64,000 nt of DNA. Source: Octopus vulgaris (Eukaryota). Every line of letters starts with the position of its first letter. The first letter of the stretch is position 1. The notes beneath the pieces were generated by a model, which was not told where the DNA came from, searched no databases, and worked only from the letters and a program-made list of their open reading frames with translations. Made by a program: the position numbers and the translations under genes. The DNA is taken from positions 17,484,001-17,548,000 of the forward strand of contig OX597839.1 of the NCBI GenBank assembly GCA_951406725.2. Reading direction: 5' to 3'. Positions 1 through 64,000 of the stretch are shown here, in pieces.

Positions 1-1215
1 GAAAAGTCTTACACCAAAAATATCTACATTTTCATAGATAACAATCTATCATTGATGTAGTTATGGCTTTAAAGATATTGATTTTTATGTTGTTTAATGT
101 TTTAGTTTTTAATTATAGCCAGAATTAGTAGTATTCCAGACTCTGTCTCTTCTATAACTACTACAGTGACCTCAGAGCTGATTGATCTCGTACTGTTCCT
201 ACTCACTCCTCATCTCTCATAACCTATATTTTGTCCACCCCACCAGCTTTGGAGCAGCTATTTTGGCTATAGTCATTCCTTCCCACCAGAATATCAACCC
301 TCTAAAATTCCCTTCCTACAACCATCAACTTTCACTTCTTCTATAGAAACATTAACCATATCAATATCATCAATGTTTGGATGGTTTGCAAAGGTCATGG
401 GGAATGGTTGTGTGTTTAAGAGGATTTGCTTTGAAACTTGGAGGTTGTTCCAACTGCACAGCTTCTTGAGAAATAACTCCTACCACAACATCAGATCAAC
501 CAAATTCTTGTGGGTGAAATTAGAAAGACAGAAACTGTTCAGAAACACCACCACCAAATATTTGGATGCCTTTAGCAGAGTTCCATCTACTGCAGGCATT
601 TAGGAAAGATCTCCTGTCTAAAGATAATACCCATCCTTCATTCTAACAGTCATGGAGGAACTTGAAAAATAGATATAATGCAGGACTTCTTCCTCAGAGT
701 AAACAATTAAAAAGGAATTTTGATATCATTAATTATTATTGTAACCTTTTGCCTCTCCTTTGCATCACATGTTATACACAGGACATATTTCCTTTGCATC
801 CATGCATCAAATATTATTTATTCACAATTTTTTTCAACCACCAGAGTAACTTAGGACTTATGGAAGGAAAGCTGTATATTACTCAGAATGTATGAAACAA
901 GAGCTAACTAAAAGTCTAGAGACAAGCATAAATGTTTAGGACAAACTATGAAAATACTTTGGACAGGCAAAGGGTTAGAAAGAATAAGTAGCAGATGAGT
1001 GCTGGAGTTGATGTAATCAGCTTCCACCTCCCCACAGAAATGCTGGCCTCATTTCAAAATTAGAAAGGATTATTTTGAAAAGAACAGTGAAGCATCAGAC
1101 ACAGTGACACATTGTCCTGTTGTTGTAATCATCTTGGTACAATCTGGTGTAATCAATGTTCAATCCACATCAGAGAAATTTTGTTGAAATAAACTGTTCA
1201 AAGACTTGTGTAATA

Positions 1216-1426
1216 TATTTCTTTACTACCCACTAGGGGCTAAACATAGAGGGGATAAACAAAGGGATTAAGTCGATTACATCGACCCAGTGCAAAACTG
1301 GTACTTTATTTATCGACCCCGAGAGGATGAAAAGCAAAGTCGACCTTGGTGGAATTTGAACTCAGAGCGTAACAACAGACGAAATACCGCTAAGCATTTC
1401 GCCCGGCGTGCTAACGTTTCTGCCAG
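1216..1426 (-). mobile_element. SINE family B copy (tRNA-like head, short AT-rich tail)
   Basis: Minus strand reads ctggcagaaacgttagcacgccgggcgaaatgcttagcgg...gagttcaaattccaccaaggtcgactttgcttttcatcc; near-identical to the copy at 61093-61328 and similar to many older copies. Confidence 0.8.
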
Positions 1427-1991
1427 TCAGGCTTGAGGCTGTGGATGACCTAACAGATTGGGTAGATGATTTTCAACCAAGCGATCAATAGTTTATGTCA
1501 TGTCTGCAGTCCTAGGTTGTATCAGTGGCTTTGATACTTAACTCTCTAAATCACACTGACCACCTAGAGAGATAAACAAGTAGTGAGTTCAGTCACACCT
1601 GTAGGAAAATAAACTGGAACTCAAGAAGGAGCCATGATGATCTACCTCTATAATGAACTGAGGAGTTTCATGGCTGTCATTTTGACATCTTTTAGACAGT
1701 CATGAGAAGTCAGATTTGACTTGATGTTTCCATTCACCCAATAGAATAAGTATCAAACTTAAAAACAGGTACTGAGATTGATTTATTTGACTGAAGATCC
1801 TTCAAGGCACTACCCCAGCATGGCTGTAGTCCGATAGCTGAAATAAAGAATAAATAAAAGGCACACATATGCACACATGCACAAACGCACAAACACACAT
1901 GTATGTATATCACTGTATCAACCAGGCTCTCGGATGTTGTTATACACTGCTTGTCAAAATGCGCTTCCTCACACTGTTGTAGCTAGGTGGT

Positions 1992-2402
1992 GGATCTTTT
2001 CGGTTTGAATGGCAGTTTTTTCTAGCGGTGTCATATGAAATTGTCACCCATAATTATGACCCTAGATTCGATCTATTGCATTTCAATCTCTTTTAGGGTT
2101 AGGGTTAGGGGTGGGGGAAGGGTATCTTTTTTTCTTCACAAATGTAAATAAACCCAATCTGTTTCTTAAACAAGGGACATATTCATATGGCACAGAATGC
2201 TTTTTAACTCAATAGACATCACTTGGTTGAAATTGCAGAAATTGAAGAAAAAAAACAACAAATATCTTACAAACTATAGAATTTTCTCAATAAAGCCAAG
2301 AGAAAATGATGTTTTATAAACACATTCTACCAGTATACGAAGCTTAAAATGTTTTAGTTACCTAGAAATTATGTTAAAAACTGCCGTTCAAACCAAAATA
2401 CC
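1992..2402. mobile_element. MITE with ~28-bp imperfect TIRs and internal (TTAGGG)3
   Basis: Left end ggatcttttcggtttgaatggcagttttt; right end aaaaactgccgttcaaaccaaaatacc is its imperfect reverse complement. ttagggttagggttaggg at 2093-2110. No clear TSD. Confidence 0.7.
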
Positions 2403-2919
2403 TCTATACAATGGTCATATATGTCTGAATAGAATGCCAGTCCATTTCAGTGTTACTTGTTTACACCTGAGTGGACTAGGGCAGCATGAAATGAAGTGTT
2501 TTGCTCAAGAACACAATGCACCACTGATCTGGGAATCAAAACCACAATCATACGATTATATATACAACATTCTATCAACCAAGCCATGCACCTTCATGTA
2601 TTTGTGTGTATATAAGTGTGTGTGTATGTATGTGTACTTATACATTTATGTTTGTGTGTGCGTATCTGTAAATTTGCATGTACAGGTGTAAGCCAGTGAG
2701 TTGAATTGCATCTTTATATGTCAAAAGATATATAGACATATATGACCATTGTATAGAGGTTGATAAAATAAATGCATGATTGAAACAAATCTATTGATTT
2801 GAATAACTGGAAACCTTTGTGGTAGTGGCTATGCTGGGGCACTCTACAATGACAGGAATCAATAAAAAATGTATATCTACTCACAAATACACAGATGCAC
2901 ATGTACACACACACACACG

Positions 2920-2960
<41 letters not shown>

Positions 2961-3203
2961 GGTGGCATGTAACAAACACCATCCGATCATGGCTGTGCCA
3001 GCCTCGCCTGGCACCTGTGTTGGTGGCACATAAAAAGCACCCACTACACTCACGGAGTGGTTGGCGTTAGGAAGGGCATCCAGCTGTAGAAACACCGCCA
3101 GATCTGACTGGCCTGGTGCAGCCTTCGGGCTTCCCAGACCCCAGTGGGGTCGTCCAACCCATGCTAGCATGGAAAGCGGATGTTAAACGATGATGATGAT
3201 GAT
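2961..3203 (+). mobile_element. Retroposon family C 3' end with (GAT)n tail
   Basis: ggcgttaggaagggcatccagctgtagaaa...ccaacccatgctagcatggaaagcggatgttaaacgatgatgatg; same sequence recurs at 22686-22996 and, reversed, near 33455-33750 and 55140-55500. Confidence 0.7.
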
Positions 3204-3219
3204 ATATATATATAATTAT

Positions 3220-3260
<41 letters not shown>

Positions 3261-3815
3261 CATACGAAGACACAGACACATAGTAATTTTAGATATATAT
3301 CTAATTATGTCAGTCTTAATTTTAATCAGAAACATTTTTCATTCAGAAAGCTAGAGTCTATAATTTTGAATCAAAACTAAAACCTTTATTTATTTATTCA
3401 TTAATCATAAGCAAAACAAATCAAAGATTTTTTTACATATATATCACACTTGCTCTTTACATAGAAGCTCATATAAACACATATCACTGCTCATATAAAC
3501 AGCAGAGCTATTTGTATATATTATACACACAAATTCATAAATTGTCAGAAGATATCTAGCGTTCATTTTTGTTTTTGTTTTGTATTTAAATTCATGTGAG
3601 TGGATGTAGGTGTGGCTCTGCGAGAAGAAATTTGCTTTCCAACCACATGGCCCCAAGTCCAGTCCCACTGAGGCACTTTAAGTGTCTTCTACTGTATCCC
3701 CAAGCCAACCAAAGCTTTGTTTTGCATGCTTTCATGACATGAAACTTATAGTAGCTCATAAAATCATATACTGAGTTTATTACATAATGTATGTATGTAT
3801 GTATGTATGTATGTA

Positions 3816-3878
<63 letters not shown>

Positions 3879-5193
3879 ATGTATTGACTCCTTGGCTTCA
3901 CATTGCATGATAGTTGTAAACAAGAGTCACCGTCATCTAAGCAGTGTCCTTCACTACCACATATCCATGAAAATCTATCTGGTCATAGGAAAATATTACC
4001 TTACTTAGAAACAGGTATGAGGACTGGCACCCGGAAGAGCATCTAGCTGAAGAAAAATCCACTTTCACAAATTCTGTCTGACCCATGCAAGCATGGAAAA
4101 GTTGGCATTAAAATAATGATGATGATGATGTTGCTATTTAACTTTGTCAATGCTGATTGAGTAGATTTTTAATTAAAGATATTTAAGATGTGACCCATCC
4201 CACTGTTTTCTTTTTTGTTTTATTATTATTTGTGGACAAAGTGAATCTAGAAAATCGTACAAGATAATTTATCCTCCTGTTTTTTGGGGTTTTTTCTAAG
4301 AGAGCAGGATGTGATTTAGGATAGAGTTGGCTGCTATTTTTAGTAGATTGAGCAATCCTGTTGATACTTTTTTGGTTTCTTGTGTTGGTTGCTTTTGTTG
4401 TTAAATCTCTGTCAACCCTGATTGAACAGACATGTGATTGAAGGCATTCCCGTCATGGTTAACACCTCATTTTAGATGTATGTAGCAGTATAAGTTCAGG
4501 TAAAATTAACAGGATTATTATTGTTGAACAAAATGTCATGTAATATTTTTCCTACAATAGGTACAAACTGAAATTTTGTGAGAAGAAGCTAATCAATCAC
4601 ATCGATTCCAGTATTAAACTGGTACTATCAACCTTGAAGGGATGAAAGGTAAAGTGGACCTAAACAGAATTTGAACCTAGACCATTAAGAGCTGGAAGAA
4701 ATTATGCTAAGCATTTCATCTGGCATGCTAACAATCTTGGTAGCTTGCTGCCTTGAAATATCTTGTAATGTCTGTTTTGGCTCTTCATGATAAGTGTTTT
4801 TCCTAGATACCATTAGATAGGGAATTTGCCACATGGGTAACTGCTGGATAGAGAGAAGGTAGACTCATTACAATAGCAACTACTTTATTTCTTCAAAATG
4901 TCTCCTTTTATATTAAGGCAGGCTTCCAACCAACAAAACAGTCTCTAATATTTTTAGAAATAGTAGCCAAAACCCTCTCAAATCATACCTTATTGTCCTA
5001 CAAATGAGAGGACACACTGAACATATGGAAACAATGATGCTTATAATCTAAAAATAAAGGATAAAATCAGAATGAGCTTGGCTGGAATTCCAGGTACAAA
5101 TCATCTGATGAGATTTTTTTAGTTTCAGTCTACCCAGTTTCACTCTCAAGGTATGAATCAATCCAAGGCTATAGAAATGACATTTATTCAAGA

Positions 5194-5574
5194 CTAGCAG
5201 TATCGCCCGGCGTTGCTCAGGTTTGTAAGGGAAATAACTATAAAGCATTTTTAGAGAGTTATAGCCAAAAAATAGCAAAAAAAATGGAAAAAAAATTATG
5301 GTAAATTTGTTTTTGAGAGTTAAAAAGGTCGAGTTGCGTCCCCTAGACAGTCTGTGGTTTGTGTTTCTGATTCTCGACCCCATGTCGAATTTATCGATTT
5401 TTTTCAGAACTGGGGAAACTTTTCAAAATTTTCGCTGCGTTAGTTTTGAATTATGACATTGGGCTATGTGTGTGTCAAGTTTCATCAGAATCGGTTGAAA
5501 GCCGTGGTCAGGGTGAGGGTACAAGCAAACAGACACACAGAAACACACACAGACAAACTTTATATAGAGAGAGA
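5194..5574 (-). mobile_element. Non-autonomous Helitron
   Basis: Minus strand begins TC and ends with a GC-rich hairpin then CTAG (plus strand ctagcagtatcgcccggcgttgctc); inserted between A5193 and T5575 with no TSD; highly similar to 13548-13919. Confidence 0.8.
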
Positions 5575-6090
5575 TGCCCACAAAATGGAATCAGACTTTT
5601 TGTTTGTGAAGTAAACTTCTTAACCACTTGGCCATACTACACCTAGAGTTATATCCATACATATATCATCATCATCATTTAATGTCTGTTTTCCATGCTG
5701 GCATGAGTTAGAATTGTTTGACATGATCTGACAAGCTACAAAGCTGCTTCAGGCACCAATGTTTCCTTTGAAATGGTTTCTACTGCTGGATACTCTTCTT
5801 TATGTGTGTATTGGGTGCTTTTTTCCTGTCATTAGCATTAGTGAGGTTACGAAGTAACTTGCAACACAAATACTCACATACACACACACATGCATGCATG
5901 TGTGTATATGAGCATGCATGCACAAACAGATGCATACATGCACAGCAGGCTTCTAGACATATTCTGTCAGCCAAATTCCATCACGAAATATTGGTCAACC
6001 TGAGACTATGTTTCAAGATATTTACCCTCAAAGCTACCCAGTGAAATTGAACCAACACCCTTGTGGTTGCAAAATGTACTTAATTGTTAA

Positions 6091-6319
6091 TACTCTTTAC
6101 TCTCTCATTTACTCTTTTACTTGTTTCAGTCATTTGACTGTGTCCATGCTGGAGCACTGCCTTTAGTCGAGCAAATCGACCGCAGGATTTATTCTTTGTA
6201 AGCCTATTACTTATTCTATCGATCTCTTTTGCCGAACCACTAAGTTACGGGGACGTAAACACACCAGCATCGGTTGTCAAGCGATGTTGGGGGTACAAAC
6301 ACAACACACAAACATATAC

Positions 6320-6378
<59 letters not shown>

Positions 6379-6535
6379 TATGACAGGCTTCTTTTCAGTT
6401 TCCGTCTACCAAATCCACTCACAAGGCTTTGGTCGACCCGAGGCTATAGTGGAAGACACTTGCCCAAAGGGCCACACAGAGGGACTGAACCCAGAACCAT
6501 GTAGTTGGTCAGCAAGCTACTTACCACACAGCCAC
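6091..6535 (-). mobile_element. SINE family A copy (tRNA-like head, internal TA/TG microsatellite, AAGAGTA-type tail)
   Basis: Reverse complement of the family consensus seen at 8511-8880. Confidence 0.85.
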
Positions 6536-7588
6536 ATAACATCAATGTTTCTTTGTTTTAGTCTTCTCTAATATAAGCCTTCTAATTATTCAGAAATTAA
6601 TTTGTTCATGTTGTTATTTTAATTGGTGAACTCTTTCCAGTTGAAATGATCTTATATACATCTCTTCAACAAATATGCACACACACACACACACACATCA
6701 CACATGCATATGAACTCACACTCACCCACATGCATATGCACTCACACACACATGCATATGAACTCATATACACATGTGCATATTAACTTTTAAACACTTA
6801 CATACGTGCATAAAAGCTCACACATATATGTGTATATAAACTCATATGCACATATATGTATGTAAACTCATACACACACACACATTCATACTTGAATATA
6901 CTCATGCACGCATGTTCATATAAACTTGAACCCACATGTGCATATAAACTCATACACAAATTCATACATACTCACACTTGTATATTCTCCTACACTCACA
7001 CATATTCACAAAAGTACATCTCAATGGAATATATTCAGTAAATAAGTTTAAGAATAGATTTATAATATAAATTTACTAAAACATAGAATTCACTATCACC
7101 CATTCATTCAAGGGGCTTTTTACATAATTGTAAATTGATACAAGGTATGAAGTTTTGGCTTCTTTCAATTCTTAATTAATTGCTTTTTATTTATATTTTC
7201 ATTTGCTAATTGGTTTGACATTCGAACAAGAACTGATGTAATTGTTCCCATGAGGTTTTCTCCTGCTCATATTTCTCCTTTAGTTGTCACCTCTTCTCAT
7301 ATGTCTTATCTGCTTTAATTTTATTCTGATCTCTGTTCATTATATATCTGTTTATTTACATCGTTTCATTTTATATCATGCTGTTTTTTTTTTATGTTGT
7401 TCATATTTAGCCCCAGGTAGACCTGAGCAAGCAGATTTATATAACCAAAGGTTCTCCTTTACGTGATAGTCAATTTTGCCTCTAGGTTGCTCTATCTAAT
7501 GCAATGCTTATTTATTCACATTGTGTTGAATTAATCACGTATTAACTTGTAACTTCAACATTTTGACGATGTGATTGTTTAGTTTTAG

Positions 7589-7793
7589 CCCATTAGTATT
7601 TAAACCAGCTATAACCAGCCCTAATATTCTACTTGTTTTATGATTAGCCTCTCACACCTACTCTGCAATGTGGTCCTAAAAGTAAACAGTCACATTATCA
7701 AAATCTGAATGCTACAAGATAATATCTGACTAGTTTTAAAAACTTAAAATAAATAAGTATTGCAGTTGACAGAGTAATCTGAATGCTAAAGGG
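7589..7793. mobile_element. piggyBac-like MITE nested, inverted, inside another copy of the same MITE (~7480-8045)
   Basis: Ends cccattag...ctaaaggg; ttag duplicated at 7585-7588 and 7794-7797; the flanks rejoin into the sequence of the MITE at 50398-50618. Confidence 0.7.
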
Positions 7794-8510
7794 TTAGAAT
7801 GACATTTTAGGACAGGTATGAGCATAGGCTTGGAAACAAGGGTGCAGGGGGTGTGCATGCCCCCACTAAAATTCTTTGGGGGCAATGAAAACTCTTTGGA
7901 CATCTTGAGTTGGATCTAGGTTTGCATCCCCTAAGCTAATTCTGTTCCCACACTTATAAATGTGAGAGACCAGATTTGGCCAGTTCCAACATAAAACAAG
8001 TAAACTAGTTTGGGCCTGACATGGCCAGTTTAAATGCTAAAGATTGAAACATATTTTGGATTACTTTGTTCAAAGTGTAATGTGTCATGTTTTTAAGGCA
8101 GCAAGGTAGGATTTAAAGCAGTATTCTACTGCTATATCTATCATGTCAAGATATTTACTAAGAAAATCCCTTGCAGTCAGTTGTGTGGCCATGAGGTTCC
8201 CTTTACAGTCTTGTGCTATTGGATTTGGTCCCATTGCACATCGCTTTGGCCAGATGCCTTCCACCAGTTTTCACCTTGTCAGGGGAAAATAATCTGATAG
8301 ATGGAAACTGTGTAGAAGATCACCATATCATGTGCATTTGTATTTTGATAATATATATTGGCATGATGCCAAAAAAGAACCAATGATACACCCTTGACAC
8401 TGTAGCCTTCTGAAATGCAGTGAACCAATGACTGACATGTTGCTATTGTTCACAAACTATTATATAAAATAAATAAATTAAATGAAATATGTATGAATGT
8501 ATATATATAT

Positions 8511-8880
8511 GGCGCAGGAGTGGCTGTGTGGTAAGTAGCTTGCTTACCAACCACATGGTTCCGGGTTCAGTCCCACTGCGTGGCACCTTGGTCAAGTGTC
8601 TTCTACTATAGCCTTGGGCTGCCTTGTGAGTGGATTTGGTAGACGGAAACTGAAAGAAGCCCGTCGTATATATGTATATATATATATATGTGTGCGTGTA
8701 TGTTTGTGTGTCTGTGTTTGTCCCCCTAGCATTGCTTGACAACCGTTGCTGGTGTGTTTATGTCCCCGTCACTTAGGCGGTTCGGCAAAAGAGACCGATA
8801 GAATAAGTCCCGGGGTCGAGTTGCTCGACTAAAAGGCGGTGCTCCAGCATGGCCGCAGTCAAATGACTGAAACAAGTAAA
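8511..8880 (+). mobile_element. SINE family A, near full-length
   Basis: Head ggcgcaggagtggctgtgtggtaag (A-box-like) and gggttcagtccc (B-box-like), body gtggcaccttggtcaagtgtc, tail gctccagcatggccgcagtcaaatgactgaaacaagtaaa; more than 10 copies in the window. Confidence 0.85.
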
Positions 8881-9036
8881 ACGGTAAGATAACAAAAGAA
8901 AGAAAGAGACCTCAATATTATGTAAATTGAGGAAATTTATCTGTAAAATAATATGTGACAATTATTTGGTAGCCAAGATAAAAGTCTGAGTTTTATCTTG
9001 GCTACCAAATAATTGTCACATATTATTTTACAGATA
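8878..9036. mobile_element. Fold-back fragment of the hammerhead-bearing repeat seen at 13031-13519
   Basis: 46-bp inverted arms at 8938-8983 and 8991-9036; 8878-8937 is the reverse complement of the 13455-13514 tail. Confidence 0.75.
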
Positions 9037-9370
9037 TATACACACACATGACAGGCTGTTTCCTGTATTCTACCTCCCAAATCCAATCTACATCACTCTA
9101 CTCACAAGCCTTTGGTTGGTCTGGCGTTATAGTAATAGATACCTGCTCAAGATATCTCACTGTGGAACTGAACCCAAGACCACATGGTTGGGAAGCAACC
9201 TTCTTAAACACACAGCCATGCCTGCACCTATAGTTATTAGCAAAGTCAGTAAGAATGCCTTGCAGAATATCTTTCAGCTCTTTATATCCAAGTTCAATTC
9301 CCATATTAATATTATTGTTGCCAGGTTTCGAAACCTTCGCCAACTTTCCCTTGCAATGTTAATATTCCTA

Positions 9371-9785
9371 TACTCTCTTTTTACTCTTTTTACTTGTTTC
9401 AGTCATTTGACTGTGGCCATGCTGGAGCACCGCCTTTAGTCGAGCAATTTGACCCCGGGACTTATTCTTTGTAAGCCTAGTACTTATTCTATCGGTCTCT
9501 TTTGCCGAACCGCTAAGTTACTGGGACGTAAACACACCAGCATCGGTTGTCAAGCAATGCTAGGGGGACAAACACAGAAACACAAACACACACATACATA
9601 CATATATATATATACATATATACGACTGGCTTCTTTCAGTTTCCGTCTACCAAATCCACTCACAAGGCATTGGTCGGCCCGGGGCTATAGCAGAAGACAC
9701 TTGCCCAGGATGCCACGCAGTGGGACTGAACCCGGAACCATGTGGTTGGTTAGCGAGCTACTTACCACACAGCCACTCCTGCGCC
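9371..9785 (-). mobile_element. SINE family A, full-length
   Basis: Reverse complement of the 8511-8880 consensus, including the head (...acagccactcctgcgcc). Confidence 0.85.
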
Positions 9786-10806
9786 TATCAGTGCACTAAT
9801 TTAAAAAGTGAATAATAAAATAAGTAGAAAAAAAAAGAAAACCACAATTCCTCTTTAAAACATGATGGCGGTGTTGATGTCATTGAGAGGTGGTGCAACA
9901 ACAGATGTTATTATTCACTAAAGATGTAGAACAATCAGTTCCCAAGAGCCAGTATCTTTGGTCATGATGCAGTGCAACAGTGCTAAGAATAAGAATTGAT
10001 ATTATTATAGTATGAATTCAGTATAACTAATAGTTATTATATCAACACTTTCAATATTATGATTTATTCCTCTGAAGAGTTTACAATATATAATAATTCT
10101 CTCTCACTGTCATTACATTCTATTTTGAGTAATCCCATTGACATGGGTATTTTAAAAATAGATGTTTACATACATACAATATATATATATGTGTGTGTGT
10201 GTGTGTGTTTGTGTGTATATATATACGTACATATATAAATACTCATATATACATATATACAACTATACAACTGCACATATCTGAATATATATATATATAT
10301 ATATAATGTGTATGTGTGTATATATATACATTTAAAATGAAGTAGTATATATATACATACTATTTTTGCATATTTCAATATTACTACATTAGTAATTCTT
10401 TTTGTTTTTTGGTTAAAAAGCAACAACAAAAAAGTGATGTTTTTCAAAATTAATATCCTGTTATTGTTTCTGGCAAATTTTTTTCCTTTTTTGCTTTTTT
10501 TTAAAAAAAATTCCATCTTCTCTAAACATCTCTACATAATTATATTTCTTACTGTACATAGTACTTAACACAAACACCCACAAAAGTTTGTGAGTCTGGA
10601 GAGAAAGGAAGAATAGGATTGTTTGTTTTGCTTTTATTTTGTTTTGTTGTTTTCTTTTTCAATTCTGGGTAAGATAACTTAGAAAGAAAAGAAAACATTC
10701 TGACAAAAAGAAAAAGCGAAACTTTCTACCTAACTGTCTGTCTATCTACCTACCTGTCTTTCTATATATATCTAGCTATATATATATCTATATATCTATA
10801 TCTACA

Positions 10807-10893
<87 letters not shown>

Positions 10894-10895
10894 AC

Positions 10896-10934
<39 letters not shown>

Positions 10935-11014
10935 CTCCATCCATTGATCGATCTATCTGTTTGTCTATCTACCTTTCTAACTTTATATGTATGCATGCAT
11001 ATGAGCCTGTGTAC

Positions 11015-11054
<40 letters not shown>

Positions 11055-11541
11055 GCATATATATATACATACATACAAACATATACATATGTATATATAA
11101 ATTACACACACACACACATATATATATATACACACACACACACACATTTATACATGCATATAGATTTATATATATCCATACAAACATGTATGTGTGTGCA
11201 TGTCTACATACATACACATCCATGTATGTGTGTATCAATGTGTGTGAGTGTAATTTAATCGATTTTTATCAAAGAATAAGCAAAAAAAGCATTTATTTTT
11301 CTAACTTTCTCCTCTTTCTTTTCTATTTTTTTTTCCTTTTTTTTTATTTCACGGGTTGGTAATGATATTACAATTATAGATATGCATGGTTTTGTTTTAC
11401 TGTCAAAACAGTTTACGCTGCACATGACATCTCTGCTATAAAACACCTACTGTTTAAAGAAATAATACACCGTGGCAACAAATACATGAAGAATAATATG
11501 AACAGCACCTCTACCATCACCATCAGCACGCTTGCTAATAT

Positions 11542-11581
<40 letters not shown>

Positions 11582-11726
11582 GCTACTACTGCCATTACTG
11601 CAAGTAAAGTGTATTATACATAAGCTTCTGCTAATCATCAGCCAGCCATCATCATATTAAAAGCCAATGCCGATTAGATTAGAACGGAAACATTGAAAGC
11701 TTTTGATGTTGAGTGGAAGAGCGAAG

Positions 11727-11763
<37 letters not shown>

Positions 11764-12076
11764 CGCACACGCATATGTGTGTACCTGTGCTTGTGTGTGT
11801 GTGCATGTGTTTTTGAGTACAAGCGTGAGTGTGTGTGTGTACAGGAGAGTAGAGAGAAAAGCTTATTACAACAGAGACCTAAAGAGCATATTTATCAGTA
11901 TATATGTATATATGTATGTGTATCTATGTTTGTGTGTGTGTGCGGGTATATGTATGCATGTGTGTGTGTGTGTGTGTGTGTGTGTATTTATATATATATA
12001 CATGCATATGTGTATGTCTTTGTACATATATGTGTGTGTTTTTGTATGTATATATATGTATGTATGTATATATATG

Positions 12077-12124
<48 letters not shown>

Positions 12125-13067
12125 TACACACATATACTCTGTGTATGCTAGAGTGTTAGATGTGGAAATAAGACTGATAATTATGATACAGAAATAAAGA
12201 AGACTATTGTAAAGAAGGAAAAGGAAAAGAAAACGGTATAGTTTATCTGTTGGAATGATTACAAAGAGATACACCTGATGTGTTATTTTGATCATAATAA
12301 ATGTTCCCCTCGTACTTCATGCCAAAAAATCGATTTTTCTGAGTGAAAGTAATATAAAGAAGGGGAAAAACAAAAAAGAGACACAAAATTGCTCTCTTTT
12401 AGAGAGAATAAATGAGAAACATTATGCTCATGACTTTGGTCAATAGTCACTTATATATCCACTTAGTGTTGATTGTAGTGTTTTAATTATTTGCTAATTG
12501 CAGAAGAGAGGGTCGAAATAATGAATAAAGTAGAAAATAATCACCTTAATTTGTAACCTTTATTTGTTTGCCTTTTGTTCTTTCAATCAAGATGAAATGG
12601 TAAAGTTCATGCACGTTTGACACTAGAATCTTGCTAGATAACTTTCAAGCCCTGTTTTTATTACATTTCAGGGTACTAAGAATGCTGTTGTAGCTTCTAT
12701 GTTTTATCTAGGGTGCAAGCATAACCAAATGCTTTGTTTTGCTAAATCCCTTGGTTTCAGGTTCAATCTGACTACATTATGCCATAGGAAAATATTTTTA
12801 TATCATATTTATGTCAGCTGAAATTATACCAGTAAATTTTGATAGATAGAAAGAAACTCTATGGGAGCAGTGATCTACTCAAACATGGGTGCCCTGAGAC
12901 TAAACAAGAAAAGCAGCAACAACAAATTACATGAAACTGAGAAATTTAGATAACCCTACAATTCATATATTGTGGGGTGGGGAAAGGGAATTACCATAGC
13001 ATCTGTTCTGTAAGATTTTATATATATATATATCTATACAATAATATGTTACATTACTCGGTAGTCA

Positions 13068-13130
13068 AGATAAAACTCTGAGTTTCAGATGCCGAAGTGG
13101 AAATCCACAACACCATCTCTTCGGTTATCT
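13068..13130 (-). ncRNA. Hammerhead ribozyme-like motif (type I, U4C variant core)
   Basis: Reverse complement of the motif at 13355-13417. Confidence 0.5.
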
Positions 13131-13354
13131 GGCTATTTGAAAACGCTATGAAAAAATACCGTTAAATAAAGGGAAATTACTGTGTTATAACTCTGCTTGC
13201 CTGCGTACTTATACATCGCTCGCATTTTTCGTCATAAAAATTATATAAAAATACATAAAAAATATATAAAAATATATAAATTCTTCTTGGGACATAACAT
13301 AGAAAGCATGTTCTATCTATTTAACGGTATTTTTTCATAGCTTTTCAAATAGCC

Positions 13355-13417
13355 AGATAACCGAAGAGATGGTGTTGTGGATTTCCACTTCGGCATCTGA
13401 AACTCAGAGTTTTATCT
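13355..13417 (+). ncRNA. Hammerhead ribozyme-like motif (type I, U4C variant core)
   Basis: AGATAA-CCGAAGA-GATG...CATC-T-GAAA-CTCAGAG-TT-TTATCT: helix I AGATAA/TTATCT, helix II GATG/CATC, quasi-palindromic helix III, GUU triplet at 13409-13411. Confidence 0.55.
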
Positions 13418-13516
13418 TGACTACCGAGTAATGTAACATATTATTGTATAGATAAATTTCCTCTATTTACATAATATTGAGGTCTCTTTCTTTCTTTTGT
13501 TATCTTACCGTTTTAT

Positions 13517-13547
<31 letters not shown>

Positions 13548-13919
13548 CTAGCAGTATCGCCCGGCGTTGCTCAGATTTGTAAGGGAAATAACTATAAAGC
13601 ATTTTTAGAGAGTTATAGCAAAAAAATGGGGAAAAAATGATGGTAAATTTTTTTGAGAGTTAAAAAAGGTGGAGTTGCGTCCCCTAGACGGTCTGTGGTT
13701 TGGGTTTCTGATTCTCGACCCCATGTCGAATTTATCGATTTTTTTCAGAACTGGGGGAACTTTTCAAAATTTTCGCTGCGTTAGTTTTGAATTATGACAT
13801 TGGGCTATGTGTGTGTCAAGTTTCATCAGAATCGGTTGAAAGCCGTGGTCAGAGTGAGGGTACGAGAAAACAGACACACAGAAAACGCACAGACAAACTG
13901 CCGTTTATATAGAGAGAGA
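13548..13919 (-). mobile_element. Non-autonomous Helitron
   Basis: 5'-TC...hairpin-CTAG-3' on the minus strand, in an AT target within (TA)n; same family as 5194-5574. Confidence 0.8.
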
Positions 13920-13925
13920 TATATA

Positions 13926-14765
13926 TAGGGTGTGGCAAATATATTGTCATCAAAATTATGCAAAACTGAAAATAACACTCGTATCTCATTTTCTCAGATA
14001 TATTTACCAAAGTTACATAAAAATATCTTGAAATACTAAACAGTAAATTTATTCAATAAAATCACCATTGGCTTCAACCACTGCTTCCATATGACTTCAG
14101 AATCTCCTGCAACTCTTCCGCATGGTCTCCTTGTTTAAGTTGGTCAGTGCTGCCATAATCCTTGCCTTCAGTTCATCTTTGGTGTTACAAGGAGTTTTGT
14201 TGGTCTCTCAGTCAACTGTGCCCCACACATAATAATCAAGGGGGTTGCAGTCTGGGGAGTTAGGTGGCCAGATGTTAGGAGTGATGTGGTCACAGAAATT
14301 GTCTGACAGCCATGACTGGATTCTCCTGCTAGTGTGTAATTGTTGCCAGACACAGGGTCCTGTTGCCAGACATAGGGTCTACCAGCAGCCACCCTCTTCA
14401 CCCAGAGCAGCTCTACTTTGTCCAGGCACTTGAGGTAGACCTTCATGTTGAGTCTGAGGCTCTGTGGGTAGATGAATGGAGACATAACATTGACATTACT
14501 AGTGATCACTCCAAACACCATGATGTTGCCTGGATGTTTGATTTTTATCACATTCACTACATGTCTTGGGGACACGGCATACCAACAGTTGTTCTGTGTG
14601 TTCACCATCTGTTTGTATTAGAGCTTCTGACACAAATGGCAAGCATTACAGCATATCGTTTCGAAATTTCTGGCAGAGTGAATTGTGCCATGGTGCTGTT
14701 TTTCTCACAGACAATGCCCAGCTGACCTTACTGTACTGTGTAGGCAACAAAATAAAAATGTGCAT
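13926..14765 (-). mobile_element. Internally deleted Tc1/mariner-superfamily transposon, DD37D (maT)-like transposase remnant
   Basis: Minus-strand peptides KHPGNIMVFGVIT...GRPYVWQQD and WPPNSPDCNPLDYYVWG...EAVVEANGDFIE*, with stops and frameshifts; TIR-like end ta-tagggtg at 13926. Confidence 0.75.
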
Positions 14766-16960
14766 GCACACACAAACACATACACAAGCGATATACAATG
14801 CTTGAGAAAACCCATCAAGCCAAGTAAAATCATAGTCCTGGCTGATGCCGGTGTCACATAACTGGCACCCATGCCAGTGGCACATAAAAAGCACCTTTCA
14901 AGCCTTGGGCCTCTTGGAAGCAATGTGGTTGATGTTGGTGTCACTTAGCCAGTACTCATGCCGGTGGCACATGAAAAGCACCTTTCGAGCATTGGGCCTC
15001 ATGGTGGTTCCCCAGTACAACTGCAATCTAATGATTATATTAACCATTCATAGAAACTTACTGCTTACACAAGATGCTGGATAATATCCATAGACTCAGT
15101 TGACTTGAAAGTCTGACGGCAGATGGTTCTAATAGGACACTATAGAGCAGATATACCTAAGGATCCTATCCCCATAACCCTCCCAGAAATATTGGGTGGA
15201 AATGATGGATGGATAGTAATAATATATTACATGTTGGATATACACACACACTCATATAAAACAGTTGCATACAGAATATATATTTTATAGTAGTAATATA
15301 TTAATAATAATTTGTATATAAATGTGTTTTTTATTGTTTGGTTATGCTACAAATAATTTTAAATCAAACTGAAGAATTACTAAGTACTCTTTTCTAGAGT
15401 ACATTTTTATTATTGTTTTACAAAGAAGAAGGTGTGTGTGTTTGTGCAAATACATATATATATATATATATATATATAGTTGTCATATATAGTGAACTGG
15501 CAGAATTGTTAGCAGGTCAGGATTTTATCTGTCTTTATGTTCTGAGTTCAAATTCCACCAGCGTCAACTTTGCCTTTCATCTTTTGAGAGTCGATAAAAT
15601 AAGTACCTGTTGAACACTGGCATTAATTTAATCGACTTAATCCCTCCCCACCAAAACTGCTAGCCTTGTGTTAAAATTTGAAACCAATATATCATATACT
15701 AGTAATATATTGTGTGTGTATAGAGAGAGAGAGAGAGAGACTCGTCATATATATGGTAGCAATATATTATATAGTAGTAATACATTATATATGATAGTAC
15801 TATATTAAATAAATAGTACTATAATATCATATTTGAATAATTTTTAAACAAAACAAAGCATAAGAAACAATGTGTTTGATCAAAATATTTCCAGTTTTTG
15901 TTTTTTTTTAGTATTTCACTAATAACAAAAAGAAATATAAAAATTAATTCATGAAGCAATGAAATTTGAAGATAAAGAATAACTGTTGAAAGTTATTATA
16001 TGAAATGAAACAAAAACGAAATGAAAATTTCTGCGATCTTTTTTTACATGTGCTAATTATTCGTAATTTAAAACAAAATATTATTTTAGTTAAGAGAGTG
16101 TTTTGAATTTTTATTAAATCATTTTCCTTGACGAACAAGAAAATGAGTTTATATTATTTTCTAGTAACATTTATTTTCTTTTGAATTTTTTTCCTTTCTT
16201 AACTTTCTTTCGTTCAGACTTCTTTTTCTTTCTTTCACTCATTCTTTTTTCTTTCTTTCAAAATTTTTTTCTTGTTTTAGTTACAAGAAAGCAAAAGCCA
16301 AACAACAACAACAACAATAATAATAATGATAAAATGCAAATGTAATTGTAAAATCAGATTGCATCAAGACATTTTATAACGTAATTTAATAATGTTATTT
16401 GCTGTCTCTTAAGAACTAAATTAATCTAAATTACATTTTAAAAAATAAAATTCTGTTTTTTTTTTTTGTTTTGAAATTATTTAAATTATTTAGATACATT
16501 AACTTTACCAAATATCTCAAACTACAATTCATACATATGTGTATGTATTTGTGTTCATGTATATGTAGTGACAGTGTATTAATGTATATATGTATATGTG
16601 GGGGGTTATGTGTATGAATGCTTATGTGCGTGTGTAGATATATATATATATTTATATATATGTGAGTGTGTGGATATATATATATATTTCTATGTGTGTG
16701 TGCATGAGGTTGGGCTAGTCTTAAATTTCTCTGTCCTCATTTGAATTTTTTTTTCCTTCTTGTTTATGGTTTCTTTTATTCATTGTTACTCTTCCCTTCT
16801 TTCCTCTCCTTCTTTCTCTCTGTTTTTTTCTTTCCCTCTCATTTGAAACAAAACGATATCAGTTGTTTAGTTTTAATTTTGTGTAGATAAGTTGCAGAAA
16901 AAAACGAAATCAAGAATCTCTTTAATATATATATGCATACACACACAAAGAATCACGCAG

Positions 16961-17004
<44 letters not shown>

Positions 17005-17141
17005 ATATACATAAATATATGTATAGAGAGTGTATATATGAATATGTTTGTATAGAGAATGTATATATAAATTTATATATATATATATAGTGTCTGTATA
17101 TATAAATATATATATATAGTATATATGTATATATTACATTC

Positions 17142-17209
<68 letters not shown>

Positions 17210-17939
17210 CTGAGTGTATGTATATATAAATACACATATAGTGTTTGTATATATGTGTGTGTGGGGGGAATTCTTAATTTTGTCTTTTTTTAAATGCATG
17301 ACACACACACATACATATGAGAGGGATGAAGCAAGAGGGGAGATAAAGAGAGAAGAGTGAGAGTGAGTGATTGATTGATTTTTACCTATTTAAGATAATG
17401 TAAAAAAATGGTAAACAAAAATGTTCAATTTTTCATTTGGATTTGAATCCTTCAAACTAGTTTTTACAATGATTTCTCTGAAATTAATTCTGAAATGAAG
17501 GCTTTTAATCATTTGTATTTTAGTAGTTAAATATTTCTGGGGAAAAAAAAAATTTAATTGCATTTTTTTTTTTGGAAATTTTTTTCATTAGCTCTTCTCT
17601 GTTTAAATGTGGGTGGAGTAGGTTTGCTAATATTCAGACAGCCATATGAATTATTGGTTGAGTTGTTTTGTATTCATCATCATCAGTTAACAACCACTTT
17701 TCTTGCTTGCATGTGTCAGGCAGAATTTGTTGAGCCAGGTTCTCTACAGCTCGATGTGCTATCTGTTGTCAAGCCTCAACTGTTTCCAAGCAAGGTAATA
17801 TTTCCCCAAGGACAGATATGTTTTACATAGAACACTAGAACTGAGTAACACGGCTTGTATAATAATAATAATAATGCTCATTTACAGTGTTCATATAATG
17901 TCTAGACATGGACACACACGCACACATATGTATGTATGC

Positions 17940-17985
<46 letters not shown>

Positions 17986-18299
17986 AAAAATATGTATATA
18001 TATGTATGTATAAATATATGTATATATACATATATACATATATATATAAATATTCGTATATATATATATGTGTGTGTGTGTGTGTATATATAGATGTATA
18101 TACATATGTGTGCGCACACATATGTATGTGTGTGTGTATATATATAGATGTATATACATATGTGTGCGCACACATATATGTATGTGTATATATATGTACA
18201 TGTGTGTGTATATATGTGCTTGTATGTGTGTGTATATACATATATATATATATGCATGCACATATATATTCTTCTACATGTATGTGTGTGTATATATAT

Positions 18300-18369
18300 A
18301 TTTCCACCTCGGCATCCGAAACTCAGAGTTTTATCTTGGCTACCGAATAATTGTCACATATTATTTTAC

Positions 18370-18374
<5 letters not shown>
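18300..18374 (+). mobile_element. Truncated fragment of the 13031-13519 hammerhead repeat family
   Basis: tttccacctcggcatccgaaactcagagttttatcttggctaccgaataattgtcacatattattttacagata between (TA)n tracts; holds only the 3' half of the ribozyme motif. Confidence 0.7.
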
Positions 18375-18416
<42 letters not shown>

Positions 18417-19356
18417 ATGTTGGGATAGTCTTTTTTTTTGCCTAATAAACACACACTATATATTCGTTCTTCACTCATTTATTACTGTTCTTATTCTAAC
18501 TCCTGCTCACTGTCCGGAAATCTTTCATCACCATCTGTGACCTCTTCACTGACACTTTCCATCATTGTGTGTGCTTTTGCAAAACAACCTTCTTATTCAC
18601 ATAGCCATACTCCAGACAAAGTAACTATTTTAAATGGGTTAGTCATTTAAAATAAACTATCTTGTTACCAACCAATATGTGACCACCTTGGCTTAAATGC
18701 TACTTTGGAGACATCCATACTTAAATCAAAACTTTCTTCACAATTTTATTTAAGAACAACTTTTTGTTAATATTTATTATAAACACCAAATTACTAAAGA
18801 GAAGTTATTTGTCTTAAACAATATATCCAATAAATTATTGATTATTATTAAAATCAATTTAGTAAATTGACACAATCATATAATATGAGTATTGGATAAA
18901 AAGTTGGGCGATTTATTTAATTATGACTTTTTACTGTGAATTCATGCTGAAGTGAATTCATGCCTCGTATTGTTTTGGGGTAACATTGCCTTGTTTTGGG
19001 GTTGGTGAGCCATCAGAATCATTAGCATGCTGGGCAAAATGCTTAATGGCATTTTTTTCAGCTTTACATTGTGAGTTCAAATTCTGCTGAGGTCAACTCT
19101 GCCTTCATCCACTCGTGATCGATAAAATTATCAGTCAAGAAATTGGCCAGCCTTCCCCTCCCACAAAGTTTCAGGCCTTGTGCATACAGTAATAGGATTA
19201 TTAATCAGCAGAATTTACAGTGTGACTTAAGGGAACTAGAAATCTGTGCACTGCCATTTGTCAAATTTAAGGTAAGTGCCAGTACATGAAACTATCAGTT
19301 ATTGAGTCACTCTGTAACTTCTGCAGATTAATAATAATTTCTTTTATACTGATTAA

Positions 19357-19893
19357 CCTCTCTTTATCCACTCAGTCGAAGTCGACTCTCGGTCACTCTT
19401 TGGATCAGTGTCCTCCAGTCAGTTCTATCGTGGGCCGGTTCTTTCAGATTGGCTATGTCCATTCTGGTATCACTCTTGATGGTGTCAAGCCAGCGGGTTC
19501 TTGGTCAGCCTCTTCCTCTCTTGCCACTGACCATTCTGAGCATGATGTCCTTCTCCAGGGATTTTCTCCGCATAATATGACCGAAATATGCCAATCTATG
19601 CTTGGTGATCCTAGCTTCTAGCGACATTTTCAGCCTGATCTGCTTAAGAACTTCTCCATTGGTGAGCCTCACTATCCATGGAATCCGTAAAAGTCTTCTC
19701 CAACACCAAAGCTCGAATGCATTAATTCTCTTCTGGTCAGCTTTCTTTAGTGTCCAGGTCTCGCATCCATATGCTGCTATTGGGAAGACAATTGCATTCA
19801 CCAATCTGCATTTGGTAGCGAGTCTGATGTCTCTACTCTTCCAGACCCTGCTCATGCTGACCATTGCCTCTCTGCCTAGTACTATCCGCCTAG
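19357..19893 (-). mobile_element. 5'-truncated RTE-clade LINE (C-terminal part of the RT ORF, pseudogenised)
   Basis: Peptide KCRLVNAIVFPIAAYGCETWTLKKADQKRINAFELWCWRRLLRIPW...YFGHIMRR...GKRGRG*PRTRWLD is typical of RTE/BovB ORF ends; 10-bp TSD tactgattaa at 19347-19356 and 19894-19903. Confidence 0.9.
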
Positions 19894-20311
19894 TACTGAT
19901 TAATAATGAAGCAAAATATATAATCATGTTTTGAGTGCTATTTTCCTGTTTGTTTAACCAAACCTATAATGCATGTTAGATATGAAGGGATTGAAGTACA
20001 GCACCACCAACAACATCAATAAGTACTCCCACCACCACAGCCACATAAACATTGCATTTCATTTTAACTATGGATAATCGTTGATGGATTAACTCGACAT
20101 ACTTCAGTGTATCTAACTGAGATCATCAACTTGTGATATCTTGGGTGACATTTCTTGAAGAATTAAAAATTCCTCATTCGCTAAAGTAATGTTTAGTTTC
20201 TGAATCTGAAACTAAATATCAGGTTTCTATGAAAACTCCTTGGCTTTTGGAGACATTTATTATATTATATATATTTTTTCTAATACGGATTATTATTGTT
20301 GTTGTTGTTGC

Positions 20312-20360
<49 letters not shown>

Positions 20361-21282
20361 GTATCTCAGTGTTAAATTTATATATACACATGCACATACA
20401 TATGCATATACACATATATATCCATCTATGAATATGTGAGTATGTATGTATATATACATATATATATACTCATGTGCACACACTTAAATGTATATGTATG
20501 CATATATGCATACGTATATGCAGATATATATCATCCCAAAAGCAATTTCTTCATTACATGTTAAGTCTAGTTACATGAGCAATAACAACGCAGCTTCTGA
20601 CTGAAATTGCTCCTGGGAGTATAAGCATGGCTTCTTTATTTCATTAACCAAGGACTCTTTCTCTCCAACACTCATTTACTCATTACTGTCCACAAGGCAC
20701 AAATTTGTTTACATGACTTCAATTCCATACTTATATATATATGTATATATCTGCACAATTTTGTTCTTTTTTTACTTTTCAGAATGTTAAGTGATCTTAT
20801 TCTATAAACAGTATTATTTTTCTATTAAAATGTGAGGTTCCACTTTCCAAAAATTCAGAAATACAGATCTTGATCTTTAAAAATTAGAATTATAGAAGCA
20901 ACTTATTTGGATGATAATGTCCCTTGTCACTATTTATGTATTTCCTCTATTTAGGCAACTCCAGAATAATTAACATAATAGAGCAAAGCTTTGTGAGTGG
21001 ATTTGGTAGATGGAAACCAAAAGAAGTCAGTTATATATATCATCATCGACATCATTTAACACCCATTTTCTATGTTGGCATGGGTTGGACAGTTTGACTG
21101 GAGCTGATAAGGCCAGGGACTGCACAGCTGTCTTTTCTGGCATGGTTTCTATGGCTGGATGCTCTTCCTAACACAACCATATGTATGTATAAATGCATAT
21201 ATATATATATATATAAATAGCATCGTATTTGTATCAATTGCTATTTTCCAGTAAATATTGGTGCCTTGTTGTACCACTCATC

Positions 21283-21320
<38 letters not shown>

Positions 21321-21434
21321 ACACATAAAGGGATATTTAATTTAATAAAAGTAATGAATTTCACCTAGTAGTGTTTTCGGTATGGAAATGACCATATTTG
21401 GTAAATATATATACACACACACACACACACACAC

Positions 21435-21834
21435 TCACCATATTGGACCACTGAACTCTACACGTTTTTTTTTTTTCATTCTCTCTTTGTTTATTTCTTC
21501 TTATTCCTTTCTGTTGAAGAACCTAGGCTCGAAATGTAAAAGATTTGTTTCATTTTTCCCAAGCATCAAACTAATACATTTGCTTGTTGTTCATACACCT
21601 GTCTTTGTCTTTTGTTTTTCTATAAATTTCACCACTTGTGTACTGTTGGCGATTTTTTTTTCCTCCGTCTTCCCTTCTTTGGATGCTTCCTTTTCCTATG
21701 TTTCTGACGAAGAGCTCCGCTCGAAACCTTAAACCCTCCTTCTTTCCTTCTTTCCTGAGCGTCCAATAATACTATACTTGTTCCACACCCTCGCGTTGTT
21801 GTGTTTTCTCTTTGTGTTTTCATGTTTGGATTAA

Positions 21835-21836
<2 letters not shown>
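21435..21836 (+). mobile_element. Two head-to-tail ~200-bp hammerhead-bearing short repeats (Penelope-like solo termini or retrozymes)
   Basis: Both units start tcacca (21435, 21629), are pyrimidine-rich and carry a hammerhead-like motif; the pair is followed by (TA)n. The first unit is homologous to 34080-34268. Confidence 0.65.
21700..21734 (+). ncRNA. Minimal type-I hammerhead ribozyme motif (helix III mutated)
   Basis: GTTT-CTGACGA-A-GAGC-TCC-GCTC-GAAA-CC-TT-AAAC: canonical CUGANGA and GAAA boxes, helix I GTTT/AAAC, helix II GAGC/GCTC; GAAACCTT in place of palindromic GAAACGTT. Confidence 0.65.
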
Positions 21837-21896
<60 letters not shown>

Positions 21897-21912
21897 CACA
21901 TTCACACATATA

Positions 21913-22257
21913 CAAGGTGCATTTCAGAAGTTTCTAAACTTTTTGAGGAAAGACATTATTAATTTCAGAGAAGTACAAAACTCTAATATCCTTCAAAGTA
22001 GGGTCCTCTGGCTTCATTGCACTTGTTGTAGTGCCCCAGGAACTTTGTAAAAGGCCCCATGGAAGTCCTCCAAAGTGAAGGTGTCCAGGACTCTTGTCAC
22101 AGTCTCCTTCATCTTCAAAATGACTGCCTTTGAGGTTCTCCTTCAGCTTGGGAAACAACCAAAAGTCGCAGGGAGCAAGGCTTGGATTGTAGGGAGGTTG
22201 AGAAACAATTTTGATGCCTGTCTTTGTCAAGTAGTTATCAGGATGGGATGGTGACAT
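21913..22257 (-). mobile_element. mariner 3' remnant
   Basis: Peptide QPPYNPSLAPCDFWLFPKLKENLKG matches the mariner HPPYSPDLAPxD motif; TA plus TIR-like end at 21911-21913. Confidence 0.8.
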
Positions 22258-22685
22258 CGTTCACCCTCACCTGTAAACGAAAGTTCTATAGTTCAGTTAT
22301 TTAATCAGTTTTATTGTCTGACAATAAGTGGAATAATACCATGCTTAACAAAACGTTTGTCTATAATATAAATAGTAGTATCGTGGTTAGCAACACTGAT
22401 TATGATGGTGTATATGTGTTTATATGTGTGTGCCTATACGTGTGTGTGTGGTGTGTATGAGACATTTTGACTCTGCCTATTTGGCATTGGTGATTCCATG
22501 TTGTCTTATTCAACATCAGGCATCTCAAAGTCTGATTTCTCTCATTTTAATCTTTTATTTGTTTTATCTATTTCCCTCCCCTCTCTCCTTCTCTCTATCT
22601 CCCTCTTTCTCTCTTCCTACTTCTCGTTCCTTCCCTCCTCTTTTTCTGTTTATATCGATCAACATCAATGGAATTACAGATGTGA

Positions 22686-22996
22686 TACCAGTGCCGGTGG
22701 CACGTAAGCGAAGCATCCAAACGTGGCCGTTGCCAGTGCGGCTCCGACAGGCCTCGTGCCCATGGCACGTAAAAAGCACCATCCAACTGTGGCCATTTGC
22801 CAGCCTCATCTGGCACCTGTGTCAGTGGCACATAAAAAGCACCCACTACACTCACGGAAGGGCATCCAGCCGTAGAAACATTGCCAGATCAGACTGGGCC
22901 TGATGCAGCCTTCTGGCTTCCCAGACCCCAGTTGAACCGTCCAACCCATGCTAGCATGGAAAGCGGACGCTAAAGGATGATGATGATGATGATGAT
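22686..22996 (+). mobile_element. Retroposon family C copy with three internal ~64-bp repeats and (GAT)n tail
   Basis: tggcac(g/a)taa...agca repeated at ~22694, ~22759 and ~22822, followed by the same 3' end as 2961-3203. Confidence 0.7.
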
Positions 22997-24307
22997 GTTT
23001 GTGTAATGTCTCCCTTTCCTTCCTTCACTCTCTCTCTCTCTCTCTTTCACTTATACTCTGTACATGTCCGCATGCTCATCCTTCTGTGTATATATGTTTG
23101 CCTCCAGAACCAAAACATACAAATGCCCAAACAGGCTGAATGTCCTGTAAGCCATGTCAGACCATCAGCATCCAAACAGCTGTGCCAAATTGTCTCATTC
23201 TAGTGTACATGTGTGTGTGTGTATGCTCATGTATATGTCTATGGGTTTGTGTATTATATATATTTGTATGTGTTATATAAAATGATTTTACACACACACA
23301 TATTTGTTTGTTTACATTATGATTTTCAGTTTAAATAAATAAATGAAAGCAATATGGTTATTGATGTTGATGCTGTTGTTAATGTGTGTATTAGTTAGGA
23401 ACAATAGTTCCTAACTAATTGATAGATACTTCAATGTAAGGTAGAATCTTGCAAAAAAATCTTAAAATATGGAAAGAGTATTTGCTTTATACAATAATGA
23501 AATGTTAGAATTTCAATACATGCACACACATATTTGTAAATATATACATATGTAAATATATGAGTGTTTATGTGTATATTTATGTATATGTATGTGTGTG
23601 CATATACACGTGTGTGTGTGTATATATATATATATACACACACATGTATAGGTGAATATATATGCAAATATATATGATATATATATGTGTGTGTGTGTGT
23701 GTGCGCATATATGTATATGTTTCTCTATATGTGTAAATATATATTTATATATATATGCACACATATATATATATATGTATATATTTCTATATATTTGTAA
23801 ATATATGTATGTGTGCATGTTCATATGCACACACACACACATACACACTCACATATATAAAAATGCATAAATATGAACACATACATCTGTATACATCAAA
23901 ATAAATATTTACAAAGGAACAGCTTTTGGGGAGTTTTCTTTTCCATGCTGTGTACTAACAGACTTGCTCAAAAATCTATACTCAGCTCTGTGAATGAACA
24001 CAGAACACACATATTTTACATTTATGCATACATATAAACAAACACACATACACACACTTGCATATAGGTATGCAAGCAAGCTTACAAATATGAAATAAAT
24101 TTGTATTTATATACATATATGTCTACATTCATTCACACACATAATCTCTTGTATACTCATATATACACACCTATATTTTCTTAAATATACTTATTTATGT
24201 ATATATATATGACTGTATGTGCCCATCTACTTGCATATAGATATTTTATACATACACATATATATATGTATGTATATATTGTATGTATATATATGTATAT
24301 AAATATG

Positions 24308-24346
<39 letters not shown>

Positions 24347-24634
24347 ATATGTATAAATATATATATATGTAATGTTCATACACTAAAACATAACCTCACA
24401 CAAACACATACGCGTAGTCTCTCTCTCTCTCTCATCTACTGTTTGTGCATGGAAGATGGACGTTAAATGATGATGATGTGTGTGTGCGTGTGCTCATTTC
24501 TTTCACTCACATACTCCTTCTTAGAAACATGCATGCACACACTCTTTTATTCTCTTTCTCTCTGTCTCACACACACACACACACACATACACACCATATG
24601 CTTTATATGTAAACATATCTTCCAAATTATTTTG

Positions 24635-24669
<35 letters not shown>

Positions 24670-24862
24670 TGCCCCTCCGAAAAATTAAACAATTATTGTG
24701 ATTTAATTGTTTATCTTTTCAACAGTTTAAATTTTCTTCCTTTTTTTTATTTTTTCTTAAACAATTTTCGAATTTCAAATGAAATTTTAGATAATGTATT
24801 ATTGTTTCAAGAAAACAATAGAACACTAGAAACTATGAAAAAGCAACAACAGCAGCTACAAT

Positions 24863-24923
<61 letters not shown>

Positions 24924-25158
24924 GTAAGGATGAAAATTTCATTGTCAGAACAAAAGGAAGTGTAGATATTCTACTTAGCAATTGTGAGGAAAACGTTTTT
25001 TTCCTCTTTATTTGATATATTGTCCTTTACTTATTATTAATCAATTGTCTATTGTTTTAATTAATCAACAAGCCTTAAATATATGCATACCATCATTATC
25101 ATCATTGGCATCATCGTTTAAGCAATATATATTTATACATACATAACTACACACACTC

Positions 25159-25391
<233 letters not shown>

Positions 25392-26642
25392 CATAATTCT
25401 GGCATACAAGTCAAATTTTTCAAGCCAAAATTTACCACCCAAAATAACAGGTTGACTTATACACCAAGACAACTTTGGAGGAGCAAAAATTCCACGTGAA
25501 CTGCAGCACAACTTAGAAAGACAGTGACAATGTTTAATTTTTACACTACATATTCACACTATATACTACATCTACTTATATGTATATTCAAAAATGTATA
25601 TATCCTGTTTTGGAGAATAGTGCATTGAGAAGATGGCAGAGCGTGATTAAAGAATAATCTTGCTATTATTATTGGCTTGTCAGGCAACAGTGTTAAGGCT
25701 CTCCCCATTCACTCAAAAAATCTATTCTCACCAACAGTAGTTGCAATTCTTTAAACTTTTTCCATTCTATTTTACTCTTGCTGCTATACTTTCACTGCAA
25801 ACAATTCCTACACTAATTATTTCACCTAGGTAACGGAAGCTGCATAGCAATTATTTCTTATATTCTTGAAACAGGTAGGGTATCTGAGTGTAGAAAATCT
25901 TCCTTATTAAACTCCATTTGATACAAGCAAGCAAGGAAAGATCGATGTTAAAATGATGATGATGATAATTTTGTGCTTGTTTATGTGTGTGTGTGTGTGT
26001 GTATTTGTATATATGCACATACATACAAGTGTGTGTGTGTGTGTGGTAAGTTTTCTTCCCAACCATGTGGTTCTGGGTTCAATACCTTTATGAGTCACCT
26101 TTAGCAAGTGTCTTCCACTATAGCCCCAGGCCAACCAAAGCCTTGTCAGTGGATATGTTAGACAGAAACCGAAAGAAACCCAATGTATATATGTGGGTAG
26201 ATAGGGTTAAAATCCAAGCTGTGTCCTCTTGAAGCACATCTGCTTATTTCAGTATTCCAAATCTGTATGTTGAGGTATGCATAAGAGTTGAAAAGGCTGA
26301 AAAATATTTTCTGCAGAGTAATAATATCAAAACAGAGGAGTGGAAAAATGTTGGGTATTATTTTTTTCACCATTACATGTGCTTCATTTGCTAATAGAGG
26401 AGTTACAAAATTGTATATAGAGTGAAAAAACTTGTTAGATACTCCTATTAAAACATTTTTAGACAATCGAATAATATTTGATTCTCTGTTTGAAGAATAT
26501 GTAAAAGCAGATATCTTACATGTTTTTCTACTACACATGTATTTCTGTAACTTGTATTGGCAAATGAAACATCTGTAATGGTGAATAAATAATGCCAAAA
26601 ACTTTTCCAGTCTTGTGTGGTTTTCATCTCTCTCTCTGTATG

Positions 26643-26698
<56 letters not shown>

Positions 26699-26700
26699 CA

Positions 26701-27953
26701 CAGGGGTTGGACAAAATAATGGAAACACCTTAAAATTTCAAACAGATTTATTTTAATATGGGGTAGGACGGCCTTTGGCAGTAATTACAGCTTGAATTCT
26801 GCAAGGTATGGACTCATACAAAGTTTGAATTGTTTCCAAAGGAATTTTTGTCCATTCTTCAGCTAAAACAGTCTCTAGTTCTTACAGTGATGATAGTGAT
26901 GGATATCAACCCCTTACTTGTTTTTCTAAAATGCGCCATAAATATTCAATAATATTGAGATCTGGGGACTGTGGTGGCCAGATAAGATGTTCAACTTCAC
27001 TAGAATATTCCTTGTGCCATTCAGTACAACTTTAGCTGTGTGAATTGGTGCATTATCATCCTGAAATATTGCGTTTCCATCAGGAAACAGTTCTGCAACC
27101 ATAGGATGAATTTGATCAGATAAAATGCTTAAATAGTCTTGACTATTAATTTTGCCATGAACAGAAACCATTGGGCTGGCAGATTTCCAAGTTATAGCCC
27201 CCCCACCCGCAGATCATCACAGATCCTCCTCCATGTATAATAGTTGGAAGAAGGCAGTCCGGGTCAAATACTTCTTTTGGCTGTCTCCACAGCCGGTAGT
27301 TGGAAATAAGGTAAAGGATGACTCACTCTAGAAACTAGCATTCTTCCACAGCTCTAGGGACCAATTCTGTAGGTTTTTACTCCACTCTAAACGCTTTGCA
27401 ACATTTGTTTTTGAAAGTAGTGGTTTTCTGATTGCAGCTCTCTCGTGAAATCCAGCTTTGTCCCGGTGAACAGTTTTTGTGAAAACTGGATTCTCGAGAT
27501 GGTCATTAAGCTCTGCAGTAATCTTGGGAGCTGTACTTTTGTGATCCTTTCTAACAATTCGTGTAAGAATCCGACAGTCCCTATCTGAAAGTTCTGGTTT
27601 TCTTCCGGAGTTTTGTTTCGACAAGGAGGTTTTTCCCTCTTTCTCAAAGGCTGTCATTACTTTCGAGACAGTACTTCTTGATACAGCAAACATTTCAGTT
27701 CTTTTTGTTACACTTGTACCTGCCAACAAGCACCAACAATTTGACCTCTTTGAAAGTCCAATAGATCTGTCATTTTAATGAAGTTTAATTACCTTTTTCT
27801 GATGATATCTGAAAAGAAACAGTAATTTTAGCAAAACATATTAAGCAAAACTAATACTAAATCAAAAAACATAAAAATAAACAAGCCTTTAACGGTTTTA
27901 TAAATACTTCAAATTTATGATGCGATGATGCTAGGTGTTTCCATTATTTTGTC

Positions 27954-27957
<4 letters not shown>
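26701..27957 (-). mobile_element. Tc1-like DNA transposon, near full-length, inactive
   Basis: TIRs caggggttggacaaaataatggaaacacct and aggtgtttccattattttgtccaac (outer tip of the right TIR is lost in (TA)n); encloses a transposase pseudogene. Confidence 0.9.
26753..27773 (-). pseudogene. Tc1 transposase pseudogene
   Basis: MTDLLDFQRGQIVGA / LAGTSVTK...VSRSTVSKVM...SGRKPELSDRD...RKPLLS / [13 protein letters not shown] / ...IQAVITAKGRPTPY*; several frameshifts. Confidence 0.85.
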
Positions 27958-28003
<46 letters not shown>

Positions 28004-28210
28004 TCATCATCATAATTTAGTGTTTGTTTTTTAAGCTGGCATGGGTTAGATTGTTTGACTAAAACTGGTAAGTCAGAGAGCTGCACCAGGTTCCACTCAG
28101 TTTCAGTTTGGTTTCTATTGCTGAATGCCCTTCCTAATGCCAACCTCTCCACAAAGCACACCAGATACCCTTAATGTGTCACTGGCACAGTTACTTTTAA
28201 ATTTTCACTA

Positions 28211-28250
<40 letters not shown>

Positions 28251-28870
28251 AGAGAGGAAGAGACGATGGGTCTCAGCAGAGTATCCATTTACAAAATTTC
28301 ACTCCACATGAAACTTGTTGAAGGTGGGACTCAAACCCAAAAGCACATAGTTGTGAACCAAACATCATAGCCATACAACGGTCCTTTGATGTATTAAATA
28401 TTAACAAACAAGGGTAAACTCCTGGAATCTAATGAAACCAGTGATAATACATAGCGGCAGCTAATCATCCACATGAGAGTTGATACTTGTTACTATACTG
28501 GGTGAGAAATGAACAAAAATCGAACATTTCAAGGGGTAGGGGGTGTCCTTGCGCCTTTTGTCTGAGAGTGAGGAAGAAAGAAAAGAAAAGTGGCGTTGTC
28601 ATTTCGGCTGGAGGTCAAGTATAAATGATAAAATATTGATAAAATAGCCTGGCACGTCTCATTATAATATTGATGGTCAGAAAATAGAATGTGGGCAGTA
28701 TCCTGTGAAAGTCAGAAATTAGGTACTAACTACAGGTCTTGTATATGTGCAGACGCTTTGATGATACAAATAGCTGGTCATTTTTTGTTTTTTTCTTTCA
28801 TTTTTACCTTTTCTTTTCCTTTTTTTCTGTTAGCCATTCTTTCTATTTGGTGTGTGTGTGTGTGTATGTG

Positions 28871-28903
<33 letters not shown>

Positions 28904-29035
28904 CTGCATATGTGAATGTATGTATACACACATATACATATGCATGTGTGGATATGTGTGTGTATATATTTGCATTGTGTGTATGTATATATATATATGT
29001 ATATATTTGTGTGTGTGTGTGTATATATATATATA

Positions 29036-29070
<35 letters not shown>

Positions 29071-29915
29071 CACCCAATCATGCACAATAACATACACACA
29101 ATCAAGCACACACAATCACAAATACATACACATATCACATTGTGCACACATTGCCTGGACAGACAGCTGAATGGATAGATGGATGGATGGTGTGTTCAAT
29201 GGTGGTAGTCGTGGTTGGGACTAATAAAAATGTGTCTGCCTTGATGACTATACTGATGATAAATTAGTATTTGAATTCCCGATACCTACCAATTAAGGTT
29301 GACAGCCAAAGAGCTATTTTCATTAAGATGCTCTCCTCTGAAGAACCAGTCTGAATTTAGAGTTGAAAGGAAAACCTCACCATAATTGTTAGCTTTAGAC
29401 TGGTTCCTTTCTTTGTATTTATTCCAGTTTTATTTCTTGATTGTCTTCATTATGCCCTGCTTCTGAATATAAAGTCAAGAATTTGAGAATTTGTGTAGAA
29501 ATTATTTCGAATTATTTTATATTTCCATATCCTCACGTGCACGTGTGTGTGTGTGTATGTTTTGTTTTTGTGTGTATATGTGTGTGCTTTTGTGTTTATG
29601 TGTATATATGTGTGCATGCTTATGTGAATGTGTATTTATGTGTGTATATGTGTGTATATGTGTCTGTGAATGTGTGTGTTGCTATATAAATGCCTGTGTC
29701 AGTTTTATCTAAGTAGACCAGCATTTGGCTTCTCTGATGACTCACAGAAAATATTGATTTTTTTTTTGTTTTATTTTATTATTATCATTATTATTTTTGT
29801 TTGTTTGTTTGGTATTTTGTTTATATTTGCCAAAGAGGTTATGAGGTCACTATTTCTAAAAGAAGAAACTCACAGAAACCCAACTGAACTGTATCTTGTG
29901 TATTACCAGTACTCA

Positions 29916-29918
<3 letters not shown>

Positions 29919-29972
<54 letters not shown>

Positions 29973-30012
29973 ATTTTTTATTATTATTATTATTATCATT
30001 ATTATTACTATA

Positions 30013-30053
<41 letters not shown>

Positions 30054-30095
30054 TAATATTATTATTATTATTATTATTACTATTATTATTACTAC

Positions 30096-30136
<41 letters not shown>

Positions 30137-30168
30137 TATTATTATTATTATTACTACTACTACTATTA

Positions 30169-30199
<31 letters not shown>

Positions 30200-30230
30200 T
30201 ATCATTATTATTATTATTATTATTATTATT
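29919..30230. repeat. (ATT)n microsatellite with ACT/ATC variants
   Basis: Direct reading of the sequence. Confidence 0.95.
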
Positions 30231-31430
30231 AAGGCAACAAGCTGACAGAACTGTAAACATGTTGGACAAAATACTTAGTGGTACTTCGTCTGTCTTTACA
30301 TTCTCAATTCAAATTCTGCTGCAGTCGAGTATGCCTTTCATCCTTTAGGGATTGATAAAATAAGTACCACCTTTCCCAAGCTGCCCTTGTAGCAAAAATA
30401 ATAATTACTATTATTACCTCCGCCTTAGCGAAGGTGGACAAATTGTTTTCAGTTGTATTTGTTTGTCTGTTTGTTTGTCTGTGGACAAAATATCTCAAGA
30501 ACTGCTGGATGGATTCAGATGAAACTTTCAGGGATGTTTGGCCTCATGACTGGCACGAACTGATTAGATTTGGGGTTTTGATTTGGTACTGGACAAGGAT
30601 TCTGGATTATTTTGCCTGTTTTTTTTACTTAATTTTTGAGAGCAGTCAGATAAATTTTTAGCATTCTCATTTGTGAGAGTAGTCGAATTTATTTCAGATA
30701 TTCTCATTTTATAAATCATCTCTGGCTAATCATTGAGAAGTTGTTGGTGTTGCCTTGGTCGAGGTTTGTGCTCTCTGAGTGCTCTTGTTATTATTATTAT
30801 TTTTAAGGTGGTGAGCTGGCAGAGTTGTTAATATGCTGGGAAAGTTGCTCAGCAGCATTTTGTCTGTCTTTACATTCTGAGTTCAAATTCCAGCAAGGCT
30901 GCTTCGGCATTTGTACTCTCAAGGTCAACAAAATAAGTACCAGTTGAAAACTGAGGTCGATGTAATTAACTTATCCCCACTCACTGAAATTTTGGACCTT
31001 GTGACAAAATTTTAAATTATTATTATTATTATTATTATTAAGGTTGTGGCTGGCAAAATTGTTAGCACACTGGACAAAATGCTTAGCGGTATTTCGACTG
31101 CCACTCCATTTTGAGTTCAAATTTCGTTGAGTTCCACTTTGCCTTTCATCCTTTTGGGGTCAATAAAATAAGTACCAGTTGAACACTGGGGTCGATGTAA
31201 TCGACTTATCCCTACCTCCACCAGGCTGGCAGAACCATTAGTATCGTGAACAAAATGCTTAGTGGTATTAGGTCCATTTTTCACTCTGAATTCAAATGCT
31301 GCTCAGGTTGATGTTGCCTTTCATCTTTTTGTGATCAATAAAATAAGAATCAATTGCACACTGAGGTCAATGTAATTGACCAATCCCTCTCCTGCAAAAT
31401 TTCAGGCCTTGTGCCTATACTAGAAAGGAT
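30231..31430 (+). mobile_element. Cluster of four same-orientation SINE family B copies
   Basis: Copies at ~30231-30368, ~30805-31020, ~31040-31220 and ~31223-31430, each with ctggcagaa...gagttcaaatt...aaaataagtacc-type sequence, mostly separated by (ATT)n. Confidence 0.75.
30413..30788 (+). mobile_element. Helentron/DINE-1-like non-autonomous element (HINE)
   Basis: Starts ttacctccgcc, has a (GTTT/GTCT)n microsatellite near the 5' end, a degenerate subterminal inverted copy ggtcgaggt and a 3' hairpin-like gtgctctctgagtgc; inserted in (TTA)n. Confidence 0.7.
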
Positions 31431-31484
31431 TATTATTATCATTATCATCTTTACATGTATTGTATATCAGTTCCATTCTTAGTC

Positions 31485-31636
31485 TGGTTATGGTAGAATC
31501 CTTCTTCCCAACCACATGGTCCTGGGTTCAGTTCCACTGCATGGCACCTTGGGTAAGTGTCTCCTACTATAGCCTAGGTCTGACCGAAGCCTTGTGAGAG
31601 GATTTGGTAGACAGACTGAAGGAAACCAGTCATATA

Positions 31637-31690
<54 letters not shown>

Positions 31691-31920
31691 TGGGTGTGTG
31701 TTTTTGTGTCTATGTTTGTCCACCCACCATCATTTAACAACTGTTGTTGATGTGGTTATGTCCCTTTGATGTAGCAGTTCAGCAAAAGAGACCAATAGAG
31801 TAACTACTAGGCTTACAAAGAATAAGTTCTGGGGTTGATCTCTTTACTAAAACCCTTTAAGGTGGTGCACCAGCATGGCTGCAGTCAAATGACTGAAACA
31901 TGTAAGAGAATAAAAGAATA
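31485..31920 (+). mobile_element. SINE family A copy
   Basis: Matches the 8511-8880 consensus from ccaaccacatgg through aaatgactgaaacatgtaagagaataaaagaata. Confidence 0.8.
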
Positions 31921-31930
31921 TGCACGCACG

Positions 31931-31979
<49 letters not shown>

Positions 31980-32956
31980 AGGATGGAAAGAAATCCTTGA
32001 AGATAGTGCCCAGCATGGCTACACTCCAAAAGCCAAAACCTATCAAAATATAAAGCAAAAGAGAAATAATAATTTCTAATTTTAGTACAAGACCAGCAGT
32101 TTTGAGGGCACGCTCCGAAAGGATGAAAGGCAAAGATGACCTAGGTGGTATTGGAACTCTGAACATAAAGTGCATTAAGAAATGCAGCTTAGCATTAAGT
32201 TCGATGGGCTGATGATTTCGCCAGCCCATTGCCTTTGGAAAAAGAAATAATGCATCTCATTTGGTGTTCTCCTGCTTCAGCAATTGACATTCCCACAACT
32301 ACGACTACCATTTAATAGCACATTTGAGATTGAAACAGACTCCAGCTGCCTATATCACTGCTGAGATAAAGAGGATGTCTTTTACATGGTTGTTTAACAT
32401 TATAGAAATAGTAACCCAATTACCTCAAAATCATGCACCTTATTGTCTGGAAAATAAAAGGAAGGAAAGTGAGACATTGTATAATGCAGTCCAAAGGTGC
32501 AGGTATGGCTTGTGTGATTAAGAAAATAGCTTTGCGACCATGTGTTTTCAGATTCATTTACACTGCATGGCAATACACACACACACACACACACATAAAT
32601 GCAGATGTGGCTGTGTGGTAGGAAGCTTGCTTCCCAAACACATGGTTCTGGGTTCAGTCCCACTGCATGGCATCTTGAGCAAGTGTATTCTGCTGTAGCC
32701 TTGGGCTAATCAATGCCTTGTGAGTGGATTTGGTAAATGGAAACTGAAAGAAGCCTGCCATATGTATATACATACATATATATATGTATATGTATTTATG
32801 TGTGCATGTCTTTGTGTCTGTGTTTGATACAACATTACCATGGTTATCCAAAATTAGTGAAATTCCAACTGAATATCTGAATATCTGAAGCGCTAAGAAA
32901 AAGAACACTGAAATTGAATTAAACCTAAGACATTCCTTCATTCTACTAGTGTGTGT

Positions 32957-33025
<69 letters not shown>

Positions 33026-33026
<1 letters not shown>

Positions 33027-33329
33027 TAGCAGTATCGCCTGGCGTTGCTCGGATTTGTAAGGGAAATAACTATATAAGCATTTTTAGAGAATTACTTCCC
33101 TTATATAAACCGAGCAAAAAATGCATTAAAAATGCGGAAAAATGACAGTAAATTTTTTTTAAATCGTAGACTCATCGTAGATGCGCGCTAATACCCAGAA
33201 GGGCTCAATATGAATCACGACTATAAGATACCCGCTTTTGGTTAAACTGCGCCACAAAATGTGGGAGTAGTTAAGAATCTAAATCGGAGTAGACAGACAC
33301 ATGCACAACTTCAGTTTTATATATAAAGA
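33026..33329 (-). mobile_element. Non-autonomous Helitron, second subfamily
   Basis: Same CTAG/hairpin 3' end as 5194 and 13548 over ~65 bp, then a different interior; 5' TC; AT target at the edge of (TA)n. Confidence 0.75.
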
Positions 33330-34079
33330 TATATGCTTTTGGCGTGAATTGCTTTTTTATATGGCAATTTTTTAGCAATCCTGTAAATAATAATAATGGT
33401 ATTTTTATATAAGCTTAAAGCTTATGGCAATCACCATGCAATGACTAAGGAAATATCATCATCATCATTATTGTTTAATGACCATTAACTGAGTACTGGC
33501 AAGCCAGTTGGCTGCACCAGGCTCCAATCTGATTTGGCAAGGTTTCTACACCTCGATACTCTTCCTAATGCCAACCAATTCAAGAGCGTAGTGGGCGCTC
33601 TTTACATGTCACTGGCCCGGGAGCGAGTCAGGTGGCACTGGCATCGACCACGTTTGGATGGTACCTCCAGCATGGGAGCCAGTTGGGGGGAACTGGCATC
33701 AACAATGTTCAGATGGTGCTTTTTATGTGCCACTGGCATGGGAGCCAGTCACATGGCAAGTCTTTTCTTCCCCCAAAATTTGCTGTCTGAAATCTTGGAA
33801 TTTTCTCCTTGATATATTTTCCTACTTGTGTTGATTTACAACAGCTTAAACAGAATATTAGCAACATCAGGTTCACTAATGTTAGAGGATCTACGAAGAT
33901 AATGATGAGCAATGGGCTTTCATCCAGACTGAAATAAAAAAACAAAACAAAAAAGACCATTAGTGGATGGAATTACTTAGATCAGTTGTTCTCAACCATT
34001 TCTTGCCTAGGGACCACTTGGATTTCTATTTTACTCTATTGGACCTCCATAACCATTTGATATATACATATATATATAG

Positions 34080-34265
34080 TCACCATGATAGATCGTTAGC
34101 CACTACAAACATTTTTTTCTCTCCTTGTTTTTCCTGTGTCCCTTTCTGTAGAAGAGCGTAGCCTCGAAACGTAAAAGACTTTTTCTATTCCTGAGCGTTA
34201 TACTAATACATCTGTTTGTTTTGTACACCACCTGTCTTCGTCTTTTGTTTTTTGTTGTAAACTCT

Positions 34266-34268
<3 letters not shown>
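34080..34268 (+). mobile_element. ~190-bp hammerhead-bearing short repeat in (TA)n
   Basis: Starts tcacca, homologous to 21435-21629, (TA)n on both sides; hammerhead-like motif at 34142-34177. Confidence 0.65.
34142..34177 (+). ncRNA. Minimal hammerhead-like motif (A6U variant core)
   Basis: CTTT-CTGTAGA-A-GAG-CGTAGC-CTC-GAAA-CG-TA-AAAG: helix I CTTT/AAAG, palindromic ACGT helix III, GUA triplet. Confidence 0.5.
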
Positions 34269-34307
<39 letters not shown>

Positions 34308-34488
34308 AAAGGGCTTAGTAAAATAAATTACTTCGCCGCCTACTGAACTCATTAGAAATAGCAGCTAAAAAACTTTTTAAAGCTATTTCTAATACTTAAA
34401 GAAAATCTCTCTCATATATAGCGTTTGCTTAATTCAACTCACAAAAGTTTGGGGTAAGGACATTAAAAAATCAAATGCTAAGGTTATT

Positions 34489-34540
34489 TGAGTACGTACG
34501 TTTCAAGATTAGTCAAAGCAACATTTCTCTCTTCAGCTCA
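34489..34540 (-). ncRNA. Type-I hammerhead ribozyme (inverted copy)
   Basis: Exact reverse complement of 35009-35060. Confidence 0.75.
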
Positions 34541-35008
34541 TAAATTCCTTGGTTTGGATTTGGAAACACTGAAAGTAAGAACTTACCCTTTCGAAGATCC
34601 GCTCTCAACTACCAGTGCCAACGAATCCAAATAAGCAAGTGAATCATTTCTGCTCTCCCTTTCCACCAGCGTGGGTTAAAATCATCAAACGCTATGCTTA
34701 TTTCGGTAAAATCCGAAGCATTAATTAGAGGGAGATTAATTATAATTTCAACACTTGGTGAAATTGATTAATAATTAATTAATTTTACCCTCAATTGTTG
34801 AAATTATAATTAATCTCCCTCTAATTAATGCTTCGGATTTTACCGAAATAAGCATAGCGTTTGATGATTTTAACCCACGCTGGTGGAAAGGGAGAGCAGA
34901 AATGATTCACTTGCTTATTTGGATTCGTTGGCACTGGTAGTTGAGAGCGGATCTTCGAAAGGGTAAGTTCTTACTTTCAGTGTTTCCAAATCCAAACCAA
35001 GGAATTTA

Positions 35009-35060
35009 TGAGCTGAAGAGAGAAATGTTGCTTTGACTAATCTTGAAACGTACGTACTCA
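35009..35060 (+). ncRNA. Type-I hammerhead ribozyme
   Basis: TGAG-CTGAAGA-GAGA-aatgttgctttgactaa-TCTT-GAAA-CGTACG-TA-CTCA: intact core, helix I TGAG/CTCA, helix II GAGA/TCTT with a G-U first pair, palindromic ACGTACGT helix III; predicted cut after GUA at 35056. Confidence 0.8.
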
Positions 35061-35549
35061 AATAACCTTAGCATTTGATTTTTTAATGTCCTTACCCCCA
35101 AACTTTTGTGAGTTGAATTAAGCAAACGCTATATATGAGAGAGATTTTCTTTAAGTATTAGAAATAGCTTTAAAAAAGTTTTTTAGCTGCTATTTCTAAT
35201 GAGTTCAGTGGCTAAGTAATTTATTTTACTAAGCCCTTTTATATAATGTAATAATTTGAATTCGCCTTAAATGGTCCCTTTGCATACTGAACACTTGGTG
35301 AAATTGATTAATAATTAATTAATTTTACCCTCAATTGTTGAAATTATAATTAATCTCCCTCTAATTAATGCTTCGGATTTTACCGAAATAAGCATAGCGT
35401 TTGATGATTTTAACCCACGCTGGTGGAAAGGGGAGAGCAGAAATGATTCACTTGCTTATTTGGATTCGTTGGCACTGGTAGTTGAGAGCGGATCTTCGAA
35501 AGGGTAAGTTCTTACTTTCAGTGTTTCCAAATCCAAACCAAGGAATTTA

Positions 35550-35601
35550 TGAGCTGAAGAGAGAAATGTTGCTTTGACTAATCTTGAAACGTACGTACTC
35601 A
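35550..35601 (+). ncRNA. Type-I hammerhead ribozyme (second tandem copy)
   Basis: Identical to 35009-35060; predicted cut after 35597. Confidence 0.8.
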
Positions 35602-36169
35602 AATAACCTTAGCATTTGATTTTTTAATGTCCTTACCCCCAAACTTTTGTGAGTTGAATTAAGCAAACGCTATATATGAGAGAGATTTTCTTTAAGTATT
35701 AGAAATAGCTTTAAAAAAGTTTTTAGCTGCTATTTCTAATGAGTTCAGTATGCGGCGAAGTAATTTATTTTACTAAGCCCTTTTATATAATGTAATAATT
35801 TGAATTCGCCTTAAATGGTCCCTTTGCATACTGAACACTTGGTGAAATTGATTAATAATTAATTAATTTTACCCTCAATTGTTGAAATTATATATATATA
35901 TATATATATATAACTTACTGTATTTTTATAATTAAATATTAGGGATTGTATAAAAATTGTTAAAATAGTTCATGTCTTGTTGAAATATAAGCAATTTATT
36001 GCTCATAAATTTTAACAAAATCTCATATAGACCCCAAAGGGTCGTATGGACCCCTGTTGAGAATCACTGACTTAGATGAACCCTTTTCTGCACATAAGAT
36101 CAAGAGACAAGGTCCACTTAAATTACCTCCTAGCTCAATAGACCTGATTCCTCATAATACTTTTCCCAT

Positions 36170-36332
36170 GATAGTGGCTGTGGTGATGGTGGTGACTGTA
36201 ATGGTAGTGATAGTTGTGGTAATGGTTGTGGTCATGCTGGTGATGGCTGTGCTACAGGTGGTGCTGGTGGAGGTGGTGACTATTGTAGTTATGGTGGTTG
36301 TGCTGATGGTTGGTAGTAGCTGTGATGGTGCT
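36170..36332. repeat. Degenerate (GTG/ATG)n trinucleotide low-complexity tract
   Basis: gtggtgatggtggtgactgtaatggtagtgatagttgtgg... Confidence 0.85.
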
Positions 36333-36738
36333 GTCAATTGGAGCCAATAGTCTATATGAATCTCCCAAGAATTATTGATATACTAAAGAAGGCAATCATA
36401 CCCACTTGCAACAGCATCCACACAGATATCCTAACAATGGTTCAAAGGTCATGTATTCAATGAAGTAAAACAATGTTTAGCTGTCAAAGGTCATAGGCTT
36501 CAGCATTTGTTGTAATTTCAGACTTTTAAGCAAATTATTTAACTACTTTATTTATGTGCGCAGATTTAGGGCCACCCCGATTATGTAAATGTGATGTATG
36601 TGCATGTGTGTTTGTTTGTGTGTGCACACACACACACACATATGGGTAGACAGATATATACATTTATATACACTCACCTCACACAGTTACATATAACTTG
36701 CACTCCCAAATATCTGAACATATAATGTCAACACTAGG

Positions 36739-36822
<84 letters not shown>

Positions 36823-37525
36823 CATACATACATACATACATACATACATACATACACACACACGTGTGTGTGTGTGTGTGTGTGTGTGTAAAGCTGTAAA
36901 AGTTTTGTGAATGTCAAAAACCTTCAGAGGTGAAGGTAGGCCAAGCAATTAGATTTTATGGAGAAATTAGATTTTACTTGTGGTGCTATATAAAGCAACT
37001 AACGGTTTTGGAAATCACCTATATCTATAAAACACGTGAATGAATTAAAACATCTTGTTACACTTAATGTGTGAGTAACGACTACATTTAACTTAATGTA
37101 GTGTAGCAAGAGCAGCTTAGTCTCTTTTAACTACTCATACGATAGCCTGATGTCACTGATTTGAACAAGAAGAGAATTGAATCAGCTCAAGTAGCATTCA
37201 AACCTGTGTTATTAGGTCCAGCTCAAAGGTTGTGAGTGGTGGAATTGTTAGCACATTGGATAAAATGCTTAGTAACATTTCTTTCAGCATTTTATGTTAA
37301 GAGTTCAAGTCCAGTTACCTTTCATTTTTACAGGGGTTGATAAAAGTAACTGTTTGAGTTCTGGGATCAATGTAATCAACTAAGCCCTCCCCATAAATTT
37401 CATGCTTTGCACCTATAGTAGAAAGGATTACTATTATTAAAGCGATGAGTAGCAGAATCATTAGGTAGACAAAAGGCTTAGCTGCATTTCTTCCCATACT
37501 TTATGTTCCAAGTTTAAATTCTGCA

Positions 37526-37733
37526 TACTCTTTTACTCTTTTACTTGTTTCAGTCATTTGACTGTGGCCATGCTGGAGCACCACCTTTAGTCAAGCAAAT
37601 CGACCCCAGGACTTATTCTTTGTAAGCCTAGTACTTATTCTATCGGTCTCTTTTGCTGAACCGCTAAGTTACGGGGATGTAAACACACCAGCATCGGTTG
37701 TTGGGGGGAACAAACACAGACACACAAACACAT

Positions 37734-37777
<44 letters not shown>

Positions 37778-37950
37778 ACATATATACGACGGGCTTCTTT
37801 CAGTTTCCATCTACCAAATCCACTCACAAGGCTTTGGTCGGCCCGAGGCTATAGTAGAAGACACTTGCCCAAGGTGCCATGTAGTGGGACTGAACCTTGA
37901 ACCATGTGATCGGTAAGCAAGCTACTTACCACACAGCCACTCCTATGCCT
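37526..37950 (-). mobile_element. SINE family A, full-length
   Basis: Reverse complement of the 8511-8880 consensus. Confidence 0.85.
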
Positions 37951-38559
37951 ATACGATGACTTTACCTTTTATCCTCTTGTGGTTTATAAAATAAATAATT
38001 AAGTACTGGGATTGATGTTATTGGTTATCCCCCTCCCTTAAATTGCTGGCCCTCTGTTAAAAAGTAAAATAATATACCTGTACTAATATAGGTATATTAC
38101 AGTATACCTATATTAGTATGGTACTCAAGGTACATTGTACCACAGTGACACTAGGCACTAGAGTGTGATATATCTTTTATCTGTTTCAGTCATGAGACTG
38201 GCCAGGCTGGAGTACCACCTTCAAGAATTTTAGTCAAATGAATCAAACTCACTACTTTTCTAAAGACTGGCACTTATTCCGTCAGTCTCTTTTGCCAAAC
38301 CACTAAATTACAGAGATGTAAATACATCAACACAAGTTGTCAAGTGGCGGTAGGAGACAAACACACACATACACAAAAGCCTTTTTTCAGTTTCCATCTA
38401 ATGAATCTAATCACATCTACTAAATATAATTAGTCAGACCGAGATTGTAGTGGAAGACAGTTGCCCAAGTTGCTATGCACCTGGAACCATGTGGTTGGGA
38501 ATCAAACTTCTTACCACACAGCCACATCTGTGCCTGTTAGGTGCTCCTTTGGCTCATAA

Positions 38560-38592
<33 letters not shown>

Positions 38593-38740
38593 CCGGAGTA
38601 AACACATAAATGTGAAACAAGGTGGAAAAAAGAGTACTCAAATACCAGGGGTAGAGTAATATGCTTTATTACGAACGGGAACGTGAAACTCAGAGTAACA
38701 GGTTTTGTTGAATTTTCTGCTGCTTTCAAATAAAGTATAT
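38593..38740. mobile_element. Inverted/truncated Penelope-like terminal fragment in (TA)n
   Basis: 38671-38740 has GAAACTCAGAGTA (hammerhead 3' half) and ends aataaagtatat; the reverse complement of 38593-38670 begins aataaagcatat, so it is the inverted continuation. Confidence 0.5.
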
Positions 38741-39064
38741 ATGTATATATATATGCATACACACACACGTGTGTGTATGAGCCAAAGCAGCTGCTAAACA
38801 TCCACTTTACCATATCTACTATGCAGTCTTTCTTTGCACTATCTCTACAGTTGAAATTCCTCTATCATCGCAAGCACCAACACAACTACTACTGCTTTCA
38901 CCACCATCGTTTGCATATGTGCACATGTATGTGTATAATTTGGTTGTATGCGTGTGTGTGTTCATACTCATAAATATAATTCCACATTCTTTAACTGAAG
39001 CACTGTAAGAACTTCATTAGGCTAGAAGAGTTTTAATATTTTTATCTGAGAAATATTTTATGCA

Positions 39065-39119
<55 letters not shown>

Positions 39120-39609
39120 ATATAAAGAAAAAGACAATAAATGATAGTGAAATCATTAATTTTGGGGTGAAATGAAATAAAAATACAAAACATTATTTTT
39201 ATGTAATATATATTTCATTTATTATCCATAATATTGTTTTATTTAATAGTTATATATAATAGTTATATAGTGTTTCATATGCTGATATTTATATAAATAC
39301 ACACACAAACACACACACACATACACCATGAAGAACAAAAAAAAAATGACTTCATTTCAAAATTATATTATAAACATTAGTTGGTTAGTTTGTCTTCTAA
39401 AAATATGATGAGTAACACATGTAAAAAGAGATGCGAATAATCTTACAAATCAACAGAACAATTTTGAAATAATTAAGTTCATTTACAGAAAACCAGTGTG
39501 AATTTGGAAACCTTTAAAAGACAATTAATTTTTCTCTCAAAAATGAATATCAGAAAACTTGTAAATACATTTATAACCATTTGCAGTTTCAATTGGTGAT
39601 TGTTGAATA

Positions 39610-39682
<73 letters not shown>

Positions 39683-41127
39683 TGATGATATGATAATAAT
39701 AATGAAATAATAATAATAATAATAATGATAATAATAATATATTTTATATTAAGTTAAATGTTTATTTTGTCACGTTTTATTTTTCCAGATTGTTTTCTTT
39801 TCAAATTAGTTATTTTACTAATATATTGAAGCAATCATTAATTATTTGAGTTATTTAATAAAGTAGCAAATATTTAGTGTTTGCGTCTGAAGAAGATGGA
39901 AGCTGGTTGATTATGTATCTGATTACACATCAGGCATTTTAGTTGTGAAGTTGTGCAGATTAATATTCATTTCTGTCTTAAGGAAAAATCTCTTTCTTTG
40001 TTGTTTATGCTATCATCATCGTTACCATTGTCAACATCACCATCATCATCATTTTAATGACAACTCTTTCATTCAAGCATGGGTTGAACAAAGTTTCTTG
40101 AGGCAGATTTTTTTTCCTGTGGCCAAATGCCCTTCTTCATCTTGTTTCCAAGCAAGGTAATATATCACCCATAGCTAGACATGTTTATTTTTTTCTTTTA
40201 TTCTTTTACTTGTTTCATTCATTAGACTGTGGCCATGCTATGGCATAGCCTTGAAGAATTTTAGTCAAGCAAATCAACTGCAGTACTCATTTTTAAACCT
40301 GGTACTTATTCTATCAGTCTCTTTTTGCCAGACAGCTAAGTTATGGGAACATAAACACAGCAACACTGGTTGTCAAGTGGTGATGAGACACACACACACA
40401 CGGCAGGCTTATTTCAGTTTTGTCTATTAAATCCATTCTCAAAGCTTTGGCTGACCCAAGGTGCTCTGCAGTGGGACTGAACCTGAAACCATGTGGTTGG
40501 GAAGCAAACTTCTTACCACACAGCCATGCCTGTGCAGACAATTGTTTACAACAATCACACTATGTCAAGACAAGGAGACAAAAACATGCATACACTTACA
40601 CATATGATCTCTGGTACAACTTGAAATGAAGTGTCTTGCTCAAGAAAACATCACACTGCCCAGCCCAGGAATTTAAAATGATCTTAATATCATGAGTGCA
40701 ACATCCTAACTATTAGGTCATATGCCTTCACTGTGTGATTTAGAATGAAAAAAGAAAGTAAACTATATTACCCCAAACTAAAATATTTTATAATATTTAA
40801 TATTTGTCCATTTAAAGGGGATAAACTGGCATAATTTTTTAGCATACTGGGCTAAATACTTAGCTGTATTTCATCCATCTTTATGTTCTGAGTTCAAATC
40901 TGACTAACTGGTACTCTATCAGTTACATTGAAGAGAGTTCCAGTTGATCCAATCAGCAGAAAGCTTGCTCATGGAATTAACGTGCAAGTTGATGAGGATT
41001 CCACAAACATGTATACCCTTAACATAGTTCTCAGGGAGACTCAGCATGACACAGAATGTGACAAGGCTGGCCATTCAAAATACCAGAACAACTCATTTTT
41101 ATCAGTTGAGTGGACTGGAGCAATGTA

Positions 41128-42406
41128 CAAGGGACGTTCAATAAGTAATGCCCCTGACCCACTTGCTGTTGTTTGATCTAGCTGAAATTTTGTATGTGCA
41201 ATTATGTATATCTCTATAGATTAAGTGGCGAATTACAGCTCTGAACTAACTGTGGTTTCAGATTTACAGGTGTTTGAACTGAGTCAAGTGTTAAATGGAG
41301 CCTGTTGAGAGTCGAGCAGTGATCCGGGTTTTGTATTTGAAAGGACGCACACCACGGGAGACTTTTGATGAAATGAAAGTAACTTATGGTGATGATGCCT
41401 CATCATATGACCTTGTAAAACGCTGGCATTGTGAATTCAAACATGGTCGGAACTCTGTGGAAACAGCTCCCAGATCTGGTTGCCCCACTTCTGCCATTGG
41501 TGAGGCATCTGTCCGTCAAGTTGAGGCTGCCATTTTGGAAGATCAACGCATAACTATTCGCCAAATAGCCCATGAGGTCAAGATTAGTACCGGGTCTGTG
41601 GAAACTATCATTCATGACCATTTGCATATGCAAAAGGTGTTTACCAGATGGATTCCCAGGTTGCTCACACCTTTCCAGAAGCAAGAATTCGTCGAGTGCT
41701 CGAGGATGAATTTGGAGATGTGCCTAGAAGATGAGTCAAAATTTTTCAGAAGACTGATTACACAGGAGGAAACCTGGGTCCATCACGATGATCCAGAGAC
41801 CAAAGCCCAGTCAATGCAGTGGAAGCACCGTGACTCACCCCTCCAAAGAAGGCAAGGGTGCAGCCCTCCGCTGGCAAGGTCATGCTCACAGTCTTCTGGG
41901 ACCAGGACGGAGTAGTGATGAGAGATTTCCTGGCAAAGGATACCACAATTACAGGAGCCTATTATGCTTCACTTTTGAGGAAATTAAGAGAAGCTATCAA
42001 AATCAAGAGGCGGGGCAAGATCAGCAAAGGCATCCTCCTCCTGCAGGACAACGCTCCGGTCCACAACTCGCGTGTCGCCAGATCAGAAGCTCAGGTGTGC
42101 AGCTATGAACTCCTCCCCCATCAGACCTTGCACACTCTTATTTTCACCTCTTCCCAGCCATGAAGTTGTTTTTGGAAGGAAAGCGTTTCCCAGATGATGC
42201 AGCCTTGATTTCTGAAGTCACATCGTGGTTGGAGGACCAAGCTGGGGTCTTCTACAAAAACGGTCTCCAGAGCTGCATCAAACGATGGGAGAAATGTGTA
42301 ACTCTGGGTGGTTTCTATGTAGAAAAAGACTAATAACTGTGCGAAGTTTCGTTGCTCTACTGCTATGGGAAGTGGGTCAGGGGCATTACTTATTGAACGC
42401 CCCTCG
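41128..42406 (+). mobile_element. Full-length mariner transposon (1279 bp), inactive
   Basis: TIRs caagggacgttcaataagtaatgcccctgacccactt / aagtgggtcaggggcattacttattgaacgcccctcg; TA TSD at 41126-41127 and 42407-42408; interrupts a minus-strand SINE (~40915-42510). Confidence 0.95.
41295..42333 (+). pseudogene. mariner (DD34D) transposase pseudogene
   Basis: HTH N-terminus, WIPRLL, TQEETWVHH, (frameshift) SAGKVMLTVFWD, LLQDNAPVH, (deletion of PPYSP) DLAHSYFHLF...RWEKCVTLGGFYVEKD*; first and third catalytic Asp are substituted. Confidence 0.92.
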
Positions 42407-43197
42407 TAAAATAAAGTGTCTTGATCAATGACACAATGCACCGCCGTGAATCAAACTCACAGCCTTATGAGTGTGAGCCAAATACCATAACCACTAAGCC
42501 AAGCACCTTTAACAGATCTGATGCCTTAATAACAGTTAATTCACTGTCTGTGACCAGCCCTTTATATTTTACATATTACATTATCTAGTCTTTTATTATC
42601 CTTTTTCAAGACAGTATAATGCAGTGAGTTGGCACAATTATTAGCACTTGGATATTTAGTAGCATTTCTTCTGGTTCCTTACATTCTGGGTTCAAATACT
42701 ACCAAGGTTAACTATACCTTTCATCATTTTGGGGTCACTAAAAAGAAGCATCAGTTGAGCACCTTCCCCTAAATTGTCCAGGCTTGTGCCAAAATTTGAA
42801 GCAGTTATTTTTAAAACCATTAAAGTGTGATCTGAGAAGATTTTACTGCTGTTTCTAGCATTCTGATTGACTACATAGATACTCCTTTGTTGTCTCATAT
42901 TTCAATTTATTCAACCACCAGGTCAATATTACCAAACAGTTTTTTCTGTGTTTTTCTTTATATAACATGTCCAAGTTTTTATTAGTGATTGCCAAGTTTC
43001 AAATAGTGATGGGTAGATTTTGTGACTGTATTCATTAATATATTGTCAATTTTCTCTGTTGGTAATTCTAAATTTCTTTTTCTATTATATTTGTTAAACA
43101 AGAAAATTTTAATGGGACATGAATGTTTCTTCGTAATTTAGTCATGAAAATTTTGTACAGATATCTATCTGTCTGTCTATCTATATGCATGTATTTA

Positions 43198-43252
<55 letters not shown>

Positions 43253-43503
43253 ATATTTATATATAGATTATATGTGTATTTATACATCTGTACATATATA
43301 TGTATTATATTTTTTATACATATGTATGTGTATTTCTATATATCTATACATATATGTATATATATACACACACACACACACACATATATATATATGTATG
43401 TATATATAGTATCATATTTTTTCATACATGTATATGTATTTATATTTGTGTATTTATATGTATAAGTATATATATACACACACATGTATATATAATGTAC
43501 ATA

Positions 43504-43537
<34 letters not shown>

Positions 43538-44636
43538 AAATATGATATAATAATATGCAAGAGTTGGCTTCATTAAATCTGCTCAGTATACATTCTGTCT
43601 CTTTCTGTTTGTATATATTAGTCAAACACAATTCATTTAGACATGTCTTTGTTTTGTGTCAGAAATATATAAATCAATGCATTACTTTATGCTAATTTTG
43701 CTTTCAGCTACTTGAAAATATTTTCACTCACTTCAAGAGATCTTGAATTAAATGAAATGACAGCCATAACACATTAATTTCTTGTCCCCTCTTTCAAAAA
43801 CTGACTCTATATTTATTAGTCAACCCTACTGTACTCATCCCATCAAAATTGGCAGTCATTTTAATCATATTCTGAAGATGACTTTTCCTTATATTTCTGA
43901 TTTTTTTCTTGCTTTCCTTTGAATTTGAAGATCAATCTCTGAGTATGGCAAAAAGTATCAAAGTTATAAGGAAAGGAATAAAGGAATTAAGCTCTTTTTT
44001 TTTGTCTATTTGGTTTGCATGATTCTTGATTTGAACTTGTATGTTGAATCATATTTTGTATCTTGGGTGCAGGGTGGTCATTATGTCAATAACTAACATA
44101 TGCACTGATTCTATTTCACTTCTTCATCATTTATTTGCCAGCTGGTTAATTATTTAACCAATTAACTTATTGATTGTTTGATTAATTATTCGGTCAATTA
44201 ATCAATCAGTTAGGCTTGTCAAAATCCATTTGTCACCATTTGTAACTTCATCAATGAAATCTCCTCTTTACTCCATGTCCACTTCAGGTCTGTCATAATT
44301 ATTTTCGTGATAATCCTTTTCAATGAAGATCACCATTGTTACAGAATTGTTGGTTACATAACAATATGTTCATTTAGCTTTTATTTGTTCTCTTTGTTTC
44401 TTTATTTGACACCTACTCACACAACAATTAATTCAGCTTGGAAGAATTGTTAAAACAGCAGAAGAAAAATCCTTACATTAATTAATTAAATCTTTACATA
44501 TTCTCATATTAAATCACATGGATTTCAATTTTGCATCTCATCCTTCTAGAAGTTGATAAAAATATGACACCAGTCATGTATTGGGTTTCACTTATATTCC
44601 TATAAGATATCTTAGGTGTGAATGGAATTATAACAG

Positions 44637-45060
44637 GTGCACGCATGACTGTGTGATAAGACATTTGCTTCCCAACAACATGATTTCAGGTTCAGTCCCA
44701 TTGCATAGCACCTTGGGCAAGTCACTTCCACTGTACTCTTTGATCAACCAAAACCTTGTGAGTAGATTGGCAGATAGAAACTGACGAAAGCTTATTGTGT
44801 ATGTATACACGCACACACACACACATCCACACATATATATGTGCATGTATTTGTGCCTGTCCTCCATTGCTTGACAACCAATGTTGGCTTGTTTACATCT
44901 CTGTAACTAAGCAGTTCAGCAAAAGAGGGTGGTAGATTAAGTAACACACTTTTAAAAAAGTAAGTACTGGAGGCAGTTTGTTCAACTAAAACCCTTGAAG
45001 ACTGTGCTTCAGCATGGCTGCAGTCCAGTGCCTGAGTGAAATAAATTGCAAAATATAAAG
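44637..45060 (+). mobile_element. Older, diverged SINE family A copy
   Basis: Head, body and tail are recognisable with many substitutions. Confidence 0.7.
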
Positions 45061-46210
45061 GTAACAGAAGATAGACTAAGGCTTAAGATTGATGCCTAAT
45101 ACTTCAGATTAGTCATCACTGATAACTTATTTAATTGTAGACTGTATAATCACAGATTTCATCAAGAAACGTAATGGCATGGTCAGTCTGAAGAATAATG
45201 TTTAATTTGCCAAGAAAGTTTATGGTTTTATATTAAATAAAAGCAAGTTGTAAAAATTACGTAATTCATTATGTTAATTTGATTTCAGCTATTTTTGAAA
45301 TAATTACATTTATTTATTAGACAATTTATAAGCACCAATTTGAGTGAGAAAAGAGAAACAGATGTAATACAAGCTACACATATTTAACACTTGTCAAGTG
45401 GTGGCAGCTTTACTAATTACACTAGAAAATAGCTGACAATTTAAGTATTTAACCATCTGAGACTACCCCTAGTTTTGTAATATAAACTACCTGTTTTAAA
45501 ATGATCTGAGAAACCTCCCATCATAATTTATTATTAATTTGTGTTCCAAACACCAGTTTAATAATTCTTTGTGCTATAAGCACAAAGCCTGAAATGTTGG
45601 GAGAGGAAGTAGATTGATTACATCAACCCCAGTACGTCACTGATACTTATTTTATCAACCCTAAAAGGATGAAAAGCGAAGTCAACCTTGGCAGAATTTG
45701 ATCTCAGAATGTGAAGACAGACAGAATGCCACCAAACATTTTGACTGGTGTCCTAACAGTTTTGCCAGCTCACTGCTGAGTAGAACTTCTTTTCTTTCAT
45801 CTCTTTTTTACTTGTTTCGGTCTGTGGACTGCAGCCGTGCTGAGGCACTGCCTTGAAAGGTTTCCATCAAACAAATCTATCCCAGTACTTATTTTTCGTT
45901 TTCAGGTCTGGTACTTATTCTATTGATCTCTTTTGCCAATCTGCTAAGTTACAGGGACAGAAACAAACCAACATTGGTTGTCAAGGGTGTGAGCTAACAC
46001 AGATACAAAGACACAGACATATACATGTGTGTGTGTAATATATATATATGGCATGAGGAAGAGCCTGGTGTTAGGAAGAGCATCAAGCCATAGAAATCAA
46101 GCCTAAACATATGACTGTAGCTTGGTGAAACTCTCTGGCTTACCTGCACAGGTAAAACCATCAAACCTATGCCAGCATGGAAAACAGATGTTAAATGATA
46201 TATATACATG

Positions 46211-46524
46211 TTTGTTTTTTGTTTGTTCCTTCTCGAGCCATGCCTGGCTCATAAGGGCTGGTTTCCCAGTTTCCTTGGCATATAGGTTCCCCACCTGGAC
46301 GGGACGCCAGTCTGTCACAGGTGAGCTGCATGATGCAGGAGGAAAGAGTGAGAGAAAGTTGTGGCAAAAGAGTCAGCAGAAGTTTGCTATTACCTTCTAC
46401 CAGAGCTGCGTGGAGCTTAGGTGTTTCACTCATAAACAAACACATCGCCCTGTCTGAGATTCGAACCCGCGATTCCTCGACTGCGAGTCCGCTGCTTTAA
46501 CCACTAGGCCATGTGCCTCCACAC
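46211..46524 (-). mobile_element. tRNA-derived SINE of a further family, full-length with TSD
   Basis: Minus strand ggaggcacatggcctagtggttaaagcagcggac...gcgggttcgaatctc (A and B boxes), (AAAC)-type tail; 14-bp TSD gatatatatacatg at 46197-46210 and 46525-46538. Confidence 0.85.
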
Positions 46525-47671
46525 GATATATATACATGACAGGCTTTCACACCGTTTTTTTTCCCCCTACTAAACCCATTCGCAAGATGTTGGTCATCCT
46601 AGGACTATAGTAGAAGACATCTAGCCTTGGTGCCATGTGGTGGGACTGAAACCAAAATAACTATCAGCAATTATAAAGTCTAAAAGTCTGTTATGTGATT
46701 CTAATTATTTGTGTAAAAATATATTCCTCAATTACTTTTTCCTTCCTTTTCTGTCTGAAGGATCAAGCTTTAATTAAAAAAACAATCCAATTAAAAATAT
46801 TTCCTATCATTTTAATTTTGGAAAAAAAAAATTATGAAGAGAATTTATAGATTTTCAGCTTTGAAAAGATTAAAAGACATCATTTGTTGAACTTGTTTAT
46901 TCCACAATTTACAACTACAAACAATTAAAGACAAATTATTGCTACAAACTTTTAATGTGACTTTTTCAAGTTTAATTTTGGTAATATAATTTAAGAACAG
47001 TAGGAATGCTCATTCTATGGTGTTCCAACATTTCTTGATTTTAGTGTATTTCTACTGTTTTCTCAATCCCCTACATCTGTTGTTAGAATGAAAAAATCTA
47101 TACAGCGGTTTATCTTGCTGTAATAATCAATTATGCTAGAGGGAAAATCATGATGGAAAATACATTATCAGATTGGAGTCTGTGATGAATTTATCAAGTG
47201 AGAATCAAACTTTTATAGAAAGGCAATAAAAAAAAAATCTCTCTTCTAAGAAAACAAATCTTCCAAATATATTGAAACTTCATTTTCTTTTTCTTTTGTT
47301 AGTTTACCGTTTCTTTAGTTCTGTTTCACCTTTAAGTTTTCACAAGGATTTCAGCTTCTGATTAGAAATTTAAGGGTTGAGAGTCAATGATTGGTTTTTA
47401 CAATTTTTTAAAAAACTTTTTATTTCCATTTTTTTTTTTTTTTAAATTTTGATTTCTTTTTCTGCTTTTACCAATAAACATGTGAATGAAAAGCTAATGT
47501 AAATTACAATAAATTTGTAGTTAGCAAATCAGACGCAATACTCACTAAAAATACACAGACCACACACATTGTATATCATAAGAGCCACATGATCTCTGCT
47601 TACAGAATGGATGAATATATGATCATTTTATTACTCTTTTAAGTCCCTTTTGTTTTTGATATTTCATTTTT

Positions 47672-48055
47672 TGAGCCAACTATGGAGTTCTGACATAAGC
47701 CAACAAGGGAGTCTCAAAATGAGTCATTGAAGGTGCCTTGATATGAATCAGTGAAGAGACTTAAAATGAATCAATGGGAAGACTCAGTCTGAGTTAACAA
47801 GGGACCCTCAGCATAAGCCAATGAAGGAGGCTCAAAATGATCCAATGAAGGAGAATTAACATGAGCCAACTCAACATGAGCAACTGAAGGAAACTCAACA
47901 AAAGCTAACATGAGTCAGTGAGGGAGCCTCAACCTGAATTAGTGTGGGAGCATCAATATGAGTCAATGGGGGAACTCAGTTTGATTCAGCAAGGGATCCT
48001 CAATATGAGTCAATGAGGGAGCCTCAACATGAGCAACAAAGGAGACTCTATGTGA
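47672..48055. repeat. Degenerate 23-24-bp minisatellite (~15 units)
   Basis: Consensus close to ctcaatatgagtcaatgagggagc. Confidence 0.85.
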
Positions 48056-50119
48056 TTAATTGATTACTTAACCTAGAAATAGCAAACAGATCTCTTTCAA
48101 ATCCCACCCTTCTATCTTTAAGAAAGGACCACCTTAGCTAGTGTAGATTTTTGGGTATAGAAACAGACAACTGGAATGCATTTAATGATAGGTCTGCTTG
48201 AGCAGGACTAACCTGGGGTTAAACAACTACTTTATACAAAGAACATAATTTCCTGAATATGTTACTTTAATATTTTTATATACAAATTTCATATATTTTC
48301 CAAAGTAACATTGACGATGAAAACAGTTATAGAATGTTGTTCATTATTAATTGCAAAGTGACACAACAGATATTTATTAAAGGAACATAATTACCATTGT
48401 ATGTCTACATGAAAATATCTAATGGAAACAAGCTAATATGAAGGAGTCTATGTTGATGCTTGAAGTGCTAGAAATAGTAGCCAAATATTCTTCAAATTAC
48501 ATTCTACTGTCTTTAAAAAAGTGAAAGTCATTATCATCATCATCATTATCAATTGAACATTTTATGTCCTTAGATTTTCCTGCTCATTTAGGAGATAAGC
48601 TTTTCTGAATTTGCTTTCTATTACCACCTGTCTTTCTATCTATCCCTCTTTTCATTTCTTTCTTTCTTTCCTTCCACATTCTTTTTGTTCTTTTCTCTCT
48701 TTCTCTCCTATCTTTCTTTCTTTCCCTGTCTTGCATTCGCTCTCTCTTTCTCCTTATTTCTGACTCCCTCTCTCCTCCTCTCTGTCTGTCTGTCTCCAAC
48801 CAGAAAAGGTTACTTTATTATTTTGGGAACTTGAACCCAGAATGCACATAGCAAGAATAGACATCAACACTCAACAAATCCCTGCAGACCATTGGTCTGG
48901 ATTGATCCTTTATTCATAGACCTTAAAAAGATTAAAATAAAGCTGATCTTGGCAGTGTTTCAAATAAGAATGCAGAAAAGCCATAACACTCACAAAGTAT
49001 TATATTTGCTAGCATATAAGATGAACTTTTTATTTCAAAATATATCTAAAAATTACCTGGCATTTTATGTGATTGTATTACAAATAGGAAACTAAGTGCC
49101 ATAGACTAAGGGGTCTGATGGACATAAATCTGCTAGGTATAATAATTGTTATTAATGATAAGTAATAATAATTAGTAATAAGTTCACTCTATAAAGTGGT
49201 TGGCATTAGGAAGGGCATCCAGGTGTAAAAGTTATACCAAAGCCAACAGTGGAGCTTAGTACAGTCTTCTGACTTGTCAGCTCCTGTCAAACTGTCCAGC
49301 TCATGCCAGCATGGAAGACGGACATTAAATGATGATGATGAATAAAATATTGAAAACAGGTCAAATTACCACAGGTTGTTAGCATAAATTAATGGCAAAT
49401 TGCTTACAGTATGTTTGTAGTTTTGCTGGAAGATCACATCATCTCATTATACCTCTGTCCTTAGCATACATAACCAGATTTGATGTGTGTGTGTGTGTGT
49501 GTGTGTGTTACATTTAATGATTCTGTTATTTTTAAGAAACATTTTAAAATTTTCTAATTGAAAAATTCCGCTAAAATGATGGAAACCATAGCAGTGGTTT
49601 CACCATCCTAGTGGCCAATCATAGTTATCCAAAACAATGGATTTGGTAGACAGGTACTATATGGAAACCTATTACATATGAGTGTGTGTGTGTGTTTGTT
49701 TGTGCTCGCGTTTGTCCCACCACCATCACCACCACCACTTAACAACTAGTGCTGGTTTGTTTACGTCCCCCTATAACTCAGCAGTTCAGCAAATCAGGGT
49801 GCTAAAATAAGTACCAGGCTTTAAAATAATGTAGGGGTTGTTTTGTCCATCTAAACCCTTCAAGACGGTGCCCCAGCATGGCTGCAATCCAATGACTGAA
49901 AGAAGTAAAAGGTAAAAAGATATATGGATTATGATTTTAGCTTGTTTTGTTTTTTAATAAATTACTAAAATTTACCATGTTTTCCTTAAAGTGAAATCAG
50001 TGTCAGTATTTCAAAATCAACAGTCATACTTTTATAATTTCTGGCATAAAGTGGAATTTTGTCGACAAAGCTACCATAATATGGACGATGTCTCAGAGTG
50101 TGTGTGTGTGTGTGTGTGT

Positions 50120-50161
<42 letters not shown>

Positions 50162-50397
50162 TGTTGTGAGTGTGACTTTAAATTGCATCTGGTTGTGGGG
50201 CTCTGGTTCAGGAGTTTCAGGTCATCCTTACAAGTCATCAGTTATCTGTAAGGATGACTAGATGTTCCTTGTTGCTCCAATGATGCACATGATTGGTGTT
50301 AGTGAGTATATAAGTATATACACACTGAGGCATTGTAGGTGAAATTTGTAAGAAATTTGTGTAATTTATTCCTTCCATTTAAGGAATTTGAATTTAA

Positions 50398-50618
50398 CCC
50401 TTTAGTGTTCACATTATTCTGCCAAAACTAATGCTTTTTTATCCACATTGTTTTGAACTAATCATGCATTATCTTGTAGCTATGAGATTTTGATGAGGTA
50501 GCTGTTAATTTTTCAGATGATATTGTAGGGTTGTTGTGAGAGGCCAGATATGGCCAGTTTGAACATAAAACAAGCAGAATACTTTTGGCTGGATATGGCC
50601 GGTTTAAATGCTAAAGGG
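50398..50618. mobile_element. piggyBac-like MITE
   Basis: TTAA-ccctttag...ctaaaggg-TTAA; related copies at ~7480-8045, 7589-7793 and ~57800-58461. Confidence 0.85.
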
Positions 50619-52079
50619 TTAAATTTGTTTAATGTGACCCAGTTTAGTACTATCACCTGGCCTTTGAGTGCTCTTAGTTGGTCCTACTTTGTTGCAAGAA
50701 TTTGAGCCAGACATCTTGTCTTAGGATTACATCATCTCTTCCTGTAGATCCAGGCAAGGTGCCTCCCACTACACTACATTTGTTTCTCTTCAGAATAAGG
50801 CATCAACAAAACAAAGACATAGGGAAATCAAACTGAGTTCAAAGCATCCAATGACCGTATGGATCATGGCGATAAACAGGGTGGTAAAAAGGAAATGAAA
50901 TAGGCCTACTAACCAAAAGAGAAGGCATAACAGTTGCTATAGGCACCTACTGTTTCTCTTGATAATTATAACAGTTTCTGAACTAAGCACAAGGTCATAA
51001 ATCTTGGGGTTATATTGATCCTGCCAGTACTTAACTAGATTTTAGAAGAATGGTAAGCTGAAGTTGATCTTGATGGGGGTTTGAACACTGGAAGTTAAAA
51101 GCAGGAACAAATACCAATAGGCTTGTTGTCTGACATTTTTGAAAATCCTGTCAAAACTCTACATTGAGAGTGATGATGACGATGATGATGATCATCAGTT
51201 CTTTTATCATAATAATGATATCCTTTCATAATGACGATGATGATGATGGGGTGGTGATAATGATGATAAGTTGCAAAGTGATACACATAATAATTTCGGT
51301 AATTTACTTCTGTCTTCACTAATTCACATACCAAAATGATAGTTTCTGAATTCTGTTTTTGTTTTTTTGTTCTTATTTTTTTCTTGATAATGTCACTGAA
51401 GTTTTAGACGAATTTGTCTAAAAGTACATATTTAATATGAATAATACAAATCATGTATCAATCAATATATTTGAAAGTTTTAAATTATAAATGAGGTAAA
51501 AAGACAAAATTCTAAATTAACAAAACAAATTACTCATTATTCAATACAGTATAATAGGAATGGAAATGTTTGGAAGAAGAAAGACTGTTTTATTGAAAGT
51601 TTACCATATATTGTAACAAAAGTTTCAATCCTACAACTATTGTTTTCTGTGGAATTTCTAAGTAAATGTAAAATTACATTGAAATTACAAACATTTAAGA
51701 GCAGTTACTTATAGAGACTGCGAGTATGCATACATAATCGTGGTTTACAATTAGACAGTAATGTGGTGAAGAGATAACGCTCGTAAACTATTGATATGTT
51801 TAGATTTTATGTTCAATTTTTGTTCATGTAGGCTTACATTTCTTTTTAATTAGAAATTAAAAAGATTCCAATTTAATCAATTATTTTTCAATGAATATAA
51901 AATAAGAATAATAAATGATTCTTATTCCTACTAACTATTTTGACAGGAGGCAGTGAGAGTGTTCCTCTGTAGTAAATCTAATGCTTTGTTCCTCTGGCAC
52001 ATTTTAGAGTAAATAATATATTGGCACACTTGGTGTATAAATTATATATACATACACATACACTCACACATTTATGTGG

Positions 52080-52080
52080 G

Positions 52081-52113
<33 letters not shown>

Positions 52114-52239
52114 CTGTGTGTATGTGCATATGTATATGTATGGGTATATATACATGTCTGTATATGTGCATGTGCATATGTATGAATGTATGTATATATG
52201 TATATATATATGTGTGTATGTGTATATATATATGCATGT

Positions 52240-52279
<40 letters not shown>

Positions 52280-52404
52280 ATATGTATGTATATATATTTT
52301 TATATGTATATATATGTATATATGTATATATATGTATATGTATATATACACATATATATATGTATATATGTATATATGTATATATGTATATATACATATA
52401 TATA

Positions 52405-52450
<46 letters not shown>

Positions 52451-52672
52451 TATATATGTATATATATATATACATACATATATATGTATATATATATATA
52501 CACGCATATATATATATATATGCATGTGTGTGTGTGTGTATATATACATATATACATACATATATATATAAATATATATATATACACATACATACATATA
52601 TATATAAATATATATATATGTATGTATGTGTATATATATATATTGTATGTATATGTGTTTATGTATGTGTAT
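52080..52672. repeat. Compound (TA)/(TG)/(TATG) microsatellite field
   Basis: Direct reading; source of the many YI/CV pseudo-ORFs. Similar fields at ~10760-11250, 11730-12130, 16970-17260, 17910-18410, 23520-23860, 28850-29070 and 43185-43535. Confidence 0.95.
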
Positions 52673-53382
52673 CTCTCTTGAAAAATGATCTTTACATATC
52701 AGTTTATAAATATATATAATTAACTAATTAATTCTTTATTCAATATGAAACAGAGTTATCAAGACTTTATATTTTACTATTACTATCTGTATTTTCACTT
52801 TAAAAAAAAAAATATATATATATATATATTTTTATCACAATATGTCTACAAAAAAGAACTTTTCCTTGATGAAGACCCTAGCTTCTGACTCTTCAGCTAT
52901 ACACTTACATTGTTATATTGATAAAGTGTTTGCTATGGAGCTGCTTCTGTTACATAATTTAGATAATTTTCATAATTTTTGTTGAGCACCTTGCTACATG
53001 TTGCAACATACATGTGAGCCTTGACACACCAGTTCTACGTATTGTTTAACTGCCAAGAAACAACATGAGCTTGAGAGTTCATTCTTATAGTAACTGTTAA
53101 GTTCTCCCTTTTTGAGTGGTAAGCCTTAACACACCACTCAGTTTAACATAACTTACCTGATATTTTGATGCCTTTAGTGGTGTTCACTTTGTTGAAAGCA
53201 CTTCTGACCAGTTTTCTTAATATATAGTCACACTTGCACTGCTTTTTGAACAATGACAATTTGGCACAGCTGAATATATACAGTCAGCCTGTGGAGGCAA
53301 GCACACACACATACACACACACACACATATTTCATGCAGAAATATACACATACAGTCAGAGAGAGATAGAGAAATATTACAA

Positions 53383-53780
53383 TACTCTTTTACTTGTTTC
53401 AGTCATGTGACTGTGGCCATGCTGGAGCACCACATTTAGTCGAGCAAATCGCCCCCAGGACTCATTCTTTGTAAGCCTAGTACTTATTCTATCGGTCTCT
53501 TTTGCCGAACCGCTAAGTGACGGGGACATAAACACACCAGCATCGGTTGTCAAACGATATTGGGGGGAGGGGGGGACAAGCACAACACACAAACATACAC
53601 ATATATATACATATATACGACGGGTTTCTTTCAGTTTCCATCTACCAAATCCACTTACAAGGCTTTGGTCGGCCCGAGGCTATAGTAGAAGACACTTGCC
53701 CAAGGTGCTACACAGTGGGACTGAACCCGGAACCATGTGGTTCGTAAGCAAGCTACTTACCACACAGCCACTCCTACGCC
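53383..53780 (-). mobile_element. SINE family A, full-length
   Basis: Reverse complement of the 8511-8880 consensus. Confidence 0.85.
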
Positions 53781-56700
53781 AATCTAATATGATTGACATA
53801 AACATTTTCCCTTTCCTCATACGCATGAAGAGAAATATACTTACACACATAGAAAGAAAGAGACAGAGAGAGAGAGGGAAGGAGTGGGGAATGAAAGACA
53901 AATCAACTCCAGCACTTATGTTTTAAATCTGGAACTTATAATATTAGTCTATTTTACCAAATTGCTACATTACAGGCATGCAAGCAAATTGACACCAGTT
54001 ATCAAGTAGTCGAAAGGAACGAACTCAAAGACACACACACATATACAGGGGGCTCCCACACGGTTTCTGAGTGTCAAATTCACTCATAAGGCATTGGACT
54101 ATGATACAAGACACTTGCCCAAGGTGCTGCACTGTGGGACTGAACCTGAAATCACATGGTTGCAAAACAAGCTTCTTAACCATACCGCCATACCTGAATA
54201 AAAGATATTTTCTTCAGTAATAAATATTTGGTGTGATGTTTTAATATGTTTGGTCACTCCTCTCCTATTATTCTTTCTCCAGTCTCTACATTTTTGTAGC
54301 TTACAGCTTAATAATTCAATTCTTTAAATTAATTTGTTTTTTTTTCTCTTACAAATTATTTTTATACTGTTTATTGCTCTCATCATTCTTGCAAAGCTGT
54401 TCTCAACCTTGCCCTCCCCCAACTTATTTCTTCATTGTTTTCAACATTGTTGCTAACAATTTTCCATTTCCTTTTCAACCCCCACATTGTTTGTGCATGC
54501 ACTAATTCAACTGTCCTTGTTTCACATTACTCTCAACATTCTTGCTCTGGGTGTTACAGTAGCTTTAATTATACAATATCTCCTTCCACATCATAGAGAT
54601 CCTGCCATTTGGCATCACTCCTTCATCCATTCCATTTTCTTATTTTCATTCTTGCATTCAAAATAGTAAAGCCACTAATGTTGTCATCAGAGAATCGATA
54701 TTTTTATGACTTTACTGTTTAACTATTTGGTGTGGATTTCTTGTCCAATCTCCACCTCTGTTAGTTTTAATTCCAAATTAGTGTTATAAGCCTTTTTTTT
54801 CTTTTAACAAAGAGCACGCATGTCAAGAAATCCAGGCATGCTCTCACAGTGGACTGCAAGTTGAAAACATCATCTATATGAACAGATCAAAGTATACACC
54901 TGAAAACAAAGGGAAATACAAACTCACTTGCACTCAAACACAAGGACGTGCACATGCACAAAGACACACACACTGGAAGTTCATCTCTTGAGTTTTGGCT
55001 CAATGTTCATGCCATCTTCAGGTGTTCCACCCAAGTATCACAGTGGCAAAAAACTCGAGTTAAGAAACCAACTCTCAATAAAGAACAATATTTTCTTCAA
55101 CATGTATTGAGTACTCCTTTCTCATTTGCTTGTCTCGTCATCATCGTCATCATTTAACGTCTGCCTTTCATACAAGAATGAGAGGGAACAGTTTCACAAG
55201 AGCCGGCCAGGCAGAAGAGCCTGCACCAGACTTCTGTGACTGTTTTGGCAGGATTTTAACAGCTGGATGCCCTTCCTAACACCAACCATTCAGCAGAGTG
55301 GACTTGGTGCTTTTTACATGGCACAAGCACAGGTGAGGTCAGTAGTGCTATTTATGTGGCACAAGCACAGGCGAGGTCAGTTTTGGGAAGGTTTTTACAG
55401 CTGGATGCCCTTCCAAACACCAACCTCTTCACAGTGTGGACTGGGTGCTTTTAAGTGGCACCTGCACTGACAGGGTCACCAAGTACTTGCAAGACGAAAA
55501 AAACTAACTTTCAGAGGTGGGGAGGAGGGGATCTTGTGTTGGATAATGAAAGGTTATTGTGAGACAGATACAGGTGTCTTGCTGTAGAGAGAGAGAGGGG
55601 GGGAGAGAGGGAGAGAGATCAGGAATGAAGACGGAAATGGGTGCACTACTGCAAAGGAAATACATAGTTACCCAACCTGTGGGAAGTGCAGGAGAAAGAG
55701 AGTGCAAGACAGCAGCATAGAGATGATGGCAAAATGCCAGGCATACTCACAAGGAACAGGGATCAGAATATAAATAGGATGATTGAGTAAAGGAAGGGAG
55801 AGATATAGATGGTGGCAAGTGCCAGGGCATACCCTTGAAGTTCCAATGCCATAATGTAAGTGGCAGGATATTACGGAGGAAGAGTGAAAAACCTGGGTAT
55901 ATATAGAGTCCGTGGGGTGGGGGTCTACCAGAGAGCAATGATACAGAGGAACAGGGGTGTGAGGACAGGATTGGAGAGTGTATGAAGGAGGAAATGTGAG
56001 AAAGAGATGGGGAGATGTAGATTGATTTGTTGGGGTAGGTTGAGGGAAAAGTGTCATTGTTATGTGTGGGTGGAACACAGAGGTCAGAGGCTTGGAGATA
56101 GCCATAGTACAGTGAGGAGTCAGGGTGTGTGGGTAGAACACACTGATCAGAGTCAAGCGGAGAGCAATGACACTGTGGCACAGAGCCAAGAGGACAGGAT
56201 TGGAGAGTGGGAGGTAAACATAGGGCATGTATATATACATAAGTATATATATATAAACTACACACAACATAAAGCAATATACATATTATGTGTATGTGTG
56301 TGTGTGTTTGTTTGTGTGTGTGTGTATGTACACTACAGGCTTCTTCAGTTTACATCTACAAGTTTCATTTACAAGCATAAGCTATTGGTTGAACTGTGGC
56401 TATAGTATAGGACACCAGTCAACAGCATTTAGTGTGACTGAACCCCTAACCACACAGTTCCAAAGTAAATTTCTTAACCATGCTACTGTACATCCTCCAT
56501 CTGCTGCCTACTTTTGGTTCAGACATTTATGATATTCATTTGACCCGTAGCTTATTGTCCTATATCACTCATGTATATAATCGTATGACATGTGCAAGGA
56601 GGATATTAAATATGTACTTCTCTTTTATTTATTTCATGTCAGAAAAATCAAAAAAGCAGAACAAGACTAAATTTTTATCACAAATTTTAGTCTCATATGT

Positions 56701-57839
56701 CTGCATCTTATCTACATGAGTTTTGACTGCTATACCATACCATTAAAAACTGTCAGAACCCTCCCCTCTCTTGTTAAAGTGATGTAAAACATAAAAAAAA
56801 AGACTTCCAAACACGCCAACATGGCTGCCACAACATTAATCGCCCTACTAGGTTTAAAATGTGAAGTGAATTGCAAACCATGACAAATAAATGTTGAGAC
56901 AGTGCAATTACCTTACACTAACTTAGTTTGCTCTTTCTTCTCCTGCAACCACCTCCACCTGAATTCCTCTATAAATACAAAAAGGAAAAATCTTGGACAA
57001 CAAACAGACTATATAGTATTAAGTATGTTAGGCACAACTTCACTGCTTGTAATTCATGCAGAAGGTATCCCTGGATATTTTACACACATTTTACACTCCA
57101 CCTTATCACTACCTTGTCTCATTTGTTTATACAAGTTTTCATGTCCATTGATGTTTACAAGTTAATAATTTTTAATTTTGAAAATGTAACAACACCTAAT
57201 CTTTATTTTTAGTTCAATTTATTTAACTTAAGTTTGTAGCCATAACATAATACTTGTGCTGCCTTAACATGACATTGTGTATGAGAGACAAGGCTGGGAT
57301 GCCTTTGTATTCATGTCCATCTGTCAGAGCAACGAAGACAATTTAGTCATCATTAAGAATGACTGTTATCTTGAATGATGACTTTGTTTCAAGTGAAAAA
57401 ACAGTTGTGCATCATCAACCTCATTCTCTCATCTGCGACTGTCTTCAATCCAGTAGCAAGACCAGACCAAGACAACTGGGAATAGAAGCAGATGCAGTGG
57501 ATGACCAGGATGTCTTCTTGCCTCATGTTGCTCTCTGCACTTCACATTGTGTAACTGCAACCACCTGTTGTACCATGAAAGTTTCTTTCACAGCGTCCAC
57601 CATAGCCACTCTTCACATGTATAGGTAGGCAAGACTTTATATGACAGGTTCTACTAATCTAGAACATATTTGTATTATTAGTACAATGTATCTCATAATC
57701 ATCCACACAGTTTCCATCTGCCCAGCTTCACTCATAAGATGGAGTCAGCCCTTGGCTATGGTAGAAATCATTTGCCCAATGTGTGTGAATTTGAATTAAC
57801 CCCTTCAGCATTCAGGTTATTGTCAAATGTATGCTTATT

Positions 57840-58255
57840 TACTCTCTTTACTCTTTTACTCTTTTATTTGTTTCAGTCATTTGACTGTGGCCATGCTGGA
57901 GCACTGCCTTTAATCGAGCAACTTGACCCCGGGACTTATTTTTTTGTAAGCCCAGTACTTATTCGATCGGTCTCTTTTGCTGAACTGCTAAGTAATGGGG
58001 ACATAAACACACCAGCATCGGTTGTCAAGCAATGCTAGGGGGGACAAACACAGACACACAAACACACACACGCATATATACATACATATATACGACAGGC
58101 TTCTTTCAATTTCCGTCTACCAAATCCACTCACAAGGCTTTGGTCGGCCCGGGGCTATAGTAGAAGACACTTGCCCAAGGTGCCATGCAGTGTGACTGAA
58201 CCCGGAACCATGTGGTTGGTAAACAAGCTACTTACCACACAGCCACTCCTGCACC
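57840..58255 (-). mobile_element. SINE family A inserted in a piggyBac-like MITE (~57800-58461)
   Basis: Flanks ttaaccccttcagcattcagg...atgcttattt and ...ttaatcgtgcattatctc...ggtttaaatgcaaaagagtta rejoin into the MITE consensus. Confidence 0.8.
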
Positions 58256-60411
58256 TTTATTCAAGTTAATCGTGCATTATCTCATAGCTTTGAGATTTTA
58301 ATGATGTGACTGCTTATTTTTGGAATCACATTGTCAAGTAAGTGTGAGAGGATGGATCTTACCTGTTTGAACATAAAACAGAATATTTGGGGCTGATGGG
58401 CCTGGTCCTAACATAAAACAGAATATCTAGGACTGATATAGCTGGTTTAAATGCAAAAGAGTTACATCTTAAACTCAACACGTCATGTTTGCTTAGCAAA
58501 CATCTTTACCATCTGATCAGGCTTTCTTATAACAAACAGCCATTTAACAACAATGAATAGGGAAAATAATGACATGTTCATATGGTATGTAGCACTGTGT
58601 ATGTTACACGTGTGGCCTTAATGATTACTTAAAAGGAAAAACAGTAAAAAAAAAATGGTTCTTGAAAGTTGTGAACTAGGAAAGAATAATTGCATCCTGC
58701 TGCTCTGGTTTCTGTGCAACAAGTGACCTCAATAGCCATTCATGCAACACTGGACAATCTACTGGATAAGATAAATTATGTATTCCATGATACGTTATTG
58801 AAGACCACCTGTTCAATGATCAAATTATCATTAACTTGGCAACAGACTTTATTTTTTTTTTTGAAATATCCAATCATTACTTCATACATAAACATAGAGT
58901 TATATGTTATTTCCAATGGAGACATGAGATCACAAATTTGAGGAAAAGGGAAGCAAGATATTTGCGTTGATCCCCATTATGTAACTAGTACTTTATTTTG
59001 TCAACCCTGGGAAGATAAAAGGCCAAGTTTATCTTGGTGAGATTTGAATTCAGAATGCAAAGAACCAAAAGAAATACTTCTAAGTATTTCGTACATCTCT
59101 TTGCATTCTCAGTTCAAATCTTAGTTGTACTTCATTTTCCTTACCATTTTAGACATCGAAGATAGTTTCATAAACTCTCCTCTCCACAGATATGACCACT
59201 TTCATATTTTTTTTGTGTTTTATCTTTTACTTGTTTTTTCAGTCATTAAACTGTGGCCATGCTGGGACGCTGAAGAATTTTTAGTCAAGTGAATCAGTCC
59301 TAGTACTTATTTTTTAAAGCTTGGTATTTATTCTATTTATAGCTTTTGCCAAACTGTTAGGTTCTAGTGATGTAAATATACCAACAGCAGTCATCAAGCT
59401 GTGGTGGGAGACAAACACAGACACAAAGACACACACACTTTCGTATATACATACATAGATACACACACACACACAAACACACACACCTACATATGACTGA
59501 CTTCTTTCAGTTTCTGTCTACCAAGTTCACTCATAAGTCTTTGGTCAATCCAAAGCTATAGTAGAATACACTTGCCAAGGGTGCCATGCTGTGGGACTGA
59601 ACCTGCACCTTTATGTGAATGGATTGAAATTAGATTTTTATCTCTTTTTGAATTACCAAAAAATTTTAATGCTACCCTAAAAAGTTTAACATAGGCACAA
59701 AGCTACAAATTATTTTCATAATAATTCTTTCTTGAGAGGAGGGGAAAAATTGTTTAAATTGACCCAGTATTTAACTGGGGTTTAATTTTATTGATCCTAA
59801 AAGGATGAAAGGCAAAGTTGCCTTCAATGAGATTTGAGCTCAGAACAAAAAGAGCCACAAGAAAAGACACTAAGTGTTTGTCTAACTTGCTAATGGTTTT
59901 GCCAGCTCACCTAATTCTACCATTATAATAAGGATTTATAGCATAAGTACAAGGCCAGAAATTTGTGGTTGGGGTGTTACTTGACTGGTACTTATTTGAA
60001 TATCATTAACTTAGGAAGAGAGTTTTTAAATAAACATTACTCTCTTCATACATGACTATTTATTAATAAATAATTTCCTCAGCAGACTCAAGGCCACAGA
60101 CTTAGAGAGCAGTTGTCCTCATCAACATCATTATTTTAATGTTTAATTTTCCATGCTTGCATGGGTCACATGGATTTCATTGAAGTAGATTTTCTGTGGA
60201 TGGGCTTTGTTCTTGTCACTAATACATGTTTCTAAGCAAGGTAGTCTCTCTCCGTGGCCAGATAGGTTTTTCTCAAAATATTGGAAGTGAACGATACTGC
60301 TTGTATGACAGTGACAATCATTTTACATCCTATCAAGCAATGTCAAAACTAGGAGACACAAGCATACATACACTTGTGCATGCATGCATCCATCCATCCA
60401 TACATACATAC

Positions 60412-60850
60412 ATTGAACTATTGAAAAATATGCACTTACTCTATTCAGTTTACAAAGTCAAGTTTATACCTGTAATTATTGGGGCCTTGGTTATATGTAA
60501 CACAGTGCCTAAATACCAATCTTGAAAAATTAGGCTTCTCAAAACCAGAAAGGGGAAAGCTGATTTGAAAACCACAGATCCAATCCTTCACTGGAATTGT
60601 AAAAATCCGTAAAACTTTCTAGAAGTTTATCATTTAAGTATACATGATCATGTCTAGATATGCAACTATATGCATGAGAAGACATGCATAAAACAAAACA
60701 TACAAATCTACACATATACAAAAATACATGCATGCAGAAATACCCTGTTGTTGATGTTGAAATTTCAACGAAGGAAGCCTTGGATCTAGGTTAGAAATCG
60801 GCTCTTTCTGTATTGGCAAGAAATCTTTAAAAAAAACTGAATAATGAATT
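60412..60850 (+). mobile_element. 3' fragment of a restriction-like-endonuclease non-LTR retrotransposon (R4/Dong-like)
   Basis: Frameshifted peptide ELLKNMHLLYSVYKVKFIPVIIGALGY/VTQCLNTNLEKLGF...IQSFTGIVKIRKTF resembles the PxxxGALG C-terminus of RLE elements; followed by a UTR-like segment; starts in a (TACA)n tract. Confidence 0.65.
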
Positions 60851-61092
60851 ATATACACACAAAATAAGACACCTCCAGATAAAGTTGACCAGATTAAGAT
60901 TGATGGGTCAAAAGAATGTTGGTGGAACTTAAAAATTGAAACAGCCATCATGTTAAAATACAACTGGCCAGATATTAAAATCTATTCTAAATTGAAAAGA
61001 GAAAGAGAATGTACATACATAGCAGATGAGCTTCTTTAAGTTTCCGTCTACCCTATCCACTCACAAGGTTTTGGTCATCCCAAGTCTATAAT

Positions 61093-61328
61093 TTATTTCT
61101 TTACTGCCCACATGGGGCTAAACACAGAGGGGACAAACAAGGACAGACAAACGGATTAAGTCGATTACATCGACCCCAGTGCATTACTGTTACTTGATTT
61201 ATCGACCCCGAAAGGATGAAAGGCAAAGTTGACCTCGGTGGAATTTGAGCCCAGAACGTAACGGCAAATGAAATACGGCTATGCATTTCGTCTGGCGTGC
61301 TAATGTTTCTGCCAGCTGGCCGCCCTCA
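61093..61328 (-). mobile_element. SINE family B, full-length, nested in a family A SINE
   Basis: 11-bp TSD aagtctataat at 61082-61092 and 61329-61339; the flanks rejoin into family A sequence. Confidence 0.85.
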
Positions 61329-63018
61329 AAGTCTATAATAGCTAACACTTACCCAAGGTGCTGTACAGTGGGACTAAGTCTAAAGTCATGTGGTTAGAAA
61401 GCAAACTTCAGTGAGTTTATGCCTTGTTTAGTTCATGCAGGTAGACTCACTCTGATGGTGAGATACTTGAGGTACTGAATGGGATTGTGACTCTAATTTA
61501 AATAATAAAGAATTATATGCATGCACATATATATATATATATTCACACACATACACATATACAAAAACACAGTGCTCACACACACATACACACACACACA
61601 CACATTAAGCACGTGATTGGCAGCTGAAAATTGTTTTAAATTATTGACAAGATCTATTGCATTTAACAAACAAATTGTAATGTTAATAACTGACAAATTA
61701 TATAAGAAATGACAGAATGGAGAAATTTACGCATTTTTATTTGTTTATGTACATCAAGACATTTCTACTTAATACAATGTTAGAACTGAAGAGTAACAAT
61801 AATTAAACAAAGAACAGAAGAAAGATAAAGGAACTGTTAAATCCATGGTTAAGCGGGAATCACTCCAGTTATAAAATACAATGCTGCTCACAGTCATTTG
61901 ACAAATGAATAAAAGATCATCTGTATGGCCACTTGCTTGGCTCGAAATTGCAGACAAGGCACCCTCAAATCAAATTCTACTCTCTTAAAAAAATTTAAGA
62001 GCATAGGTGAGACCGTGTGGTAAGAAGTTAGCTTCCCAACCACATGGTTTTGGTTTCAGGCCCACTGCATGACACTTGGGCAGCTTTTAGATGAATGAAT
62101 CGACCCCAGTACTTTTTTCTTAAGCCTGGTACTTATTATATCAGTCTCTTTTGCCAAACATAAACACACCAACTCTGGTTGTCAAGCAGTGGTGGTGGAC
62201 AAACACATGCAAAGAAACCCAAACACACACACATATATATATGGGCTTCTTTCAGTTTCCATTTACCAGATCTACTCACAAGGCTTTGGTCAGCCCAAGG
62301 CTATAGTAGAAGACATACCTGCAACTATGTACCATAACAAGCTTGTGGATAACTATGAAGCCATATTTCTGTTTCAGCATATCTATTTCTTAGTTTATTT
62401 ATCATTTCCCAACCTTCACCTGTTTCCAAGTAAGGTAATAAGTGTGTTTATGTTTGGCAAAAGAGACTGATATAATAAGTACCAGGCTTAAGAAAAAAGT
62501 ACTGGGGTCGATTCATTCAACTAAAAGCTCTTCAAGGAAGTGCCACAGCATGGCCACAGTCTAACAAGTGAAACAAGTAAAATACACAAGTATACATGCA
62601 CACTACACACAAACACATTCACTCACAATCAACCAAATGCACAAACACATGCATATATTTTTGTCTAATTCCACAAGATTCTTGGTATTTGTTATAGTAA
62701 ATTCCAGTGATTGACAAGATTCTATAACCTTGAATGGACTTAAAATCAAAACTGGAAACTAGTAGTAACTAGCCAATAGCTTATCAAATTCTACAATATG
62801 CAGCAGAATTCTATGATAAGGTCACAGATCAGTATCAAATTGGATTAGATCTGGTGAAGTCTTTCTTTTCACCAATGAGAACTTTCTTCTAAAATGACTA
62901 GTGAGTTATCATAAGACATATGTGTATGTATCTGCCTGCTTGTCTGTATATAAACATTTGTTTTGACAAGCTAGTTTCAATGGTGAAACTTTGAATTGTT
63001 AACTCAATATTAATATAA

Positions 63019-63076
<58 letters not shown>

Positions 63077-63341
63077 TATCAGCTCAAGGTACTGGCAACT
63101 CAGGCAGTCACCCAGGCTGTCATGTGCTAGAGGGTGCTAAGGAGGGTGTGACAAAGACAAGGAAAAAAGTTCAGCTTGACAGGGCCCCAGCAAACCTTAG
63201 TGCCAACCCTGTATATGTATGTATGTACACATACATATATATATATATAAATATATCGTTTCAGTCATTTGACTGCAGCCATGCTGGAGCACATATATAT
63301 CCACACCTTTGTATACTACACACACATATATATATAGCGAG

Positions 63342-63392
<51 letters not shown>

Positions 63393-63479
63393 TATATATA
63401 TATACACATATATGCATATACATGCACATGCACACACATCTGTGGATGTGTGTGTTGAGAGTGAACTATTATATAATAC

Positions 63480-64000
63480 TTAATAAGCAAAAATTTGTTT
63501 AGATATTTCTCATTCGAACTGGACAGAACTTTCTCACCATTCACCAGAAATAAATTTTGTCTGTTACAAATAATCACGATTGGCAGAGGATGACATAAGA
63601 TTCAGAATATGATCAATTTGTATAAAGGCTAAAGAACTGAGGGGCACAATCCACATGAATAAGTTTGCGTTATTTGATAAGAAGAAGCATTTGGAAGTTA
63701 GTCAGAAATTACTCATATAATGTGGTAAAAACAATATCAGTCAATGGGAAACATTATTTCGAATAATTTCACTAGACAAATCCACTGCCATGTTTTTGTT
63801 CCCAACTTTGACCTTCCATAAATCCTAAATTTTATTTTAGAATTCATGGGAGCAACTGTCTTTGAAGACCTGTATTGTCGTTGAATGCTCGAAATGCATA
63901 GATAGATAGCTGACAACTGATGAAGGGTCCCTTCTCAGTGTTTACTTGTCCTGTTTTCCATTTTTTTTCTCATTGTTTACGTATGTAATTCATTTGTTTA
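63480..64000 (+). mobile_element. Possible decayed Penelope-like element 3' end
   Basis: Weak peptide KHLEVSQKLLI*CGKN...LFRIISL reminiscent of a GIY-YIG C-terminus, then a degenerate hammerhead-like motif (TTGAAGA...GAAATGCATA, 63856-63905) and a T-rich tail. Confidence 0.3.

Follow-up and report, generated by a model that had tools for sequence, protein, structure and literature searches.

How does an element that encodes no protein come to lie in a microsatellite as two opposed arms, one of them a tandem array, with a ribozyme motif in every copy? We met this question at a locus of Octopus vulgaris, in a window of 64,000 nt (the whole stretch of DNA analysed here, contig OX597839.1, positions 17,484,001 to 17,548,000), to which the coordinates below refer. 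Penelope-like elements (PLEs), which also come in such arrangements, are the closest relatives of telomerase reverse transcriptase (RT). The origin of their tandem, head-to-head and tailed insertions is treated as an open question in those portions of PMC3846280, PMC8557442 and PMC11167929 that we draw on here.

Architecture and Identity of the Element

The element is enclosed by (TA)n at both outer ends (34269..34296 on the left and 35893..35912 on the right), the left run being also the TA run that ends a neighbouring short repeat of a different kind. It begins with an inverted arm on the minus strand (34297..34757, unit positions about 43-505), which is tail-less and has its outward 3′ end at a position termed site B. 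Two direct units follow on the plus strand, unit 1 of 540 nt (34750..35289), which carries a private 4-nt lesion near 35210 in its 3′ domain, and unit 2 of 544 nt (35290..35833), our query, which defines unit positions 1-544; a further 59 nt (35834-35892) complete the direct arm. At the inner head-to-head junction (34750..34757) 7 of 8 nt are compatible with both arms, a case of microhomology, and the random breakpoint of the element falls at about 34750. The coordinates in the initial annotation were right, and its description of the element as ORF-less was likewise correct, the longest stop-to-stop frame inside it being at most 62 aa; the RT and GIY-YIG ORF of an autonomous PLE is absent from the window element by the same ORF check. 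Its repeat array stands as far as the tandem units are concerned, but the 59 nt that it took for a truncated third unit are the fixed 3′ end of the family and no truncation. The usual period in relatives is 545-546 nt, against 540 and 544 nt in the window, whose copy also holds more differences between its arms than most loci. Any target-site duplication is masked by the (TA)n target.

A comparison of unit 2 with its own genome (2.8 Gb) gave 1,406 candidates, and the 40 that were scored contained 235 matches. The exact hammerhead pattern occurs 238 times genome-wide against 0 times in the reversed control, so the window motif is not a product of chance; a pattern relaxed to other letters at N7 gave 2,601 matches against 5 in the control, and the first 100, which we inspected, all appear to be related. 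Tandem spacing is 545-568 nt in the subfamilies found by the relaxed pattern, and two more-distant subfamilies are also present. Counting copies genome-wide, a check proposed at the outset, thus revealed a dispersed multi-copy family with thousands of relatives. As a side observation, one old insertion (L223) contains an insert of about 1.3 kb that by eye resembles a mariner-type transposon.

As in a non-LTR retrozyme, the element contains two or more ORF-less units in a row, every one of them with a type I hammerhead; it is dispersed and multi-copy and, to judge from its dispersal and architecture, appears to lack LTR, PBS and PPT. The inverted 5′-truncated arm, the tail at one end and the microsatellite target are those of a non-autonomous PLE. 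The window family is therefore a non-LTR retrozyme or non-autonomous Penelope-like element, the class to which it had been assigned from its ORF-less tandem hammerhead units, here seen dispersed into (TA)n. This kind of element is already known; what the present analysis adds is a strict two-site rule, a structured tail of 98 nt and a testable model of integration.

A Hammerhead Motif under Structural Selection

The motif UGAG-CUGAAGA-N25-GAAA-CGUACG-UA-CUCA is found three times in the window, with core starts at 35013 (+), 35554 (+) and 34536 (-), so that each copy does hold the core that had been claimed for it. Motif 1 (35009..35060, +) and motif 2 (35550..35601, +) have predicted cuts after 35056 (GUA) and after 35597, which agrees with the earlier prediction in position and puts them 541 nt apart; the third motif (34489..34540, -) lies within the inverted arm. 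The CUGANGA, GAAA and NUH core and the three helices are those of a type I hammerhead. Rfam, which had been suggested as a check, did not return it: none of the 35 matches at E<=10 is a hammerhead family, the hits being hairpin or miRNA models under their gathering scores. Minimum-free-energy folding of the isolated motif gave a non-hammerhead structure (z +0.8 to +1.5), the hammerhead fold reaching -1.8 kcal/mol in isolation against -4.1 for the minimum-energy fold, and the circular minimum-energy structure of the unit does not form the hammerhead either. With neither an Rfam score nor the minimum-energy fold on its side, the motif has to be judged by comparative evidence.

Such evidence comes from 25 of the 59 distinct motif variants, picked for diversity and with the A1 core fixed by the search pattern: 96.8% of helix cells are paired (30-42% in slid controls) and compensatory changes are found in 4 of the 15 pairs, the covariation shuffles taking no account of kinship among copies. 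Where loci were gathered by similarity over the whole unit, changes in the first core box and in most helix columns did not go beyond singletons, and many of these loci differ at N10.1, at H17, in loop II and in a bulge of helix I; the public contigs described below vary at N7 too. The C3-G8 pair is replaced by U3-A8 or U3-G8 in a divergent subfamily. In the oldest subfamily helix I is 6 bp long, the triplet is GUC and the base of helix II is formed by the usual G10.1-C11.1 pair; this pair is absent from the window subfamily, and G-U, U-U, A-U, A-A or C-A occur in its place among the subfamilies found by pattern, U-U having been reported at this position for the axolotl HHR_Amex2. The helices thus covary across subfamilies, as conservation under function had been expected to reveal, and this comparison supports a type I hammerhead under structural selection. 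Because the helices covary and the core pair is swapped across subfamilies, cleavage itself appears to be selected.

Less can be said for the proposal that helix III is palindromic and works as a dimer. Hammerheads of PLEs reportedly cleave as dimers, according to a paper of 2017. Helix III consists of ACG/CGU with a loop of variable length; the palindrome is real in the window and oldest subfamilies, where its duplex has a computed energy of -9.8 kcal/mol, but several other subfamilies have a 4-nt loop and are non-palindromic. With such a variable loop and a palindrome in only some subfamilies, a dimer requirement is not established, and the dimer fold is a plausible model that the data allow and do not demand. 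In published tests one of nine Xenopus retrozyme dimers cleaved.

Three other short repeats of the window also carry minimal-hammerhead-like motifs. One (34090-34268, +; core at 34146, CUGUAGA, with A6 changed to U) ends in the very TA run that the retrozyme entered and has relatives in L075, L077, L108 and L114; the two others lie at 21511 and 21704 (+), with cores CUGUUGA and CUGACGA, respectively.

Two Fixed Ends, One per Arm

When 39 genomic loci and the window were mapped, two fixed 3′ ends emerged, A and B, 98 nt apart with B upstream. In the window, site B lies at 35794 (+, unit position about 505) and site A, the 3′ end of the direct arm, at about 35892 (+, unit position about 59), with the 98-nt tail (35795..35892, +) between them. 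(TA)n adjoins 69 of the 71 A/B ends. Similarity over the whole unit served to pick 40 loci. Of their 29 head-to-head pairs, 28 were scored as A+B by script, the 29th (L067) joins them once a 45-nt filler is set aside, and no pair is A/A or B/B. Older subfamilies, picked by hammerhead pattern and read by eye, gave A+B in 19 of 20 two-strand loci, the remaining one running off the locus edge. Together, these two selections, which favoured neither end, gave 48 scorable retrozyme loci, and all of them are A+B. The loci of the oldest subfamily were fetched with a query that imposed one A end and were again scored by eye; here 20 of 24 two-arm loci are A+B and 3 have a short second arm. One complex older locus (L204), with about 0.8 kb of foreign DNA and two tail-bearing ends, may break the rule. 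Insertions of a single orientation mostly end at A.

The same one-tail rule was followed by 12 of 12 pairs of autonomous Penelope elements in this genome, with tails of 32 and about 38 nt: 9/9 and 1/1 pairs in one family (775 aa) and 2/2 in another (781 aa). Site B lies some 200 nt and site A some 295 nt downstream of the predicted cut, and the sequence comparison suggests that copying starts at two internal sites away from the cut, one site per arm of the insertion.

Could the arrangement be an error of assembly around AT-rich hairpins? Inverted plus tandem repeats are difficult to assemble, and the window copy does differ more between its arms than most; yet dozens of loci obey the rule, as do unrelated families. 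In addition, contigs from four public runs (four studies, four organism labels, none recorded as RNA) cover the whole unit in all 29 bins, and those of three of the four contain the exact head-to-tail joint. The unit is therefore no artefact of this assembly, and an artefactual origin of the arrangement is scarcely credible. Two arrays about 60 kb apart (L062 and L063) have the same 5′ junction and flank and are therefore probably not independent insertions.

A Structured 3′ Domain

Both ends fall within a conserved 3′ RNA domain (35697..35873, +), a predicted RT-docking element. It consists of hairpin H1 (35697-35741, +), a long stem (35743-35836, +) that encloses an inner hairpin (35754-35779) and site B, and hairpin H3 (35841-35873, +). 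The segment 35690-35895 folds with z -7.4 relative to shuffles, none of 200 being as good. In an alignment of 20 copies, made of 19 of 50 variants picked for diversity plus the window, the 40 pairs of the domain are paired in 98.3% of cells (35-44% in slid controls), and 5 of the 40 show compensatory change. Site B is in the loop of the long stem, 15 nt behind the inner hairpin, and site A about 19 nt behind H3; a similar run, UUUAC...CCCU, ends both hairpins. On this model the RT is predicted to dock on the 3′ domain. Elsewhere in the window, the 3′-domain profile also picks up 21348-21405 (-), if weakly (E 3e-5); this may be an old family fragment.

What the Two Arms Record of Their Template

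Divergence is 0.16% within arms, 0.42% between the arms of an insertion and 2.5% between loci. The arms show no fixed substitution between them in 23 of 29 pairs, four of which were compared on overlaps of less than 100 nt, and in 7 loci both arms carry alleles private to the locus, 8 in all; 23 more both-arm alleles come from L039, the sole member of that set from an older subfamily. In 9 of the 29 pairs both arms exceed 600 nt, that is, more than one unit. A single template molecule and two molecules from one source locus are indistinguishable by these data.

The 5′ breakpoints are scattered. As many as 169 pieces span the predicted cut site; of 75 5′ breakpoints a single one falls 10 nt or less from it, where 2.9 would be expected, and run-off at the ribozyme cut is thus not supported. 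The inner breakpoints of the two arms are a median of 115 nt apart and within 10 nt of each other in 2 of 29 pairs. As for the 29 inner junctions, 15 have an overlap of 1-8 nt and 2 a longer one, 5 are blunt, and 7 contain extra bases (some of them due to the unit phasing used).

These measurements bear on the idea that the inverted arm arises by fold-back. Self-priming was proposed for the head-to-head repeats of Penelope in PMC3846280, in the portion considered here, and predicts palindromic junctions; twin priming in the manner of L1 would be a variant on one molecule. Two of the 29 junctions are indeed near-palindromic, and many junctions of the oldest subfamily lie in hairpin H1, though the query selected for them. 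We found no support for fold-back as the source of the inner junctions, since 27 of 29 breakpoint pairs are more than 10 nt apart, or for L1-style twin priming, since only 2 A arms stop near site B, where that route would place them. Fold-back also gives no reason why the inverted arm has a different fixed end beside (TA)n. For the retrozyme family this explanation is already largely refuted, and we regard it as very improbable.

Another possibility is that single units insert and are then expanded locally, as satellites are, by unequal crossing-over, which has been proposed for vertebrate retrozymes in the part of 10.64898/2026.07.22.740005 consulted. One locus (L061) holds 12 identical full units between assembly gaps, as such expansion could produce, and block duplication could account for a seven-unit arm (L068, G000:C5:104572600-104581200) in which a variant at one site recurs with period 3. 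Expansion fits poorly with the 9 of 29 very young insertions in which both arms are multimeric and with the rarity of shared variants inside insertions, where 54 are singletons and 5 shared, and it leaves the A+B rule without explanation; we therefore think it improbable.

The third alternative retains priming from two ends at A and B and has it occur on an uncut linear read-through transcript of the array, the hammerhead acting elsewhere or rarely. In its favour, uncut RNA was the main substrate of Poseidon in vitro (PMC11167929, in the part cited), homogeneous source arrays would also yield homogeneous daughters, the hammerhead differs from the minimum-energy fold, and L068 bears its period-3 variant, which a monomer circle does not explain. 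It is harder to reconcile with the covarying helices and swapped core pair, by which cleavage is apparently selected, and with the preponderance of singletons (54 against 5) among variants inside insertions. Linear copying, moreover, could only make arrays shorter, whereas as many as 12 identical units occur in succession. On balance an uncut linear template seems to us unlikely, if a serious contender. That both arms can be homogeneous multimers while the ribozyme is conserved would be best accounted for by a template in the form of a circle, an idea introduced for PLEs in PMC4209133.

Candidate Helpers in the Same Genome

Young and intact Penelope elements with RT and GIY-YIG are present in the same genome. 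Two autonomous families have a CxxxxCxxC linker and are Neptune-like by the description in PMC8557442, as far as the portion used goes; both target (TA)n and have hammerhead-like variants by eye. The 775-aa family is very young, with an RT+GIY-YIG frame and upstream frames at L278 (G000:C3:5853500-5863000) and L279 (C8:53366500-53376000), and 127 of its 129 scored RT segments are identical at the protein level. It forms full tandems with a period of 4,270 nt (4.27 kb), has an AC-rich tail of 32 nt and a hammerhead-like CCGAAGA core. The 781-aa family (L100-L112) is young and has many intact ORFs; its upstream ORF reaches 479 aa, its hammerhead-like motif contains U3-A8 and its tail is about 38 nt long. 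At least 10 direct copies of the latter lack a tail at the end, and no tail-bearing inverted arm was seen in the 11 loci checked.

The initial annotation had envisaged an autonomous partner with the same terminus. None was found among 100 + 25 loci searched with hammerhead and 3′-domain profiles, which gave no contiguous match, the wider search having scored 150 of 6,136 GIY-YIG candidates; comparison of the unit and the profiles with the 775-aa and 781-aa families likewise revealed no shared sequence. A short likeness of the unit to the two autonomous termini, noticed by eye, found no support when the profiles were run (best E about 0.2, at L112). Three candidate helper loci (L077, L096 and L115) were read on viewing as holding separate insertions, and the hit at a fourth (L259) was taken in the same way.

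A Model of Two-ended Integration

Starting from what these loci display directly, namely the architecture, the A+B rule, the variants shared by arms, the scattered breakpoints and the covariation, we propose, with a probability of roughly 0.6, that a borrowed Penelope RT-endonuclease of the Neptune type primes from both ends of the target on one, probably circular, RNA. With its left arm on the minus strand, its right arm on the plus strand and the 3′ ends pointing outward, the insertion looks as two target-primed reactions would have left it. The array would be transcribed and cut by its hammerheads into monomers of about 545 nt, which would then circularise. A pair of RT subunits is predicted to dock on the 3′ domain, one at B and one at A, in each case 15-19 nt behind a hairpin. 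With (TA)n nicked on both strands, each 3′ end would prime at one of the two sites. Each RT may then travel round the circle through the ligated cut, which would give arms of less than 0.1 to about 7 units in the paired insertions. Finally, the two cDNAs, being of opposite strands, would pair over a few bases, and each would serve as template for the second strand of the other.

Elements of this scheme have precedents in the anole Poseidon protein, which, in the portion of PMC11167929 drawn upon, nicks and extends both strands, begins synthesis at two internal positions by which the tail is defined, and is a predicted dimer; in the same account, insertion in vitro did not need hammerhead cleavage. 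More tentatively, and at somewhat less than even odds, we suggest that Penelope elements in general integrate in this two-headed way, an RT dimer priming both strands on one circular RNA with mutual displacement, and the cDNAs templating each other. If so, this mechanism alone would explain the tail, the inverted pLTR, the tandem arrays and the multimers of retrozymes, and stable insertion would be possible with no separate priming of the second strand; the retrozyme would hijack the Penelope machinery by RNA shape and not by shared sequence. Dozens of young natural insertions here discriminate among models and speak against fold-back self-priming, and the family offers a ready test system, with an RNA of 545 nt, two mapped start sites, a structure supported by covariation and two very young intact Penelope proteins of the same genome as candidate helpers.

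Comparison with Known Systems

We found neither a description of the family nor a strict rule of one A and one B end in the literature, as far as the main texts of papers are concerned. Nothing on either point is contained in the consulted part of PMC9977147, and the giant squid paper gives counts of Rfam hammerheads and nothing further on the matter; the supplements of PMC4209133, PMC7229834 and PMC8557442 may contain cephalopod motif lists.

Metazoan non-LTR retrozymes, as portrayed in the excerpts of PMC7229834 and 10.64898/2026.07.22.740005 on which we rely, resemble the octopus family in their ORF-less, low-GC (33%) tandem units with one type I hammerhead each, in their dispersal as monomers to multimers, in their co-occurrence with Penelope elements and in a circle predicted to be highly self-paired (z -6.5 for the present unit). 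The octopus unit exceeds in length the invertebrate units tested, which are of 170-400 nt. In Xenopus 21 of 57 retrozyme families match PLE entries, whereas no homologous pLTR was found for this one in the loci scanned. Head-to-head pairs, fixed start sites or a 3′ docking domain are not described in these excerpts.

The EN+ PLEs, to judge from the relevant passages of PMC3846280 and PMC8557442, share the 5′-truncated tandems, the inverted 5′ copy, the tail at one end, a hammerhead near the 3′ end and, in Neptune and Naiad, the targeting of (TA)n. Their tail is 30-40 nt long and described as optional or often at one end, whereas the ORF-less octopus family has a tail of 98 nt on exactly one arm in nearly every pair, and either arm may be a multimer. 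A further comparison is with Poseidon of Anolis (Frangieh 2024, PMC11167929), where, in the part of the paper referred to, two internal starts likewise define the tail, the target is AT-rich and the starts lie downstream of the hammerhead. Its start sites are within the ORF, unlike those of an element that has none, and that part leaves the later steps open and does not pair the two sites with two insertion ends. To these data the genomic rule would add, on the strength of the insertions compared here, that the two start sites are used one per insertion end.
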